Below are positions 1 through 64,000 of a stretch of DNA of 64,000 bases, piece after piece; positions within the stretch are counted from its first letter, which is position 1; every line of letters begins with the position of its first letter. Below the pieces are notes generated by a model. It worked only from the letters and a program-made list of their open reading frames with translations, was not told the origin of the DNA and did no database searches. A program made the translations under genes and the position numbers. This stretch comes from Octopus vulgaris (lineage: Eukaryota): contig OX597817.1 of NCBI GenBank assembly GCA_951406725.2, forward strand, positions 149,234,001-149,298,000. Direction: 5' to 3'.

Positions 1-392
1 AGCGCGCCGGAAGTAATACTTAGCGGTATTTCGTCTGTCGTTACATTCTGAGTTCAAATTCATCCGAAGGTCGATATTGCCTTTCATCCTTTTGGGGTCG
101 ATAAATAAAGTACCAGTTTCGCACTGAGGTCGATGTAATTGACTTAATCCCTTTATCTGTCCTTGCTTCTCCCCTTTATGTTTAGCCCCTTGTGGGTAGT
201 AAAGAAATAGGTTTTTCGTCTGTCGTTACATTCTGAGTTCAAATTCCGCCGAGGTCGACTTTGCCTTTCATCCTTTCGAGGTTGATAAATTAAGTACCAG
301 TTTCATACTGGGGTCGATGTAATCAACTTAATCCCTTTGTCTGTCCTTCTTTCACCCCTCTATATTTAGCCCCTTGTGGGCAGTAAAGAAAT
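1..392 (+). mobile_element. SINE family A, two head-to-tail units, 5' truncated by window edge
   Basis: ttctgagttcaaattccgccgaggtcgactttgcctttcatcctttcggggtcgataaa..aagtaccag (B-box-like gagttcaaattcc) recurs throughout the window; tail tttagccccttgtggg..gtaaagaaata. Confidence 0.85.
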
Positions 393-429
393 ATATCATT
401 CTATTTTATCCGTTCTAATTATTTAATTA

Positions 430-640
430 GGCAAAAACGAGAGGCAAAAACCTTGAAACTATAGTCCGTATGTATCACATAGGTTTTCGAGGGAGGATGA
501 CCTCCCTTTGCAAATAACACAAGGGCACTGAAATTGTGTCTAAGGCCAGCTGAAGACGTCGATCTCCTGGGGCTAAAAGCGTCAGTAACACCCACCCCTA
601 GTGGCTAGCCACATTTAGATAGGTAGTACACTTTACGTTA
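430..640 (+). mobile_element. Decayed copy of HHR element family E (Penelope pLTR-like)
   Basis: Aligns by eye to the reverse complement of 2353-2530 (ccctttgcaaata..gccagctg..ctcctggggcta..tagccacattta); keeps GAAA-ctatag-TC but CTGANGA is decayed. Confidence 0.6.
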
Positions 641-1015
641 AATTATTTAATTATTTTCTACCCACAAGTAACTGTATTTACGTTAAAAATTAAATTTTAT
701 TCGTATTTCTTAAATATTTACCATTTTCCTTTATTTCTTGTAGTTGTTATTGTTGTTGCCGTTGTTGTTGTTGTTGTTGTTGTGGTTGTTACCTGTTTGT
801 TATTATTTCCTGTGCTATTGCTATTATCTTTACAATCGTACTTGTTGTTATTACTACTTTGTTGTTGAATACGAGCTGTTTCTCTTGCTTTAGTTGTTTG
901 TACTGTTGTTATTTCTGTTGTTGCTGTTATTTCCCATTTTATTGTTGTCATCTTTTGCTATTGCTTCTCTGATTTTTAGCCGTTGTTATTGTTAATGCTG
1001 TCGTTATTGCCAGTG

Positions 1016-1050
<35 letters not shown>

Positions 1051-1685
1051 GCAGTTTTCTGTTTCCTGGCGGAGCTCCGGGGAGGTTTTTGTCAACTTAA
1101 TTTTGATTGATCGGTTCTGGTTGATAAACATCAAATTACGAGATTTTTTTTTTTTTTTCTCTTTTTTCAAATCTTTTTCCGATTTAATTCTTGTTGTTTG
1201 TATTTCTTTCTTTTTTTACTTTCCTATTTCAATTTGCTTGGTTTCATGATTTTCTGGTTTACCGGTTTTTTTAATTTACTGCCTTCATTGTTGATTTTCT
1301 ATTTCAGTTGTTTAGTTTGATGGATTCGTTCTTTCCTAAGTATGCTCTCTGTATTGTAGTTTTCATGTGACTCCATTTTTCTTGTTAATCTTTAGTCTTT
1401 TTTTTTATCTTAGTTTGACTTGCATCTTTATCGATTTAAGTGTTTGATTGTTTAATGGTTTGGTAGTTTAATGGTTTGGTAGTTTTAAAAAATTTAATGG
1501 ATTATTTAACTTAGTTTCTTGCATTGTTGGTTTCGTTGGATGTTTTGAATATAGAATTATGCTTTTCTGTTTTCCATTCATTGCTTTGGCTTCATTTCGT
1601 GGATCGATTGTTCGGTTGGCATCACAGTTTCATGCCCGGCTTGTTTGATGATAAACTAAACCTTGGTTAATTGTTTCATCGATAA

Positions 1686-1811
<126 letters not shown>

Positions 1812-2239
1812 CATTCATATATATATATGTTCAATTAGAGGTTAAATAAGCATCATTAAGGGATAATAATATCCAATGAATTTACTGGGATTTTTTACCT
1901 ATTATTTTTTTTTAATATTAAATTTAATCTTCAAACATATATGTACGTATGTATGTATGTTTGTATGTATGTATGTATGTATGTATGTATGTATGTACAA
2001 GGTGGAGACTGGAGTCTATGGCACTACATTTATTCACTCGCTTACAATTTTTCAAGCAACATGCAGGGGACCAATCAAACATAATGTCTGTAGTCATGGA
2101 TGATAATGATTTAGTCATGCGAATTATGTGATGTATATAATATATATATACATTACATATACATATGTATATATATATATATAATATATAATAGGTTCGG
2201 CAGTCATTTAGTCTTAACCGAACTGAGTTAACAGATATC

Positions 2240-2306
<67 letters not shown>

Positions 2307-2311
2307 TGTGC

Positions 2312-2352
<41 letters not shown>

Positions 2353-2354
<2 letters not shown>

Positions 2355-2569
2355 GTATATTTGCCACTTAAATGTGGCTAACCACTAAGGGTGGATGCTA
2401 CTATAGCTTGTAGCCCCAGGAGAACATCCAGCTGGCTATTGATACATTTTCTGTGCCCTATCAGTATTTGCAAAGGGAAGCCATCCTTCCCATCGTATTC
2501 TGATGTGATACGCACGGACCAGGGTTTCTGAGTATTTACTCGTCGTCAGCGTACGACAATCACCGGTCT

Positions 2570-2572
<3 letters not shown>
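2353..2572 (-). mobile_element. HHR element family E (Penelope pLTR/retrozyme-like) between (TG)n and (TA)n
   Basis: Contains a complete hammerhead core; related copies at 430-640 and 36812-36860. Confidence 0.7.
2511..2555 (-). ncRNA. Minimal type I hammerhead ribozyme
   Basis: Minus strand reads cgtacg CTGACGA cgagtaaatactca GAAA ccctgg TC cgtgcg: 6-bp stem I, gagt/actc stem II, GUC cleavage triplet. Confidence 0.75.
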
Positions 2573-2654
<82 letters not shown>

Positions 2655-3601
2655 ATATGTATGTATATATATATGTATGTATGTATGTATATATATATAT
2701 CAGTTAAAGGTTTGATGTTGGATGTTTTGGGTTGTTTGATAGTTCAATGAATTCATGGTTTCATGATTGGCTAGGTTAATGTTTAATTGTCTGATCAGTT
2801 TTTCGATGTCTGGCTTGTTTGAAGACACCATTGATTGTCTTTTCGTTTGAATCGTTGATGGTTCAATGATTTAACATTCGATTTAATTAATTGATCTGGC
2901 TGTCTTGATGGCTTGATTTTTATGCTTTGGAGCAATCAATTTTGTACCTGTTGGTTATTTACTCGGTTACTGATCGTTCTTTTTCCTCCATTTTAGTTTT
3001 CCATTTTAGTTTATGAGTTTTCCTTTTTTTATTATTATTTATTGAACTTCATTGGTATTTAGTTTGTTACCGTCTATTTTTAATTTGCTTATTACTTTGG
3101 GGCTCGGCTGGTTGTTATAGTGAGTTCACTTGCTTAGCTATATTGATCCGTTGCGTAGGTTTGATCGCCTAGTCTGACTCACATTAAACACAATTTGTCA
3201 ATGTCAAATTGTCTATTAGAGGTTCTCTGTAAATGTCATTTATTTCTGCGACCGGCTAAAAAATATTTTTACTTGCATCTGTCGTATGAATAATATTAGT
3301 GTTCACAAAACACTTTTGACTGATGAGTGCATCAATTGATTCTGTCGCCGCAGAATTTTTGTTTCTTCATATATATATTTGATTTTTTTCTGTTTTGTCT
3401 ATTTTTTTTGTGTCGTTTTGTTTTGTTTTTATTGTTCATCTTACTGCCTTTTGCTGCTGTTATTGTGACTGCTGTGGTTGTTGCTGTTTCGTGAATAGAA
3501 ATTCATAAAACACTAAGGTGTGGTGGCGGTCTTGGGGGTACAGAAAAGAGTTATCGCGTCGACGTCGACGTCGTCGGTGTCGTCATCGTGATGGTCATTA
3601 T

Positions 3602-3975
3602 CTTTTCTACTCAAGGCACAAGGCCCGAAATTTCTGGCGAGGGGGAGGGGGCAATCGATTAGATTAAACCCAGTACGCAAATGGTACTTAATTCCTCGAC
3701 CCCGTAAAAGGTGAAAGGCAAAGTCGACCTCGGCGGAATTTGAACTCAGAACGTAGCAGCAGACGAAATACCTATTTCTTTACTACTCACAAGGGGCTAA
3801 ACACAGAGAGGACAAACAAGGACATACAAAGGGATTAAGTCGATTATATCGACCCCAGTGCGTAACTGGTACTTAATTTATCGACCCCGAAAGAATAAAA
3901 GGCAAAGTCGACTTCGGCGTAATTTGAACTCAGAACGTAGCGGCAGACGAAATACCGCTAAGCCTTTTGCCCATC
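3602..3975 (-). mobile_element. SINE family A, two units
   Basis: Reverse complement of the family A body (aaaggcaaagtcgacctcggcggaatttgaactcagaacgta) occurs twice. Confidence 0.85.
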
Positions 3976-4004
3976 CTCATTATTGTTTTTGCTCTTGTTG
4001 TTGT

Positions 4005-5800
4005 AGTTTAGCCCCTGGTTATTAATAAATGTACAAACTAATGAACCAATGCAATCGAAACAAAAACGTCCCCCTACATCTGGGGGTTCATGCGGAACTG
4101 CATTATTCGATATGTTCTTCACTTAAGCTGAAAATATTCGGCTGCTTTTTCTAGCAGGTACAGCAATACCACAGTCTACTTCTAAATTGGGATGCTTGAA
4201 ATGAGGGAGATTTGGGATCGATTGCTAACAGGTCGAATAACAATATAAAGGCTCTCCCTCAGACGGTGATCATTCAGATGAGTGAAATTTTCAGTTTGTA
4301 AAGCAATAGAATGTCACCTGTAAGCTAGATAAAAGAAATATTGTGTGTGTGCGTGCGTGCGTGTGTGTGCATGTGTGTGTGTGCGTGCGTGTGTGTGTAT
4401 GCGTGTGCGTGTGTGTGTGTCTGTGTGTGTGCGTGCGTGCGTATGTGTGCATGTATGTGTGTGTATGTGTGTATGTGTCTGTGTGTGTACGTATGTATGT
4501 GCGTGCGTGCGTTTTGATAAGTTTGTTACAGTGTAATATTACTATTATTGCTGTTGTTGATTATGCCTAATTGAGTAGAAGGTCGATCAGAGGTAATCCA
4601 ACCATGACTGTTCCGATTATTTTAAGGCAGCAATGGGAGATTGAGGAATATTTGACTTCTACTTCTAGCATCAAGAGCGACCACGTAGAAACTCGCGTAG
4701 AACTGAAGTGTAGCACGTAAAGTGGTTCAATTTTAGGAAGATTTGGCTGCTATTTCTACCAGCCAGTGCTATAAACACTCCCTCAAGTTTAAGCGCAGTG
4801 TAAAACCTGGAGGACTTCGATTAAAGGAAAATTTCGCTGCTATTTCTATCAGCTAAATCGACTAAAGAACCCTCAAATGTGACACAACAAGCACTTGACT
4901 GGAACACACAGGAGAAAAGGAAGCGAGGACGCCCGAAGCAGACATGGGGGAGGAGCATTTTGGACGAGCTCAGGACCACTGGCCTGACATGGGAAGCAGT
5001 CAAGAAACACGCCAATGATTGCAAAATGTGGAAAACAACTGTTGAGGCCCTATACTTCACAAGGGGAAGAAGAAGAAGAAGAAGAAGAAGAAGAAGAAGA
5101 AGAAGAAGAAGAAGAAGAAGAAGAAGAAGAAGAAGAAGAAGAAGAAGAAGAAGAAGAAGAAGAAGAAGAAGAAGAAATCTACTATACAGACGCTTTTGCA
5201 TGTAGGGGTGTAGTGTAGCACTTGGAGTCGTACGATTTGAGGGAGATTTGGCTGAGAAATCATGGGCGACTTGTAACCCGCGGCACTTTTTGAATGGCAC
5301 GTCAGACGAAAAAATTACTTTGAAAACTGTTAGTAACGCGACCCTCTTGATGATGAACTATGTGTCTTGCAGTCCGCTTCCCGAAAAAGGTTGCCCACAC
5401 CTGAGGTAGAGTGATTATACAGATACTTTTTGATGTAGATATGTAGCGTACCCCTTGGAGATGTGCAATTCGAGGGATATTTATCTGCTTAGCACTTGGA
5501 ATGGTACGATTTGAGGACGATTTAGCTGCTATTTCTATCAAGTAGAGCAACAAAACAGACACTCTCACATGTAGAGGTGCACGGTAGCATTTATGGTAAG
5601 ATTTGAGTGATATTTGGCTGCTATTTCTCCAAGTTCCAACCACCAAATCGACACGGTCTTATGGAGAAGGGAAGCATAGTGCTTATAATGGCAGGTAACT
5701 ATTTGGTTTGATTCTATTATTTAGCCACAAGTCAGCCTTGAATAAACAGACATTTGACCCGAAGTATTCCACTCGTGGCAATTCGGAGATTGTTCAGGCA
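4005..5800 (+). repeat. Old degenerate repeat cluster with ~90-bp recurring motif
   Basis: Variants of gatttgagggagatttggctgctatttctagcag near 4135, 4203, 4642, 4730, 4822, 5235, 5470, 5510 and 5602. Confidence 0.6.
4877..5176 (+). mobile_element. RTE-clade LINE 3' fragment with (GAA)n tail
   Basis: QALDWNTQEKRKRGRPKQTW...LTWEAVKKHANDCKMWKTTVEAL is the typical RTE C-terminus, followed directly by ~36 GAA units. Confidence 0.85.
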
Positions 5801-5811
5801 TGGTGTGTCTC

Positions 5812-6488
5812 GGACGCAAATTTATTGTTTTTCTAACGTGAGTTCCGGACCCCAGTTGCATACAACCAATCTGAGCTCAACTATGAAACTAGCGTCAACC
5901 TAGTCGCGAAAATACTCCGGTTGAGTTCAGTGGATAATGTGTGTTATAGCAAAATTTAGCTGTTCTAAACGGGTTAATAGGGGTGACAAATGTGAAATTT
6001 AATGTATAAAGTGAATGGAGAGCTGCTCACCGATGATGCCATAAGTGTTGTCAATTTGCGTAAATTACTAGAAAATGTAAATGAGTGTTGTTGCCTAATT
6101 TTTTGACTGATTTTGTACATTCCTAATTTAAGATGTCGGTGTTGATCTGGAAACATCGTAATCAATATGGCGTTGTGTCGTATTGCGCTCTCCTTGGGTA
6201 CATGGGTACATTGCAGTATCACTAATCTCAGTCTGAGCATAGGTACCTAATGTAAGCTCCATATAGAGATGGTACTCAATTGATCTGTGAGGATGGTGGG
6301 GGGAATGTGATGTTTATGTGAGACCGGCTATGCTGTACTCACAGAGTGGTATACACCATTCTATGCCTGACTGGCTGTACTGTAGCAGTACGCAGTATGC
6401 GGATTTTCAAGGTGAGCTCTGATTGGCTGAATGCAAATGAGTTCATTACTGGGGTCCGGAACTCTCGTGGGAAAAAAATTTCGCGTCC
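5812..6488. mobile_element. MITE-like non-autonomous element with long imperfect TIRs
   Basis: Left ggacgcaaattt..cgtgagttccggaccccagt vs right actggggtccggaactctcg..aaatttcgcgtcc; subterminal ccaatctgagctca / tgagctctgattgg also inverted; no ORF. Confidence 0.75.
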
Positions 6489-7044
6489 CGGACTACATTA
6501 TCGAATGAGTCCTCTTTTTTAAAGATTGTAAGTTCAGATTTGAAAGAAATGCTCCTGGTATTTCCTGCCAGTTGCGTGAACATGGAGAGTCTCGTAAATT
6601 AATCTGGTAACTATTTGACTTAGTTTTTCAGCCAAAGACGTGAGGTTTCTTGGCGAGCAGGATAGTTTTTCGTTTCGTCTTTAGAGATTTCAATGGAAAT
6701 TCTGTTGAAAGAAATTTATGGCAGAAACAGATTTATTATAACAAACAATCAGATATTAAAGGAATATTAATCTTTATTCAGAAAAACGAAGCAGTTAAAG
6801 GGTTCACAGGCTGGAAAATAGAAACCTTTTGGTATCAGTGTGTATAAGTGGTAATCCTTGACAGATAATCGAGGCAATTGGAGATGGATATCATCTATGT
6901 CGGGGCTGAACATTTCGACAAAGCATCAGAAGGGTCTCACAGTGATAAAAGTGTACGAATAAAGTAGCGCGTTTGTATGTGTATGTGTGCGAATGTATAC
7001 GTGCGTGTGCACGTATTCGTGCATATATATATGCATATATATGC

Positions 7045-7080
<36 letters not shown>

Positions 7081-7086
7081 GTATGT

Positions 7087-7672
7087 TGTGTCAGGTCACT
7101 TTCGAGTACTACTGGTAACATGTAACCCAGTACAACTTGTCGCATGGTCTGGTCGTCGGCGACTAAACCGGCAACCCCACCAAGCTTGCTTGGTGAGGAG
7201 GGTGTTTATTGGACACCCTGCGGGATGAAAATCAAAACCCGTCAAAGGGCGGAGTAACTCTTGAGAGTCAACGGCCATTCAATAAATGTCTTAAGGCTGT
7301 ATCATGCGCGGGGACATAGAAATAATCGGACTGAATACCTGATCGCGCAGTTAAACCATTGGGAGTGAAGGACTCCTAGCCTTTGTTAGGGCATCCTTCT
7401 AGGAGAAGATAACTCAGGTAACTGGGATAACTCCGATATAAAACCTGCGGCTCAGTGGTTACCGATGATGTTGACTTTTCTTCTTTTCAGATTATGGCTG
7501 CTATTGCTTAGTGAGTGGGATTGACTCAGTGCACAGCCTTTTCTCACTTGTACAGGCATTGTACAGGCATTGCACGATACAATCTTCTTGTACAGGCATT
7601 GCACGATAACAACATTGATTAAGCTTCGTGCAATGGCCATACTCGATAACGAGGGGGCAGCCACCACCACCA
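7087..7672 (+). mobile_element. Bipartite non-autonomous RTE derivative (5'UTR fused to 3' tail) in (ATGT)n
   Basis: RTE 5'UTR-like gggcatccttctaggagaagataactc..aaacc; 3' end ttaagcttcgtgcaatggccatactcgataac.aggg.gcagcca nearly identical to the RTE 3'UTR at 43251-43295. Confidence 0.7.
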
Positions 7673-7778
7673 TGTATGTATGTATGTATGTATATTCTCT
7701 TATTTTCTTATATGTTTCAGTCCAATGACTGTGGCCATGCTGCAGCACCGACATTGTGTATATATGTGTATATATATA

Positions 7779-8163
7779 CTTTTATTCTTTGATTTGTTTC
7801 AGTCATTTGACTGCGGCCATGCTGGAGCACCGCCTTTAGTCAAGCAAATCGACCCCAAGACTTATTCTTTGTAAGCCTAGTACTTATTCTATCGGTCTCT
7901 TTTGCTGAACCGCTAATTTACGGGGACATAAACACACCACATCTGTTGTCAAGCAATGTTGGGGGAGGGGGACAAACACATACATACAAACATACACACA
8001 CATATATACGACAGGCTTCTTTCAGTTTCCGTCTACTATATCCACTCACAAGGCTTTGGTCGTTCCAAGGCTATAGTACAAGACACATGCCAAAGGTGCC
8101 ACGCAGTGGGACTGAACCCGGAACCATGTGGTTGGTAAGCAAGCTACTTACCACACAGCCACT
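7779..8163 (-). mobile_element. SINE family B (tRNA-like head, internal microsatellite, CR1-like tail)
   Basis: Minus strand gagtggctgtgtggtaagtagc..ggttccgggttcagtccc..; tail ggcggtgctccagcatggccgcagtcaaatgactgaaac. Confidence 0.88.
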
Positions 8164-8395
8164 CTTTTATTCTTGTGTATGTATGGCCTAGTTCTCCGTC
8201 GGTTACGATTATTGTTCCAGCTGATCGGACCAACGGAACTGCCCGCTCGTGAAATTAACAAACAAGAGGCTGAGTACTCCGCAGACCCGTATTCTTTAAA
8301 ATAGTTCTCATGGGGATTTAGCGTGACACAGAATGCGATCAGAATGATCCCTTGAACTACAAAGCAATTTTTTCTTTCTTTCTTACTTTCTTTAC

Positions 8396-8426
<31 letters not shown>

Positions 8427-8656
8427 TTTGCAGGCCCATTTTTACACACTTCGTTGGTATCCTTTGGATCGGCAATGCTCATACAACAGATTCAGATGGT
8501 GTACAACACATCTGGACGAGCCCTGAATAACGTATTTCTGTGTGTTAATGCTTCATCAATGTCAAACACATCTTCAATCATTCCTACATATAAACAGAAT
8601 AGAATGTCTTTCCACATTTGACTGTACACATTTGTGTTGAGTATAAATTTACTCAA

Positions 8657-9219
8657 AGGCGGCGAGCTGGCAGAAATGTTAGCACGTCGGGCGAAATGCG
8701 TAGCCGTATTTCGTCTGCCGTTACGTTCTGAGTTCAAATTCCGCCGAGGTCGACTTTGCCTTTTATCCTTTGGGGGTCGATTAAATAAGTACCAGTTATG
8801 CACTGGGGTCGATATAATCGACTTAATCCGTTTGTTTGTCCTTGTTTGTCCCCTCTGTGTTTAGCCCCGTGTGGGTAGTAAAGAAATAGGTATTTCATCT
8901 GTCTTCACGTTTTGAGTTCAAATTCCGCCGTGGTTCACGTTGCCTTTCATTCTTTCGGGATCGATAAATTAAATACCAGTTGCGTACTGGGGTCGATATA
9001 ATCGACTGGCCTCCCCACAAAAAATTTCGGGTCTTTTGCCTAGAGGAGAAAAGAAATACATCTGTCTTTATGTTTTGAGTTCAAATTCCGCCGAGGTTGA
9101 CTTTGCATTTCATCCTTCCGGTGTCGATGAACTAAGTACCAGTTGCGTACTGGAGTCGATCAATTCGACTGACCCCCTCCCCCAAAATTTTTGGGCCTTG
9201 TCCTTAAAGTAGAAAAGAG
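8657..9219 (+). mobile_element. SINE family A, full head plus two further units
   Basis: ggcggcgagctggcagaaatgttagc head, then three gagttcaaattccgccg bodies. Confidence 0.88.
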
Positions 9220-9640
9220 TATAAATTTTCTCAGCTTAATTTTAATTGTCACTGCTTTATGTTATTATAATGAATTCTAGCGTTTCAAGCCTTTGAAAAC
9301 ATCAGCAAACGGATTTTGTCAGAGTTTGTATATAGGAACATCCCTTCTTACTGAGCTAGGAATAACAGCAACAGTTAATAACTGTAACTGATTGTACATA
9401 AACAAATAAAAACACATATCTTGCACTCCAATGACATCATTCAAATCCATTTCAATATGTTTTCTCTGATACTCAAAGAACGTCGTTCAGAGGTTATGTA
9501 TTTTGTTATACGAATCAGAATCAGTATTTGATTAAAATAGCTATCTGTATGTCATACTAAACGCAGATACTTCGCGAAAGGCAAATTTTAATGCGGAATT
9601 TTTCCAGTGACAATAACCCTTATAGAGGCATTTTTTTTTG

Positions 9641-9887
9641 TCTTTTACCTGTTTCAGTCATTTGACTGTGGCCATGCTAGAGCACCGCCTTTTAGTCGAG
9701 CAAATCGACCCAAGGACTTATTCTTTGTAAGCCTAGTACTTATTCTATCGGTCTCTTTTGCCAAACTGCTAAGTTATGGGGGACGTAAACACCCCAGCAT
9801 CGGTTGTCAAGCGATGTTGGGAAACAAACACAGACACATAAACATATACACACACATACATACATACATACATATATATATATATTT

Positions 9888-9931
<44 letters not shown>

Positions 9932-10082
9932 CACACATATATACGACGGGCTTCTTTCAGTTTCCGTCTGCCAAATCCACTCACAAGGATTTGGTCGGCC
10001 CGATGCGATAGTAGAAGACTGAACCCGGAACCATGTGGTTCGTTAGCAAGCTACTCACCACACAGCCACGCCCGCGCCCGCA
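9641..10082 (-). mobile_element. SINE family B, internally deleted
   Basis: Same head, body and tail as 7779-8163. Confidence 0.85.
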
Positions 10083-11077
10083 TTTGTTTTGTTTTGTTTG
10101 TTTTTTTTTCATCAAAAATACGTTTTTTAAAATATTTATTGCAGTAGCAGCGCTGAAGATGCTTGATGTGCATTTCTTCCTGCTTGGGTTTTGACACAAG
10201 TATGTACTTGTAATTGTACTTGCAGCGGCATACACCCGGGGTGGATTGAGTTCCATTGACCTACTGTTCAGTGTTTCAGTGGGAATACAAATTCACATGT
10301 GGTCGCCGGTCACATGTGTACACACCTAGAGTATAGTGCCACGCTTAGCAGCTCAACTTGCCTTTCATCGTCGACCGCCGCAGAAGATTCTCTGACCAAG
10401 TCATTCTCGATTATTGGAGCAGACATACCCTAGATTTGAAGCTGGTTCTAGAGACATTGTGGTGGTGGTGGTGGTGGTGTTGGTGGTAGGAGTCACTGTG
10501 GTAATAGAACTTTAAACCCCAAAATATGATTATTTTTACTGACTTTTCTCTTGACTTAGTATTTTCCTGCTATCGTCATCATGAGCAGCTTTAGTATTGG
10601 TGTCGTTATTAGTGTTAGTGGTCGTAGCACTAGAAATAGTACCTCTAAGTATTAATATTATTGCTTATTTAGCTTGGATTGGAATTTATTAATAAAGTTC
10701 CTTTCACTGATTTCTCTCTCAATTTCACTTGGACTTTGTAGTTTGTAGAATGGAAATATTATAAATATTATCCGACCACATGTTGTTAGAAGGTTGTTAG
10801 AAATGTTGAAATCACTGAAACAAGTAAAAGATAAAAGATAACGTGTATATATCTCTGTGTGAGAGTGTATATACATGCGCGCGTATGTGTCTGTGTATAT
10901 GTATATATTTGGTGTGTGTGTGTGAGTGACTCGGTGATTGATGTGTGTGCTTGTATATCCGTGTGTGTTTGTGTGTTTGTATGTCTGTGTGTATGTATGT
11001 CTATAAAATACTATCTCCGTTTGAATATTTAAAATACTGGTACATTTGTACTCGGAATGGCGGATTTATATATCTAT

Positions 11078-11328
<251 letters not shown>

Positions 11329-12822
11329 CAAATGAATAAACAGTTCACATAAGCAAAATTCAAACGCTTGTACCATTAGTCGAGCTTGTGGTATTGTCAT
11401 TTCTAAGAATTGGACCGAACCAACGCTAAACCAACAGATTGGAACATTTCAGAAAAATCTGTCACTGCTTAATCTTCTATCTAGTTCCACTAATGAAGAA
11501 ACTGGTCACCAGAAGACAAGCAGCAGACTGTATCACAGTAACTATGGCAGTAACCGTTCGCTATATAATGGCTACCGCCATCTTCTAAGTGCCGCTGGCG
11601 CCTTATTACCAATAATAATGTTTTCCTTCTGACTTAATCGCTTTCTGTCAACTAAGGTCCAACAAGTTCACTGAGACAGTTCTGCTTTCAGTTCTATGAT
11701 ATTCAAATGAGATGCAAATAAATGCAATGACTTAGTGCATGTAATCGACGTGTAATCTGATAAAATGCAAATATTTCCGCCGGTTGTTTCGGCTGCATTC
11801 ATCTGTTTGTGATATTACTATAGTTTGAGCTAGAAAACGTTTGATGGTGGTTCGATGGATCTCATGGCGTTCAGATGCCGTTGAAGAAGTAAAAATAAAA
11901 AGAAATTAAGAAGAGAAAGACGAAGAAGAAGAAAAAAAGACAAAATGCCGTGATGGTTATTTGCTTATTTCAAATCAGTAGAATATCATTCCTGTCTTTC
12001 CACCTGATAATTACTTTTTGTATCTTTTAGTATGGAGAGTAACCAAAACTCCATTATACAAAATAGACCATAACCACCATCAACACACCACAACTGCCGT
12101 TACACTATGGCCATCGCCACAGCTCCCACTTATACACCACCAACACCATTACTGCTATCATTAACCACCACCACCACCACCATCACCGATACTGATTTCT
12201 CCTCTGGTATTATAATGGCAATGCTTCTAACATATCAGTTTCCGTTCGAAACATGTAGCTTCCGTTGTTCGACTCTAGTAAATAAACACTGCGGGAAAAA
12301 ATAGCCTCGTGTTCAAATAGAAGTAAAGTGTTCGACATTGAAATGTTGTAAATCAAATATTCAACATTTTGTGAACATAGCATACGATAGTGTAACATCG
12401 TGTTTTCAGCAACATGTTGAAAATGCCTCTGCATTTGACGAGACAATTAAATGACCGTGCATGGCTTGGATTCGTTGCATACACTGGCAGTTGGAGCAGA
12501 TTTTAGTTTCCTTTATTGACGATGGATTTTGGAGTTATTTTTGCCTGAAAAATTACCAATTCTATACACACATACACAAGTGCACACATTTATATACACA
12601 TGCACATTTACACACACACACACACATACACACACACACACATGCATATACACGTATAAACGCTCTGGCTCAAACAGACACACATAGAGAAATAGATTGA
12701 AACGATGAATAAAGAGGTATATATATATGTGTGTGTGTGTGTGTGCGTGTGTATGTGTGTGTCTGTATCTGTGTCTATGAGTGTGTGTGTGTGTATAAAT
12801 ATATACATTAAAGTATAACGGA

Positions 12823-12963
12823 GAATGGAATAGTTATATCTGGAATAATCGCAATAAAAGATATATTAGTATATAGAATTGTAATACTATATTAATGATT
12901 AAATAACAATGTATACTAATATATGTTTTATTGTTAATATTCTAGATATAACCATTCCATTCT
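12823..12963. repeat. AT-rich foldback with ~52-bp imperfect arms
   Basis: agaatggaatagttatatctggaat..tatattagtata vs tatactaatata..attctagatataaccattccattct. Confidence 0.7.
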
Positions 12964-13106
12964 TTCTTATACTATATAATTGCTCTCTCGGCCCTGTTAA
13001 ATCCTTAAACATCTTGTTTAACATTCTGGACAATACCCCAAGTCCAGCACTTTACTAGTGACAGCCAATTCTTTTTTCTCCTAAAAAGACACATTTTATT
13101 AATTAC

Positions 13107-13146
<40 letters not shown>

Positions 13147-13150
13147 CACA

Positions 13151-13387
13151 CTAGTATTATAACCCGATTTCATGCGAGTCAACTCTGATCACATTTTACA
13201 GATGAGGAAATTTGCCCTCGGGGCCATACCTTTCAATTGAACGAACTCAAAGTTGCCATACAAACTCCCCAGTACTTTTAACATAGGTATGCAAATTTCC
13301 AGGTCAATCCGATCACATTTACTAACACTTTTGCCAGCACAACTGCTTGTGAGACAATGTCCGCCATTTTCACAAATATATAGTAGA
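13151..13387 (-). mobile_element. Short non-autonomous Helitron
   Basis: Minus strand: A|TCtactatatat...actcgcatgaaatcgggt imperfect hairpin...CTAG|T; no TSD. Confidence 0.65.
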
Positions 13388-13430
13388 TATATATATATAT
13401 ACACACATATACACAGATATATATATATAT

Positions 13431-14673
13431 ATGGGTGCTGAAACGGCTGCTGACTGGGTGCTGAAACGGCTGCTCAACCACTCAAATGTGGAAGTGATAT
13501 ATCTCCACTTTGCAAAGGCCTTTGATAAAGTCGATCAGGGAATGATATGTCACAAACTGCGTGATCTCAACATAGTTGGAAAACTGGGAGAATGGCTTCA
13601 TGACTTTCTGAAAGATAGAAGTCAGGTGGTAGTAGCCAATGGGGCCACTTCCATTAACACGCAAATAGTGAGCGGTGTTCCGCAGGGCACTGTTCTGGGA
13701 CCACTACTGTTCATAATGGCCCTCTCAGACATGCCCTCAGCCACGCAGAGAGCCACGATCACAAGTTATGCAGATGATACAAAAGTTTCACAGGCAATAC
13801 AGAACCCCGAGGACACTAAACACCTGCAATGTGAGCTGGACAAAATATACAAGTGGGCCGAAAAGAATAGCATGCAGTTCAATGCTGAAAAGTTTCAAGC
13901 TCTATACTATCAGCATGCAAAACTAAATGCAATACCCAATGAATACACTGGACCCGGAGGAATAGTAATCCCAGAGGCACAATCAGTGCGTGACCTAGGT
14001 ATTTACATGAGTGATGACGCGACCTTTCGTGTACATGTTGCTAAATTGGCAATGAAACGACTGGCCGGATGGATCTTCAGAACCTTTAGAACAAGAGAAC
14101 AAGAAACCATGATGGTCCTCTGGAGGACACTTGTCCTAAGCCACTTTGACTACTGCTCTCAGTTATGGTCACCATCCAGTGTCAAGTTGATCACAGAGCT
14201 CGAGGCGATCCAATGTAGCTACACGAAGAAGATAGCCTCTATGCAGAATGTAAGCTACTGGGAAAGACTCAAGAGATTAAAAACTATATTCCCTGGAGCG
14301 TAGGCGGGAAAGATATGCCATAATATACATCTGGAAGATCCTGGAGGGACGTGTCCTGAACTTTGGCATCGAGAGTTACGCAAATGCCAGAACTGGGCGC
14401 CACTGCGTGGTGCCTAGGACTCCAAACTTGCCATCAAGATGTAGGACAAGATTCTGTGATAGCCTGGGCTTCCGAGGCCCACAGCTCTTCAATATCCTCC
14501 CGAAGAACCTGAGAGACCTGCATGGAGTGGATGCAGATGTCTTTAAAATGAAGCTGGATCTCTTCCTGTCAGGTGTCCCAGATGAACCAACTTCACGGCA
14601 GGAGGGGCAGATGAGGGCAGCTGCATCGAACTCTCTCATGCACCAAATGGCAGTTGCTAGAAAGCTTTCGTGA
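13431..14673 (+). pseudogene. Reverse transcriptase pseudo-ORF of CR1-group LINE
   Basis: YLHFAKAFDKVD, SGVPQGTVLGPLLF, YADD, VRDLGI, SYWERLKRL; frameshift near 14280; C-terminal FKMKLDLFLSGVPDEP. Confidence 0.9.
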
Positions 14674-14742
14674 AGTGAAACCAAGTAGCAACACCAAATG
14701 ACGGTGCCCCAGCATGGCCACAGCTCATAAGCTGAAACTAGA
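13433..14742 (+). mobile_element. 5'-truncated CR1-group LINE (RT to 3'UTR)
   Basis: RT motifs in ORF 13431-14303, frameshifted C-terminus 14407-14673, 3' tail cggtgccccagcatggccacagctcataagctgaaac. Confidence 0.92.
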
Positions 14743-14860
14743 ATCAGTCAATCAATCAATCATATGAATGGGATCAAAGTCCCTTTGTGTGCGTGAGTAT
14801 GTATACAAAATCATATATACACGTGTACGTGTGTGCATATATGTATGTGTATGTATGTAT

Positions 14861-15399
<539 letters not shown>

Positions 15400-15409
15400 T
15401 TTGTTGAAT

Positions 15410-15611
15410 ATGTTGAATATTTGATTTACAACATTTCAATGTCGAACACTTTACTTCTATTTGAACACGAGGCTATTTTTTCCAGCAGTGTTTATTTACT
15501 AGAGTCGAACAACGGAAGCTACATGCCTCGAACGGAAACTGATATGTTAGAAGCATTGCCATTATAATACCAGAGGAGAAATCAGAATCGATGATGGTGG
15601 TGGTGGTTAAT
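15410..15611 (-). repeat. Inverted duplicate of local sequence 12160-12367
   Basis: Reverse-complement match over ~200 bp with few substitutions and a shortened (CCA)n. Confidence 0.92.
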
Positions 15612-15725
15612 TTATATCTAATTTATATCTAATGTAGAATAATTTTTTTTCGAAAAAAAATTTTATCCTACATTAGATATAAATTTAATAGTGTTCATTT
15701 CCGGACTCTCCCACTCTGTGAGTGC

Positions 15726-16553
15726 AGGGTTTGTAGAGGCCGGTTGCGATAATACGTTAGGGGAGACCCTAGGTTTCGACGATAATCAGCTGGCCAGACT
15801 GTTCCAACGTACATTTGGGCCGAGGACCCTGGATAATTTTCAGAAGTCCTTGGCATGGCAGTGTTACCGAGGAGCCTTACCTGTTCGGGATAAACTCTCA
15901 AGGCACGGAGGCCAAGACAGCCCGACCTGTCCGAGGTGTGGGCGAGACAGGGAAACCGTCTCGCACGCGATCTTGCAGTGTTCGGAGGTGTCGGACATGT
16001 GGGTTTTTGCCGAACAACTGTTGTCAAGTGGAGGAGGAGTACAGCTATCGACTGAATCCATTGTAAAAATCGCCCCGCCGGATTTCTTAACGAAAGAAGG
16101 TAAGAATTGTTTTCTCTCTGGTTTCAACTGCGAAACAGGTAGTATGGAAGACAAGGATGAAAGGGGTAACAACAGGCAACTTCATCTCTGGTCCTAGTGG
16201 TATATTTTAGATTACACCTAAAAAGACAAATAGAGCTAGAGAGGAGGTGCCTGAGTAAGAAAGTGTTTGATGAAAGATGGAAGAATGTCGTGAAAAAAAG
16301 GACCCTCATGAATGCGAGATAAGCCTAAAAGAAAAAAGGAAAAAAAAACAAGGTCAGTGTCGTGGCGGGGCTCGTGAGGTCCGTAATCCCACTCCACTCC
16401 ATCTGTGAAATTGTCCTGTACAGTGTCTTATCATCCGTAAACTGTAACCATGTATAAATTTTTAACAGACCCCATACGCATGTTTAATGTTAAATCACTC
16501 GTGATTGTACCGTTTTTTTCTATGTATAACCTTTATGGTGAATAAAGAAAAAA
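15726..16553 (+). mobile_element. L1/Tx1-clade LINE 3' fragment inserted in the right arm of the foldback
   Basis: zf-RVT-like WQCYRGALPVRDKL..CPRCGRDRETVSHAILQC; ends AATAAA + A-run; host arm resumes at cacgtg 16559. Confidence 0.85.
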
Positions 16554-16685
16554 TCTCCCACGTGTCTTGAATGGGCTGGAGTATTTCTATTTTGGATTTA
16601 TTTGGGGTACTTAGTTGTGCTCATGACTTAATGTTTGCTTCTTCCATGGGTATGAGTAAGTATCTCATTTACTTCTTTGCCACAT

Positions 16686-16741
16686 GTATCACTGACGAAG
16701 GGAGGGTTCTTTTTGAACTAACCCTGAAATCGGTCCGATAT
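16686..16741 (+). ncRNA. Minimal type I hammerhead ribozyme motif
   Basis: gtatca CTGACGA agggagggttc ttttt gaactaaccct GAAA tcgg TC cgatat; stem II aggg/ccct plus ggttc/gaact. Confidence 0.7.
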
Positions 16742-16973
16742 GGTAATAATGGAATTTTTTAGAGAGTTCTGTCGACCTTTTTTCGAGTAGCGTGCGTACT
16801 GGGAAAAACATTATATGGTAAATGGAGAATATGTCCAATTTTTCGGCATATTTAGCATTAGAAAATTTTTTCGTTTGCCCTTATTTATAAGTTGTTTATG
16901 ATTTAACCTTTAAAGGTATTATTTAATATGATGGTCATTGATAAAAAATTTTTTCGAAAAAATTTTATCCTAC

Positions 16974-17032
<59 letters not shown>

Positions 17033-17034
<2 letters not shown>

Positions 17035-17372
17035 TTTTGGGATTTGGTTTGCAAGATTCTTTATATGAGTTCGTGTGTTGAAGCATATTCTGTTGTGTCT
17101 GGGGACAGTCATTTTCTTTTTGTGCCCTATAATTTAACACACTCACCGGTAAAATCTCCACTTATTCCTTATTTTTATTTTCCTAAAATTTCGTTGCGTC
17201 TTGCAACCTTTTCAATAGTCTTGACTCTGAACAGACAGAGTCAAGACTATTGAAAAGTTTGCAAGACGCAACGAAAATTTTAGGAAAATAAAAATAAGGA
17301 ATAAGTGGAAATTTTACCGGTGTGTTAAATTATAAGACACAAAAAGGAAATTACTCTCCCCACACACAACAG
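17033..17372. mobile_element. Foldback element family B in (TA)n with HHR-like variant core
   Basis: Arms 17090-17229 and 17236-17372, 6-nt loop; TTGAAAAg-gttgc aagac gcaac-GAAA; related element at 21600-21752. Confidence 0.72.
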
Positions 17373-17400
<28 letters not shown>

Positions 17401-17404
<4 letters not shown>

Positions 17405-17629
17405 GGTCCCGGGTTGATTCGGGGTTAACCACAGTAAGTAAGGTACTCAATACATAGCAGAGTAAAATTAATTTATTATATAGAAGGAGCTTCTACAGGA
17501 CTAGTACTGTTTCATTCAAGAGAAATCTTCAGGAAGCTCTTCCTGAAGATTCTCTTGAATGAAACAGTACTTCCTGAAGATTTCTCTTGAATGAAACAGT
17601 ACTAGTCCTGTAGAAGCTCCTTCTATATA

Positions 17630-17635
<6 letters not shown>
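17401..17635. mobile_element. Double-hammerhead foldback family C, copy 1, in (TA)n
   Basis: HHR on minus (17488-17538) and plus (17570-17616), plus a partial core duplication; same left end as 54040 copy. Confidence 0.85.
17488..17538 (-). ncRNA. Type I hammerhead ribozyme
   Basis: agcttc CTGAAGA tttctcttgaat GAAA cag tactagtc ctg TA gaagct: 6-bp stem I, acag/ctgt stem III, GUA triplet. Confidence 0.75.
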
Positions 17636-17680
<45 letters not shown>

Positions 17681-17684
<4 letters not shown>

Positions 17685-18317
17685 GAATTATATACATAAC
17701 TATAACAAGGGATTTGCTATACATTCTCCACGCGCTGGAAAAATAGACGCCAAAAGACATGATTACCACCTTAAAATCTCCGAGAATAACACACTGGGTT
17801 GTAGGCGAGCAAAAGAAAGATAATGACTTCAACTTTTGGTAAACCGTGTACAAGATCCTGTTTCAAACTTAAAGTAAGAAAAAAATTCTTATTGCTCTCA
17901 TCAGCAACGATATTCCATAGTATAAATTTACGAGTATCCACACATACGCATACGTGCAGCGTCATCGAACAGTCAATATATGTACGCTCTCGTAGAAATA
18001 TACAGTAAAGTAGAATTCAAATCTCTCTTTTACAACCACGTGTAATGACTCACGACATACTCTCCAGTTAATGTAGTTTTGGAATATTGTTGCTGATGGG
18101 AGCAGTAAGTAATTTTTTTCCCTTTAAGCTTGAAACAGGGTCTTGTACACAGTTAACCAAAAGTTCAATTCATTATCTTTCTTTTGCTCACCTACAACCC
18201 AGTGTGCTATTCTCGGACACTTTAAGGTGGTAACAGCGTCTTTTGGCGTCTAATTTACCAGCGCGTGGAGAGGCTTATAACCAATCCCTCGTTATAACTA
18301 CGTATATAATTATTAAA
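17681..18317. mobile_element. Older inverted pair, HHR element family D
   Basis: Arms 17681-17917 and 18081-18317 visibly diverged; minus core cgttg CTGATGA gagc..gttt GAAA caggatcttg TA cacgg (17844-17909); plus copy has CTGATGG (18088-18152). Confidence 0.72.
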
Positions 18318-18609
18318 ATATTTGTAAAATTTATCTATAAGGTTTTTATTTCGAGCTGACCCCCTGGTAAAATAATTAATGATTTTTACCCTTTATTATT
18401 ATATGTATATATACAAAGGAAAGCAGCTAGTTACAATTTCTGTGTAAGGGATGAAATCAGTAACTCTACTTGCCAGTAATGTTTGTCGTCACTTCAACAT
18501 GTCTGTTCCGTGTGAACAGACATTACTGCCATTTTTTAACCCAAGAGAACATTTCGCAGTAACGGCCATATTGAAATGGTGTCAAACGTTACTTTTATAT
18601 ATATGTGTT

Positions 18610-18691
<82 letters not shown>

Positions 18692-18985
18692 TTTATTAAA
18701 TATTTGCATAGTGTTGAAATACTAGTGGCATTTTCCTTGTTTCTGCCTGTTTGTGTCTCTCTTGTTTACTCTTGTGGGTTCGAGGTCGTTGTGAATTCTT
18801 GGTAGGGAAGAAGAAGAAGAAGAAGAAGAAGAAGAAGAAGAAGAAGAAGAAGAAGAAGAAGAAGAAGAAGAAGAAGATGATGATGAAGAAGAAAGAGAAG
18901 GGAGAATAAGAATGAATATAGGTAGTATGATAGTAGTAAGGTGTTAAATGGTCAAGTGACCTAAAAGTGTTTATTTTCTTTCTTG

Positions 18986-19395
18986 AGTGGCTGTGTGGTA
19001 AGTAGCTTCCTTACGAACATCGTTGTTCCGGGTTCAGTCCCACTGCGTGATACCTTGCGCGAGTGTCTTCTACTATAGCCTCGGGTCGACCAAAGCCTTG
19101 TGAGTGGATTTGGTAGACGGAAACTGAAAGAAGCCTGTCGTATATATATATATATCTGTGTGTGTGTGTGTGTGTTTGTGTACATTTTTGTGTGTCTGTG
19201 TTTGTCCCCCCAACATCGCTTGATAACCGATGCTGGTATGTTTACGTCCCCGTCACTTAGCGGTTCGGCAAGAGAAACCGATAGAATAAGTATAAGGCTT
19301 ACAATGAATGAGTCCTGGGGTCGATTTGCTCGACTAAAAGGCGGTGCTCCAGCAGGGCTGCAGTCAAATGACTGGAACGAATAAAATATAAGAAT
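18986..19395 (+). mobile_element. SINE family B, full length
   Basis: Head, accttgcgcgagtgtcttctactatagcc body, internal TA/TG tract, LINE-like tail. Confidence 0.88.
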
Positions 19396-19415
19396 ACATT
19401 GATAAAAAAAATGTA

Positions 19416-20673
19416 TTGGGTCATCGCATAAATAATGCCCCTTTTTTATACTCCTTGTATTTTTACAAAATTAAATTAAACAAAGTTCTGTTTTAAATAT
19501 ATATATATATCGTCTCCTACGTTTTCTACAATGCCCTTCCATCCATCTGGTAGACTTACAAGGACCCTCTTACAAAATTCACTTGTCTGTGACAAAAAAT
19601 ACTCCTCCAGTAATGTTCTGACCTCGTCTACAGAATTCATATTTTTCCGTCCAAAGGATTTTGAAGACTGCGGAATAAATTATAATCAGATGGGGCATCG
19701 TTTCCCATTCAAACTGCTCCAGCCTTTGGAATGACATCCTCGCTGTATGTGGCCGAGCATTATCCTGTTGGAAGAACACCTTTCATCTTGAAACCAAAGT
19801 TGGTCATATTACTTCTTGCGCTGTCTTAAGCCGCTCAAGCTGCTTGTAGCAGATCTCCTTTGTTATCGTTTGGTTTGGGTTTAAAAGTTGAAAGTGGACT
19901 AAACCTTTCATACCCCACCAAACAGATAGCAACACCTTACGTGGGTGAAAAACCTTTTTTAGCCTGGGGTACTGGTGTTTCTCCTTTCCCTACCGACTGT
20001 CTTCGTCGCTTGGCATTTTTATAGAGAACCCATTTCTCGTCACCAGTCACTGTTCGGTCCAAAAAGAGTTCATTCGTGAGACGTGGCAGGAAAGAAGAGT
20101 ACACGTTCACACTCTACGCGCTATTAGACTGGGAAAGATTGTGAGGACCTCATTGATCCAATTTGATGACTTTTCCTAAGGCACGCAAATGTCGATGAAT
20201 GGTTGAATGACCAAATCCAAGCTTCTTCGCAAGTTCATCAACAGTTATGATGGGATTTTGTTCCACCAGGGTTTGCAGGACGTCCTCATCGAGCTCTATA
20301 CATCTTCCAGAAGCCTCGTCTTCTAGGCTGTAGTTGCCGGCACGGAATTTCTGGAACCACCGTTGATACTGTCTTACGTTTGTTATATCCCCATATACTA
20401 CATTAATATTTCTCGCACTTACCGTTGCATTGTTACTTTTATTGTTGATCTCATAAAGCAAAATATACCGAATATGCTCCTTTGTCACTTCCATTGAAGA
20501 AAATAACTGTTAAAATCGAACTACACTCTTCAGAACTTGCACAAAGAATAAGAACAAGGTGAAATTACTACCTGCTTTTATAATAAGTTGATGCAGGTAG
20601 TTTATCCTGTCACCCCCTCCGACTTTTTGTTCATGAAATTGAAAATAACCGCATTAATTATGGGATGACCCAA
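19416..20673 (-). mobile_element. Full-length decayed mariner DNA transposon
   Basis: TIRs ttgggtcatcgcataaataatgc / gcattaattatgggatgacccaa, TA duplication both sides; transposase motifs QRWFQKFRAGNYSLEDE, TGDEKWVLY, QQDNARPHTA with stops and frameshifts. Confidence 0.93.
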
Positions 20674-20855
20674 TACATATGTATGCATATAAAAAAAAGT
20701 CCGATCTTCACAGAATATAAAAGATATCAGGCATTAAAGGGGTTGAGTGAGAGTTTTACGAGCCCAACAGCTGTTTCTGAGAATTTGGTGAACCAAAATA
20801 ATGATTATAACTCGATTCCATCACCGGATAATAACAGCCTCCGTCTTCCAGGGAA

Positions 20856-20927
20856 CAATTTTACATTTGAGGTGTTGACAGAATGGAATTTAAACTCCAT
20901 TTTGTCAACATCTCAAATGTAAAATTG
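20856..20927 (+). other. 72-nt near-perfect hairpin
   Basis: caattttacatttgaggtgttgacagaatgga / tccattttgtcaacatctcaaatgtaaaattg, 32 bp with two G-U pairs. Confidence 0.85.
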
Positions 20928-21135
20928 GGACCATGGGATATGTAACGCACTGCCTGAATACCATTCTCGAGAAATTGGGCTTTTCAAAACCAGAAAGAAG
21001 AAAGCTAATTCGAAGACTACAGATCTAATCCATCACTGGAACTGTAAGAATCTGTAAAACTTTCCAGAAGTTTAACATTTAAATATATATGAGCATGTCT
21101 AGATATGCAACTATATGCATGAGAATACATACATA
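20928..21135 (+). mobile_element. R4/Dong-type RLE LINE 3' fragment
   Basis: MGYVTHCLNTILEKLGFSKPERRKLIRRLQI*SITGTVRICKTFQKF, matching 42600-42945; tail ends aatacatacata. Confidence 0.75.
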
Positions 21136-21180
21136 AAGCAAAACATACAAATCTGCACATATAAATACATACATACACAC

Positions 21181-21262
21181 AAGCCTTATGAGTGGATTTG
21201 GTAGACGGAAACTGGAAGAGGTCCGTCGTATATATATATGTGTATGTATATATATATATGTA

Positions 21263-21294
<32 letters not shown>

Positions 21295-21510
21295 TGTATA
21301 TGTTCATGTGTCTGTGTTTGTTCCCCCAACATCGCTTGATAACCGATGCTGGTGTGTTTACGTCCCCGTAACTTAGCGGTTCGGCAACAGAGACCGATAG
21401 AATAAGTACTAGGCTTACGATGAATAAGTCCTGGGGTCTATTTGCTCGACTAAAGGCGGTGCTCCAGCATGGTCACCGTCGCATGACTGCAACAAGTAAA
21501 ACGGTAAAGA
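21181..21510 (+). mobile_element. SINE family B, 5' truncated
   Basis: Body and tail match 18986-19395. Confidence 0.85.
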
Positions 21511-21597
21511 GTATATATATTGGTTTCAAGCGTACTGAAAACGCATACAAGATATCTTTGTTAAAGTGCCACATTATAAGGGAACCTAAAGTACTAC

Positions 21598-21752
21598 GTT
21601 TATATATTTCTTTTGCAAGATTCTTGATGCGAAATCGTGTGTTGAAACATATATTGTTGTATTTAGGAATGGTCATTTCGCCAGTTTAGCCAATTTTGTG
21701 CGTGTGTTTTTATTGGCTAAACTGGCAAAATGACCATTCCTAAATACAACAA
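21598..21752. mobile_element. Short foldback related to family B, with 12-bp flanking duplication
   Basis: Arms 21654-21694 / 21712-21752; ctaaagtactac at 21586-21597 and 21753-21764; shares tttgcaagattct..cgtgtgttgaa.catat with 17048-17090. Confidence 0.7.
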
Positions 21753-22719
21753 CTAAAGTACTACATTATAAAGGAAGCCCTTCATTGTCGAATATTTTTA
21801 TTCGCATGCATTATTCCTCAGAAAAATTTTGTCCGAGGTGTTTAAAGCAGTGATTAATCTTATATTTCAGAAACAGATCTGCCCACTCCATTGCCATAAG
21901 ATATGAAAGTGAAGCGACTTATGAGCTGAGTTCATACATTTTGTTTCTTATTGGTTTCTAGCGCCAACTCAACTTCTTCCATAAATGCTTAAGAATTGCA
22001 AGAAAGAGAGAAACCAGGAAAATAAAAATAGCATTGTATTAAAAGCGAATCAGAAGATGCGATCTTCAATATCTAAAAAGTGACATTTGGTGATAAAAAG
22101 ATTATAATTAATGGGAAAGGAAGGAGTTACGGATAATGAATATCTACTAGAATTTAAACTGATATCGTGATGTTGTAATAAACTCCATGACAACCTGGTA
22201 TATCCTGCTGCACTGTGGTCGTCAACAACATATAATATGAAATAGCTATGTATCATATTCAATGTATGCACACTGTCGATAGGCTAGTTAATTAGTTTTT
22301 ATCCTACGATGACATAACTTATGGACATCCTCCGTTATAAAAAATATAAATATCGTTCCAACAGCTGCCAGCGAGTGCACCAGAACCTTATTTTTTAAAA
22401 CCGTTTCAACGGCGAGTATTCTTAGTTAACCATATGCTCTGATGAACACTCAACGTCTCTGATATTGGTAAAAGTGATCAGTTAACGATTTATTCAGTTA
22501 TCCCTGTATAAGAAACTTCCAATTCTTGAACGAACATGTGGCTAGCTGTGGGCACCCACCATTGAAAGGCCCAAATGTCTAAAATGGATCTAGCGTTCTC
22601 ACTGGCCAGTATTGCAATGTGCAGTTGGCATCTGATGTATTGTCAAGTGCTTATTGCTGTCTACCATTCAAACAAGACAACCGATGGAATTTCCACTTTT
22701 GCAAAAAATAGGGAACTAG

Positions 22720-23290
22720 TGGTGAGTTAGATTGGTGAGGTTCTCGGGGAAGCTCAAGAAAGTAGCGAGAGGGAACTGACTGGTCTGTTAGGGAGGACTT
22801 TCAGTTCTGGGACTATTAGGGAAACCTTCTAGTATCCTTGGCCTGGCATTGCTACTGAGCGGTGCAACAGATTCGAGCTAAACCCTACAGTCAATTCTGT
22901 CTGAGACGCGCACAGAGAGATGAAACTAGACTGCGCGCACTCACGTCGGGCAGTGTCCAAATAATGAAGACTTGCAAAGTTAAGCCAAATAGCCGTAGTT
23001 TCGTGTGAGATGAACCCGGGTATTGGTCAAGTCCTTCGGGAAGATCACCCTATTGCCACTACCATCATCCTTTAACAAGACTGGGCAGGCAATGTTTCTT
23101 TCTCTGATGGCTTTGGTTAAAGAAATTGTGTTTTGGACGAGGCTGAAAGAATTAAGCTCTCATCACCTTCTTTCAAGTTTCTGTCGTGAAGGAAAGTAAA
23201 GGTGAATGAAGAGAGAAATGCACCTCTCCAATGAGTTTCTCAAAAGGTAGCTGACTGCAGCGAAAATGGTTAAGGGAAATGGAAGTACTG
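22720..23290 (+). mobile_element. Highly decayed L1/Tx1 3' fragment
   Basis: tccttggcctggcattgctac matches tccttggcatggcagtgttac (15847); KEIVFWTRLK vs KQVVWKTRMK in the 15726 copy. Confidence 0.6.
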
Positions 23291-23611
23291 TGAGCATGCG
23301 CCTGTAGATTGGAAAACGAGACTTGGATGACAGCTCGTGGGTTCCTTGTTAAGTCCTTGTTGAAAGTCCTCGTTTAGGTCAGGAGGACAGCATCATCCAT
23401 AAATTGACGTATTTCGTATATTATTTATACTTTTTATCTCATTTCTCTTTTTCTCCTTTTAACGTTTTTTATGTAAACCTAAACATTGTAACCTGACCTT
23501 GCAATGTCCCACTCATTCGACGCCCTGTGGCAAATAAAAGGAATAATCTGCATCATTTCTTCATCATCCTCATCATCATTTTTATTGCTATTGTTATTAT
23601 TATTATTATTA

Positions 23612-23672
<61 letters not shown>

Positions 23673-24679
23673 CATTATTATTATTATTATTATTATGTTT
23701 TATTATTATTATTATTATTATCATCATAATACATTAGTTTTATTGGTATTATACTTGGTTTCTGTCCAAGTTAGACGCATTACTTTGAGTTCTATTAGAC
23801 GAAGACAATTTGCTGCTTGTTTGCTGTTTTGAGAATTTTCGTTAAATATATTTTTGTTGCTTCTCTTGTTTGCAACCCCTTGGGGCTAAATTTTTAGAGA
23901 AAATTTCTTGGAAAATGTTTCGAACATAAACACAGCGACGATATTGAAGTGGAAAGAAAGAAGGGATTTAACAAGTGAGAAGGATTCTGTTACCGAAAAT
24001 TCCCTGCGTTGCTTTCACAAGGAATGTTTTCTCCCACCACTGTTTCCCACCCTCTGCCGCCATGCCAACCACCACCACCATAACAACAATCTCCACTCTT
24101 AGAGTTATTATTAAGGAGAAAAGGGATATTTGCAGAATTAAGAAAAATAACAACTGCAGCAACCGACAGAAGAGCTTCAAGAACAACAGCAGCGAGATTA
24201 ACTTTGGTATTGTGCCCAGCAGCAATGATGAAAGTAAGAACGGTGGTATGAAGGAAGAATAAGAAGAACGGTGAGAGTTGTAGGAAGAGGAGAGAAACAG
24301 TAGTAACTGCAGCAACAGCTAAAACAACAGAGTTAGCAACACGTTTACCATTTCCAGCATCAACAGTACGAGAGGCGAATATAACTATGTCAGCTACCAT
24401 CAACACTGGTGGTATTGGTTTTACTGACGCAACTAGCGTAAACAGTTTGCGAACAGCGAATATCTATGCGGTTCTGGATTATACACGACCCCATCGAAAA
24501 GAAAGCTTTTAGACGAGATCGCAAGGCGTGTCTCGTTGCTGCAGACACGCTGGAGCTGCGGAAATATCACGTAAAGTGAAACCAAGACACTTTATATTCT
24601 ACAGGTGCGTCAACCACAAAAATACACCCGTAGAAAATCCAACACCAATGCAAAAAGATCTAAAAGGATTATATACCTA

Positions 24680-24910
24680 TTTCTTTACTACCCACAAGGG
24701 GCTAAACACAGAGGGGACAAACAAGGACAGACAAACGGATTAAGTCGATTATATCGACCCCAGTGCGTAACTGGTACTTATTTAATCGACCCCGAAAGGA
24801 TGAAAGGCAAAGTCGACCTCGGCGGAATATGAACTCAGAACGTAACGGCAGACGAAAAACCGCTAAGCATTTCGCCCGGCGTGCTAACGTTTCTGCCAGC
24901 TCGCCGCCTT
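24680..24910 (-). mobile_element. SINE family A, full length
   Basis: Reverse complement of 8657-8890. Confidence 0.9.
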
Positions 24911-25529
24911 TATATTATATGATACCATTTGGCAAGGGGATATGGTCAGGACATTTATGATAGATCTGGATGTTTATACCAAAGATGTGGGAGGCTGGAG
25001 GCTGTCAATGATAGTAAACGTCCCTGTTGAATGCCATCTTCTGAAGAATATTTTCTATAGGGATTAATGTGTGACGACGACTATATCACTTGACTGTATC
25101 GCTTCGTACAATCATCCAATCAATTATCGTAGAACACGGGCAGATCAGCGAGACAAAATCTACCACTTCAAGAATTAGTCAGGAATCCGGCTGGAGCTGG
25201 ACATAAGACCTCTAGCTGAAGGCATTTGATCTGTTTCGAACCAGATTCACTTAGCGGATGGAAATGAGAAAGGGTGTCGTAGGTAAAAATGAATGAGTGC
25301 TACATAAGTGTTAGTAAGGGCGGTGCAATCAATTTAATTGCTGCTTATAAACAGATTGGTGCATCTAAAAGCAATCTAAGGAAGTTAGTGCTCCTCGTTG
25401 CAAGTGAGAGGTTTTACAGTGATATTTTAAGTGTGGCGCTAGCTGAGAAGAGATGGAATCTAAAAGCCCTGCAAACCAGCTCAAGCAATTCCAACTATCT
25501 GACACTTATCGAACAGATTTCCTGAAAGA

Positions 25530-26025
25530 GCTAGTGTGAACGGAAAGGTTGAAACAATTAAGACTCTACACTCTGGAGAGAAGACGGGAGAGGTATGCAG
25601 TAATATATATTTGGAAGATCCTGCAAGGAATTGTGCCAATTCTTGGTATTGAAAGTACACCAATGCCAGAACGAGACGACACTGTATAGTGCCAAAGGTC
25701 CCAGCAATGCCATCACGCTTCAGGACCAGTATTTGCAACAACCTGGGTTTCAAGGTCCCACAGCTTTTTAATATTCTCCCAAAGAGTCTGAAGAACTTGC
25801 TCAAAGTAGATGTAGGGGTTTATAAATCAAAGCTGGACCTCTTCCTGTCGAGAGTCCCAGATGAACCTACCTCACGGCAAGAGGTGCAAATGAGGGTAGC
25901 TATATCAAACTCCATGCTTCATCAAGTGCCATATATTAGCGGAGGCTCTCAGTAATAACAATGTAGCAAAACGGCGAAAACGGCGGTGCATCAGCATGGC
26001 CACAGCTCTGAGCTGAAACTAGAGA
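25530..26025 (+). mobile_element. CR1-group LINE 3' fragment
   Basis: LGFKVPQLFNILPKSLKNL..KSKLDLFLSRVPDEPTSRQE; same 3' tail as 14700-14742. Confidence 0.88.
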
Positions 26026-26259
26026 AAAAAAAAACATATACATTGTATCTAGACGGAGTATTTGGTTGATCGGAGACGTAATATTGTGAGTGTCCAACCA
26101 GCCGGCTACACAGACCTAATGCTTATTATCTGTACAGTACGGTCGAAGTAGATATTTCACAGGGCCTATGATGAGCAGCACAGACGTTATGCAGTACCAA
26201 TACTACAAATCTATGTTTGAAAGACCATGACGGGTGTATGCTACATCATTCTAATTATT

Positions 26260-26960
26260 CCAAGCGGATGCGTGAGGCATTCCAGTGGTTCTTTGTTCAG
26301 CTTTCTGCTAGGAGCAGCGAATCGGGAACGATTGCGGACTTTGTAGCAACGTTGATAGCTTGGTGCAGCTCTCCGAAGATTGCTGTTGTGAGTCGGAGAT
26401 AATAACAACTAAGGTTCAGTCAGCGGTGAGTCGTTGCGTGGGAGGTAAATAGTCAGGTTTGGATGGACTACCTGTTTCTTAATTACCCACAAGGGGCTAA
26501 ACACAGAGAGGACAAACAAGGACAGACAAACGGATTAAGTCGATTACATCGACCCCAGTGCGTAAGTGGTACTTAATTTATCGACCCCGAAAGGATGAAA
26601 GGCAAAGTCGACCTCGGCGGAATTTGAACTCAGAACGTAACGGCAGAAGGCAGACGAAATACGGCTAACGTTTCTGCCAGCTCGCCGTCTTTTGGATGGA
26701 CTACCGTGTCAGTTTTTCTGATAAATGTCATCTACAACTAGCAGCAGGAGATGAATCCTAGCTTTGAGAGGTAGGAATTTGTAGAGTTGCTGAGGGAAAC
26801 CCTGGGAAAATGCGGCGTAACTGATCATTTGCGTTCCATTGTCAGTCGTGGAGCCTGGAAAACTGGAACCGGTTAATCTGATTGAGCTCTGATACGCCCG
26901 GACCTTCAAGTGAATAAGAGAGGGGACGAGGGTATATGCAGGATTACTAGTCTCACTCAT
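26260..26960 (+). mobile_element. Decayed L1/Tx1-like RT-region remnant split by a SINE
   Basis: GK*SGLDGLP (KSPGxDGLP motif) at ~26442-26472; boundaries approximate. Confidence 0.45.
26473..26690 (-). mobile_element. SINE family A with 15-bp target-site duplication
   Basis: tttggatggactacc at 26458-26472 and 26691-26705. Confidence 0.92.
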
Positions 26961-27079
26961 AATTGGATTAAGTGGAAGCTATCTTTGAAATATCGAGTAA
27001 AGTTGACAAATGAGTCCTTATATATTACAGCTTAGGTTTAGGATCTCGGGGTATTTAAAAGTGGAATATGTCTTTTCAT

Positions 27080-27265
27080 GCGCCGGGCGAAATGCTAAGC
27101 AGTATTTCTTCTGTCTTTACGTTCTGAGTTCAAATTCCACCGAGGTCGACTTTGCCTTCCATCCTTTCGGCGTCGATAAATTAGGCACCAGTTGCGTACT
27201 GGGGTCGATCTAACCGATTGGCCTCCTCCCTCAAAATTTAGGACCTTGTGCCAAGAGTAGAAAAG
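27080..27265 (+). mobile_element. SINE family A, short-tail variant
   Basis: Family A body with tail ..aaaatttaggaccttgtgccaagagtagaaaag. Confidence 0.85.
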
Positions 27266-28425
27266 TATATAGGTTTTCATGCTTTTGTGCTTCGTCGTAG
27301 TTTTCGTCTAGCCAGGTTGCACTGTTTTTTCTTTCACTTCTTGTGCAAATGACGAGTTCCAAATGCCAAGCTGCCCTCTACTTCCAATACATCGGCGCAG
27401 ATAGTTCAGTATGTCTGCTCATGTGCATTTATGCAAATATCCGTGGACGGTGTGCAACATTGGTTGTCTTTTCCTACACACCTTTCCTTTCATCTTGTCA
27501 TTTTAACGGAGCTATTGTCTTGATGCCGGGCGAAGACCCAGTCTAAGCACCCTAGAATAGTGTCGAATTCTCCCAGCCTGCTACAAGTGAGGTTGTATGG
27601 TCGGCAAAACCTCCATGGTTGCATTTCATAAACGATTGATGGGATGGAACAGCATTAATATTCTCCAAGAAAGTCCGGGCGCGACAAGAATATTCTCCTT
27701 GGTATGTTCCATAAGACACGCAGCCTGGGAAATATGCATGGCTTCCTGAACTCTCTGATTCTTGATAGTGCATACGCTATTGCCGAACCGCTTAGGTGAC
27801 GGGAACGAAAACAAGCCAACACCGATTGTCAAGGGGTGAACGGACAAATGCATAGACACACACACACACATACACACCTGTATATACATATGCGTGTGTA
27901 TGTGTGCGTGTATGTATGTGTGTGTGTAATGGACTCACGTCGCTTCGGTAATGTAATTTTCCGTAAAACATAGATGCAAGGTGCTCCCAGTTGAACGGAG
28001 GTACCGTAGACTTGGTTTACCGAACAACCTGGTCTATTTGGTTCGTGCAGAACCAGTTGCACTCTCTTGTCCTTCAAACCTGCATTGGTTCGATGCAGCA
28101 AGTGTCACGAGCCCCGTAGTTATCAGGATAAAGGACACATATGGAGTTAACTTTTCTTAGTTGAGGGTCTCATTTGTCTTGGCTCCATTGAGGGTGGGGG
28201 GCAGCGAGACATTTTTTCCAGAGGCAATTACGTGACATGCTAGTTAACACATAGCCTGGACCCTGACATGTGCTATTACTCCAGATCAGAGTAGATTTCG
28301 GAACAATAGGCGCTAAAGGTTGGGTCCTCACTGATCATGACCCGGGAACCCCAAAACCCAGGGTCGTACTCCTGGATGTAGTCTAACTTCATACCGAGAA
28401 CTAATATATATATATATATATATAT

Positions 28426-28655
28426 ATTTCTTTACTACCCACAAGGGGCTAAACACAGAGGGGACAAACAAGGACAGACAAAGCGATTAAGTCGATTCCA
28501 TCGACCCCAGTGCGTAACTGGTATTTAATTTATCGACCTGGAAAGGATGAAAGGCAAAGTCGACCTCGGCGGAATTTGAACTCAGAACGTAACGGCAGAC
28601 GAAATACGGCTTCGCATTTCGCCCGGCGTGCTACCGTTTCTGCCAGCTCGCCGCC
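28426..28655 (-). mobile_element. SINE family A, full length
   Basis: Reverse complement of the family A consensus. Confidence 0.9.
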
Positions 28656-28989
28656 ACCTTCCATACAGTTTCCGCCAACAAACTCACTCACAAGGCCTTA
28701 GTTGACTCGAGGCTATCATAAAGAACACTCGCTGATGGTGCCGCACAGTAGGACTGAACCCGAAATCACATGATTTTGAAACAAGCTCCTTAACCATATA
28801 CGCATGCTTACACCTAGTAATAGGTAATAAATAAAATTAAAAAACGGGGTCGGCAGCACGACTAGAACCTTGTACCTCTTAACCGGCTGTCCAGTACGCT
28901 ATCCACTGCACTATTTACAATCTCTTACTAATAAACGGAATATTATATATCCTCACAGCAACAATGCAACATTGGATATCATTAGATAA

Positions 28990-29223
28990 CTACATTAAAG
29001 ATGGATGGTGATATCGTATAGATGATACTACTGCTGCTACCGATGCTGCTGCTGCTCTTGCTGCTGTTGCTGTTGCTGGAGCCCGCACTGCTACTTATGG
29101 TGGTGACCATTCTGGAGCTCCTGCTTGTGGTAATGCTAGTGATATTGATTATGGTGATAATCCTGAGCGTGTTGTGGACGACGACGACGATGGTGATGTT
29201 GATGATGATGATGATGATGAATG

Positions 29224-29302
<79 letters not shown>

Positions 29303-29769
29303 GGTGGTGATGGTGGTGGTGGTGGTTGTGGTTGTGGTGATGATGGTGATGATGGTGATGATGGTGATGTTGATGGTGATGATGATGATGATGCTGATGA
29401 TGATGCTGATGATAATGATGATGATGATCATTATGATGATGGCATTCATCATAATAATTATGCTGCCGGTAAGAAGAAATAATGATGAGGGTGAGAAGGC
29501 GGAAGGAGGGAGAGGAGGAGGAGGTGGAAGATTCTGCTTACATAAGCCAGAGTTAGACCTGCTGCTGCTTTTGTTGTTGTTATTGCTACTGCTGCTGCTG
29601 CTGCTGCTGCTATTGATTATGATGATGATGATGATGCTGATGACGACGACGATGATGATGATGATGATGGTGTTGATTATCAACGTCATTGTACTTTCTC
29701 TGGCGGTGATGATGGTGGTGATGGTGGTGATGTTGCTAATATTAGTATTAGTAGCAGTAGTAGTAGTAA

Positions 29770-29820
<51 letters not shown>

Positions 29821-30047
29821 CAGCAGCAGCAGCAGCGGTGGTGGTGGTGGTGGTGGTGGTGGTGGTAGTGATGCTGATGGTTCTGTTGATGGTGGAGATA
29901 GCGATGGTGATGGTGGCGATGGTAATTCTAAACATAGCGATAGTGAAGATGATGATAATGATATTATGATGATGATAATAATAGCGGTGGTGGTGGTTGG
30001 TGGTGGTTGGTGGTGATGGTGATGAAGGTGGCAGCGACGACGGAGAC

Positions 30048-30098
<51 letters not shown>

Positions 30099-30110
30099 CA
30101 ACAATAATCA
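28990..30110. repeat. Compound in-phase trinucleotide tract (GAT/GGT/GCT/GTA/AAT)
   Basis: Direct inspection; produces the 315-317 aa homopolymer ORFs. Confidence 0.92.
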
Positions 30111-30619
30111 TAGTGACGCTGATGACGGATGTATCATTTGATATTTCAGCGTTCTGCTTAAAAACTGCTAGTCACAAACAAGAGCCGAGTCACTATACAA
30201 CGACAGGACGAAAGGCGACCGAGTGACTGCAGCTGGTCTTTGCAACGAAGCTGTTTCTGGTGCAGTTGCTTGTTATTACTACCGGTAATACCACAACCAC
30301 CGCTACCACCACTACTACTACTACTACTACATACATCCGACTGGAGCCAGGCAGTATATTTTGTAGATCATCGTCACATTCTTTCCTTTGGTACAACAAC
30401 GACAATGGACAGTTCCAGAGTTGCAGGACGGCTGGACGGAGGAGTGGCGACCCAGGTGAAAGAAGTTTGGGCAACATTTCATTCAGATTTCTGGTACATG
30501 TTTTTGTTTTTTGGTGTTTTTGTTGTTGTCGGTTTTTAATTTTTTTAATATTTCTTTATTTGTTGGTTGGTGAATTTGTTTATGAATTTTTTTTTTTCGA
30601 AAAAAAAATATTTTGCTAA

Positions 30620-30922
30620 TCTTTATATATAAAAGTGAAGTTGTGTGAGTGTCTGTCTCCTACGATTTAGATTCCTAACTACTCCCACATTTTGCGGTGC
30701 AGTTTAACCAAAAGCGGGTATCTTATAGTCGTCATTCATATCGAGCCCTTCTGGGTATTAGCGCGCGTCTATGAAGAGTCTACGATTTTAAAAAAAATTT
30801 ACCATCAAAATTTCCCATTTTTAATGCATTTTTATGCTATTATATAAGGGAAGTAACTCTCTAAAAATGCTTATATAGTTATTTCCCTTACAAACCCGAG
30901 CAACGCCGGGCGATACTGCTAG
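30620..30922 (+). mobile_element. Short non-autonomous Helitron
   Basis: A|TCtttatatataaaa...cccgagcaacgccggg hairpin...CTAG|T; no TSD. Confidence 0.85.
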
Positions 30923-31189
30923 TTAATAATATATTATTCCACTAGCAAACATTTGTTTGCCCGTTGTTCTATATATCATCATAATCGTTATAATCATCAT
31001 CGTTATCATCGCCATGGGATAATCAACAAGTCCTGCCATCTATGCGATATCCATATAGCGCTAACATTACGCCACCTCGAAACACGGACGTCACCCTCAT
31101 CCACACAAAATCCACTGAAATCGCTACCAGCAACAACAAACACATTCAAATAAATCTGCGTGTAAGACTGTTTTTTTCAGACAATATTT

Positions 31190-31573
31190 GTGTGTGTATT
31201 ATGTATGTATGTATGTATGTATGCATGTATGTATGCATGTATGTATGTATGCATGTATGTATGTATGTACGTATGTATGCATGTATATATATGTGTGTGT
31301 GTATGAACGTATATATATATATGTATGTATACATGTATGTATGTATATATATATATATATGTATGCATGTATGTATGTTTGTATATATATACACACATTT
31401 ATGCATGTAAAGACAGAAAAATATTCCATTCATATATACAGGATTGTATATATGGATGTATATATAAATACATGTGTGAGTGGATGTATACGTTTCTGTA
31501 TACATATATATATATATATATATATATATTATACATACATGGACACACACATATGGATATATATAAATATTTG

Positions 31574-31613
<40 letters not shown>

Positions 31614-31670
31614 TACAGGTATATATACATATATATATATAGGTATATATATATACATATATATACATAT

Positions 31671-31706
<36 letters not shown>

Positions 31707-32143
31707 TGTGTGTGTGTGTGTGTGTACGGCGAGAGAAGCATCCCGTCCATATTGCAGATACAGTAGCAACACTACTCGCTACCATGAATGATACTCCACA
31801 GGTGACGTGTGTACTTTTACTTATAAAATAGAGAGATAAAGAAAATTACAAGATTCATATATGGCGGAGATAAACACGTAACGGCAATCACATATAAGAC
31901 TGTGTCACAGTCATGGCGGTGGGCTTAAAAATGTTCACTTCGCAACCACGTGTTTCGGTTTCAGGCCCACTGACCAAGATGTTAGGCAAGAGTTTCTACT
32001 CTATCCCAGAGCTGTCCAGTGCCTTGTGAGTGAATTCTTTGGATGGAGCCATTTTCGGAACTTCTCACGTTTATATACATTTGTGTGTGTGTGTGTGTAT
32101 ACTCGACAAATTCCGAAACATACATATATATTTATATATCTAT

Positions 32144-32188
<45 letters not shown>

Positions 32189-32342
32189 TACTCACACACG
32201 TATATATATATTTATACACATACATACCCACACACATATATGTGGGTGGGTGTGTATATGCGTGTGTGAATGCATATATATCTATATATATAAAAACATA
32301 TATGGGTGTGTGCGTGTGTGTTTGTGTAAGTGAGTATGTGTG

Positions 32343-32381
<39 letters not shown>

Positions 32382-32563
32382 ATGTGTGTGTATATGTATA
32401 CATATATATGTATATGTATATACATACACACACACATACATATATATATAAACATATATATATACATATATATACATATATACATATATATATACATATA
32501 TATATATATATGCATATATATATATGTGTATATGTGTATATATATATACATATATATATATGC

Positions 32564-32596
<33 letters not shown>

Positions 32597-32622
32597 TATA
32601 TGTAAATGTATATATATATATA

Positions 32623-32660
<38 letters not shown>

Positions 32661-32695
32661 GTATGTATGTATGTATGTATGTATGTATATATTTT
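31190..32695. repeat. Compound (TA)/(TATG)/(CA) microsatellite fields with a decayed SINE B head near 31915-32060
   Basis: Direct inspection. Confidence 0.85.
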
Positions 32696-33011
32696 TGAAA
32701 GTCTATGAGAATTGATACACATTTTGAAGCGTAGAGATGATTTTTTTAAAAATTTATTTAAAAATGAAATTATTTTTTAAAAAAAGGTTATGAAATCTTT
32801 TAGAAGGAAGTTATTAACCTTTTTGGGGAAAAATTTTTTTCCTAATGTGTGAGCACTTTCGTTTAACCTTTTCAAACACAGCCGTGTGTGTGTTAAGAAA
32901 TTTCCTTTCGAACCTCATATTTCCGGGTTCAGTCCCATTGCGTAACATCTTGGGCAAGTGCCTTCTACTATAGCATGGCGCCGACATCGTATATGTGTAT
33001 ATGTATGTATG

Positions 33012-33056
<45 letters not shown>

Positions 33057-33264
33057 TTATATATTCCCGTAACGCAGTGGTTCCGGAACAGAAACCGATT
33101 TGAAAATACCACGCTTAAAATTAAAACTAAATACTGGGTGGGTGGAAATTCGTTCGATTAAAAATATTCAAGGTGGTACCCCAGCATGGCCGCAGTCTAA
33201 TGAGTGAAAAAATTAAAAGATGAAAGATATACAAATATATATCCTATCATTCGATACATTTGTG

Positions 33265-33339
<75 letters not shown>

Positions 33340-33815
33340 GTAAACACATCAATATGCCTACGAGTAAATGTGCATTTGTAGCCGATTCTGTCTATGTCTC
33401 TTACACGACTGATAATCAGTGTTGGTGTTTTACTGTGTCCCCATGACTTAGCGATTCGGCATAAAGTACCGACTCAAAAATATGTCCTGGGCTCTATTTC
33501 AACAGTAAACACTTTAAGGCTGTGTCCCATAACAAAATCATACATATATACACATACATGTGTATGTAAGTATGTATGTATACATGTATGTATGTGTGCA
33601 TGTGTATATATACACACAGTGTAGCATATGTATACTAAAACATAGAGGTGTCTATATAAACACATATATACACACATACATCTATGTATATTCAAACATT
33701 GTACTCAAGGTACATGTTTATACACACACACACATATATATACATGCATATATATATATATATACATACACATATATATGTATATATATATATATTTATA
33801 TATCTATGTATATGC

Positions 33816-33865
<50 letters not shown>

Positions 33866-33953
33866 GCCTTGTGAGTGGATTTCTTAGATGGAAACGGAAA
33901 GAAGCCCGTCGTCCATATATGTGTATGCTTGTATGTGAGTGTGTGTGTTTATA

Positions 33954-34590
33954 GGTTTCGGCCAAGTCAAACTTAATAGCACCCATGGCCCACTCAAGAG
34001 ATATTATTAATGGAGATATATGAGGGTATGTGAGGTTGGTCCGGGAATTTTTGAAGAAATTTGTTCAGTGAACTTTTTAATTTTATTGGATCCGTTTCCG
34101 TTTTGACGTATTTTAGTTTGGTATTAAAAAGACCTGAACCGGTTGAGGTAAAGTAGTTGTGACGTAATGTTGTCATGTGTCCCGAATTCGATTTTTGTAG
34201 TGGGTGGATGGCACGGGGCCAAGTCTTGGATGGATTTTAAAATTGATACCAACATCATTTGTGCAATATTGATGAAATATTTCCCAGATCACACAAATGA
34301 TGTAGCTTTCCTGGCGGCGTTGGAGACAGTAGAGAATGAGATTTTTTTAGTCGACCCCAATAGACAATGCCTGTCATGCTGTCTATCTTTCTTGTTCTTG
34401 ACCTCTGGATTTCTTCCACTTTTATAATGAATTGCTTCGTAAGCAGTGACCACAGTGGGCATGGGCATCAAGTATTCTAGGTGAGGTCGAGCAAAAGTAG
34501 TGTAGAGAAACATGATGGTGTAAGCATCTCTAGACTGGAAAGTTCTCAGAATCCATGAGCACATCTTGCAGGCCAAGTCAACCTTGCTAT
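33954..34590 (-). mobile_element. CR1-group LINE 3' fragment, second subfamily
   Basis: [26 protein letters not shown]; LKSSLNKFLQKFPDQP; different 3' tail. Confidence 0.82.
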
Positions 34591-34628
34591 TTATATGTGG
34601 AAACTCATATATACAAACATGCACATAC

Positions 34629-34684
<56 letters not shown>

Positions 34685-34703
34685 AGATATATATATATGT
34701 ATG

Positions 34704-34774
<71 letters not shown>

Positions 34775-34790
34775 GTATATATATGTACGT

Positions 34791-35120
34791 GTGGCTATGT
34801 GGTAAGAAGCTTGCTTGCCAACCACATGGTTTAGGGTTCAGTCCCACAGCGAGGTAACTTGGACAAGTGTCTTATACTATAGCACCGGCCCGGCTAATGC
34901 CTTATGAGTAGATTTCTTAGATGGAAACGGAAAGAAGCCCGTCGTACATATATGTGTATGCGTGTATGTGTGTGTGTTTATCTGTATTTATCCCCCCACC
35001 ACCGACTGACAACTGGTGTTGATGTGTTTATGTTCCCGTAACCTAGCGGTTCAGCAAAAGAAACTGACAGAATATACATCAGGCTTTAAAAATAGTTACT
35101 AAAGTCTATTCATTCGACTA
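34791..35120 (+). mobile_element. SINE family B, diverged
   Basis: gtggctatgtggtaagaagcttgc head and body. Confidence 0.8.
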
Positions 35121-35130
35121 TAACAAGTAA

Positions 35131-35281
35131 AATGTTGATGTTGAAACTCCAATGAAGGCGCCTTGGGTCTAGATTAGAAACCGGCTCATTCTTTGGTTGC
35201 AAGAAATCTTGAAATATGAACTGAACGATGACATACATACATACATACATACATACATACATACATACATACATACATACA

Positions 35282-35312
<31 letters not shown>

Positions 35313-35794
35313 CATACATACATACATACATACATACATACATACAAAAATGCCCTATTGCTGACGTTGAAATTCCAGTGAAGGAGTTTTGGATCCTGTT
35401 TAGAAAACAGGTCTTTATTCGAAAGAAATTATGAAATAAATTAATTAATGACATACATACTCACATACATACATGCATACACACATACATACATGCATAC
35501 ACACATACATACCCTGTTGTTGGTGTTGAAATTTTAATGAAGGAGCCTTGGATCTAATTTAGAAAATTGCTCTTTCTCTATTGGCCAGAAAGCTTGGAAT
35601 GAAACTGAAGAATCACATACAAGCATCCGTACATACATACAAAAATGCCCTGTTGTTGATGCTGAAATTCCAATGAAGGAATCTAGAATCTAGGTTAGAA
35701 ACCGATTCTTTCTCAATTGGCAAAGAAACCTTGAAACAAACTGCCTAATGACATACATACATACATACATACATACATACATAGACAGACAGAA

Positions 35795-35835
<41 letters not shown>

Positions 35836-36123
35836 AACAAACAAACAAAAATACTCTGTTGTTGATGATGAAATTCCAATGAAGGAGATTGGGTTCTAGT
35901 TTAGAAAGCGGTTCTTTATTCGCAAGAATTCGTGAAATAAACTGAATAATGACATACATACATACATACATACATACAGTCAGACAGACAGACAGACAGA
36001 CAAACAAACAAACAAAAATACCCTGTTGTTGATGTTGAAATTCCAATGAATGAGCCTTGGATCTGAGTTAGAAACCGGTTCTTTCTCTATTGGCAAGAAA
36101 TCTTGAAATAAACTGAATAATGA
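35131..36123 (+). repeat. Six ~105-bp units separated by (ACAT)n/(ACAG)n spacers
   Basis: Unit ccctgttgttgatgttgaaattccaatgaaggagccttggatctaggttagaaaccggttctttctc..aaactgaataatgacat starting near 35131, 35345, 35511, 35641, 35845, 36013. Confidence 0.9.
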
Positions 36124-36230
36124 CATACATACATACATACATACATACATACATACATACATACTTACATACATACATTACATTACATACATACATTACA
36201 TACATACATTACACACATTGCATACATACA

Positions 36231-36261
<31 letters not shown>

Positions 36262-36380
36262 CATACATACATACATTACATACATACATACATACATACA
36301 TTACATACATACATACATACATACATACATTACATACATACATTACATACATACATACATACATACATTACATACATACA

Positions 36381-36411
<31 letters not shown>

Positions 36412-36512
36412 CATACATACATACATACATACATACATACATACATACATACATACATTACATACATACATACATACATTACATACATACATACATACAT
36501 TACATACATACA

Positions 36513-36543
<31 letters not shown>

Positions 36544-36624
36544 CATACATACATACATTACATACATACATACATACATACATACATTACATACATACAT
36601 ACATACATACATTACATACATACA

Positions 36625-36655
<31 letters not shown>

Positions 36656-36798
36656 CATTACATACATACATTACATACATACATACATTACATACATACA
36701 TTACATACATACATACATACATAGATACATACATACATACATACATACATACATACATACATACATACATACATACATACATACATACATACATACAT
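36124..36798. repeat. (ACAT)n array with interspersed ACATT variants
   Basis: Direct inspection. Confidence 0.95.
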
Positions 36799-37230
36799 AA
36801 GAGTGGATGGTACTGTAGCATCCACCCTTAAGGGTTAGCCATATTCAAATGGCAAATATGCGTCACGGTGTGTTACCGTTACTGTTTATAACTCGCTCTG
36901 AGATTTATCATTATATATATATATATATATATGAGTGTTTATATATACATACACACCCATGCATACATGCGAACATTCGAAACGCGGAGCAGATAAAACA
37001 GGGGACAACTGATGCAGGGAATGTTCTTTATGTTGTCTGTCTCGTTTTTCTATTTGTTTCTTTCGTTGTTCGAATAAAAAGTTCGTTCTCCATGTTTTTG
37101 GTTTTCATGTTCTCGTTTCTCATTTTGTTCACGTTTTGTTGACGTCCTGTACTCATATATGCATGTATATATACATATATATGAAAGTATGTACATATAT
37201 GCATGTATATATGCATATATATATATTATT

Positions 37231-37313
<83 letters not shown>

Positions 37314-39674
37314 CACACACAAATTCACACTCAGGCACTCAGGCATGCACACACTATCTGTGTATGTGCTAGTGTGTCTGTGTGTAAACATATGTATGTG
37401 TATATAATATATATAATATATATATATAATGTGATATAAATTTTATTTAAATATTTACATGATAACCATTACAATCCTTGGACGTTCACACATTATATGA
37501 ATATACAAAATGCTTATGCCCATACACCCACCAAACGTTCGCGCGTGCGCATACACGTATAGTGTTTATCCAATAAAGGAAAACTAATATTAGATAACAT
37601 ATAAAACCCCATCGCTAAGATCAAGCTAAGTTAAGCAAGTAAGACAAAAGGAAATTCATATTTGTTTTAATCTTCCTTAAACCTGTCCATTTTCCTGATA
37701 ATTATATTAGTGGTACGAATACATCCTGACCTACTTAAGATTCTTTTAACACTAAGAAAATAATCTGTTCCCTTAACTTCCAGAAAGGTCACTCTATGTT
37801 TATATCTCAAATTTCACCACAATCTCTATATTCATTTACCCTGATATTTCATGATCCCTCACCAAATGTATAATTTAAGAATGAATATATTGCCCTTGAA
37901 TCTTGAGTTCATTTCTCCAATTGGTATGGGTAACCCCTAGAATAAAGTTGCATAGGATTATCAACCTTTGCCCTGAAACATGTATCGTAATTGATTTCAT
38001 ATAAATCAACTGAGCATACATAAGTACTACATCGGAGGGTACTAGGATACTTAAGCAACAGAAACACGTGTCGGTATGAAATTTGGAAAAAATATTTTGA
38101 TTAATAAATAAAATTTGAAGATGTACAAATTCTCCATTCTTTAGTTTGTGAGATCCGAAGTGATCGTGACACAGACAGTCTGTTAGCCTCAAGCATAGAG
38201 AAGGTTTAGTGCATAACACAAAGTGGATGATAATCAATTAATAGATTTATCGATCAATAAATCCATTACACTTCATTCCAAATCGAATGGAAATTCAGAT
38301 AAGATTCTCATCCATATACAACTCCGGTGTATAGTAACGGAAGTTGTTAATGCAGTAATGTGTGTGTGTGTGTGTGTGTGTGTAGTTTGCATATATGCCA
38401 CTACATGAGGGATAGAATTTTCTAATAATTCTATCCCATCTTTGAGGAGGTACAGAGGCCTTTGACGGTAATTTGTCTGGCACGCCTAACAATATTCACG
38501 CTTTCCCAGAAGCCTTCATCGAAATAAACTTTGGTGTAGTTATGTCGTCGCAGATCAGTCGCAATCGTCAAATTATTAAAAAAGTGTTCCATTCATGACT
38601 ATCCCATCATTCGTTTAAAGGAACTATTTTACCCAATATAGCCCTTATTTAAGGATGTGATTTATGAGTTTTAGCTGGCATTTTCAGCAGGCTGAGTGAC
38701 CATGTGCCAGCGACCTTTTCAACAACATCGTCTGCAAATAAACATCTTTCTCTCTCTCTTCTCCCTCTCTCTCTCTCCCTTCTCCCTCTCTCTCTCTCTC
38801 TCTCTCCCTCTTCCCCGCTCTCTGCTTCTTCCTTCTTTGGGTCATCCCTCTCCTATTTTACACTTTCTATTTTCTATTTTCTTAGTAGGTGATTGGGCTA
38901 ACACGCTAGCCACTTCATTATTTCACTTGTAACATTTAGAGACGGTATTCTTCCCACTTCGAGTGGATAATTCTTTTTTTAAAAAAAACTTCATTTAAAA
39001 TGTCATTTGTTTCCTTATTCCCACTAAATTGGATGGTCCGTTCTATTACATGTTTGCTTAATAACTGTCATATTCAGCAAACTGAACAGTTGTGTGTGTT
39101 TTACCAAAACATGTCTCGTCCGATGGTAAAAGTGCTTGGCGTTACGAATGTTTATCCTAGCTACAACGCGTCCATTCTTTTATGTATGTAAATATATACA
39201 TTTCAGACAAATGTAAAATTATGTAAACGATAGATGTAAAATTGTATGAAACCAGAGATGTTCATTATATTTGCTATTACTTGGAATGGATTTTTTTCCT
39301 CAACCCATTCTTTAACGTATTCTGTATGATACAATTCAACAAATAAATATCATGACAGTAGCAGTAAATATATTTCTTTCAAATTGTAAAACCATTCACC
39401 CATAGTCAAAATGGTTTGGTTGCAAAAACGTTACATTGAAGATACTGTAAGAGATTTTGGACAAGAATTAATGAAAATGAATTGGGATTTGCCCAGAACC
39501 AGAAGTGAAAGAACGATATTTCATGAAATTGTATTTAAAAATGAGCAAAACAACTAGGTTGGTAAATAAAGAACTGTTTTGAACTATGGTTCATGGAAAC
39601 AAAACAATTTTTATAGACTGAAAGTTGCATAGTAAAACAAAAAGAATTGTTTAAAAAGAGCAGCAGTAAAACAG

Positions 39675-39845
39675 TGACGGCCTGTGGCCTACTTGTTAGG
39701 GGTGTTGCGCGAAAGAATGTAGTTTCGACTCCCGAAGCGAGTACTGGATTATGTTCTTGAACAAGGCACTTCATTTCACGTTGTTACTGTCCACTCAGTT
39801 ACACATAAGTGACCCTGCGATGTACTGGAGTCTTGCTTGGTCGGG
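39675..39845 (+). mobile_element. Old SINE family C copy
   Basis: gttcttgaacaaggcacttcatttcacgttg..gtccactcag; related to 56800-56935. Confidence 0.55.
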
Positions 39846-41395
39846 AACGTTGGGATCCATGGAAATCGGGTAATAGGTTCTATGAGTTTGAGTTATACGA
39901 CTCAATACAAAATGTCCAATGGTTAGTGTAGATATATGTAGAAGAGACAGAGAAAGGTGGGTGAATAAATAGATACATAGAGAGATCCCATCACTCTTTA
40001 CTGGTTAAAACTTCTTTTTAATCCCCACCGTGGACAATATGATGTCTGATTTTCACAAACATATGATGGTCACAGGCCATATAGAAGCCACGCGAAGCTG
40101 GAAGACTTGTGATCACCGTTCTGCTCGATCAGGGCTGGCTTGAGAATAAGCTACGGAAACGTAACAACCACAAAGACAGAGAGAGTGTAACAAGGACAAC
40201 AGCATTAGTTACAATAATCATTATGAAAGGGTGTATGAAAATATCAGTAGAATTGTACTTTACTGAGTCTTATTTGTTTTATCAAAAGCTGAAGAATATA
40301 AAATAAAATTCACACAGTGTAGTATTTAAACTTCTGTACCAATGAGTACATTAATTCTCGCATGCTCTATTTTGATTGGACATCTTCTCAATAGGTTTCA
40401 AAAACGTATGTTCTCGCAGAATCGATTTTAAGATGAAAGCCAAAAGCAAATAAGTATAAATAAATTTTGCGTAGAGAGTAGCATTAACTTTAAGTTCCTT
40501 TTTATCCCCTTTCTTCTATACGCTATTTATGTGTTTATTTGTTTTTCTTTAATTAGAAAAAAATAAAGAAATAGCTTTATTTTTGGTGAAAAAATATTTT
40601 ACAATATGCTATTAGAACAATGAAGCAGAAACTATGTGTTAAGTATGAACGAGAAGTTAGAAGTAAAAGAAAAAACGTATTGAGGTTAACTGCAATAAAA
40701 TGCATCATGTTGAATACGGAGAGTAAAGTCTATGAAACGTACTAAGGGCAGGAAGAATAACACAAGTGTAATAAAATGCTATGTATATAAGAAAGAGGAG
40801 GAAAAAAATGAACGTAAACAAAAGACAACAATAACAACGATGACAACAAAGGCACTAACAAGATACTAATGCAATAAACTGTATGAAGTACTGGGGCGAA
40901 AATGACTTGCAATAAACTACAACGGAAAACTAGGACGGCAACGCGTGGCAATAAACTTCACAACAGGAAAACAACAGAAACAATACGTACATACATACAT
41001 ACATACATACATACATACATACATACATACACAGAGCAGTGTTGATATTTAAAACAATATAATGTTTAAAACGAAGTATAACAAAGACAATACATGGTAA
41101 CTGGTCGCCCCGGACGACCATAACGGTTTCGTCACTCATAATGTTGAGGGAGTTTTTTCATCCACAGTCTTAATAAACGATTGTTTGCTCTTTAATGCGA
41201 GCATTAAATACAGATGACTAGTACTGGCTCTATTGGTAAAGTGCTAGCCATCTACCACCAAAGCGATCAACAGTTCGTATTTCGCTGCTTCATAATGTAT
41301 AATATTCTGTAACAGTTCGCTTATTTTACCAAACATCGGGGACGCATTTTCTTTGTCTAAAATAAATTTACTACGAGTCGGTTGTTCTCATAGCA

Positions 41396-41562
41396 GGAGT
41401 GGCTGTATGATAAGTAGCTTGCTTGCCAACCACATGGTTCCGGGTTCAGTCTCACTGCGTGGTATCTTGGGCAAGTGTCTTCTACTATAGCCTCAGGCCG
41501 ACAAAAGCCTTGTGGGTGGATTTGGTAGATGAAAACTGAAAGAAGCCCGTCGTATATATGTG

Positions 41563-41617
<55 letters not shown>

Positions 41618-41760
41618 TGCTTGCCAACCACATGGCTCCGGGTTCAGTCTCACTGCGTGGTATCTTGGGCAAGTGTCTTCTACTATAGCCTCAGGCCAAC
41701 CAAAGCCTTGTGGGTGGATTTGGTAGATGAAAACTGAAAGAAGCCCGTCGTATATATGTG

Positions 41761-41805
<45 letters not shown>

Positions 41806-41972
41806 TGCTTGCCAACCACATGGTTCCGGGTTCAGTCTCACTGCGTGGTATCTTGGGCAAGTGTCTTCTACTATAGCCTCAGGCCGACCAAAGCCTTGTG
41901 GGTGGATTTGGTAGATGAAAACTGAAAGAAGCCCGTCGTATATATGTTTATATATATATATGTATATATATA

Positions 41973-42008
<36 letters not shown>

Positions 42009-42049
42009 TGTGTCTGTGTTTGTTCCCCCAACATCGCTTGACAACCGAT
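41396..42049 (+). mobile_element. SINE family B with triplicated 5' half
   Basis: Three near-identical ~135-bp segments (41418-41552, 41617-41750, 41805-41940), each followed by TA/TG tract. Confidence 0.9.
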
Positions 42050-42523
42050 ACGTGTTTTACTCGAGTGGACTCTCATAGCCTTTTGGTGTTTAAAAAGTCT
42101 TATATTTTTAAATGAAATATCATTAAGAATTTTGTAAAACAATTGTTAAAATAGTTTATGTACTGTAGAAGTATAAACAACTCACTGAGCATAAACTTTT
42201 ACAACAAATCATACATGGACCTCCAGAGGTCATATGAATGGCGCTTGAGAACTTCTGCCCTAGACGATGATACTAAGTTCGTCATAAGACAATTTTACCC
42301 CCAGACGAGGATTTAAATATCCTAAAATACTTCTCAGTGACCGTTTTAACATAGATTCGCTTTGGTTTTGTAAGAGTTAAGACTGGTTCTATGAGGTGCG
42401 TGTATATGTGGAGAAGTGTATATATATATATATATATAAATATATATATAATGTATGTATGCATAAGTCTGTATGTATGTATGCATGCATATAGGCATGT
42501 ATGCATGCATCTTCATATGTATG

Positions 42524-42557
<34 letters not shown>

Positions 42558-42599
42558 TGTATGTATGTATGTTTGTATGTATGTATGTATGCATGCATG

Positions 42600-42945
42600 T
42601 ATGTATGTATTCTTATGCATTTACTTGCATATCTAGACATACTCATATATATATTTAAATGATAAACTTCTGAAAAGATTTACAGATTTTTACAGTTCCA
42701 GTGATGGATTGGATCTGTAGTCTTCGAATTAGCTTTCTCCCTTCTGGTTTTGAGAAACCTAGTTTCTCAAGATTGGTATTTAGGCAGCATATAACATATT
42801 CCAGTGCCCCAGCAGTTACAGATATAAACCTGAACTTGTAATAGAGTGACTGCAGATTTCTCGATAGTTCAGCGTCAGTATTCCCTTTTTCACTGATCTT
42901 CAGCTTTATGTTAACATCAGCTGAGCAACTGATTTCCACAACTAT
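42600..42945 (-). mobile_element. R4/Dong-type RLE LINE 3' fragment
   Basis: EISCSADVNIKLKISEK..ELSRNLQ..GALEYV = restriction-like endonuclease C-terminus; runs into (CATA)n. Confidence 0.8.
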
Positions 42946-43013
42946 ACGGTTTCTCTTCTCTATCTCAAATTATTATATCCGGTCTATGAGGTTTTCACCG
43001 GGACATTCCACCA

Positions 43014-43044
<31 letters not shown>

Positions 43045-43115
43045 TGTATGTATGTATGTATGTATGTATGTATGTGTGTGTATGTATGTATGTATGTATG
43101 TATGTATGTATGTAT

Positions 43116-43304
43116 GCAAAGGTACATGAAGCCCAGTTACAACTACAGCCGGCTATTACCGGTAAAGGTTTTAGTTGCCAATTCTGTACAAGACATTGTA
43201 GATCTTTGGCTGGGCTAAAAAGTCACATTCGATCACAGGACCAGTAACAGTTAAGCTTCGTGCAATGGCCATACTCGATAACAAGGGAGCAGCCATAATA
43301 ATAA
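43116..43304 (+). mobile_element. RTE-clade LINE 3' end in (ATGT)n
   Basis: Terminal zinc finger FSCQFCTRHCRSLAGLKSHIR then short 3'UTR shared with 7619-7664. Confidence 0.8.
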
Positions 43305-44084
43305 TGTATGTATGTATGTATGTATGTATGTATGTATGTATGTATGTATGTATGTATGTACAACGCCCTTAGTACTCTGTAAAGGTGTTTCAAAGAAAAA
43401 TGTTGACGAGCGACTCTGCCTTTCATTCCGTGTGACAAAGGCCGCTGACAACTTCACTTCACCGACCACTTTATTTAGCCATTGGCTCATAGTACACAAA
43501 ACCAATTTGTAAACACTCAGCATGGTATACTAACCTTGATGTATTTACTGTATCTGTTTGGAGGAGAAACTAATTTTCAACTCCGTCTCACGACGATTAT
43601 TCGTACCTAAGACATCTTTTAATTCCCATTTTAATTCTCTTCAATGGGTACTTTACAATAGATTTCTTGCACTTTTCTCCGAATAATGAGCTCAAGTTGG
43701 AAAAATTTGTATGTGTGTGTTGTTTTGGGACGGGTGGCTGATGTGAAATATAAGCAACCTTGTACACAAACTTATAGGGGATAAAAAGGAACTCAAAGTT
43801 AATGGTTAAGAAGTATAAATGTATGTGTGTGTACACATATACACACACAACGTCTAGGAAATTGAAATTATATTATCATAGCTATCGTACCTATTATTAT
43901 ATTATTATATTATCGTATATATCGTAGCTGACGATACTTATACAATGTACCGCATAGTAAGATTGAACTCGAACCCATGCGCTTGCAACCGAGGTTCTTA
44001 ACCACACAACCAAGTATGCATGCGTATATATGTAAGTATGCATGTATATATAAAGAATACTGCATTACGTACTGCCAGAGGAAC

Positions 44085-44208
44085 TGATCGTTGCCATATC
44101 TATGCAAAATGTGTGACAGTCCCTAGCGGGACTGAAAAGCCACATCGAAGCAGCTCATGTTTAAGAGAGCAATCAAGCGATGGCATTACTCAAAATTCAG
44201 TTGCAGCC
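44085..44208 (+). mobile_element. Decayed RTE 3' end
   Basis: tccctagcgggactgaaaagccacatc = SLAGLKSHI; tail gcgatggcattactc..gcagcc. Confidence 0.55.
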
Positions 44209-45129
44209 AATACGCATGCGCACCCACACGCACAAACACACACATACACACACACACAATTGTGTATAAATATATAGTGTTTAAGGAGTGTAGTTATCAT
44301 TCCAACAAATATACCAACACGCATATTAACTGCAAAATAAACAGAACAATATTTTAAAATCAATACGTAAAATTATATTTGACTAAAATGTTCTGCTACA
44401 AATTAATGGTAAATTATTTCATTTATGGTAAATTGTGGCTAATACATTTTAAAAATTAATACATTTCCTTACAAATTGCAGTATCCAATTTCTTTACAAG
44501 AAACTTCTCTTTTGTATAAGTGTTTAATGCCGAAATTCCATTTCCAAGGATAATAAATCAAATTGTGAAATAAATTGAGAGAACTTGCATTGTCAATGAT
44601 AAAAGTAGAGCCGTAGGCCGATCGAATTTGCAACACCAGAATAGAATGAACTTGACAACATATTAATTCCTGCTTCATTTCTTTCCCAAACTAAAATCTT
44701 TTAGCTCCATTTTTTTTTTTCTACTGCATGATAATTTTCTTCAAGAGGCTGAAATATTTGTGTTATTATTAAAAATATTGTTAAAATTGATTTCGAAGTT
44801 AAAATTACTTTAAATATCGATTAGGCATAAATATAAAATATTTACTACAGACACTCGTCTGCATGTGTTTGTGTATGTGTGTATGTGTGCATCCGATATG
44901 TATGTGAATATGTAAGCTGATCTGTTCTTGTGTGGAAGATGGGGATGCGTGTGGCCGTTATTTTATATGAAATTGGAAATTTTGACTGCTCACTCTTATC
45001 GATTATTTACAGCACTTATCTTAAGACCTGTCTCATATTTTCCTGTAGTCATCTTAATAAATATATTTATTACACCATCTGTTTATTTTATATTTTCGAA
45101 TATACATGTATATATATATATATACATAC

Positions 45130-45246
<117 letters not shown>

Positions 45247-45273
45247 CATATATATATTTATATATATATATAC

Positions 45274-45304
<31 letters not shown>

Positions 45305-45939
45305 AAGCTAGAAACCATGCCAAAGACACTGAGGCTTGTCACGGCATTCAGGCTCTTCCGTTCTTGTTGAATCGTCCAACTCATATCAGTATTGAAAAAT
45401 GGATTTTAAATGTGTGTGTGTGTGTTAGATTTCATACAAAAGAACGAAGTGCTCAATACAAAATTTGTTACAAGTAGAGTGGTGTATTTGAGTGTTGGTG
45501 TATTTGATCATTTCCCTATACCTAAGAGGATTTCATGCGGTTAACGTAAGACCTAGGAAGGCGTTACTCATCGGTGAATCTAAAATCTTTTTTTCTGTCC
45601 GTCATATTTTTTTACTTCTTCAGTCGCCTGAGAATCGGAACCGTGAAATGAATTGTGAAAAGTAGTTAAGTGTTAGCATTAAAAAAATGTGTGTGATGTG
45701 CGCGCCTATGTGTGTGCATATATTTCGCCACAGATTCGATCCCTCAGCATGACACATTGGGCAAATGTCATCAACAAAATCTTTGAGTGTTGACCGGAAT
45801 ATCATTGTAGAAGAAGTCTACATTAAATATGTAATACACGAATGGAACAATCACATTCTCGATTTGATTATTCCATACATGTATTGAATATCACATACAC
45901 ACACACACACATACAAAGACATACACACGCACGCACACG

Positions 45940-45971
<32 letters not shown>

Positions 45972-46022
45972 TACAACCAAACATACATACTTACAAACAG
46001 ACACACATGCACTCACACGCAC

Positions 46023-46110
<88 letters not shown>

Positions 46111-46146
46111 GCATTGACAGACAGACAGACATTGACATACAGATAA

Positions 46147-46263
<117 letters not shown>

Positions 46264-47165
46264 CAGATAAATAGATATAATCATACGCACACGCATATTG
46301 AAAAGGCCATTTTACGCACTTCGCGCTGCATGTTCGTTTATCTAATAACCAGTAAATGCTACCAACTCCCCTGGACATATGTCACCTGATTTTTTTCTTT
46401 TTTAGGCAGAAGATGATGTACTCTTTAAGGTGCGGAAAATTTTCTCAATGAATTGGAAATTATCTCTTTGTTGATGAAAGGAATCAAAATATCTAGTGAA
46501 AATTGCTGCTTTTTGCAAAGGGAAAGGAAAATACTTTCAGGAAATTGAAAATTTTTTGCATACAGTATTTAATACTTGACGTAAAAAGTTTGATCTATAT
46601 TTCATTTCCCTTTGCGCCTGTCCACTTACCTTTAAATGGGTAAAACTGTAACGGATTAAACTTCCGATCGGGGAAAGAACTTTGGCCTGTTCGCCTAGCC
46701 AGCGGGTTAGCATTACTCAAAATCTAAAGCTATACAAAGCCCATTGTGACCAGCGATGTATAACAACGTCTGATAGCCTGCTCGATCACGTGACCACTTG
46801 AATAACATATTTTCATAACCGGTTTCGGTTATTTCGTCTAGCTCTCATTCTATAGTTCTTCTCTCAATGTACATCAATTTGCTTGACTAAATAAAACTGA
46901 TGATATATCACTTTGTGTGTGACTGAGTTGAGGATGTGGGTATATTGAAGATTAGTATGTGTGAGTGTGCGAGTGAGTTTCGATCTATGTATATTTAAGC
47001 GTGATGACATATATGCTTCAGTCTGTGACTGAGTACGGACGAACGCTATTTAAAAATACGTTAAATAACTTAATGTATTCGTGATTTATGAAAGCTGCTT
47101 CTCTGCACATATAGACACACACACTATACGTTTTAAATTATAATATAATATATGCATATATATAA

Positions 47166-47209
<44 letters not shown>

Positions 47210-47236
47210 ATATATATATGTATGTATATATATATG

Positions 47237-47306
<70 letters not shown>

Positions 47307-47343
47307 TGTCTATATATATATATATACATACATATATATATAA

Positions 47344-47389
<46 letters not shown>

Positions 47390-48204
47390 GTATATATATA
47401 CGTGTATATATATATATATAAGGGAGAGAGAGAGAGAAAGAGGGGGAAAGAGAGACAGACACTTGGACAGGTAGACAGATAATGAACATAAAATATATAT
47501 TATTTATATACATATATATTTATATATGTATGCATGTATGTATAAATATATATATATATATACATAGGAACACACGAATACTTATGTAATATATATATGC
47601 ATGTGTGTGTGTGTGTGTGTATGTGTGTATGTATGTATATATGCATATATGTATATATACATACATGAACACATGCATATATAGAAATATACAAACACAC
47701 GTACATACATACGGATTTACATAACTGTGTGTTCGTTGATGCCTGTTTTCGCCTGTGTTAATGCGAGCTATATTTGTCCGTATGTCTATATAGAAATTTC
47801 TTAATGGAAGTATTGCCGTAGCTTAGCAGATATCTCTGTTTAAGTCGCTGCATTGTTATTTGAGTTAATCCAATCATTCTTTATATTTTAATAATGAAAG
47901 AAATAACTGCGGCGTAGCGAGGACAAGCGAGTCTTTAATCGTCTTTGCTGAAAAGCTGTCTGTAGAATCTCTTTAAATAGCATCTAAATACCCACCCCGT
48001 CATGCGTAATTGCTCTCTTCTTTCCCGTTCGAATAGGATTCTTCACGCCTAATATTTATCTATTTATGTTTTTCCTTGCATGTATGCATCTATGTCGCAG
48101 TGGTGCTCCAGCATGACGGCTGAATCACACAAGTAAATGTGAAGTTAGGTAATAAAACTGAATACTCGTTACGTTGAATACTCGTTACGTGTATGGTTGT
48201 ATAC

Positions 48205-48797
48205 CTCTTTACTCTTTACTACTCTTTTACTTGTTTCAGTCATTTGACTGCGGCCATGCTGGAGCACCGCCTTTAGTCGAGCAAATCAACCCCGGGACTT
48301 ATTCTTTGTAAGCCCAGTACTTATTCTATCGGTCTCTTTTGCCGAACCGCTATGGTTGTATACATATCTGTCCATATATTACTCTTTACTCTTTTTCCCT
48401 TTCACTTGTTTTAGTCATTTGACTGTGGCCATGCTGGAGCACCGCCTTCAGCCGGGCAAATCGACCCCAGGGCTTATTCTTTGTAAGCCTAGTACTTATT
48501 CTATCGGTCTGTTTTGCCGAACCGCTAAGTTACGTGCACGTAAACACACCAGAATCGGTTGTCAAGCGATGTTGGGGGAAAAACACAGACACACAAACAG
48601 ACACACACACACACACACACACATATGTATATATATATATATATATATACGACGGGCTTCTTTCAACTTCCGTCTACCAAATCCACTCACAAGTCTTTGG
48701 TCGGCCCGAGGCTTCAGTAGAAGACACTTGCCCAAGGTGCCACGCAGTGGGACTGAACCCGGAACCATGTGGTTCGTAAGCAAGCTACTTACCACAC
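48205..48797 (-). mobile_element. Two SINE B copies: 5'-truncated (13-bp TSD) and near full length
   Basis: tatggttgtatac at 48192-48204 and 48351-48363 flanks the short copy; second copy ~48380-48797. Confidence 0.88.
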
Positions 48798-49085
48798 TGA
48801 TGCACATATACGCACATATGAGACTGTGCTACTATCTTAATGTGTGTGTCTGTCTGTGCACGCGCGTGTGTATGTGTGTGTGTGTGTGTGTAATGGAAAT
48901 TTGTTTTCTATAAGTGTGAATATTGACAGAAAAATAGACCTTACAAGTGTATGGATAGCTTTTGCTAGAGAATTTCTTTCACAGTGACTTCGAAGTTTCT
49001 GCTATAGTTGGACTTGCCGGTCTAACGTAAAAAACCACAGTTGAAAGAAAGAAAAAAAGAGCGACAGACAGATTACGGCATGTAT

Positions 49086-49575
<490 letters not shown>

Positions 49576-49599
49576 AAATACTAAAAGGCGGTACATATA

Positions 49600-49757
49600 T
49601 AGTTGGAATTTACAAAAAGAACAAAACAAAAGACGAAGACGGGTGTGTAAACAACAAATAGATGTATTAGTTTAACGCTCGGGAAGTGAGAAAGTCTTTT
49701 ATGTTTCGAGCCTACGCTCTTCAAGGAAAAGGAACACAGAAATAAGCAGAAAGGAAA
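49600..49757 (-). mobile_element. pLTR-like element family F with HHR-like variant core
   Basis: Minus strand ccTTGAA gagc gtag gctc GAAA cata at 49700-49726, flanked by TA-rich ends. Confidence 0.5.
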
Positions 49758-50184
49758 TATATACACAGTAACTTCTATGCATGTTTTTTGTCTGTCTCTT
49801 AACTTCTTAGAGATTTTAGGTATAATTATACTAATGTGTCCAGCTGTTCTAATTTCTTTGTGCAGCTGAAGATTGCTTTGCATTTTAAATTGATGTAAGG
49901 ATTACATTGTTCAATTAAATGGGGTTGCATAAAACGATCGTACTGCATTACTTCTGGATATCCTTGTTGCTTATCTTGATTATGTGTGTGTGTATGTGTA
50001 TTAATTTCTTGACTTAGCTTTACGGTACTTCATCGATGTGCAACACGTCCATATCATCAGATGCTTGTTCCCTGCTTGTGTTATACGCTCGCTTTAATTA
50101 ATGAAGAGCTGAGACAAAATTATATTAAATATATATAATTCCAGTTAAATATGCTGAATTGTACTTCGCTTCATTTGTTCACTC

Positions 50185-50256
<72 letters not shown>

Positions 50257-50873
50257 TACATACATACATATAGCCATATATGTATGAATATGCAGCCGTA
50301 CGCGCACGTATTATGGAATGTAGATATCTTTGTCGGTTGCCATTTATTTTCTTTAAGTTGAAATGTATAAACTCATCAATCTATGTTAAGTGGTTGTATT
50401 TATATGTATGTGCACCTGTATGTTTTTATGTATGTATGCGAGTGTATTTGTGCGTGTGTTATTTTTATATCTACCTAAGTCTAGAATAGTGAGTTCTTCG
50501 TGGAGCTCTCAAATTTAGATTTGTCACACATGTCTGTAATGTATCTATTCTGTACAAATTGCGGTACATTTATTTTATCTGCTCGAAAGGTAAAGTCTCT
50601 CAATACAGAATGGTTAATTTTATCTGAAAATTTGCATTGCTACATAAGAAACTTGAAGCTCATAAAAAAAAAATTCGCTACAAATCTTTCACGTGAATTA
50701 ATTGTTGAAATATTAACAATTGTCAAGAACATTGCAATCTGACCCGGAATTGGGTGGTGGAAATTTTAATATGGGTCTTGAAAACAAAAAGAGTGGTGAG
50801 GGTCAATAGATGTTGGCAAATAGGTTTTCAATTTTAGTGTGCGCGGTTCTTCTTGTAAAATTGGTTTCCAATT

Positions 50874-51905
50874 TTGGCACAAGGCCAGAAATTTTGGAGG
50901 AGGAGAATGGTCGATTACATCGACCCCGGTCTTCAAATGGTTCTTATTTTTATCGACCTCGAAAGGACGAAAGGCAAGGCTGAACTCAGAAGGTAAAGTA
51001 AAAAGAAATGCCGCTAAGCATTTTTTGCCTGCTCGCTGCCTAAAACCGTCTTGAAATGCTAGTGGTCTAAATAAGGCGGTGAGCTGGCAGAAACGTTAGC
51101 ACGCCGAGCGAAATACTTAGCGGTATTTCGTATGCCGTTACATTCTTAGTTCAAATTCCGCCGAGGTCGATTTGCCTTTCATCCTTTCGGGAGTTGATAA
51201 ATTAAGTACCAGTTATGCACTGGGCTCGATGTAATAGACTTAATCCGTTTGTCTGCCCTTGTTTGTCCCCTCTGTGTGTAGCCCCTTGTGGGCACTAAAG
51301 AAATAAGAAACGTTATCACGCCGGGCGAAATTCTTAGAGGTATTTCGTCTGCCGCTACGTTCTGAGTTCAAATTCCGCCGAAGTCCACTTTGCCTTTCAT
51401 CCTTTCGGGATCGATTAAATTAGTACCAGTTACGCACTGGGCTCGATATAATCGGCTTAATCCGTTTATCTGTCCTTGTTTGTCACCTCTCTGTGTAGCC
51501 CCTAGTGGGCAGTAAAGAAATAAGAAACATTAGCACGCCGGGCGAAATGCTTAGCGGTATTTCACGTTTTGAGTTCAAATTCCGCCGAAGTTGACTTTAC
51601 CGTTCATCCTTTGGGAATCGATAAAATTAAATATATCAGTTGCGTAATGGAGTCGATCTAATCGACTGGTTCCCTCCACCAAAATTTCGGGACTTTTACC
51701 TTGAGTAGAAAAGAATTGTTAGCACGCCCGGTGAAATATTTGGCGTCATTTAGCCCGTCTTCACGTTCTGAGTTCAAATTCTGCCGACGTCGACTCTGCC
51801 TTTCCTCATTTTGGGGTCAATTAAATAAGTACCAGTTGAGTATGTAGGTCAATTTAATCGACTAACCCTGGTCCCGGAAATTGCTGGTCTTGTGCCAAAA
51901 TTCAA
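50874..51905. mobile_element. SINE family A cluster: one decayed minus copy then four head-to-tail plus units
   Basis: Plus units start near 51073, 51306, 51524, 51716. Confidence 0.88.
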
Positions 51906-52249
51906 ATAAATATTAGTGATCTAAAGGTTTTTTTACATTCCAAATGTGTTATTGGCAATGAAACTATCAGCAGCCCCCTTTTTTGTGCTATATTTAATTT
52001 TGTTGAATCGTACCAAACGGCGTTGAAAAATTGCTGGTATAAGAAAATGGGGCGTAGTTTTAAAAAAAAAGTTTGAAAAGCACTGAATTAAATCCTCGGA
52101 GTTAAAGGATGTTTGCCATTCTAAACTAAATCACGTTTTCTTCCCGTATTTCCTATTATTTCATCAACGATTTTAACAAACCAGTCAATAGTATACTCCT
52201 CTTCATTGCTAATTTGTCAAATTCTTCGACAATAGAAATTACTGTCTTA

Positions 52250-52455
52250 ACTCGAAGAATTTATTCAGTTACGTTTTCAGCTCTAGTTCGTTGTTGAACA
52301 AACCTCGCAGACTGTAGGAGAGCAACTATAAGTAAAAATTTGATGGTGTTATAGCAGGAGAATACAATGAGTGCGGTAGAACTTCCCCACCGAGGTCTTG
52401 GATAGTATTTTTCGTCATATTAGCCACATGTGGACGAGCATTGTCGTGTTCAAGA
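52250..52455 (-). mobile_element. Mariner transposase C-terminal fragment
   Basis: LEHDNARPHVANMTKNTIQDLGGEVLPHSLYSPAITPSNFYL (HDNA and YSPDLAP-like motifs). Confidence 0.82.
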
Positions 52456-52532
52456 AGTTGGCACTCTATCATCATGTGCATGAAAATTGCAAAAACGATA
52501 AATAAATGGTTATTCATGATGTACGGAGCTAC

Positions 52533-52990
52533 AGGAGTGGCAGCGTGGTAAGACGCTTGCTTCCCAACCACATGGTTCCGTGTTCAGTCTCACTGCGTGG
52601 CTCTTTGGTCATGTGTCTTCTACTCTAGCCTCGGGCCGCCTAAAGCCTTGTCAGAAGATTTGGTAGCCGGAAACTGAAAAGAAGACCGTCATATATATAT
52701 GTGTGTGTGTGCGTGTGCGTGTGTGTGTGTGTGTATGTGTGTGTGTGTGTGTGTGTATGTGTAAGTGTGTGTGTGTATGTGTGTCTTTGTGTCTGTGGTT
52801 GTCCGCACTGACATCGCTTGACAGCCGATGCTGGTGCCTTCACGTCTTTGCGGTAAATTTGCGGTGCGGCAAAAGAGACCGATAGAATAAGTACCAGGTT
52901 TACAAAGAATAAGTCCTGGGGTCGATTTCTTCGAATAAAAGGCGGTGCTTCAGCATGGCTGCAATCAATTGCCTGAAACAAGTAAAAGAA
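52533..52990 (+). mobile_element. SINE family B, full length
   Basis: Head, body, internal TG tract and tail. Confidence 0.88.
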
Positions 52991-53729
52991 TATAAGAATA
53001 AAAAAACATAAAACTCTATGATAAAAATATTCTTCGTATAAATTCAAATACCATTGGAAAGAAACGATAAATACCAAACCTTTACAGAATGAGCTCTCTA
53101 ATACCTTGACTGCATATATTTTTCGGTGCAATACAATTTCGAAAAGAACCGGTCGATCGATAAACTTATACTATAAACCTTTGTCGCTTAGCTTTCTTCA
53201 TTCACTTCTAAACGTCCTTCAAACGCCACAAAACATTATTAGTATATTATTATATATCTATAGGGCTTCGATAAAATAAAACCTAGTAATATAATGGCAT
53301 TGGTTTAATCGATTAACCTGCTATTTAATCGATTAACCCAGATCTTTGACAAAAATTAGGTCTTTACATAGGTTTCAGAACAGCAATACTTGACACGAAA
53401 TACTTGGCATTCGCGATAACATCTTGAGTATTTTTTAAAGATACATCTTCTTTTAAGTGCGGGCTACACTATTATTATAGATCTTCTTTTCTTTCTCGTT
53501 CATTGATTTATCAAGTTGAAGAACATGACCAGACATTATATGGAATATAGAGAATATTCACATAACAAGACACCAACCTAAAGGACTTTCATCTTTAGGA
53601 CAGCAAAGGACTTTCATCTTCATCTTGAGATGTTTCTATGCTTTGTTTGTAAATCGATTTAGTGCGCTGATCTGACTGTAATGGTCTTTATATTGTTACA
53701 GAATAATATTGCCGTTCTTTATTATTACT

Positions 53730-53764
<35 letters not shown>

Positions 53765-53973
53765 AAGAAATCCGTAGCAACATCCTTCCCATCACCAACC
53801 TCGCCAGCCTGACCAATAGCAGCAGCGTCATTACTATCATTTTCAAAATACCTCGACACCAGTATTAAAAACAACAAAACCTTATATTATTTATCAGATG
53901 AATGCGATTTTTCTATTATATAATATATATATATATATACATACATACATACATACATACATACATACATACA

Positions 53974-54009
<36 letters not shown>

Positions 54010-54039
54010 TTATATTATATATATATATATATATATATA

Positions 54040-54232
54040 TGTAGGTCCCGGGTTGAGTCGGGGTTAACCACAGTAAATAAGGTACTCAATACATAGCAGA
54101 GTAAATTAATTTATTTTATAGAAGGAGTTCTACAGGACTAGAACTGTTTCATTCAAAAGAAATCATCAGGAAGCTTCCTGATGATTTCTTTTGAATGAAA
54201 CAGTTCTAGTCCTGTAGAAGCTCCTTCTATAA

Positions 54233-54237
<5 letters not shown>
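54040..54237. mobile_element. Double-hammerhead foldback family C, copy 2, in (TA)n
   Basis: Palindrome centred on ggaagcttcc (54169-54178); starts tgtaggtcccgggttga like 17401. Confidence 0.88.
54172..54222 (+). ncRNA. Type I hammerhead ribozyme
   Basis: agcttc CTGATGA tttcttttgaat GAAA cag ttctagtc ctg TA gaagct; canonical core, mirrored on minus at 54126-54175. Confidence 0.8.
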
Positions 54238-54285
<48 letters not shown>

Positions 54286-54318
54286 CATGTGTGTGAGATT
54301 GTGTTTGTATGTATGTAG

Positions 54319-54365
<47 letters not shown>

Positions 54366-54476
54366 GTTATAATAAAAACCACAAATATACAGCTACCCAA
54401 GGTTTCCTGGTCGCCATTTTTTAAGCTGAGAACAAGACCGTTTGCCAGTTCCTTTGAATAAGGGACGCTCATGAAC

Positions 54477-54582
54477 AATTCCTAGAACGAGAAGAATTCC
54501 TAGAACGAGAAGAATTCCTAGAACGAGAAGAATTCCTAGAACGAGAAGAATTCCTAGAACGAGAAGAATTCCTAGAACGAGA
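54477..54582. repeat. Perfect 18-bp minisatellite, ~5.9 copies
   Basis: aattcctagaacgagaag repeated with no mismatches. Confidence 0.95.
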
Positions 54583-54959
54583 CTTAAGCAGCTAACGTTT
54601 GAATAACAGACACTCGTGAGGAAGAAGGCAAAAAGAAAACTAGAAATGGACATAACTACCGTTACAATTAACAAAAGTCTAAATAACGTTAACAAGATAT
54701 TAACGGTTTACGATGTGTCTAGTGGCCTATTTTTAAATTCCGCCAAGATGTATTTCTTAATGTGTGAACATACTGAAAAAGTCTCGTTCATGGAATTTAC
54801 GCAGCTGTCGGAGACTCTCTAGTTCTTTAAGAGGAATAGTTTTTCAAGAGAACATATTGAACATGTTTTGGACCAATTAATATAGGGGCTGGTTTTGGAA
54901 AGGATTTTCCATTAGATGTCGTAATTGATCCCTTCATCTTTAAGTTTTCAACTTCCTTA

Positions 54960-55110
54960 ACATGGAAGCTAAAACTCTCGCAAAAAATTTAATAAAGATA
55001 GCTCCACGGTTTCATTTTGTATGTCTGCCAAAAATATCAATGTATACAGCGGTGAGCCATAGCTTGTTTTATTGAAACTATTATATTTTGTTATTCTGGT
55101 TTGTTGAAAT
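54960..55110 (-). pseudogene. Possible decayed Penelope-type RT remnant
   Basis: KYNSFNKTSYGSPLYTLIFLADI resembles YxQxxGxAMGSPLSPxLAxI; motif match only. Confidence 0.35.
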
Positions 55111-55706
55111 TCATGTTTGAGGTCAACAATAGAATCAAAAGTTAAGAACATGATACAAACGTGGATCTTAAAAAAAAAACCGACATCTTTTCCACACAGC
55201 CATCTGTAACGTTTCTTCTGGTCAATAACAAACCAATACTGAAGAGTAATACGGAACACACACGTTTGTGTGTGTGGTGGGGTATGTGTGAGTGTGTATA
55301 AATGTACATACACACATGCACACAGATATATAAAACAAACATAACTAAATCTCATTAGAGATTTGATTATACTGAAAAATATATATTGATGTTCAGAAAT
55401 TTTCTACTTGATTTTGCAGTCACGTCATTTTTGTTGGCTGAAACTGAAAATGAAAAACATCAACTCAATATTTTAAAAATATAATGATAACAAATAAATA
55501 AATAAATAAAAAATATAAATCAAGAACAAAACCAACAATCATCACATCACGAGGGAAAAAAACGAACGAACAAACAGAAAAAAAAACAAACATTATGATG
55601 AGACATTGCGCATGTCTGTGTGACAACAGGATGTGTCATATTTTGGAAAGAGGAGCAATAATATAACTGTTAGCATCATTTCGACTTCTTTTGCTGTTCT
55701 TGTTTA

Positions 55707-56290
<584 letters not shown>

Positions 56291-56799
56291 GATTGTTTTT
56301 GAACAAGAACAACTTAACCTTTTCAATACCGATCCTCTAAGCCCACCCATACCCCACCTGTTTTAGCTACCCCTCTCCCCTTCCATCCCCGCTCATACGC
56401 TCATACACCCGCCCACCATGCCCACCACGCCCACCCGCCGCCTCTCGGTTCTTATCAACCTACGAACTGTCTGTAAATAAGGTTTCATATCTAAATCAAA
56501 ATTTTCGAATTTCGATGAAAATCTTGTTGATGTCCATGGAAATCTTGCTGACGTTGTTGTTCCTGTTGTCGAAGTTGCTGCTGCTGCTACTGCTGCTGCT
56601 ACTACTGCTGTTACCGCTGGTGTTGATTCTGAGGTTGTTATTTTTGCTGGCGCTGTTCTTTACTATCGTTCCATTTGTTGTAATTGTCGATGTTGTTGTT
56701 ATTGTTGGTGGTGGTGGTGGTGGTGGTGGTGGTGGTGGTGCAGTTATTGCTGTTTAGCCCCAAGTCAAATCTGATTGGTTAAACTGAACTTATAGATTC

Positions 56800-56935
56800 C
56801 GCGTAACTCGGTGACTGGGATATTCGGCTTACGATCTTTAGGCCATGAGTTCGTTTCCAGGCAGCACCTTGTGTCCTTGAGCAAGACACTTTACTTCACG
56901 TTGCTCCAGTCCATTCAGCTGACAAAAATGAGATG
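56800..56935 (+). mobile_element. Old SINE family C copy
   Basis: gagttcgtttcc B-box-like, gtgtccttgagcaagacactttacttcacgttgctccagtccattcagctg. Confidence 0.6.
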
Positions 56936-56993
56936 TACCTGTAATTTAACAGGTGGTGGTGGTGGTGGTAGCAACAGTAGTAGTAGTAGTAGC

Positions 56994-57065
<72 letters not shown>

Positions 57066-57694
57066 TTGTAACGCTTATTTTGCTCAACTATTTGTTCATT
57101 TGTTCAATTATCTAAAGATTGTCGAAACTATTAGGAAAATATCGGAGGTTCAGAACTTAGTATTTCTAATCCGTTAGAACGAAGAGATCTTTCGTAGAGT
57201 TTTATGACAGAGAGTAGCATCCGATTTCCCAATGGATTTTCGCGATGGATTCCATCTTCATATTTTTTCAGAGTCTTTGGAAATGATCACTACCGACTTG
57301 CACTCAATAAAGGTTACAGGCTTTTTTTTCGTTTTTTATTTTGTTGATAAGGGGTTCTTACGAAATGGATTGTGAAAGTAAGGAGTTAGTAATTTGGAGA
57401 TCAGACGCCATTGTTTTAAGAAAAATTTCTCTTTTATTGAGGAATAAATTACTGGCTGTTTGGACAACGATGGTGCTATGGTGATGTGAAAGAAGGCTGC
57501 CCACTCATTTTATTGGAAAGTACTGATTAGCTATTTATTCCTTATGGTATTAATAACATATCGATTTCGAACAGTGTACTTCCCTGTACATATACGTGAA
57601 TCAGGAGCTGAACAACAGCTATTAACACAACTAGCCAAAGAAATATCTTCTACATCAGTCTTCTTCAACTCTTAAATCCTTAAATCCTTAAAAA

Positions 57695-58052
57695 TGTTTC
57701 AGCCCGAAAGCTGCGGCCATGCTGGGGCACCACCGTTGAATGAGCTACACTAGTATGTGAAATCAGCTCTGATACGTGGCACTTGGTCAACAAGGGTGTT
57801 CTACGCCGCTGTCCGCATCTGTGTTTCCTGCCGAGAGGTAGCTTCATCTGGAACCCCTGGCAAGAAGAGATCCAGTTTAGTTTTAAAGAAAGCCACATCT
57901 ACACCATGCAGGTCTCTCATGCATTTAGGAACGATATTGAAGAGCAGTGGTCCCCTGAAACCCAAGCTGTTGCAGTATCTGGTCCTGTATTTTGATGGTG
58001 ATATTCGGATATTTGGCACTATGCAGTGGCGCCCCGTTCTGCTTTTACTCAT
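57695..58052 (-). mobile_element. CR1-group LINE 3' fragment
   Basis: RTGRHCIVP..CNSLGFRGPLLFNIVPKCMRDLHGVDV..KLDLFLPGVPDE; tail cagcatggccgcagctttcgggctgaaac. Confidence 0.9.
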
Positions 58053-59322
58053 TAGACTCCATGCATTCCCCTTTTACTCCTTTTTTTTCATGCAAAAATA
58101 CACGCTAAATAATATTTGTATAACCAAACCGTTGTCATTACCATACAACTACCTTTAAGATAGCCTGTTTGTACATGCGTATATAAGTATGTGTATGTAT
58201 GTGAATGCACTGTGTTTTCTTAAATTATATATGTTTATATTTAGATTTATGTTTTTGTGTGTGTATCTTTAGTATATGTTTGTGGAATGTAAGGTGTGTA
58301 TTTGTGTGCTTGCGTGTGTATGCGCTTGCGTGCGCATATGTGCAAGTGCTTGCGCACTCTTCACATTTATTTTCCCTGGTTTACCATTAACTACTTTTCC
58401 TATACCATTTACAAAGCAGCCATCATCATTTGTTCGCTATCAAAATTCAACGAAATGCGTAAGTAATCCTTCTAGCCTTAGCCACCCACCACAACACACA
58501 CACACACGCACACATACACACACACGCACATACACACATACACATAAACGTACACACTCATACGCTCATAGGCACGCTACATATATCCACTCAATCTTCA
58601 AGCCATTCCAGAACATTCACCATATCTGTGCGTACAAGCGTGCGTCTCACTATAAATTAAGTCTTGATCCTTCGTCTTCAGACCTCTTCATCCTTTAAGT
58701 ATGCAATATGCATCGATTTTAACGATTTTCCAACTAACCAATACAACCTGTACTTATTTATCTCTCTTTCCTCTTCAGGCTCCCTCCACACATCGTCCCT
58801 ACATGTCCACCGTTGACTTCAATCTCATCTTACACCATTTAAACACCATAAATATACTCTGCCACTGAACCTAGTAACAGCCTGTACAAATTTAAAATAA
58901 AGAAAATTATTGGACTATTCATTATTACAACTATAACAGACCGACATGTCTTCTCTCATACACAGAAACACACAGCACACATACGCGCACACATACGTAA
59001 GTATGCATATGTATACACACACATGAATATGTATATAATTCATGTATGTGTGTACACACACACAAACACACATACATATACATATAGACCCACATACATA
59101 TACAGATGCATACTTGTATATATAGTCATATATATATATATGTACACATATATATATATATGTACATATACATGTATATAATATATATGTGTATGTATGC
59201 ATATATGTATGTATGTATATCTGTGAATGTATGCATGTGTATGTATATGTATGTGCATGTGTACTTATATCTATAAGTGCATCATTTGATTATACATAGA
59301 ACGCAGATTATATAGATATATG

Positions 59323-59422
<100 letters not shown>

Positions 59423-59537
59423 CAGATAGATATATACTTACATACATACATACACGCACATATACACAGATACATACATACACGCAAACACATATACACA
59501 GAGAAACAGAGAGCAGAAGGAAGAGAGGAGAGAGTGT

Positions 59538-59593
<56 letters not shown>

Positions 59594-59732
59594 GTGACTT
59601 TTATCATACAACTGCGCACTACCTGCAAATTAGTCACCAACCGTTTTAAGGGAATACTGCGATTTTATAAAAGCTTTATGGTGAATAAAAAGCTGTACGA
59701 TTTTTTTTTTTTGTTTATTTGTACTCTATCCC

Positions 59733-59789
<57 letters not shown>

Positions 59790-60206
59790 TCTGTGTCTGT
59801 GTCTGTGTGTATTTCCATATGTTTTTGCGTGCGTTCGTGTGTCTGTGTTCGTGCAAGTCTCAAGTCTGTATATGTGTGCACGGGCTTCTTCCGGTTCACT
59901 AGTACATGTGTGTGTGTTGGTGTATATGTGCCTCTGTGTGTGTGTGTGTGTGTGTGTGCCTCTGTGTGTTTGTGTGCGTGTGTGTATGGACAATCATTTC
60001 ATTCGGTTTCTATTTGGTCTTATACACAGAATTAGAAACACATGCATAAACAAACATATGCAAATACATAGATATACACACATACACACATATACACACG
60101 CATACACACGCACATTATTTAAGCACACACACACACACACGCACAAACGTTATTTAGCCTCGCTTCATTCTCTTATTTATTTATGTATTCCTGCCGCTAC
60201 CATCAC

Positions 60207-60278
<72 letters not shown>

Positions 60279-60282
<4 letters not shown>

Positions 60283-60502
60283 TAGTTTTATTTTTATAGC
60301 GTGCTTTCACTTCACTACCGAGCGCAGCTCTGTGTGCCTTGGGTATGTGCTGTGATTTGTTGTGATGCTCTGATGGTTATTGTATGGAAAGTGTTCTGCG
60401 TAGGATGTGTGCAGTGCCTAGTAGTGCAATTTTCTGTATGTTATATGTGTTTGTAAGTCCTGGTGTTTTTGTTATGTATTTGTCTGAATATTTTTTTATT
60501 AT
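60279..60502 (-). mobile_element. Dong/R4-clade LINE 3' end inserted in (TAA)n
   Basis: Minus strand IIKKYSDKYITKTPGLTNTYNIQKIALLGTAHILRRTLSIQ*; (TAA)n on both sides. Confidence 0.85.
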
Positions 60503-60503
60503 A

Positions 60504-60567
<64 letters not shown>

Positions 60568-60774
60568 CATTATTGTTATTATTATCATTATTATTATTAT
60601 TGTTATTATTATTATTATTATTATTATTGTTGTTGTTGTTGTTATCATACAGCTTCTGGTGGTATATCTACAGCTATCAATTCTTAATCCCCCATTCCTT
60701 CTGTCCCTCTCCTCTTCCACCATATATATGCGTTTGTGTGTGCGTGCGTGTGTGTGTAAGAGTGTGTGTGTGTA

Positions 60775-60807
<33 letters not shown>

Positions 60808-60812
<5 letters not shown>

Positions 60813-60990
60813 ACTTGTTTCGGCTGCAACGAAGCTGAGGCAACACCTTGAATGGTTTAATCGAACAAATCAACGCCAGTACTGATTTTTAAAGCGGATA
60901 CCTACTCTTTCTGTCTCTTTTGCCGAAACACTAAATTATATTGGCCATAATCAAACTAACACCGGAGGTGTGGAACTAACACAAAGACAA
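60808..60990 (-). mobile_element. Decayed SINE B 3' part (head remnant at 61210-61270)
   Basis: ttttacttgtttcggc..tctcttttgccgaa. Confidence 0.65.
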
Positions 60991-60998
60991 ACACATAC

Positions 60999-61032
<34 letters not shown>

Positions 61033-61070
61033 TTATATATATATGCATTTCTTACGGGCACACTACATAT

Positions 61071-61117
<47 letters not shown>

Positions 61118-61291
61118 CATACACATGTATGAATATAGATATATATATAAACTACATACACTTACATTTATATATATATATATATACTCTTTTACTTGTT
61201 TCAGTGAGACTCAAGTCGGAACCATGTTGTTGGTAAGCAAGCTACTTACCACACAGCCACTTCCGCGCCTATACAATATATATATACACAC

Positions 61292-61357
<66 letters not shown>

Positions 61358-61436
61358 CGTGTATATATGTATGTATATACCTATGTACCTAGATGCACAT
61401 TCACAAGTATTAATGTACACGTAGAGGGAGACAAGG

Positions 61437-61439
<3 letters not shown>

Positions 61440-61479
<40 letters not shown>

Positions 61480-61535
61480 CAGACAGATAGATAGATAGGT
61501 AGGTAGGTAGGTAGGTAGATAGATAGACAGAGAGG

Positions 61536-61614
<79 letters not shown>

Positions 61615-61649
61615 GTATTAGGTAGGTAGATAGATAGATAGATAGATAT

Positions 61650-61738
<89 letters not shown>
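61440..61738. repeat. (GATA)n/(GGTA)n/(GACA)n microsatellite
   Basis: Direct inspection. Confidence 0.95.
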
Positions 61739-63012
61739 TCGTTATATTTGTCTGCGAATGCCTCTTCCTTTGACAGTGTCTCTGTCTATTGAACTATCTA
61801 TATATGGCTACCTACTTAATAACGTATGTATATCGTTAAAATTGATAATACTGTGTTGCTTATTCATTTAAATCTACGCCATTGAATTCAGCTAATTTTA
61901 TAAAAGATGTCTGAGATTTGTTGGTGTTACAGATGTTGTGAGATTAGCGACTTGCCGAGACAATGATCTACCAAACTACCGTCTGACGTGTTATAATATC
62001 CTTGCTAGCGATACTATATTTTTTTCTCTCTCCTAACTCAAAACACTTAATTCTCATCTCACTAATCCAATATACCTTTTGTAAAATAATTATCCTGAGT
62101 AGGCACAGTCAAATACTCATTAAATTTTCTCATTAATTATTAGATAACGAGTATGTCGCTATTTAATAATTCAGAGACACCCTGTGCATCAAAAAAACAG
62201 TATTGATGTTTTTAACGTTGGGTGCATTAGACGTCTAACGAAATAAAAATGCCGATTAATATGCGGTCCTGGTCTTGAATATATTAAACGCTATCGTTCT
62301 GAGTACTTTGTCACCTTGCAATGTTGGGTTTAACTTGCAAAACAATGGGAAGCCCTTATATAGCGCTCAGCATACCACCAACATTTTCCATTATATCTAT
62401 CGAGTCTTCTCTCGGATACTGACTCTGGTTCCGGAAATGGTTGGTGTCCAGCGAAAGTCACCCTTACCGAGCGAAAGAAGAAGCCTCTATGTGGTCTTTA
62501 GATATAGTAGCTAAATCTGCCTTAATAACACCCTAACATCTTAAATAGTTCTGATTTTGGAAGAAGGTCGGCAATTTTGAAGGAGAGAGTGAGGTCACTT
62601 AGATTCCTAGTACTTTGCTGGTACTTTATTTTATCGACCACTGAAAGGAAACAGGTGACTTTTGTGATATTCGAACGCACAACGTAAATATCCAGAAGAA
62701 ATGAAGCTAAACATTTTATCCGATGCTCTAACGATTCTACCAGTTTACTGAACAAATAGGATAATATAGTCATACATATCATAAAAACTGAATGGTCACG
62801 GATGGAAAGCTTTTGCTTATATGTCTCCTTCACCAAGGCTGACATGAAGCTAAAGAGCAGCAAGGTCATTAAGTCTCAAGGCTTCCTCGTTGACGTCATT
62901 CTTTACTGAACCAAGCTTCAGAGATTTCTGAACAATTATTCAGCAATAAATATTCTTTTCTACTCTAGGCAGAAGGCCAAAAATTGTGTCTTGGGTGAAT
63001 AAGTATACAAAT

Positions 63013-63243
63013 TATAATAACACACGCACGTTCGGTTCCATTTCTTTATTATAAATCAATTGGTTAAATACCTAACGAACTAATTAATCGATGGTTTGTT
63101 TAACGTGTTGGTTAAATAGTCAAACGGTTTCTGTACCGTCTCTATTTAAACCTTACAACTGATTAATTAATTGATTGAATATCTAACCAATTGACTAATA
63201 ATTAAGAAGTAGAATTGAACCAGTGCGTGTATTATTGTTATTA
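63013..63243. mobile_element. Old foldback/MITE-like palindrome
   Basis: acacgcac..tcaattggtta..taattaatc vs gattaatta..taaccaattga..gtgcgtgt; centre ttaaatag..acgg..accgt..ctatttaa. Confidence 0.65.
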
Positions 63244-63343
63244 TTGGCTAATGACTCTCCCAAGAGAATAAAATTTGTTTCAACTCACGAATTCACATCA
63301 AGAATGTTACAAAATATATACAAAAAGCAAATCAGATGTACGT

Positions 63344-63615
63344 TGCTTTAAATTAATCGTTTTCTATTATGACCTACAAACGTTATTCTTATCGCTCTTA
63401 AAACTACGCGCGTACGCGTGCATGCACGCACGCACGAACGAACGTAGACAGACGCACATACACTAACACACGCAAACACACATGCACTACCCCGCGCCAC
63501 ACACACACACATACACGTATTGACAATCATACATTAGCTTGAGTTTGAATAAATTATTTTCTGTGATCTACTAACATTATCATCCTTCTTCAAAATACAT
63601 ACACACGCATATATA

Positions 63616-63672
<57 letters not shown>

Positions 63673-63679
63673 ATATATA

Positions 63680-63741
<62 letters not shown>

Positions 63742-64000
63742 GCTATACAATGTTTTAAATTAATTGTTTGCTATTTTGACCTATATACACTCGTATCTTT
63801 CTTCAAATTATACGCACACATGCATACATACTTTAGTATAGGCCGTTATATATTGCTTCAAATGAATAATTTTCTATTATGATCTACTTACACTCCAATC
63901 TCTTCAAACTATATATACACAAACACACTGCATGTATATACATTTATACATTCCTTTAAACGTATAGGTTTCTATTATGACCTATATACATTCGTATCTG
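63344..64000 (+). repeat. Five degenerate ~60-bp units separated by CA/TA-rich spacers
   Basis: tttaaattaat..tttctattatgaccta..cttcaaa near 63344, 63543, 63752, 63855, 63952. Confidence 0.7.

Follow-up and report, generated by a model that had tools for sequence, protein, structure and literature searches.

A foldback element in the window (the whole 64,000-nt stretch of Octopus vulgaris DNA analysed here) holds at its centre an inverted copy of host DNA that still lies intact about 3 kb upstream. The feature is real and well resolved. As a preliminary description of this DNA had claimed, the segment 15410-15611 is the reverse complement of 12160-12367; a global alignment of the two is identical at 197 of 202 bases, with five substitutions and one 6-nt gap, which falls in a (GGT)n run that is shorter in the copy. 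Compared with the rest of the window, the copy matches the donor at BLAST E 6e-95. The donor starts within a degenerate (CAC/CAT)n tract, which extends leftwards beyond the shared stretch and does so only at the donor; because of this continuation and the intactness of the donor, we regard 12160-12367 as the source. The features of the locus, and two further foldbacks used for comparison, are as follows.

12160-12367, plus strand: donor stretch, 208 nt, intact (alignment and BLAST)
14960-14995, no strand: (TA)n target tract on the left, following CA/TA runs
14996-15399, minus strand: left (short) arm, in which element sense is minus-strand and the last bases are the dyad core TTCGAA
15124-15182, minus strand: type I hammerhead-like motif of the left arm (motif scan)
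15400-15410, plus strand: left junction, 2 nt and a 9-nt stutter of the donor end
15410-15611, minus strand: captured inverted copy of 12160-12367, 202 nt, 5 substitutions, GGT run shorter by 6 nt
15612-15654, plus strand: 11-nt stutter and 35-nt copy of the inner end of the arm
15649-15725, plus strand: inner part of the right (long) arm, from the fold point TTCGAA onwards
15726-16558, plus strand: LINE 3' fragment (zf-RVT), 833 nt, replacing 14 nt of the right arm
16559-16896, plus strand: right arm, outer part, with 23 nt absent from the left arm
16687-16745, plus strand: type I hammerhead-like motif of the right arm (motif scan)
16897-16977, plus strand: tail, 81 nt beyond the end of the left arm, holding a native 22-nt palindrome (16945-16966)
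16978-17031, no strand: (TA)n target tract, right flank (flank reading)
17404-17623, no strand: foldback B1, with a short extra arm copy (17539-17569) at its centre and no host capture
54043-54236, no strand: foldback B2, of the same family and with the same fold point as B1, with a clean, unspaced centre

The captured copy and its junctions

The window is AT-rich (GC 28-45%), and about 12,500 of its bases are simple repeats; microsatellites swamp unmasked searches, and repeats were therefore sought by masked self-BLAST. The donor had been called unique-looking, and within the window this holds: a relaxed BLAST search with 11950-12570 gave no third copy of 12160-12367, the next match being 34 bp long (E 0.03). 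None of the six frames of the donor matches Pfam at the curated cut-off. The Pfam search covered 15 read-through frames (six of the donor, three of the left arm, six of a nearby foldback, E); hits to DUF5844 (E 0.09) and MMADHC (E 0.005) were below the cut-off and were taken as chance.

Donor and copy are separated by 3,042 nt, and both the Helitron-like piece and the LINE that the new inverted pair of about 200 bp had been said to span lie in this gap. The former (13151-13387, minus strand, TC...CTAG ends) is short, and we take it to be Helitron-like from the general features of Helitrons. The latter is a frameshifted RT/LINE fragment (13431-14741; Pfam RVT_1, E 9e-17) with related pieces at 25560-26022, 49193-49552 and 57696-58041; among the best 120 of 2,649 matches, its best named protein match is from Argonauta hians, at 59% identity. 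An older AT-rich foldback with 78% arm identity (12809-12976) is also found between donor and element. Elsewhere in the window there is a mariner-type transposase fragment (20150-20509; HTH_48, E 4e-15), near a 72-bp palindrome (20856-20927), and an inverted pair of 29 bp (40482-40510 and 43776-43804) whose members are 96.6% identical and separated by 3.3 kb; these may be terminal repeats or a further case of small-scale local inverted copying.

From left to right, the centre of the element runs from the left arm and its TTCGAA (15394-15399) through 2 nt and the 9-nt stutter into the inverted host copy, and then through the 11-nt stutter and the 35-nt copy of the inner arm end to a second TTCGAA (15649-15654) and the right arm. 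The arm end at 15399 and the fold at about 15650 had been placed correctly before. Central arm sequence is intact, with both arms reaching the dyad. On a top-strand reading, the four switch points carry microhomologies of 4 (imperfect parse) and then 2 nt at the left junction, and of 3 nt at each of the two switches within 15612-15654; read on the bottom strand, the junctions parse about as well. The stutters reported earlier at both junctions are there. In 51,478 unmasked bases we count 11 perfect tandem duplications of 8-12 nt, and the two stutters are among them; the rough chance of such a duplication is 0.002 at one given junction and 6e-6 at both.

The extra arm copy (15620-15654) repeats 15365-15399 at 91% and can form a hairpin with the right arm. 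It had been described as about 40 bp of re-synthesised left arm. A copy of 35 nt is indeed present, but its A8 run is shared with the right arm, whereas the left arm has A6, and so the left arm was not necessarily its template; the match is in a homopolymer, where slippage or assembly error could have produced it. The broader proposal of several template switches onto local DNA is supported by the four microhomology switch points, the stutters and the single donor in the window. Microhomology priming and iterative re-priming (2-4 nt, four switch points, two stutters) are both present, and the insert works like a templated insertion of polymerase theta, yet it is outside that class by tract length and distance, being 202 nt long and taken from 3 kb away rather than under about 25-30 nt and from the immediate flank.

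The foldback as a likely Penelope-like element

The preliminary description had located the foldback without recognising a Penelope-like identity, which comes from the hammerhead motifs, the palindromic join, the tail and the (TA)n flanks. Descriptions of Penelope-like elements include a neighbouring copy in inverted orientation, a tail on one side only and insertion into microsatellites (PMC8557442). Here we find the features of a pLTR remnant, namely a type I hammerhead motif, a head-to-head copy with a junction palindrome and a microsatellite target. One arm is also extended by a tail, but this is 81 nt long, against 30-40 nt in the Penelope families described in the same source. There is (TA)n on both sides of the element, and a target duplication cannot be read inside such a tract. 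The telomerase-like RT and GIY-YIG endonuclease ORF of an autonomous Penelope-like element was not found: the three sense frames of the left arm have no Pfam match, and stops interrupt all six frames of both arms. Since no ORF was found, the foldback is likely a non-autonomous derivative of this class.

The hammerhead-like motifs, one per arm, each point outwards. They are the only two matches of the motif scan in the window, and none was found in each of 20 shuffles. Rfam detected no hammerhead in 11-19 kb, only sub-threshold hairpin matches, and the single Rfam match obtained in a further search at 160 nt, again not a hammerhead, was taken as chance. Folded as single strands, the four hammerhead regions had z-scores of -0.3 to -1.5, and in none was the hammerhead the minimum-energy fold. 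For the motif of the present element, the hammerhead fold has -12.0 kcal/mol and the minimum-energy fold -16.9 kcal/mol. Stem II is closed by A-U here, in place of the usual G-C. Metazoan Penelope hammerheads are reported to have a weak helix III and to act as dimers (PMC4209133).

The tail re-enters the arm's own start, which defines a unit of 485 nt, and it follows from this re-entry that the fold point is the native 22-nt palindrome. The non-coding long arm (15649-16977) is made up of one full unit, with one hammerhead, and 25 nt more, and it runs through the predicted cleavage site; such a layout would fit a multimeric or circular RNA template. It is short of the at least two tandem units with complete hammerheads that mark an active non-LTR retrozyme. 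The earlier picture of the centre is also refined by the 833-nt LINE fragment (15726-16558) that interrupts the right arm. No target duplication is seen at this fragment; it may have inserted independently of an endonuclease, or have been acquired through a template jump as the cDNA was made.

We compared nine local foldbacks, setting the centre bounds of three (C3, F and G) by eye; one of the nine holds flank DNA. Of the eight centre spacers searched against the window (B2 has none), one matched non-element DNA. There is no second copy of the present element, family A, in the window (best match 25 bp, E 0.006). B1 and B2 have a common short dyad fold point and common outer ends. The extra arm copy of B1, 31 nt long and beside the long arm, repeats the design of family A minus the host DNA, and B2 has an unspaced perfect palindrome of 92 bp. 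B1 and B2 differ by four substitutions in the shared part of the arms, and because all four are mirrored on both arms of each copy, the foldback was probably made anew at each insertion, as far as the mirrored variants can tell; gene conversion between arms could also produce them.

The three foldbacks of family C (17033-17371, 21599-21752 and 62989-63326) have diverged by about 22-25%, and a shared stretch of about 70 nt spans their tail. Their short arms end near one register (read by eye). A relaxed hammerhead pattern matches A, B1, B2 and E and none of C1-C3, F and G, so that family C is Penelope-like by architecture only. Four foldbacks (A, C1, B1 and E), three of them with hammerhead cores, stand in a row at 14996-18315 with only (TA)n tracts between them, which looks like repeated use of one target. 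Nothing in the window matches the 162-nt centre spacer of E (17918-18079), which may belong to the element and lack a pairing partner, or may have been captured from another place.

Timing and mechanism of the capture

The arms differ at 9 of 389 sites, and donor and copy at 5 of 202 (Fisher p=1.0). The ratio of the two divergences is 1.07, with a 95% interval wide enough (0.28-3.6) to make this a weak test of age. The Bayes factor for simultaneous over uniformly later capture is 2.2, or 1.7 if an adjacent double substitution is counted once, and the likelihood falls from 0.22 at ratio 1 to 0.09 at 0.5 and 0.013 at 0.25. The divergences are thus weakly compatible with capture at the time of insertion, although conversion between the arms could mask the true age. 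The proposal that the switches took place during integration fits the equal divergences, and is favoured only about 2:1 over a later event.

Our preferred reading, to which we would give about an even chance, is that fold-back synthesis, primed by microhomology, produced the 202-nt insert as the two halves of the new insertion were joined. Both strands of the (TA)n tract would have served as primers for cDNA growing inwards. Synthesis would have begun at two fixed sites, separated by about 80 nt, which would have made the left arm short and the right arm long, both reading antisense. Ends of the same sense would pair only at the palindrome, and elements would normally join there because two such ends can pair nowhere else. 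At this locus the first attempt at a join would have failed. The right end would have turned back at the palindrome and used itself as template for about 35 nt, with one slip, while the left end may have folded back onto its own exposed flank, made an abortive start of 9 nt, re-primed and copied about 200 nt. Annealing of the two new 3' ends at 3 bases, and fill-in, would have completed the join. Both extra pieces, the 35-nt one matching the right arm and the 202-nt one the left flank, are inverted relative to templates on the same side, as intramolecular fold-back of each 3' end would give; this placement is limited to two pieces out of two.

Several of these steps have counterparts in the literature. 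Purified Penelope protein is reported to cleave and extend both target strands and to start at two template sites, which define the tail (PMC11167929), and palindromes at inverted junctions have been interpreted as self-priming (PMC3846280). Fold-back inverted insertions are described at breaks in yeast, mostly of about 5-34 bp (PMC11724301). Polymerase theta makes iterative templated insertions (PMC12426944), typically under 25-30 nt (PMC12426944, PMC11724301). The slips in the present insert look like those of theta; since typical theta tracts are so short, a run of 200 nt suggests the RT of the element or a host polymerase of higher processivity. In favour of synthesis at the time of insertion, no arm sequence was lost at the centre, the extra copy has the A8 run of the right arm, and B1 has a similar extra arm copy beside its long arm; against it, up to 3 kb of exposed flank is required, a need that would be smaller if the Helitron-like piece and the LINE arrived later. 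The capture abolishes the perfect palindrome and creates a second inverted pair, and the product is likely an inert scar.

The main alternative order of events, which we consider possible though rather unlikely, begins with a perfect palindrome with arms of about 400 bp that broke at its centre after insertion, at a cruciform or a stalled fork, with repair that copied 200 nt from nearby; the 35-nt extra copy would then come from off-centre opening of a hairpin, or from a fork returning 35 nt early. Unspaced inverted repeats are prone to breakage, and the literature has a name, centre-break revision, for such a process (PMC3300023). At this locus a 35-nt direct repeat flanks the insert, the right arm has also gained the LINE fragment, losing 14 nt without a target duplication, and the total length of the A+T run in the extra copy is 10, as in the left arm. 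However, centre breaks usually delete sequence, and a central deletion is absent; B2 retains its unspaced perfect 92-bp palindrome, albeit with shorter arms; and the capture is no younger than the arms, although an early break would give equal ages as well. The 35-nt repeat might also be read as the target duplication of a retroposed insert, a candidate not favoured, as there is no poly(A) and there are stutters at both ends. The general idea that a Penelope RT re-primes in the manner of telomerase and jumps onto neighbouring DNA or RNA while it closes the head-to-head junction seems to us improbable, and slightly more so its specific form of a single pass on the bottom strand, in which a fold-back at the palindrome is followed by a telomerase-like slip, a jump onto 12160-12367 (as a putative local minus-strand transcript or unwound DNA), a second slip and the join. 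On the bottom strand one 3' end primes twice at ATT, and a run of 200 nt suits an RT. Penelope RTs are relatives of telomerase, and it has been proposed that these RTs self-prime and then jump between templates (PMC3846280). Against such a jump, there is no poly(A) or splice signature, and standard 5' resection would be expected to expose the opposite strand of the donor. The ATT at the donor edge coincides with a reported Penelope cut motif, and was set aside as a likely chance occurrence in AT-rich DNA.

Two explanations would remove the copying altogether, and both are very unlikely. The 200-nt segment could be a dispersed repeat that inserted independently at both places: even if its family had thousands of members, 64 kb need not contain another. 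Yet there is neither a third copy in the window nor a Pfam match at the cut-off, the two copies are 97.5% identical within 3 kb, and the degenerate microsatellite within which the shared stretch ends runs on at the donor alone. An error of assembly, or a chimeric read, is a shade less probable still. Inverted Penelope structures are reported to trouble assemblies (PMC8557442), but here the arms differ by nine substitutions, a 23-nt indel and the 833-nt LINE fragment, donor and copy differ by five substitutions and a microsatellite change, and the stutters are ordered at the junctions.

Significance and relation to known systems

The locus is a retroelement insertion or a palindrome repair scar with locally templated DNA; the processes are known ones, and each ingredient has a precedent. 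What is special is that the donor and the slips made in copying are legible at single-base resolution, and their preservation leads to sharp predictions about the orientation, side, distance and relative age of captured pieces. Taken alone, the locus is one likely inert scar. If the jump of the element's RT were the true reading, foldback centres would be a dated, base-level record of host-DNA capture by Penelope, and would keep supplying octopods with new local inverted repeats. Octopods are known for heavy editing of double-stranded RNA, and transcription of the new 200-bp inverted pair, if it occurs, could yield double-stranded RNA. Unusually many double-stranded RNA structures have been reported in octopus (PMC5625713). 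The formation of inverted Penelope junctions is described as an open question (PMC8557442), and capture of host DNA by these elements is explained in PMC3846280 by hypothesis only.

The closest resemblance is to inverted Penelope insertions (PMC8557442, PMC3846280, PMC4209133, PMC11167929), with which the element shares an inverted 5'-adjacent copy, a junction palindrome, a tail on one arm, a (TA)n target and two type I hammerhead motifs on opposite strands. The distance between opposite-strand hammerheads is 100-700 bp in PMC4209133, and about 680 bp here when the LINE fragment is set aside. Unlike the Penelope elements described in these sources, this one has no detected RT/GIY-YIG ORF, and its junction holds host DNA. 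Our search, by titles and the opening lines of abstracts in mostly open literature, found no published cis-templated insert at an inverted Penelope junction. Penelope elements of Adineta vaga carry captured host spacers and move unrelated sequences between pLTRs (PMC3846280), and the spacers of Pen1_Av and the intervals between solo pLTRs resemble our case in that unrelated host sequence lies inside element repeats. Those spacers, as described there, are 0.9-1.5 kb long, precede the 3' pLTR or lie between direct pLTRs, and have no local donor named, whereas here 202 nt stand at an inverted junction, with the donor 3 kb away in cis.

Expression of L1 gave three insertions with DNA templated near the site (PMC11702581). 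The likeness extends to the extra sequence from near the site and to microhomology joins between inverted cDNAs, with the difference that those data come from human cells in culture and that the stretches of one RNA copied in L1 twin priming mostly do not overlap, while the present palindrome duplicates about 400 nt. With theta, fold-back and MMBIR-type insertions (PMC12426944, PMC11724301) the insert shares minimal microhomology, re-priming, patchwork and inverted copies; it differs from typical theta insertions, reported there as short and taken from immediate flanks, in that one of its tracts is 202 nt long and has its template 3 kb away. Finally, non-LTR retrozymes have been proposed to be Penelope derivatives (bioRxiv 10.64898/2026.07.22.740005). 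Like those described in that source, the present element is built on a non-coding tandem unit with a type I hammerhead; unlike them, it is arranged as a foldback, with one 485-nt unit and 25 nt in place of two consecutive hammerhead units.

Follow-up and report, generated by a model that had tools for sequence, protein, structure and literature searches.

Head-to-head end repeats of a Hydra-clade Penelope-like element in octopus DNA

The window analysed here, a 64,000-nucleotide stretch of Octopus vulgaris DNA, exhibits at positions 54040..54237 the end repeat (pLTR, consisting of a hammerhead motif and a tail) of a Hydra-clade Penelope-like retrotransposon. It is a protein-free short insertion in head-to-head arrangement and, as an object, an ordinary transposon by-product. 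The young family to which it belongs, with thousands of 200-bp products, offers a compact test system for the Penelope mechanism. We consider it probable, though well short of settled, that such insertions arise when two cDNAs, primed separately from opposite sides of a cut (TA)n target, run to the capped 5' end of the RNA and join via AGCT.

The insertion at 54 kb and its hammerhead motifs

The insertion consists of a tail arm on the minus strand (about 136 nt) placed head-to-head with a tailless arm on the plus strand (about 66 nt), and near-identical copies of it are found genome-wide. Positions within the repeat are counted from the predicted ribozyme cut GUA/GAAG, stem I opening at position -45 with the A of AGCUUC. 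An earlier note on this DNA described a palindrome of about 200 bp. Self-comparison identifies a real mirror at 54111-54237 (127 bp, 98.4% over 128 columns), whereas 54040-54109 is an unpaired 70-bp tail on one side (minus strand), which in the parent element continues into the 5' UTR and ORF (tail-to-ORF junction in locus L149). The far end of the tail, at +93/+94, is a candidate copy-start site (site 1); a second one (site 2) is the end of the tailless arm at +20 to +23 (54230..54240, plus strand), where the element passes into (TA)n. Since the flanks are (TA)n repeat on the left (54018..54039) and on the right (54238..54282), no target-site duplication is distinguishable around 54040-54237. 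The arms meet in a loop-less turn GAAG/CTTC (54170..54177, centre 54173/54174), in which AGCT (54172-54175), common to both strands, forms the opening four bases of stem I on each of them and would correspond to the 5' end of the RNA. A 17-bp tandem repeat lies just right of the element (54480-54584).

A second copy (17401..17635) belongs to another subfamily (CTGAAGA / TCTT / TACT) and turns at GGAAGCT/CTTCC, according to its sequence and self-comparison. As previously noted, the copies at 17401 and 54040 open with the same bases and both sit in (TA)n; they are 91% identical. The turn at gaagct(tc) reported for both holds exactly for the 54-kb copy, whereas the 17.4-kb copy is an unclean mirror. 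In the tailless arm of the latter, 31 nt (17539-17569) are duplicated in tandem from 17570 onward. Directly adjoining this copy is a palindrome of about 290 bp (17085-17377, 89% self-inverted), the tail-like left part of which also matches 21606-21660; a pattern scan of this palindrome identified no hammerhead core.

The plus-strand hammerhead (54172..54222) exhibits the type I core (CUGANGA, GAAA, NUH) with stems I and III, and follows the Hydra pattern. The 6-bp stem I (54172-77/54217-22), CTGATGA (54178-84), GAAA (54197-200), the 4-bp stem III with its 8-nt loop and the GUA site, with a predicted cut at 54216/54217, are all present, in agreement with the earlier description of a canonical CUGAUGA ribozyme. 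Stem II comprises just three Watson-Crick pairs and is closed by U.U instead of the G10.1-C11.1 pair. U...U flanks of stem II are present in most Hydra hammerheads listed in File S2 of PMC8557442. The constrained fold of 54172-54222 reaches -7.3 kcal/mol against a minimum of -7.6 kcal/mol, and the stretch folds no better than its shuffles (z 0.04). Among the best 150 of 259 Rfam matches no hammerhead family was found, nearly all of these being microRNA models on hairpins and microsatellites. On the minus strand, the hammerhead at 54126..54175 (predicted cut 54131/54130, by sequence and folding) has a damaged stem I because a G is missing from the left arm four bases past the predicted cut (G+4). 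A transcript across both arms is predicted to form a hairpin of -112.7 kcal/mol, in which the ribozyme fold would be excluded. Loop III is self-complementary at 54204-54211 and at 17600-17607 (predicted duplexes of -9.4 and -11.8 kcal/mol), so that two RNAs could pair as a dimeric ribozyme.

The parent retrotransposon and its copies across the genome

Long copies of the family pass through a microsatellite-rich 3' UTR to an RT-GIY-YIG ORF. Twenty endonuclease loci were chosen from 150 matches, 12 for their long open frames and 8 from the top matches; in 19 of them the hammerhead lies 2.0-4.9 kb downstream on the same strand. Locus L149 exhibits the tandem order pLTR-ORF-pLTR with a unit of 4,784 bp. 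The single ORF of the parent encodes a 713-aa protein with YRDD and LVY...YIG motifs; as a Pfam search returned no RT or GIY-YIG match for it, the assignment of these domains rests on the motifs. The protein also exhibits DKT at residue 116, the CxCx5C linker (CNCPDKTTC) at 567, CxxC (CDLC) at 667 and CxH (CMH) at 695, while GxKF/Y, also looked for in it, is absent. By these motifs the parent matches the endonuclease-bearing Penelope-like elements of the Hydra clade; the Neptune clade was rejected, the linker being CxCx5C. The general organization is that of Penelope elements, with direct pLTRs (L149), inverted pLTRs with a tail on one end (10 long inverted copies, one tailed arm each) and a hammerhead motif within the pLTR.

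The family shares with the Hydra clade, including Hydra-1_Obim (Craig et al. 2021, PMC8557442), a single ORF with RT, CxCx5C linker and GIY-YIG, the DKT, CxxC and CxH motifs, the (TA)n target (in nearly all copies shown here the tail adjoins (TA)n), an inverted 5'-truncated copy, a one-sided tail, and a hammerhead in which one U follows CUGANGA and another precedes GAAA. It differs in the hammerhead sequence, which is not the one listed for Hydra-1_Obim, in a unit of about 4.8 kb with a microsatellite-rich 3' UTR against generally <3 kb (a typical trait in PMC8557442 rather than a strict criterion), in a tail of about 70 nt against 30-40, in RWR at residue 38 where the clade has RWK, in the 8-nt loop III, and in the predominance of 200-bp stubs among the sampled copies.

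The element had been thought to occur twice, but it is far more abundant. Exact-pattern counts in the 2.8-Gb genome yielded 5,225 matches to a 28-mer of the tail and 8,127 to the hammerhead arm (reversed controls 0 in both cases), so that the family has at least 5,225 tails. The arm variants earlier regarded as private to each copy turned out to be subfamily markers present in many copies and in ORF-bearing parents. For a sample we took the first 100 tail matches on contig C1 regardless of their neighbours and analysed 99, leaving out L004. Sixty are short inverted pairs, 30 continue for at least 180 nt, 8 are short without a second arm, and one is mixed. The tail ends at +93/94 in 90 of the 99 copies; for the tailless arm the end point is +20 to +23 in 49 of the 60 short ones, and it recurs in long copies.

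Fold-back reads can arise from long-read methods, and the palindromes might be artefacts of sequencing or assembly. This explanation is hardly credible for the palindromes, as opposed to the single-base scars described below, and is largely refuted: the two flanks differ, the tail is one-sided, and contigs from four independent runs exhibit the same two 3' ends running into TA. One of these runs displays the fold junction at the stem I edge, and in a check of four runs each had a contig switching strand within the element.

The turn was proposed to be fixed at the 5' edge of the ribozyme. Its location was correctly recognized, but the arm ends form a cluster: 89 of the 120 arm ends in the 60 short copies fall at -45 to -37, the first nine ribozyme bases, 37 of them exactly at -45, and 9 lie beyond -46. 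When the inversion points are tabulated among copies they gather at the stem I edge, yet only 7 of 60 are exact folds and 43 junction types are distinguished. The same types recur across subfamilies, which indicates that junctions are remade at insertion and not inherited. These observations stand against the idea that a few ready-made palindromic masters, resembling a SINE or MITE family, are copied whole and have their arms homogenised by gene conversion; in addition, the subfamilies match long parents, the stubs lack the upstream promoter, and arm scars are not shared. Such masters are very unlikely in our judgement, even though the top BLAST matches to the 54-kb copy are exact folds 98-100% identical to it, and exact folds make the largest class (1,854 arm matches).

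Palindromic words alone do not set the turn, a possibility we rejected since the nearby GTTAAC, AGTACT and ACTAGT are rarely used. Some junctions (L067, L118, L222, L161) enclose other sequence between the arms: SINE-like DNA (167 nt), templated duplications, or parts of the ORF that stop at stem I. Other copies repeat short arms head-to-tail: the units restart at stem I in L279, one restarts at the predicted cut site in L303, and L265 has a 60-bp triplication with the same scar, which suggests template jumping.

Origin of the two arms

The arms of one copy resemble each other as the earlier note had observed: at four diagnostic sites they are discordant in 3 of 172 comparisons, where about 71 would be expected under random pairing. 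Both arms thus derive from one source. The explanation then offered, that the second arm is copied from the first by hairpin priming, fares less well. In this reading one cDNA, on arriving at the ribozyme's 5' edge, would turn back and serve as its own template, the symmetry being blurred later by central deletions; a similar self-priming has been proposed for Adineta Penelope elements, whose palindromic junctions were read in this manner (PMC3846280). It accounts for the nearly constant match of arms by subfamily and for the mirrored rare variants of L253 and L261. However, the arm reaching further 5' in the 60 short copies is the tailless one in 27 and the tail arm in 23 (equal in 10). The 10 long inverted copies (an eleventh, L222, is composite and is kept apart) divide evenly: 5 have tail and ORF on one arm, and in the other 5 the tailless arm alone has the ORF and its partner alone the tail. 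Either arm can therefore hold sequence missing from its partner, up to kilobases. The commonest junction, moreover, has no loop, and a loop-less AGCT turn would suit two annealing strands better than one folding strand. Hairpin priming fits worse than two separate primings, and we regard it as unlikely, while noting that central deletions in palindromes can also produce asymmetry.

Scars at the predicted cut site (+1/+4), mostly lost G's and amounting to 521 deletions genome-wide, bear on the same question. Among 58 short copies they were found in 7 tail arms and 15 other arms (22 copies), and never in both arms of a copy, L090, scored as such, being a parsing miss. This one-sidedness is again at odds with hairpin copying. 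Among 100 listed deletion places, two copies are scarred in both arms, L263 differently, which favours separately made arms, and L262 alike; the latter, as well as the variants of L253 and L261, speaks for hairpin copying and against two primings. None of 30 long tail arms is scarred (p 0.004). A census of the first 57 Mb of C1 (122 arms), which stands in for a genome-wide scar count in long-arm context, has one scarred arm among 56 long ones. Four of the six short copies passing -46 are scarred, which suggests that scars track short palindromes and not capped RNA, and that they could be post-insertion or technical, in which case the missing mirroring is uninformative on synthesis. A local predicted hairpin overlaps the scar site; in the run contigs the single-base scar falls below the 1% listing threshold and no contig spanned it. 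The scars may thus be palindrome-related or technical.

The recurring turn likely marks the 5' start of the RNA, which would be capped and begin with A(-45). Of 111 long arms, 104 have TATAAAT 29-23 nt upstream of this base; against a role of this TATA box in such a start, its flanks are as conserved as the box itself. Arms were also sorted genome-wide by the base preceding stem I: 3,170 have T/C, in most cases that of the parent; 1,854 have A, for the most part from exact folds; and 971 have G. In the long arms seen the parent base is never G. Twelve bases at -46 in the census were scored as having no template; 9 are G and one is A, and the 2 T's merely continue the parent. Thus 9 of the 10 bases neither genomic nor partner-derived are G (p 3e-5 vs 0.25), a clean test resting on 10 junctions since 16 of the 25 census G cases are possibly templated by the partner arm. 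An extra G from a copied cap has been described for full-length L1 (PMC11702581). Sixty tail-to-ORF matches were obtained, 29 of them within one C8 array; the other 31, counted by hand, begin at -45 to -37 in 11 places, retain the upstream pLTR in 9, begin at -55 in one and further 3' in 10. In one locus (L304), (TA)n is followed by a G and then by stem I, hammerhead, tail and ORF. The pile-up at -45 is in part due to the AGCT microhomology itself.

Position -45 might also be a processed end, at which a 5'-to-3' exonuclease or the RT halts before a folded ribozyme or protein complex, the arms otherwise being formed by two primings. The boundary coincides with stem I, the capped start is putative, and the anole hammerhead is protein-assisted (PMC11167929), all of which fits; the untemplated G (9/10) and the TATA spacing would remain unexplained, and long copies cross -45 on both arms. 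We hold this explanation to be quite unlikely. Two further candidates were rejected. A splice acceptor at stem I, of the kind found in D. virilis, does not agree with the AG retained in copies, and a start at the cut site is too rare to be the main class, with 1 of the 31 ORF-leading places (L303). If transcription starts at stem I (L149:2589-2771), cleavage after 45 nt would leave the ORF message without its cap. A role in translation initiation has been reported for type I hammerheads of viral 5' UTRs (PMC13725137).

The model of two separate primings builds on the parent, the (TA)n target, the two fixed 3' ends (+93/94 and about +23), the 5' pile-up at -45 and arms of a single subfamily. 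Transcription would start at A(-45) from the TATA box of the upstream pLTR. Each target strand may prime reverse transcription at an internal site of its own, as with a Poseidon element in vitro; the cap would be copied as an extra C, appearing as G at -46. The cDNA 3' ends would then be joined by microhomology, AGCT producing the exact fold and other short matches the variant junctions. A stub formed in this way lacks the promoter and is predicted to be dead on arrival. The model makes exact predictions: the RNA should start at A(-45) and copying at +23 and +93, the ends should join at AGCT, and errors should be unmirrored. More tentatively, and with considerable doubt, the stubs may be read as a fossil record of a dimeric enzyme, of two strong-stop cDNAs from an RNA capped at stem I, of their AGCT join, and of independent scars at ribozyme-made nicks. 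If true, this would provide genomic evidence of in vivo hammerhead cutting and two-ended priming, accounting for the inverted pLTR and the one-sided tail.

Known systems and neighbouring sequences

In L1 twin priming both target strands prime and the products are joined by microhomology, the two cDNAs copying different parts of one RNA; the strong-stop product of LTR elements is a short cDNA ending at the capped 5' end with an extra G. The mechanism proposed here would combine the two-strand priming and microhomology join of the former with the cDNA reaching the capped 5' end with an extra G of the latter, and differs from twin priming in that both cDNAs copy the same part of the RNA. Twin priming appears as a term in PMC11702581.

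Inverted-pLTR Penelope elements of Adineta vaga and Drosophila virilis (PMC3846280; PMC2377424) exhibit the same head-to-head pLTRs, palindromic junction and tail on one end, and their transcript begins inside the upstream pLTR, as would be the case here. For those elements self-priming on an antisense template has been put forward, whereas we favour two primings ending at the capped sense 5' end; the Drosophila Penelope promoter is internal and TATA-less, unlike the one suggested here. Poseidon PAc in vitro (Frangieh et al. 2024, PMC11167929) exhibits two internal RT starts bracketing the tail, resembling those we postulate, an AT-rich target cut on both strands, and a hammerhead at the pLTR-ORF boundary, and a dimer is predicted for it. 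It belongs to another clade, and its start sites are inside the ORF, those considered here being upstream of the ORF. The origin of Penelope-like inverted ends and tails, and the role of the hammerhead, are stated as open in PMC8557442, PMC11167929 and PMC4209133. Inverted pLTRs and head-to-head Penelope insertions, tails, (TA)n targeting and pLTR hammerheads are already published; the literature covered by our search, mostly other than subscription papers, yielded no account of cap-G strong-stop pairs or cut-site scars in Penelope-like elements. What the present case adds are the cap-G counts and the scar counts.

Animal non-LTR retrozymes (bioRxiv 10.64898/2026.07.22.740005) are, like the stubs, protein-free, related to pLTRs and equipped with a type I hammerhead. 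They are head-to-tail tandem monomers, each with a hammerhead, and are linked to RNA circles, in contrast to the short head-to-head pairs that make up 60 of the 99 sampled copies; the stubs, moreover, derive directly from an autonomous parent, whose promoter they lack. An array on contig C8 (L284, G000:C8:91475364-91483207) is composed of 29 units of about 271 bp, 5 of them head-to-head with the other 24, each holding a TATA box, hammerhead, tail and ORF start; it is a retrozyme-like derivative of the same Penelope parent.

A second, unrelated hammerhead family occurs in the window (CTGACGA...GAAATCGGTCCGATA; 15177 on the minus strand and 16692 on the plus strand), with inverted arms in (TA)n at 14995-15360 (minus) and 16560-16980 (plus). 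Between them sits a 550-bp frame (15643-16197, minus), which we take to resemble the C-terminal zinc-finger region of an L1/Tx1-type LINE and which is possibly a captured fragment. LINE reverse transcriptase fragments of an abundant type, presumably CR1/L2-like, are found at 13353-14673 (plus) and 25481-25955, and a 1,015-aa frame of this type is present in L122.
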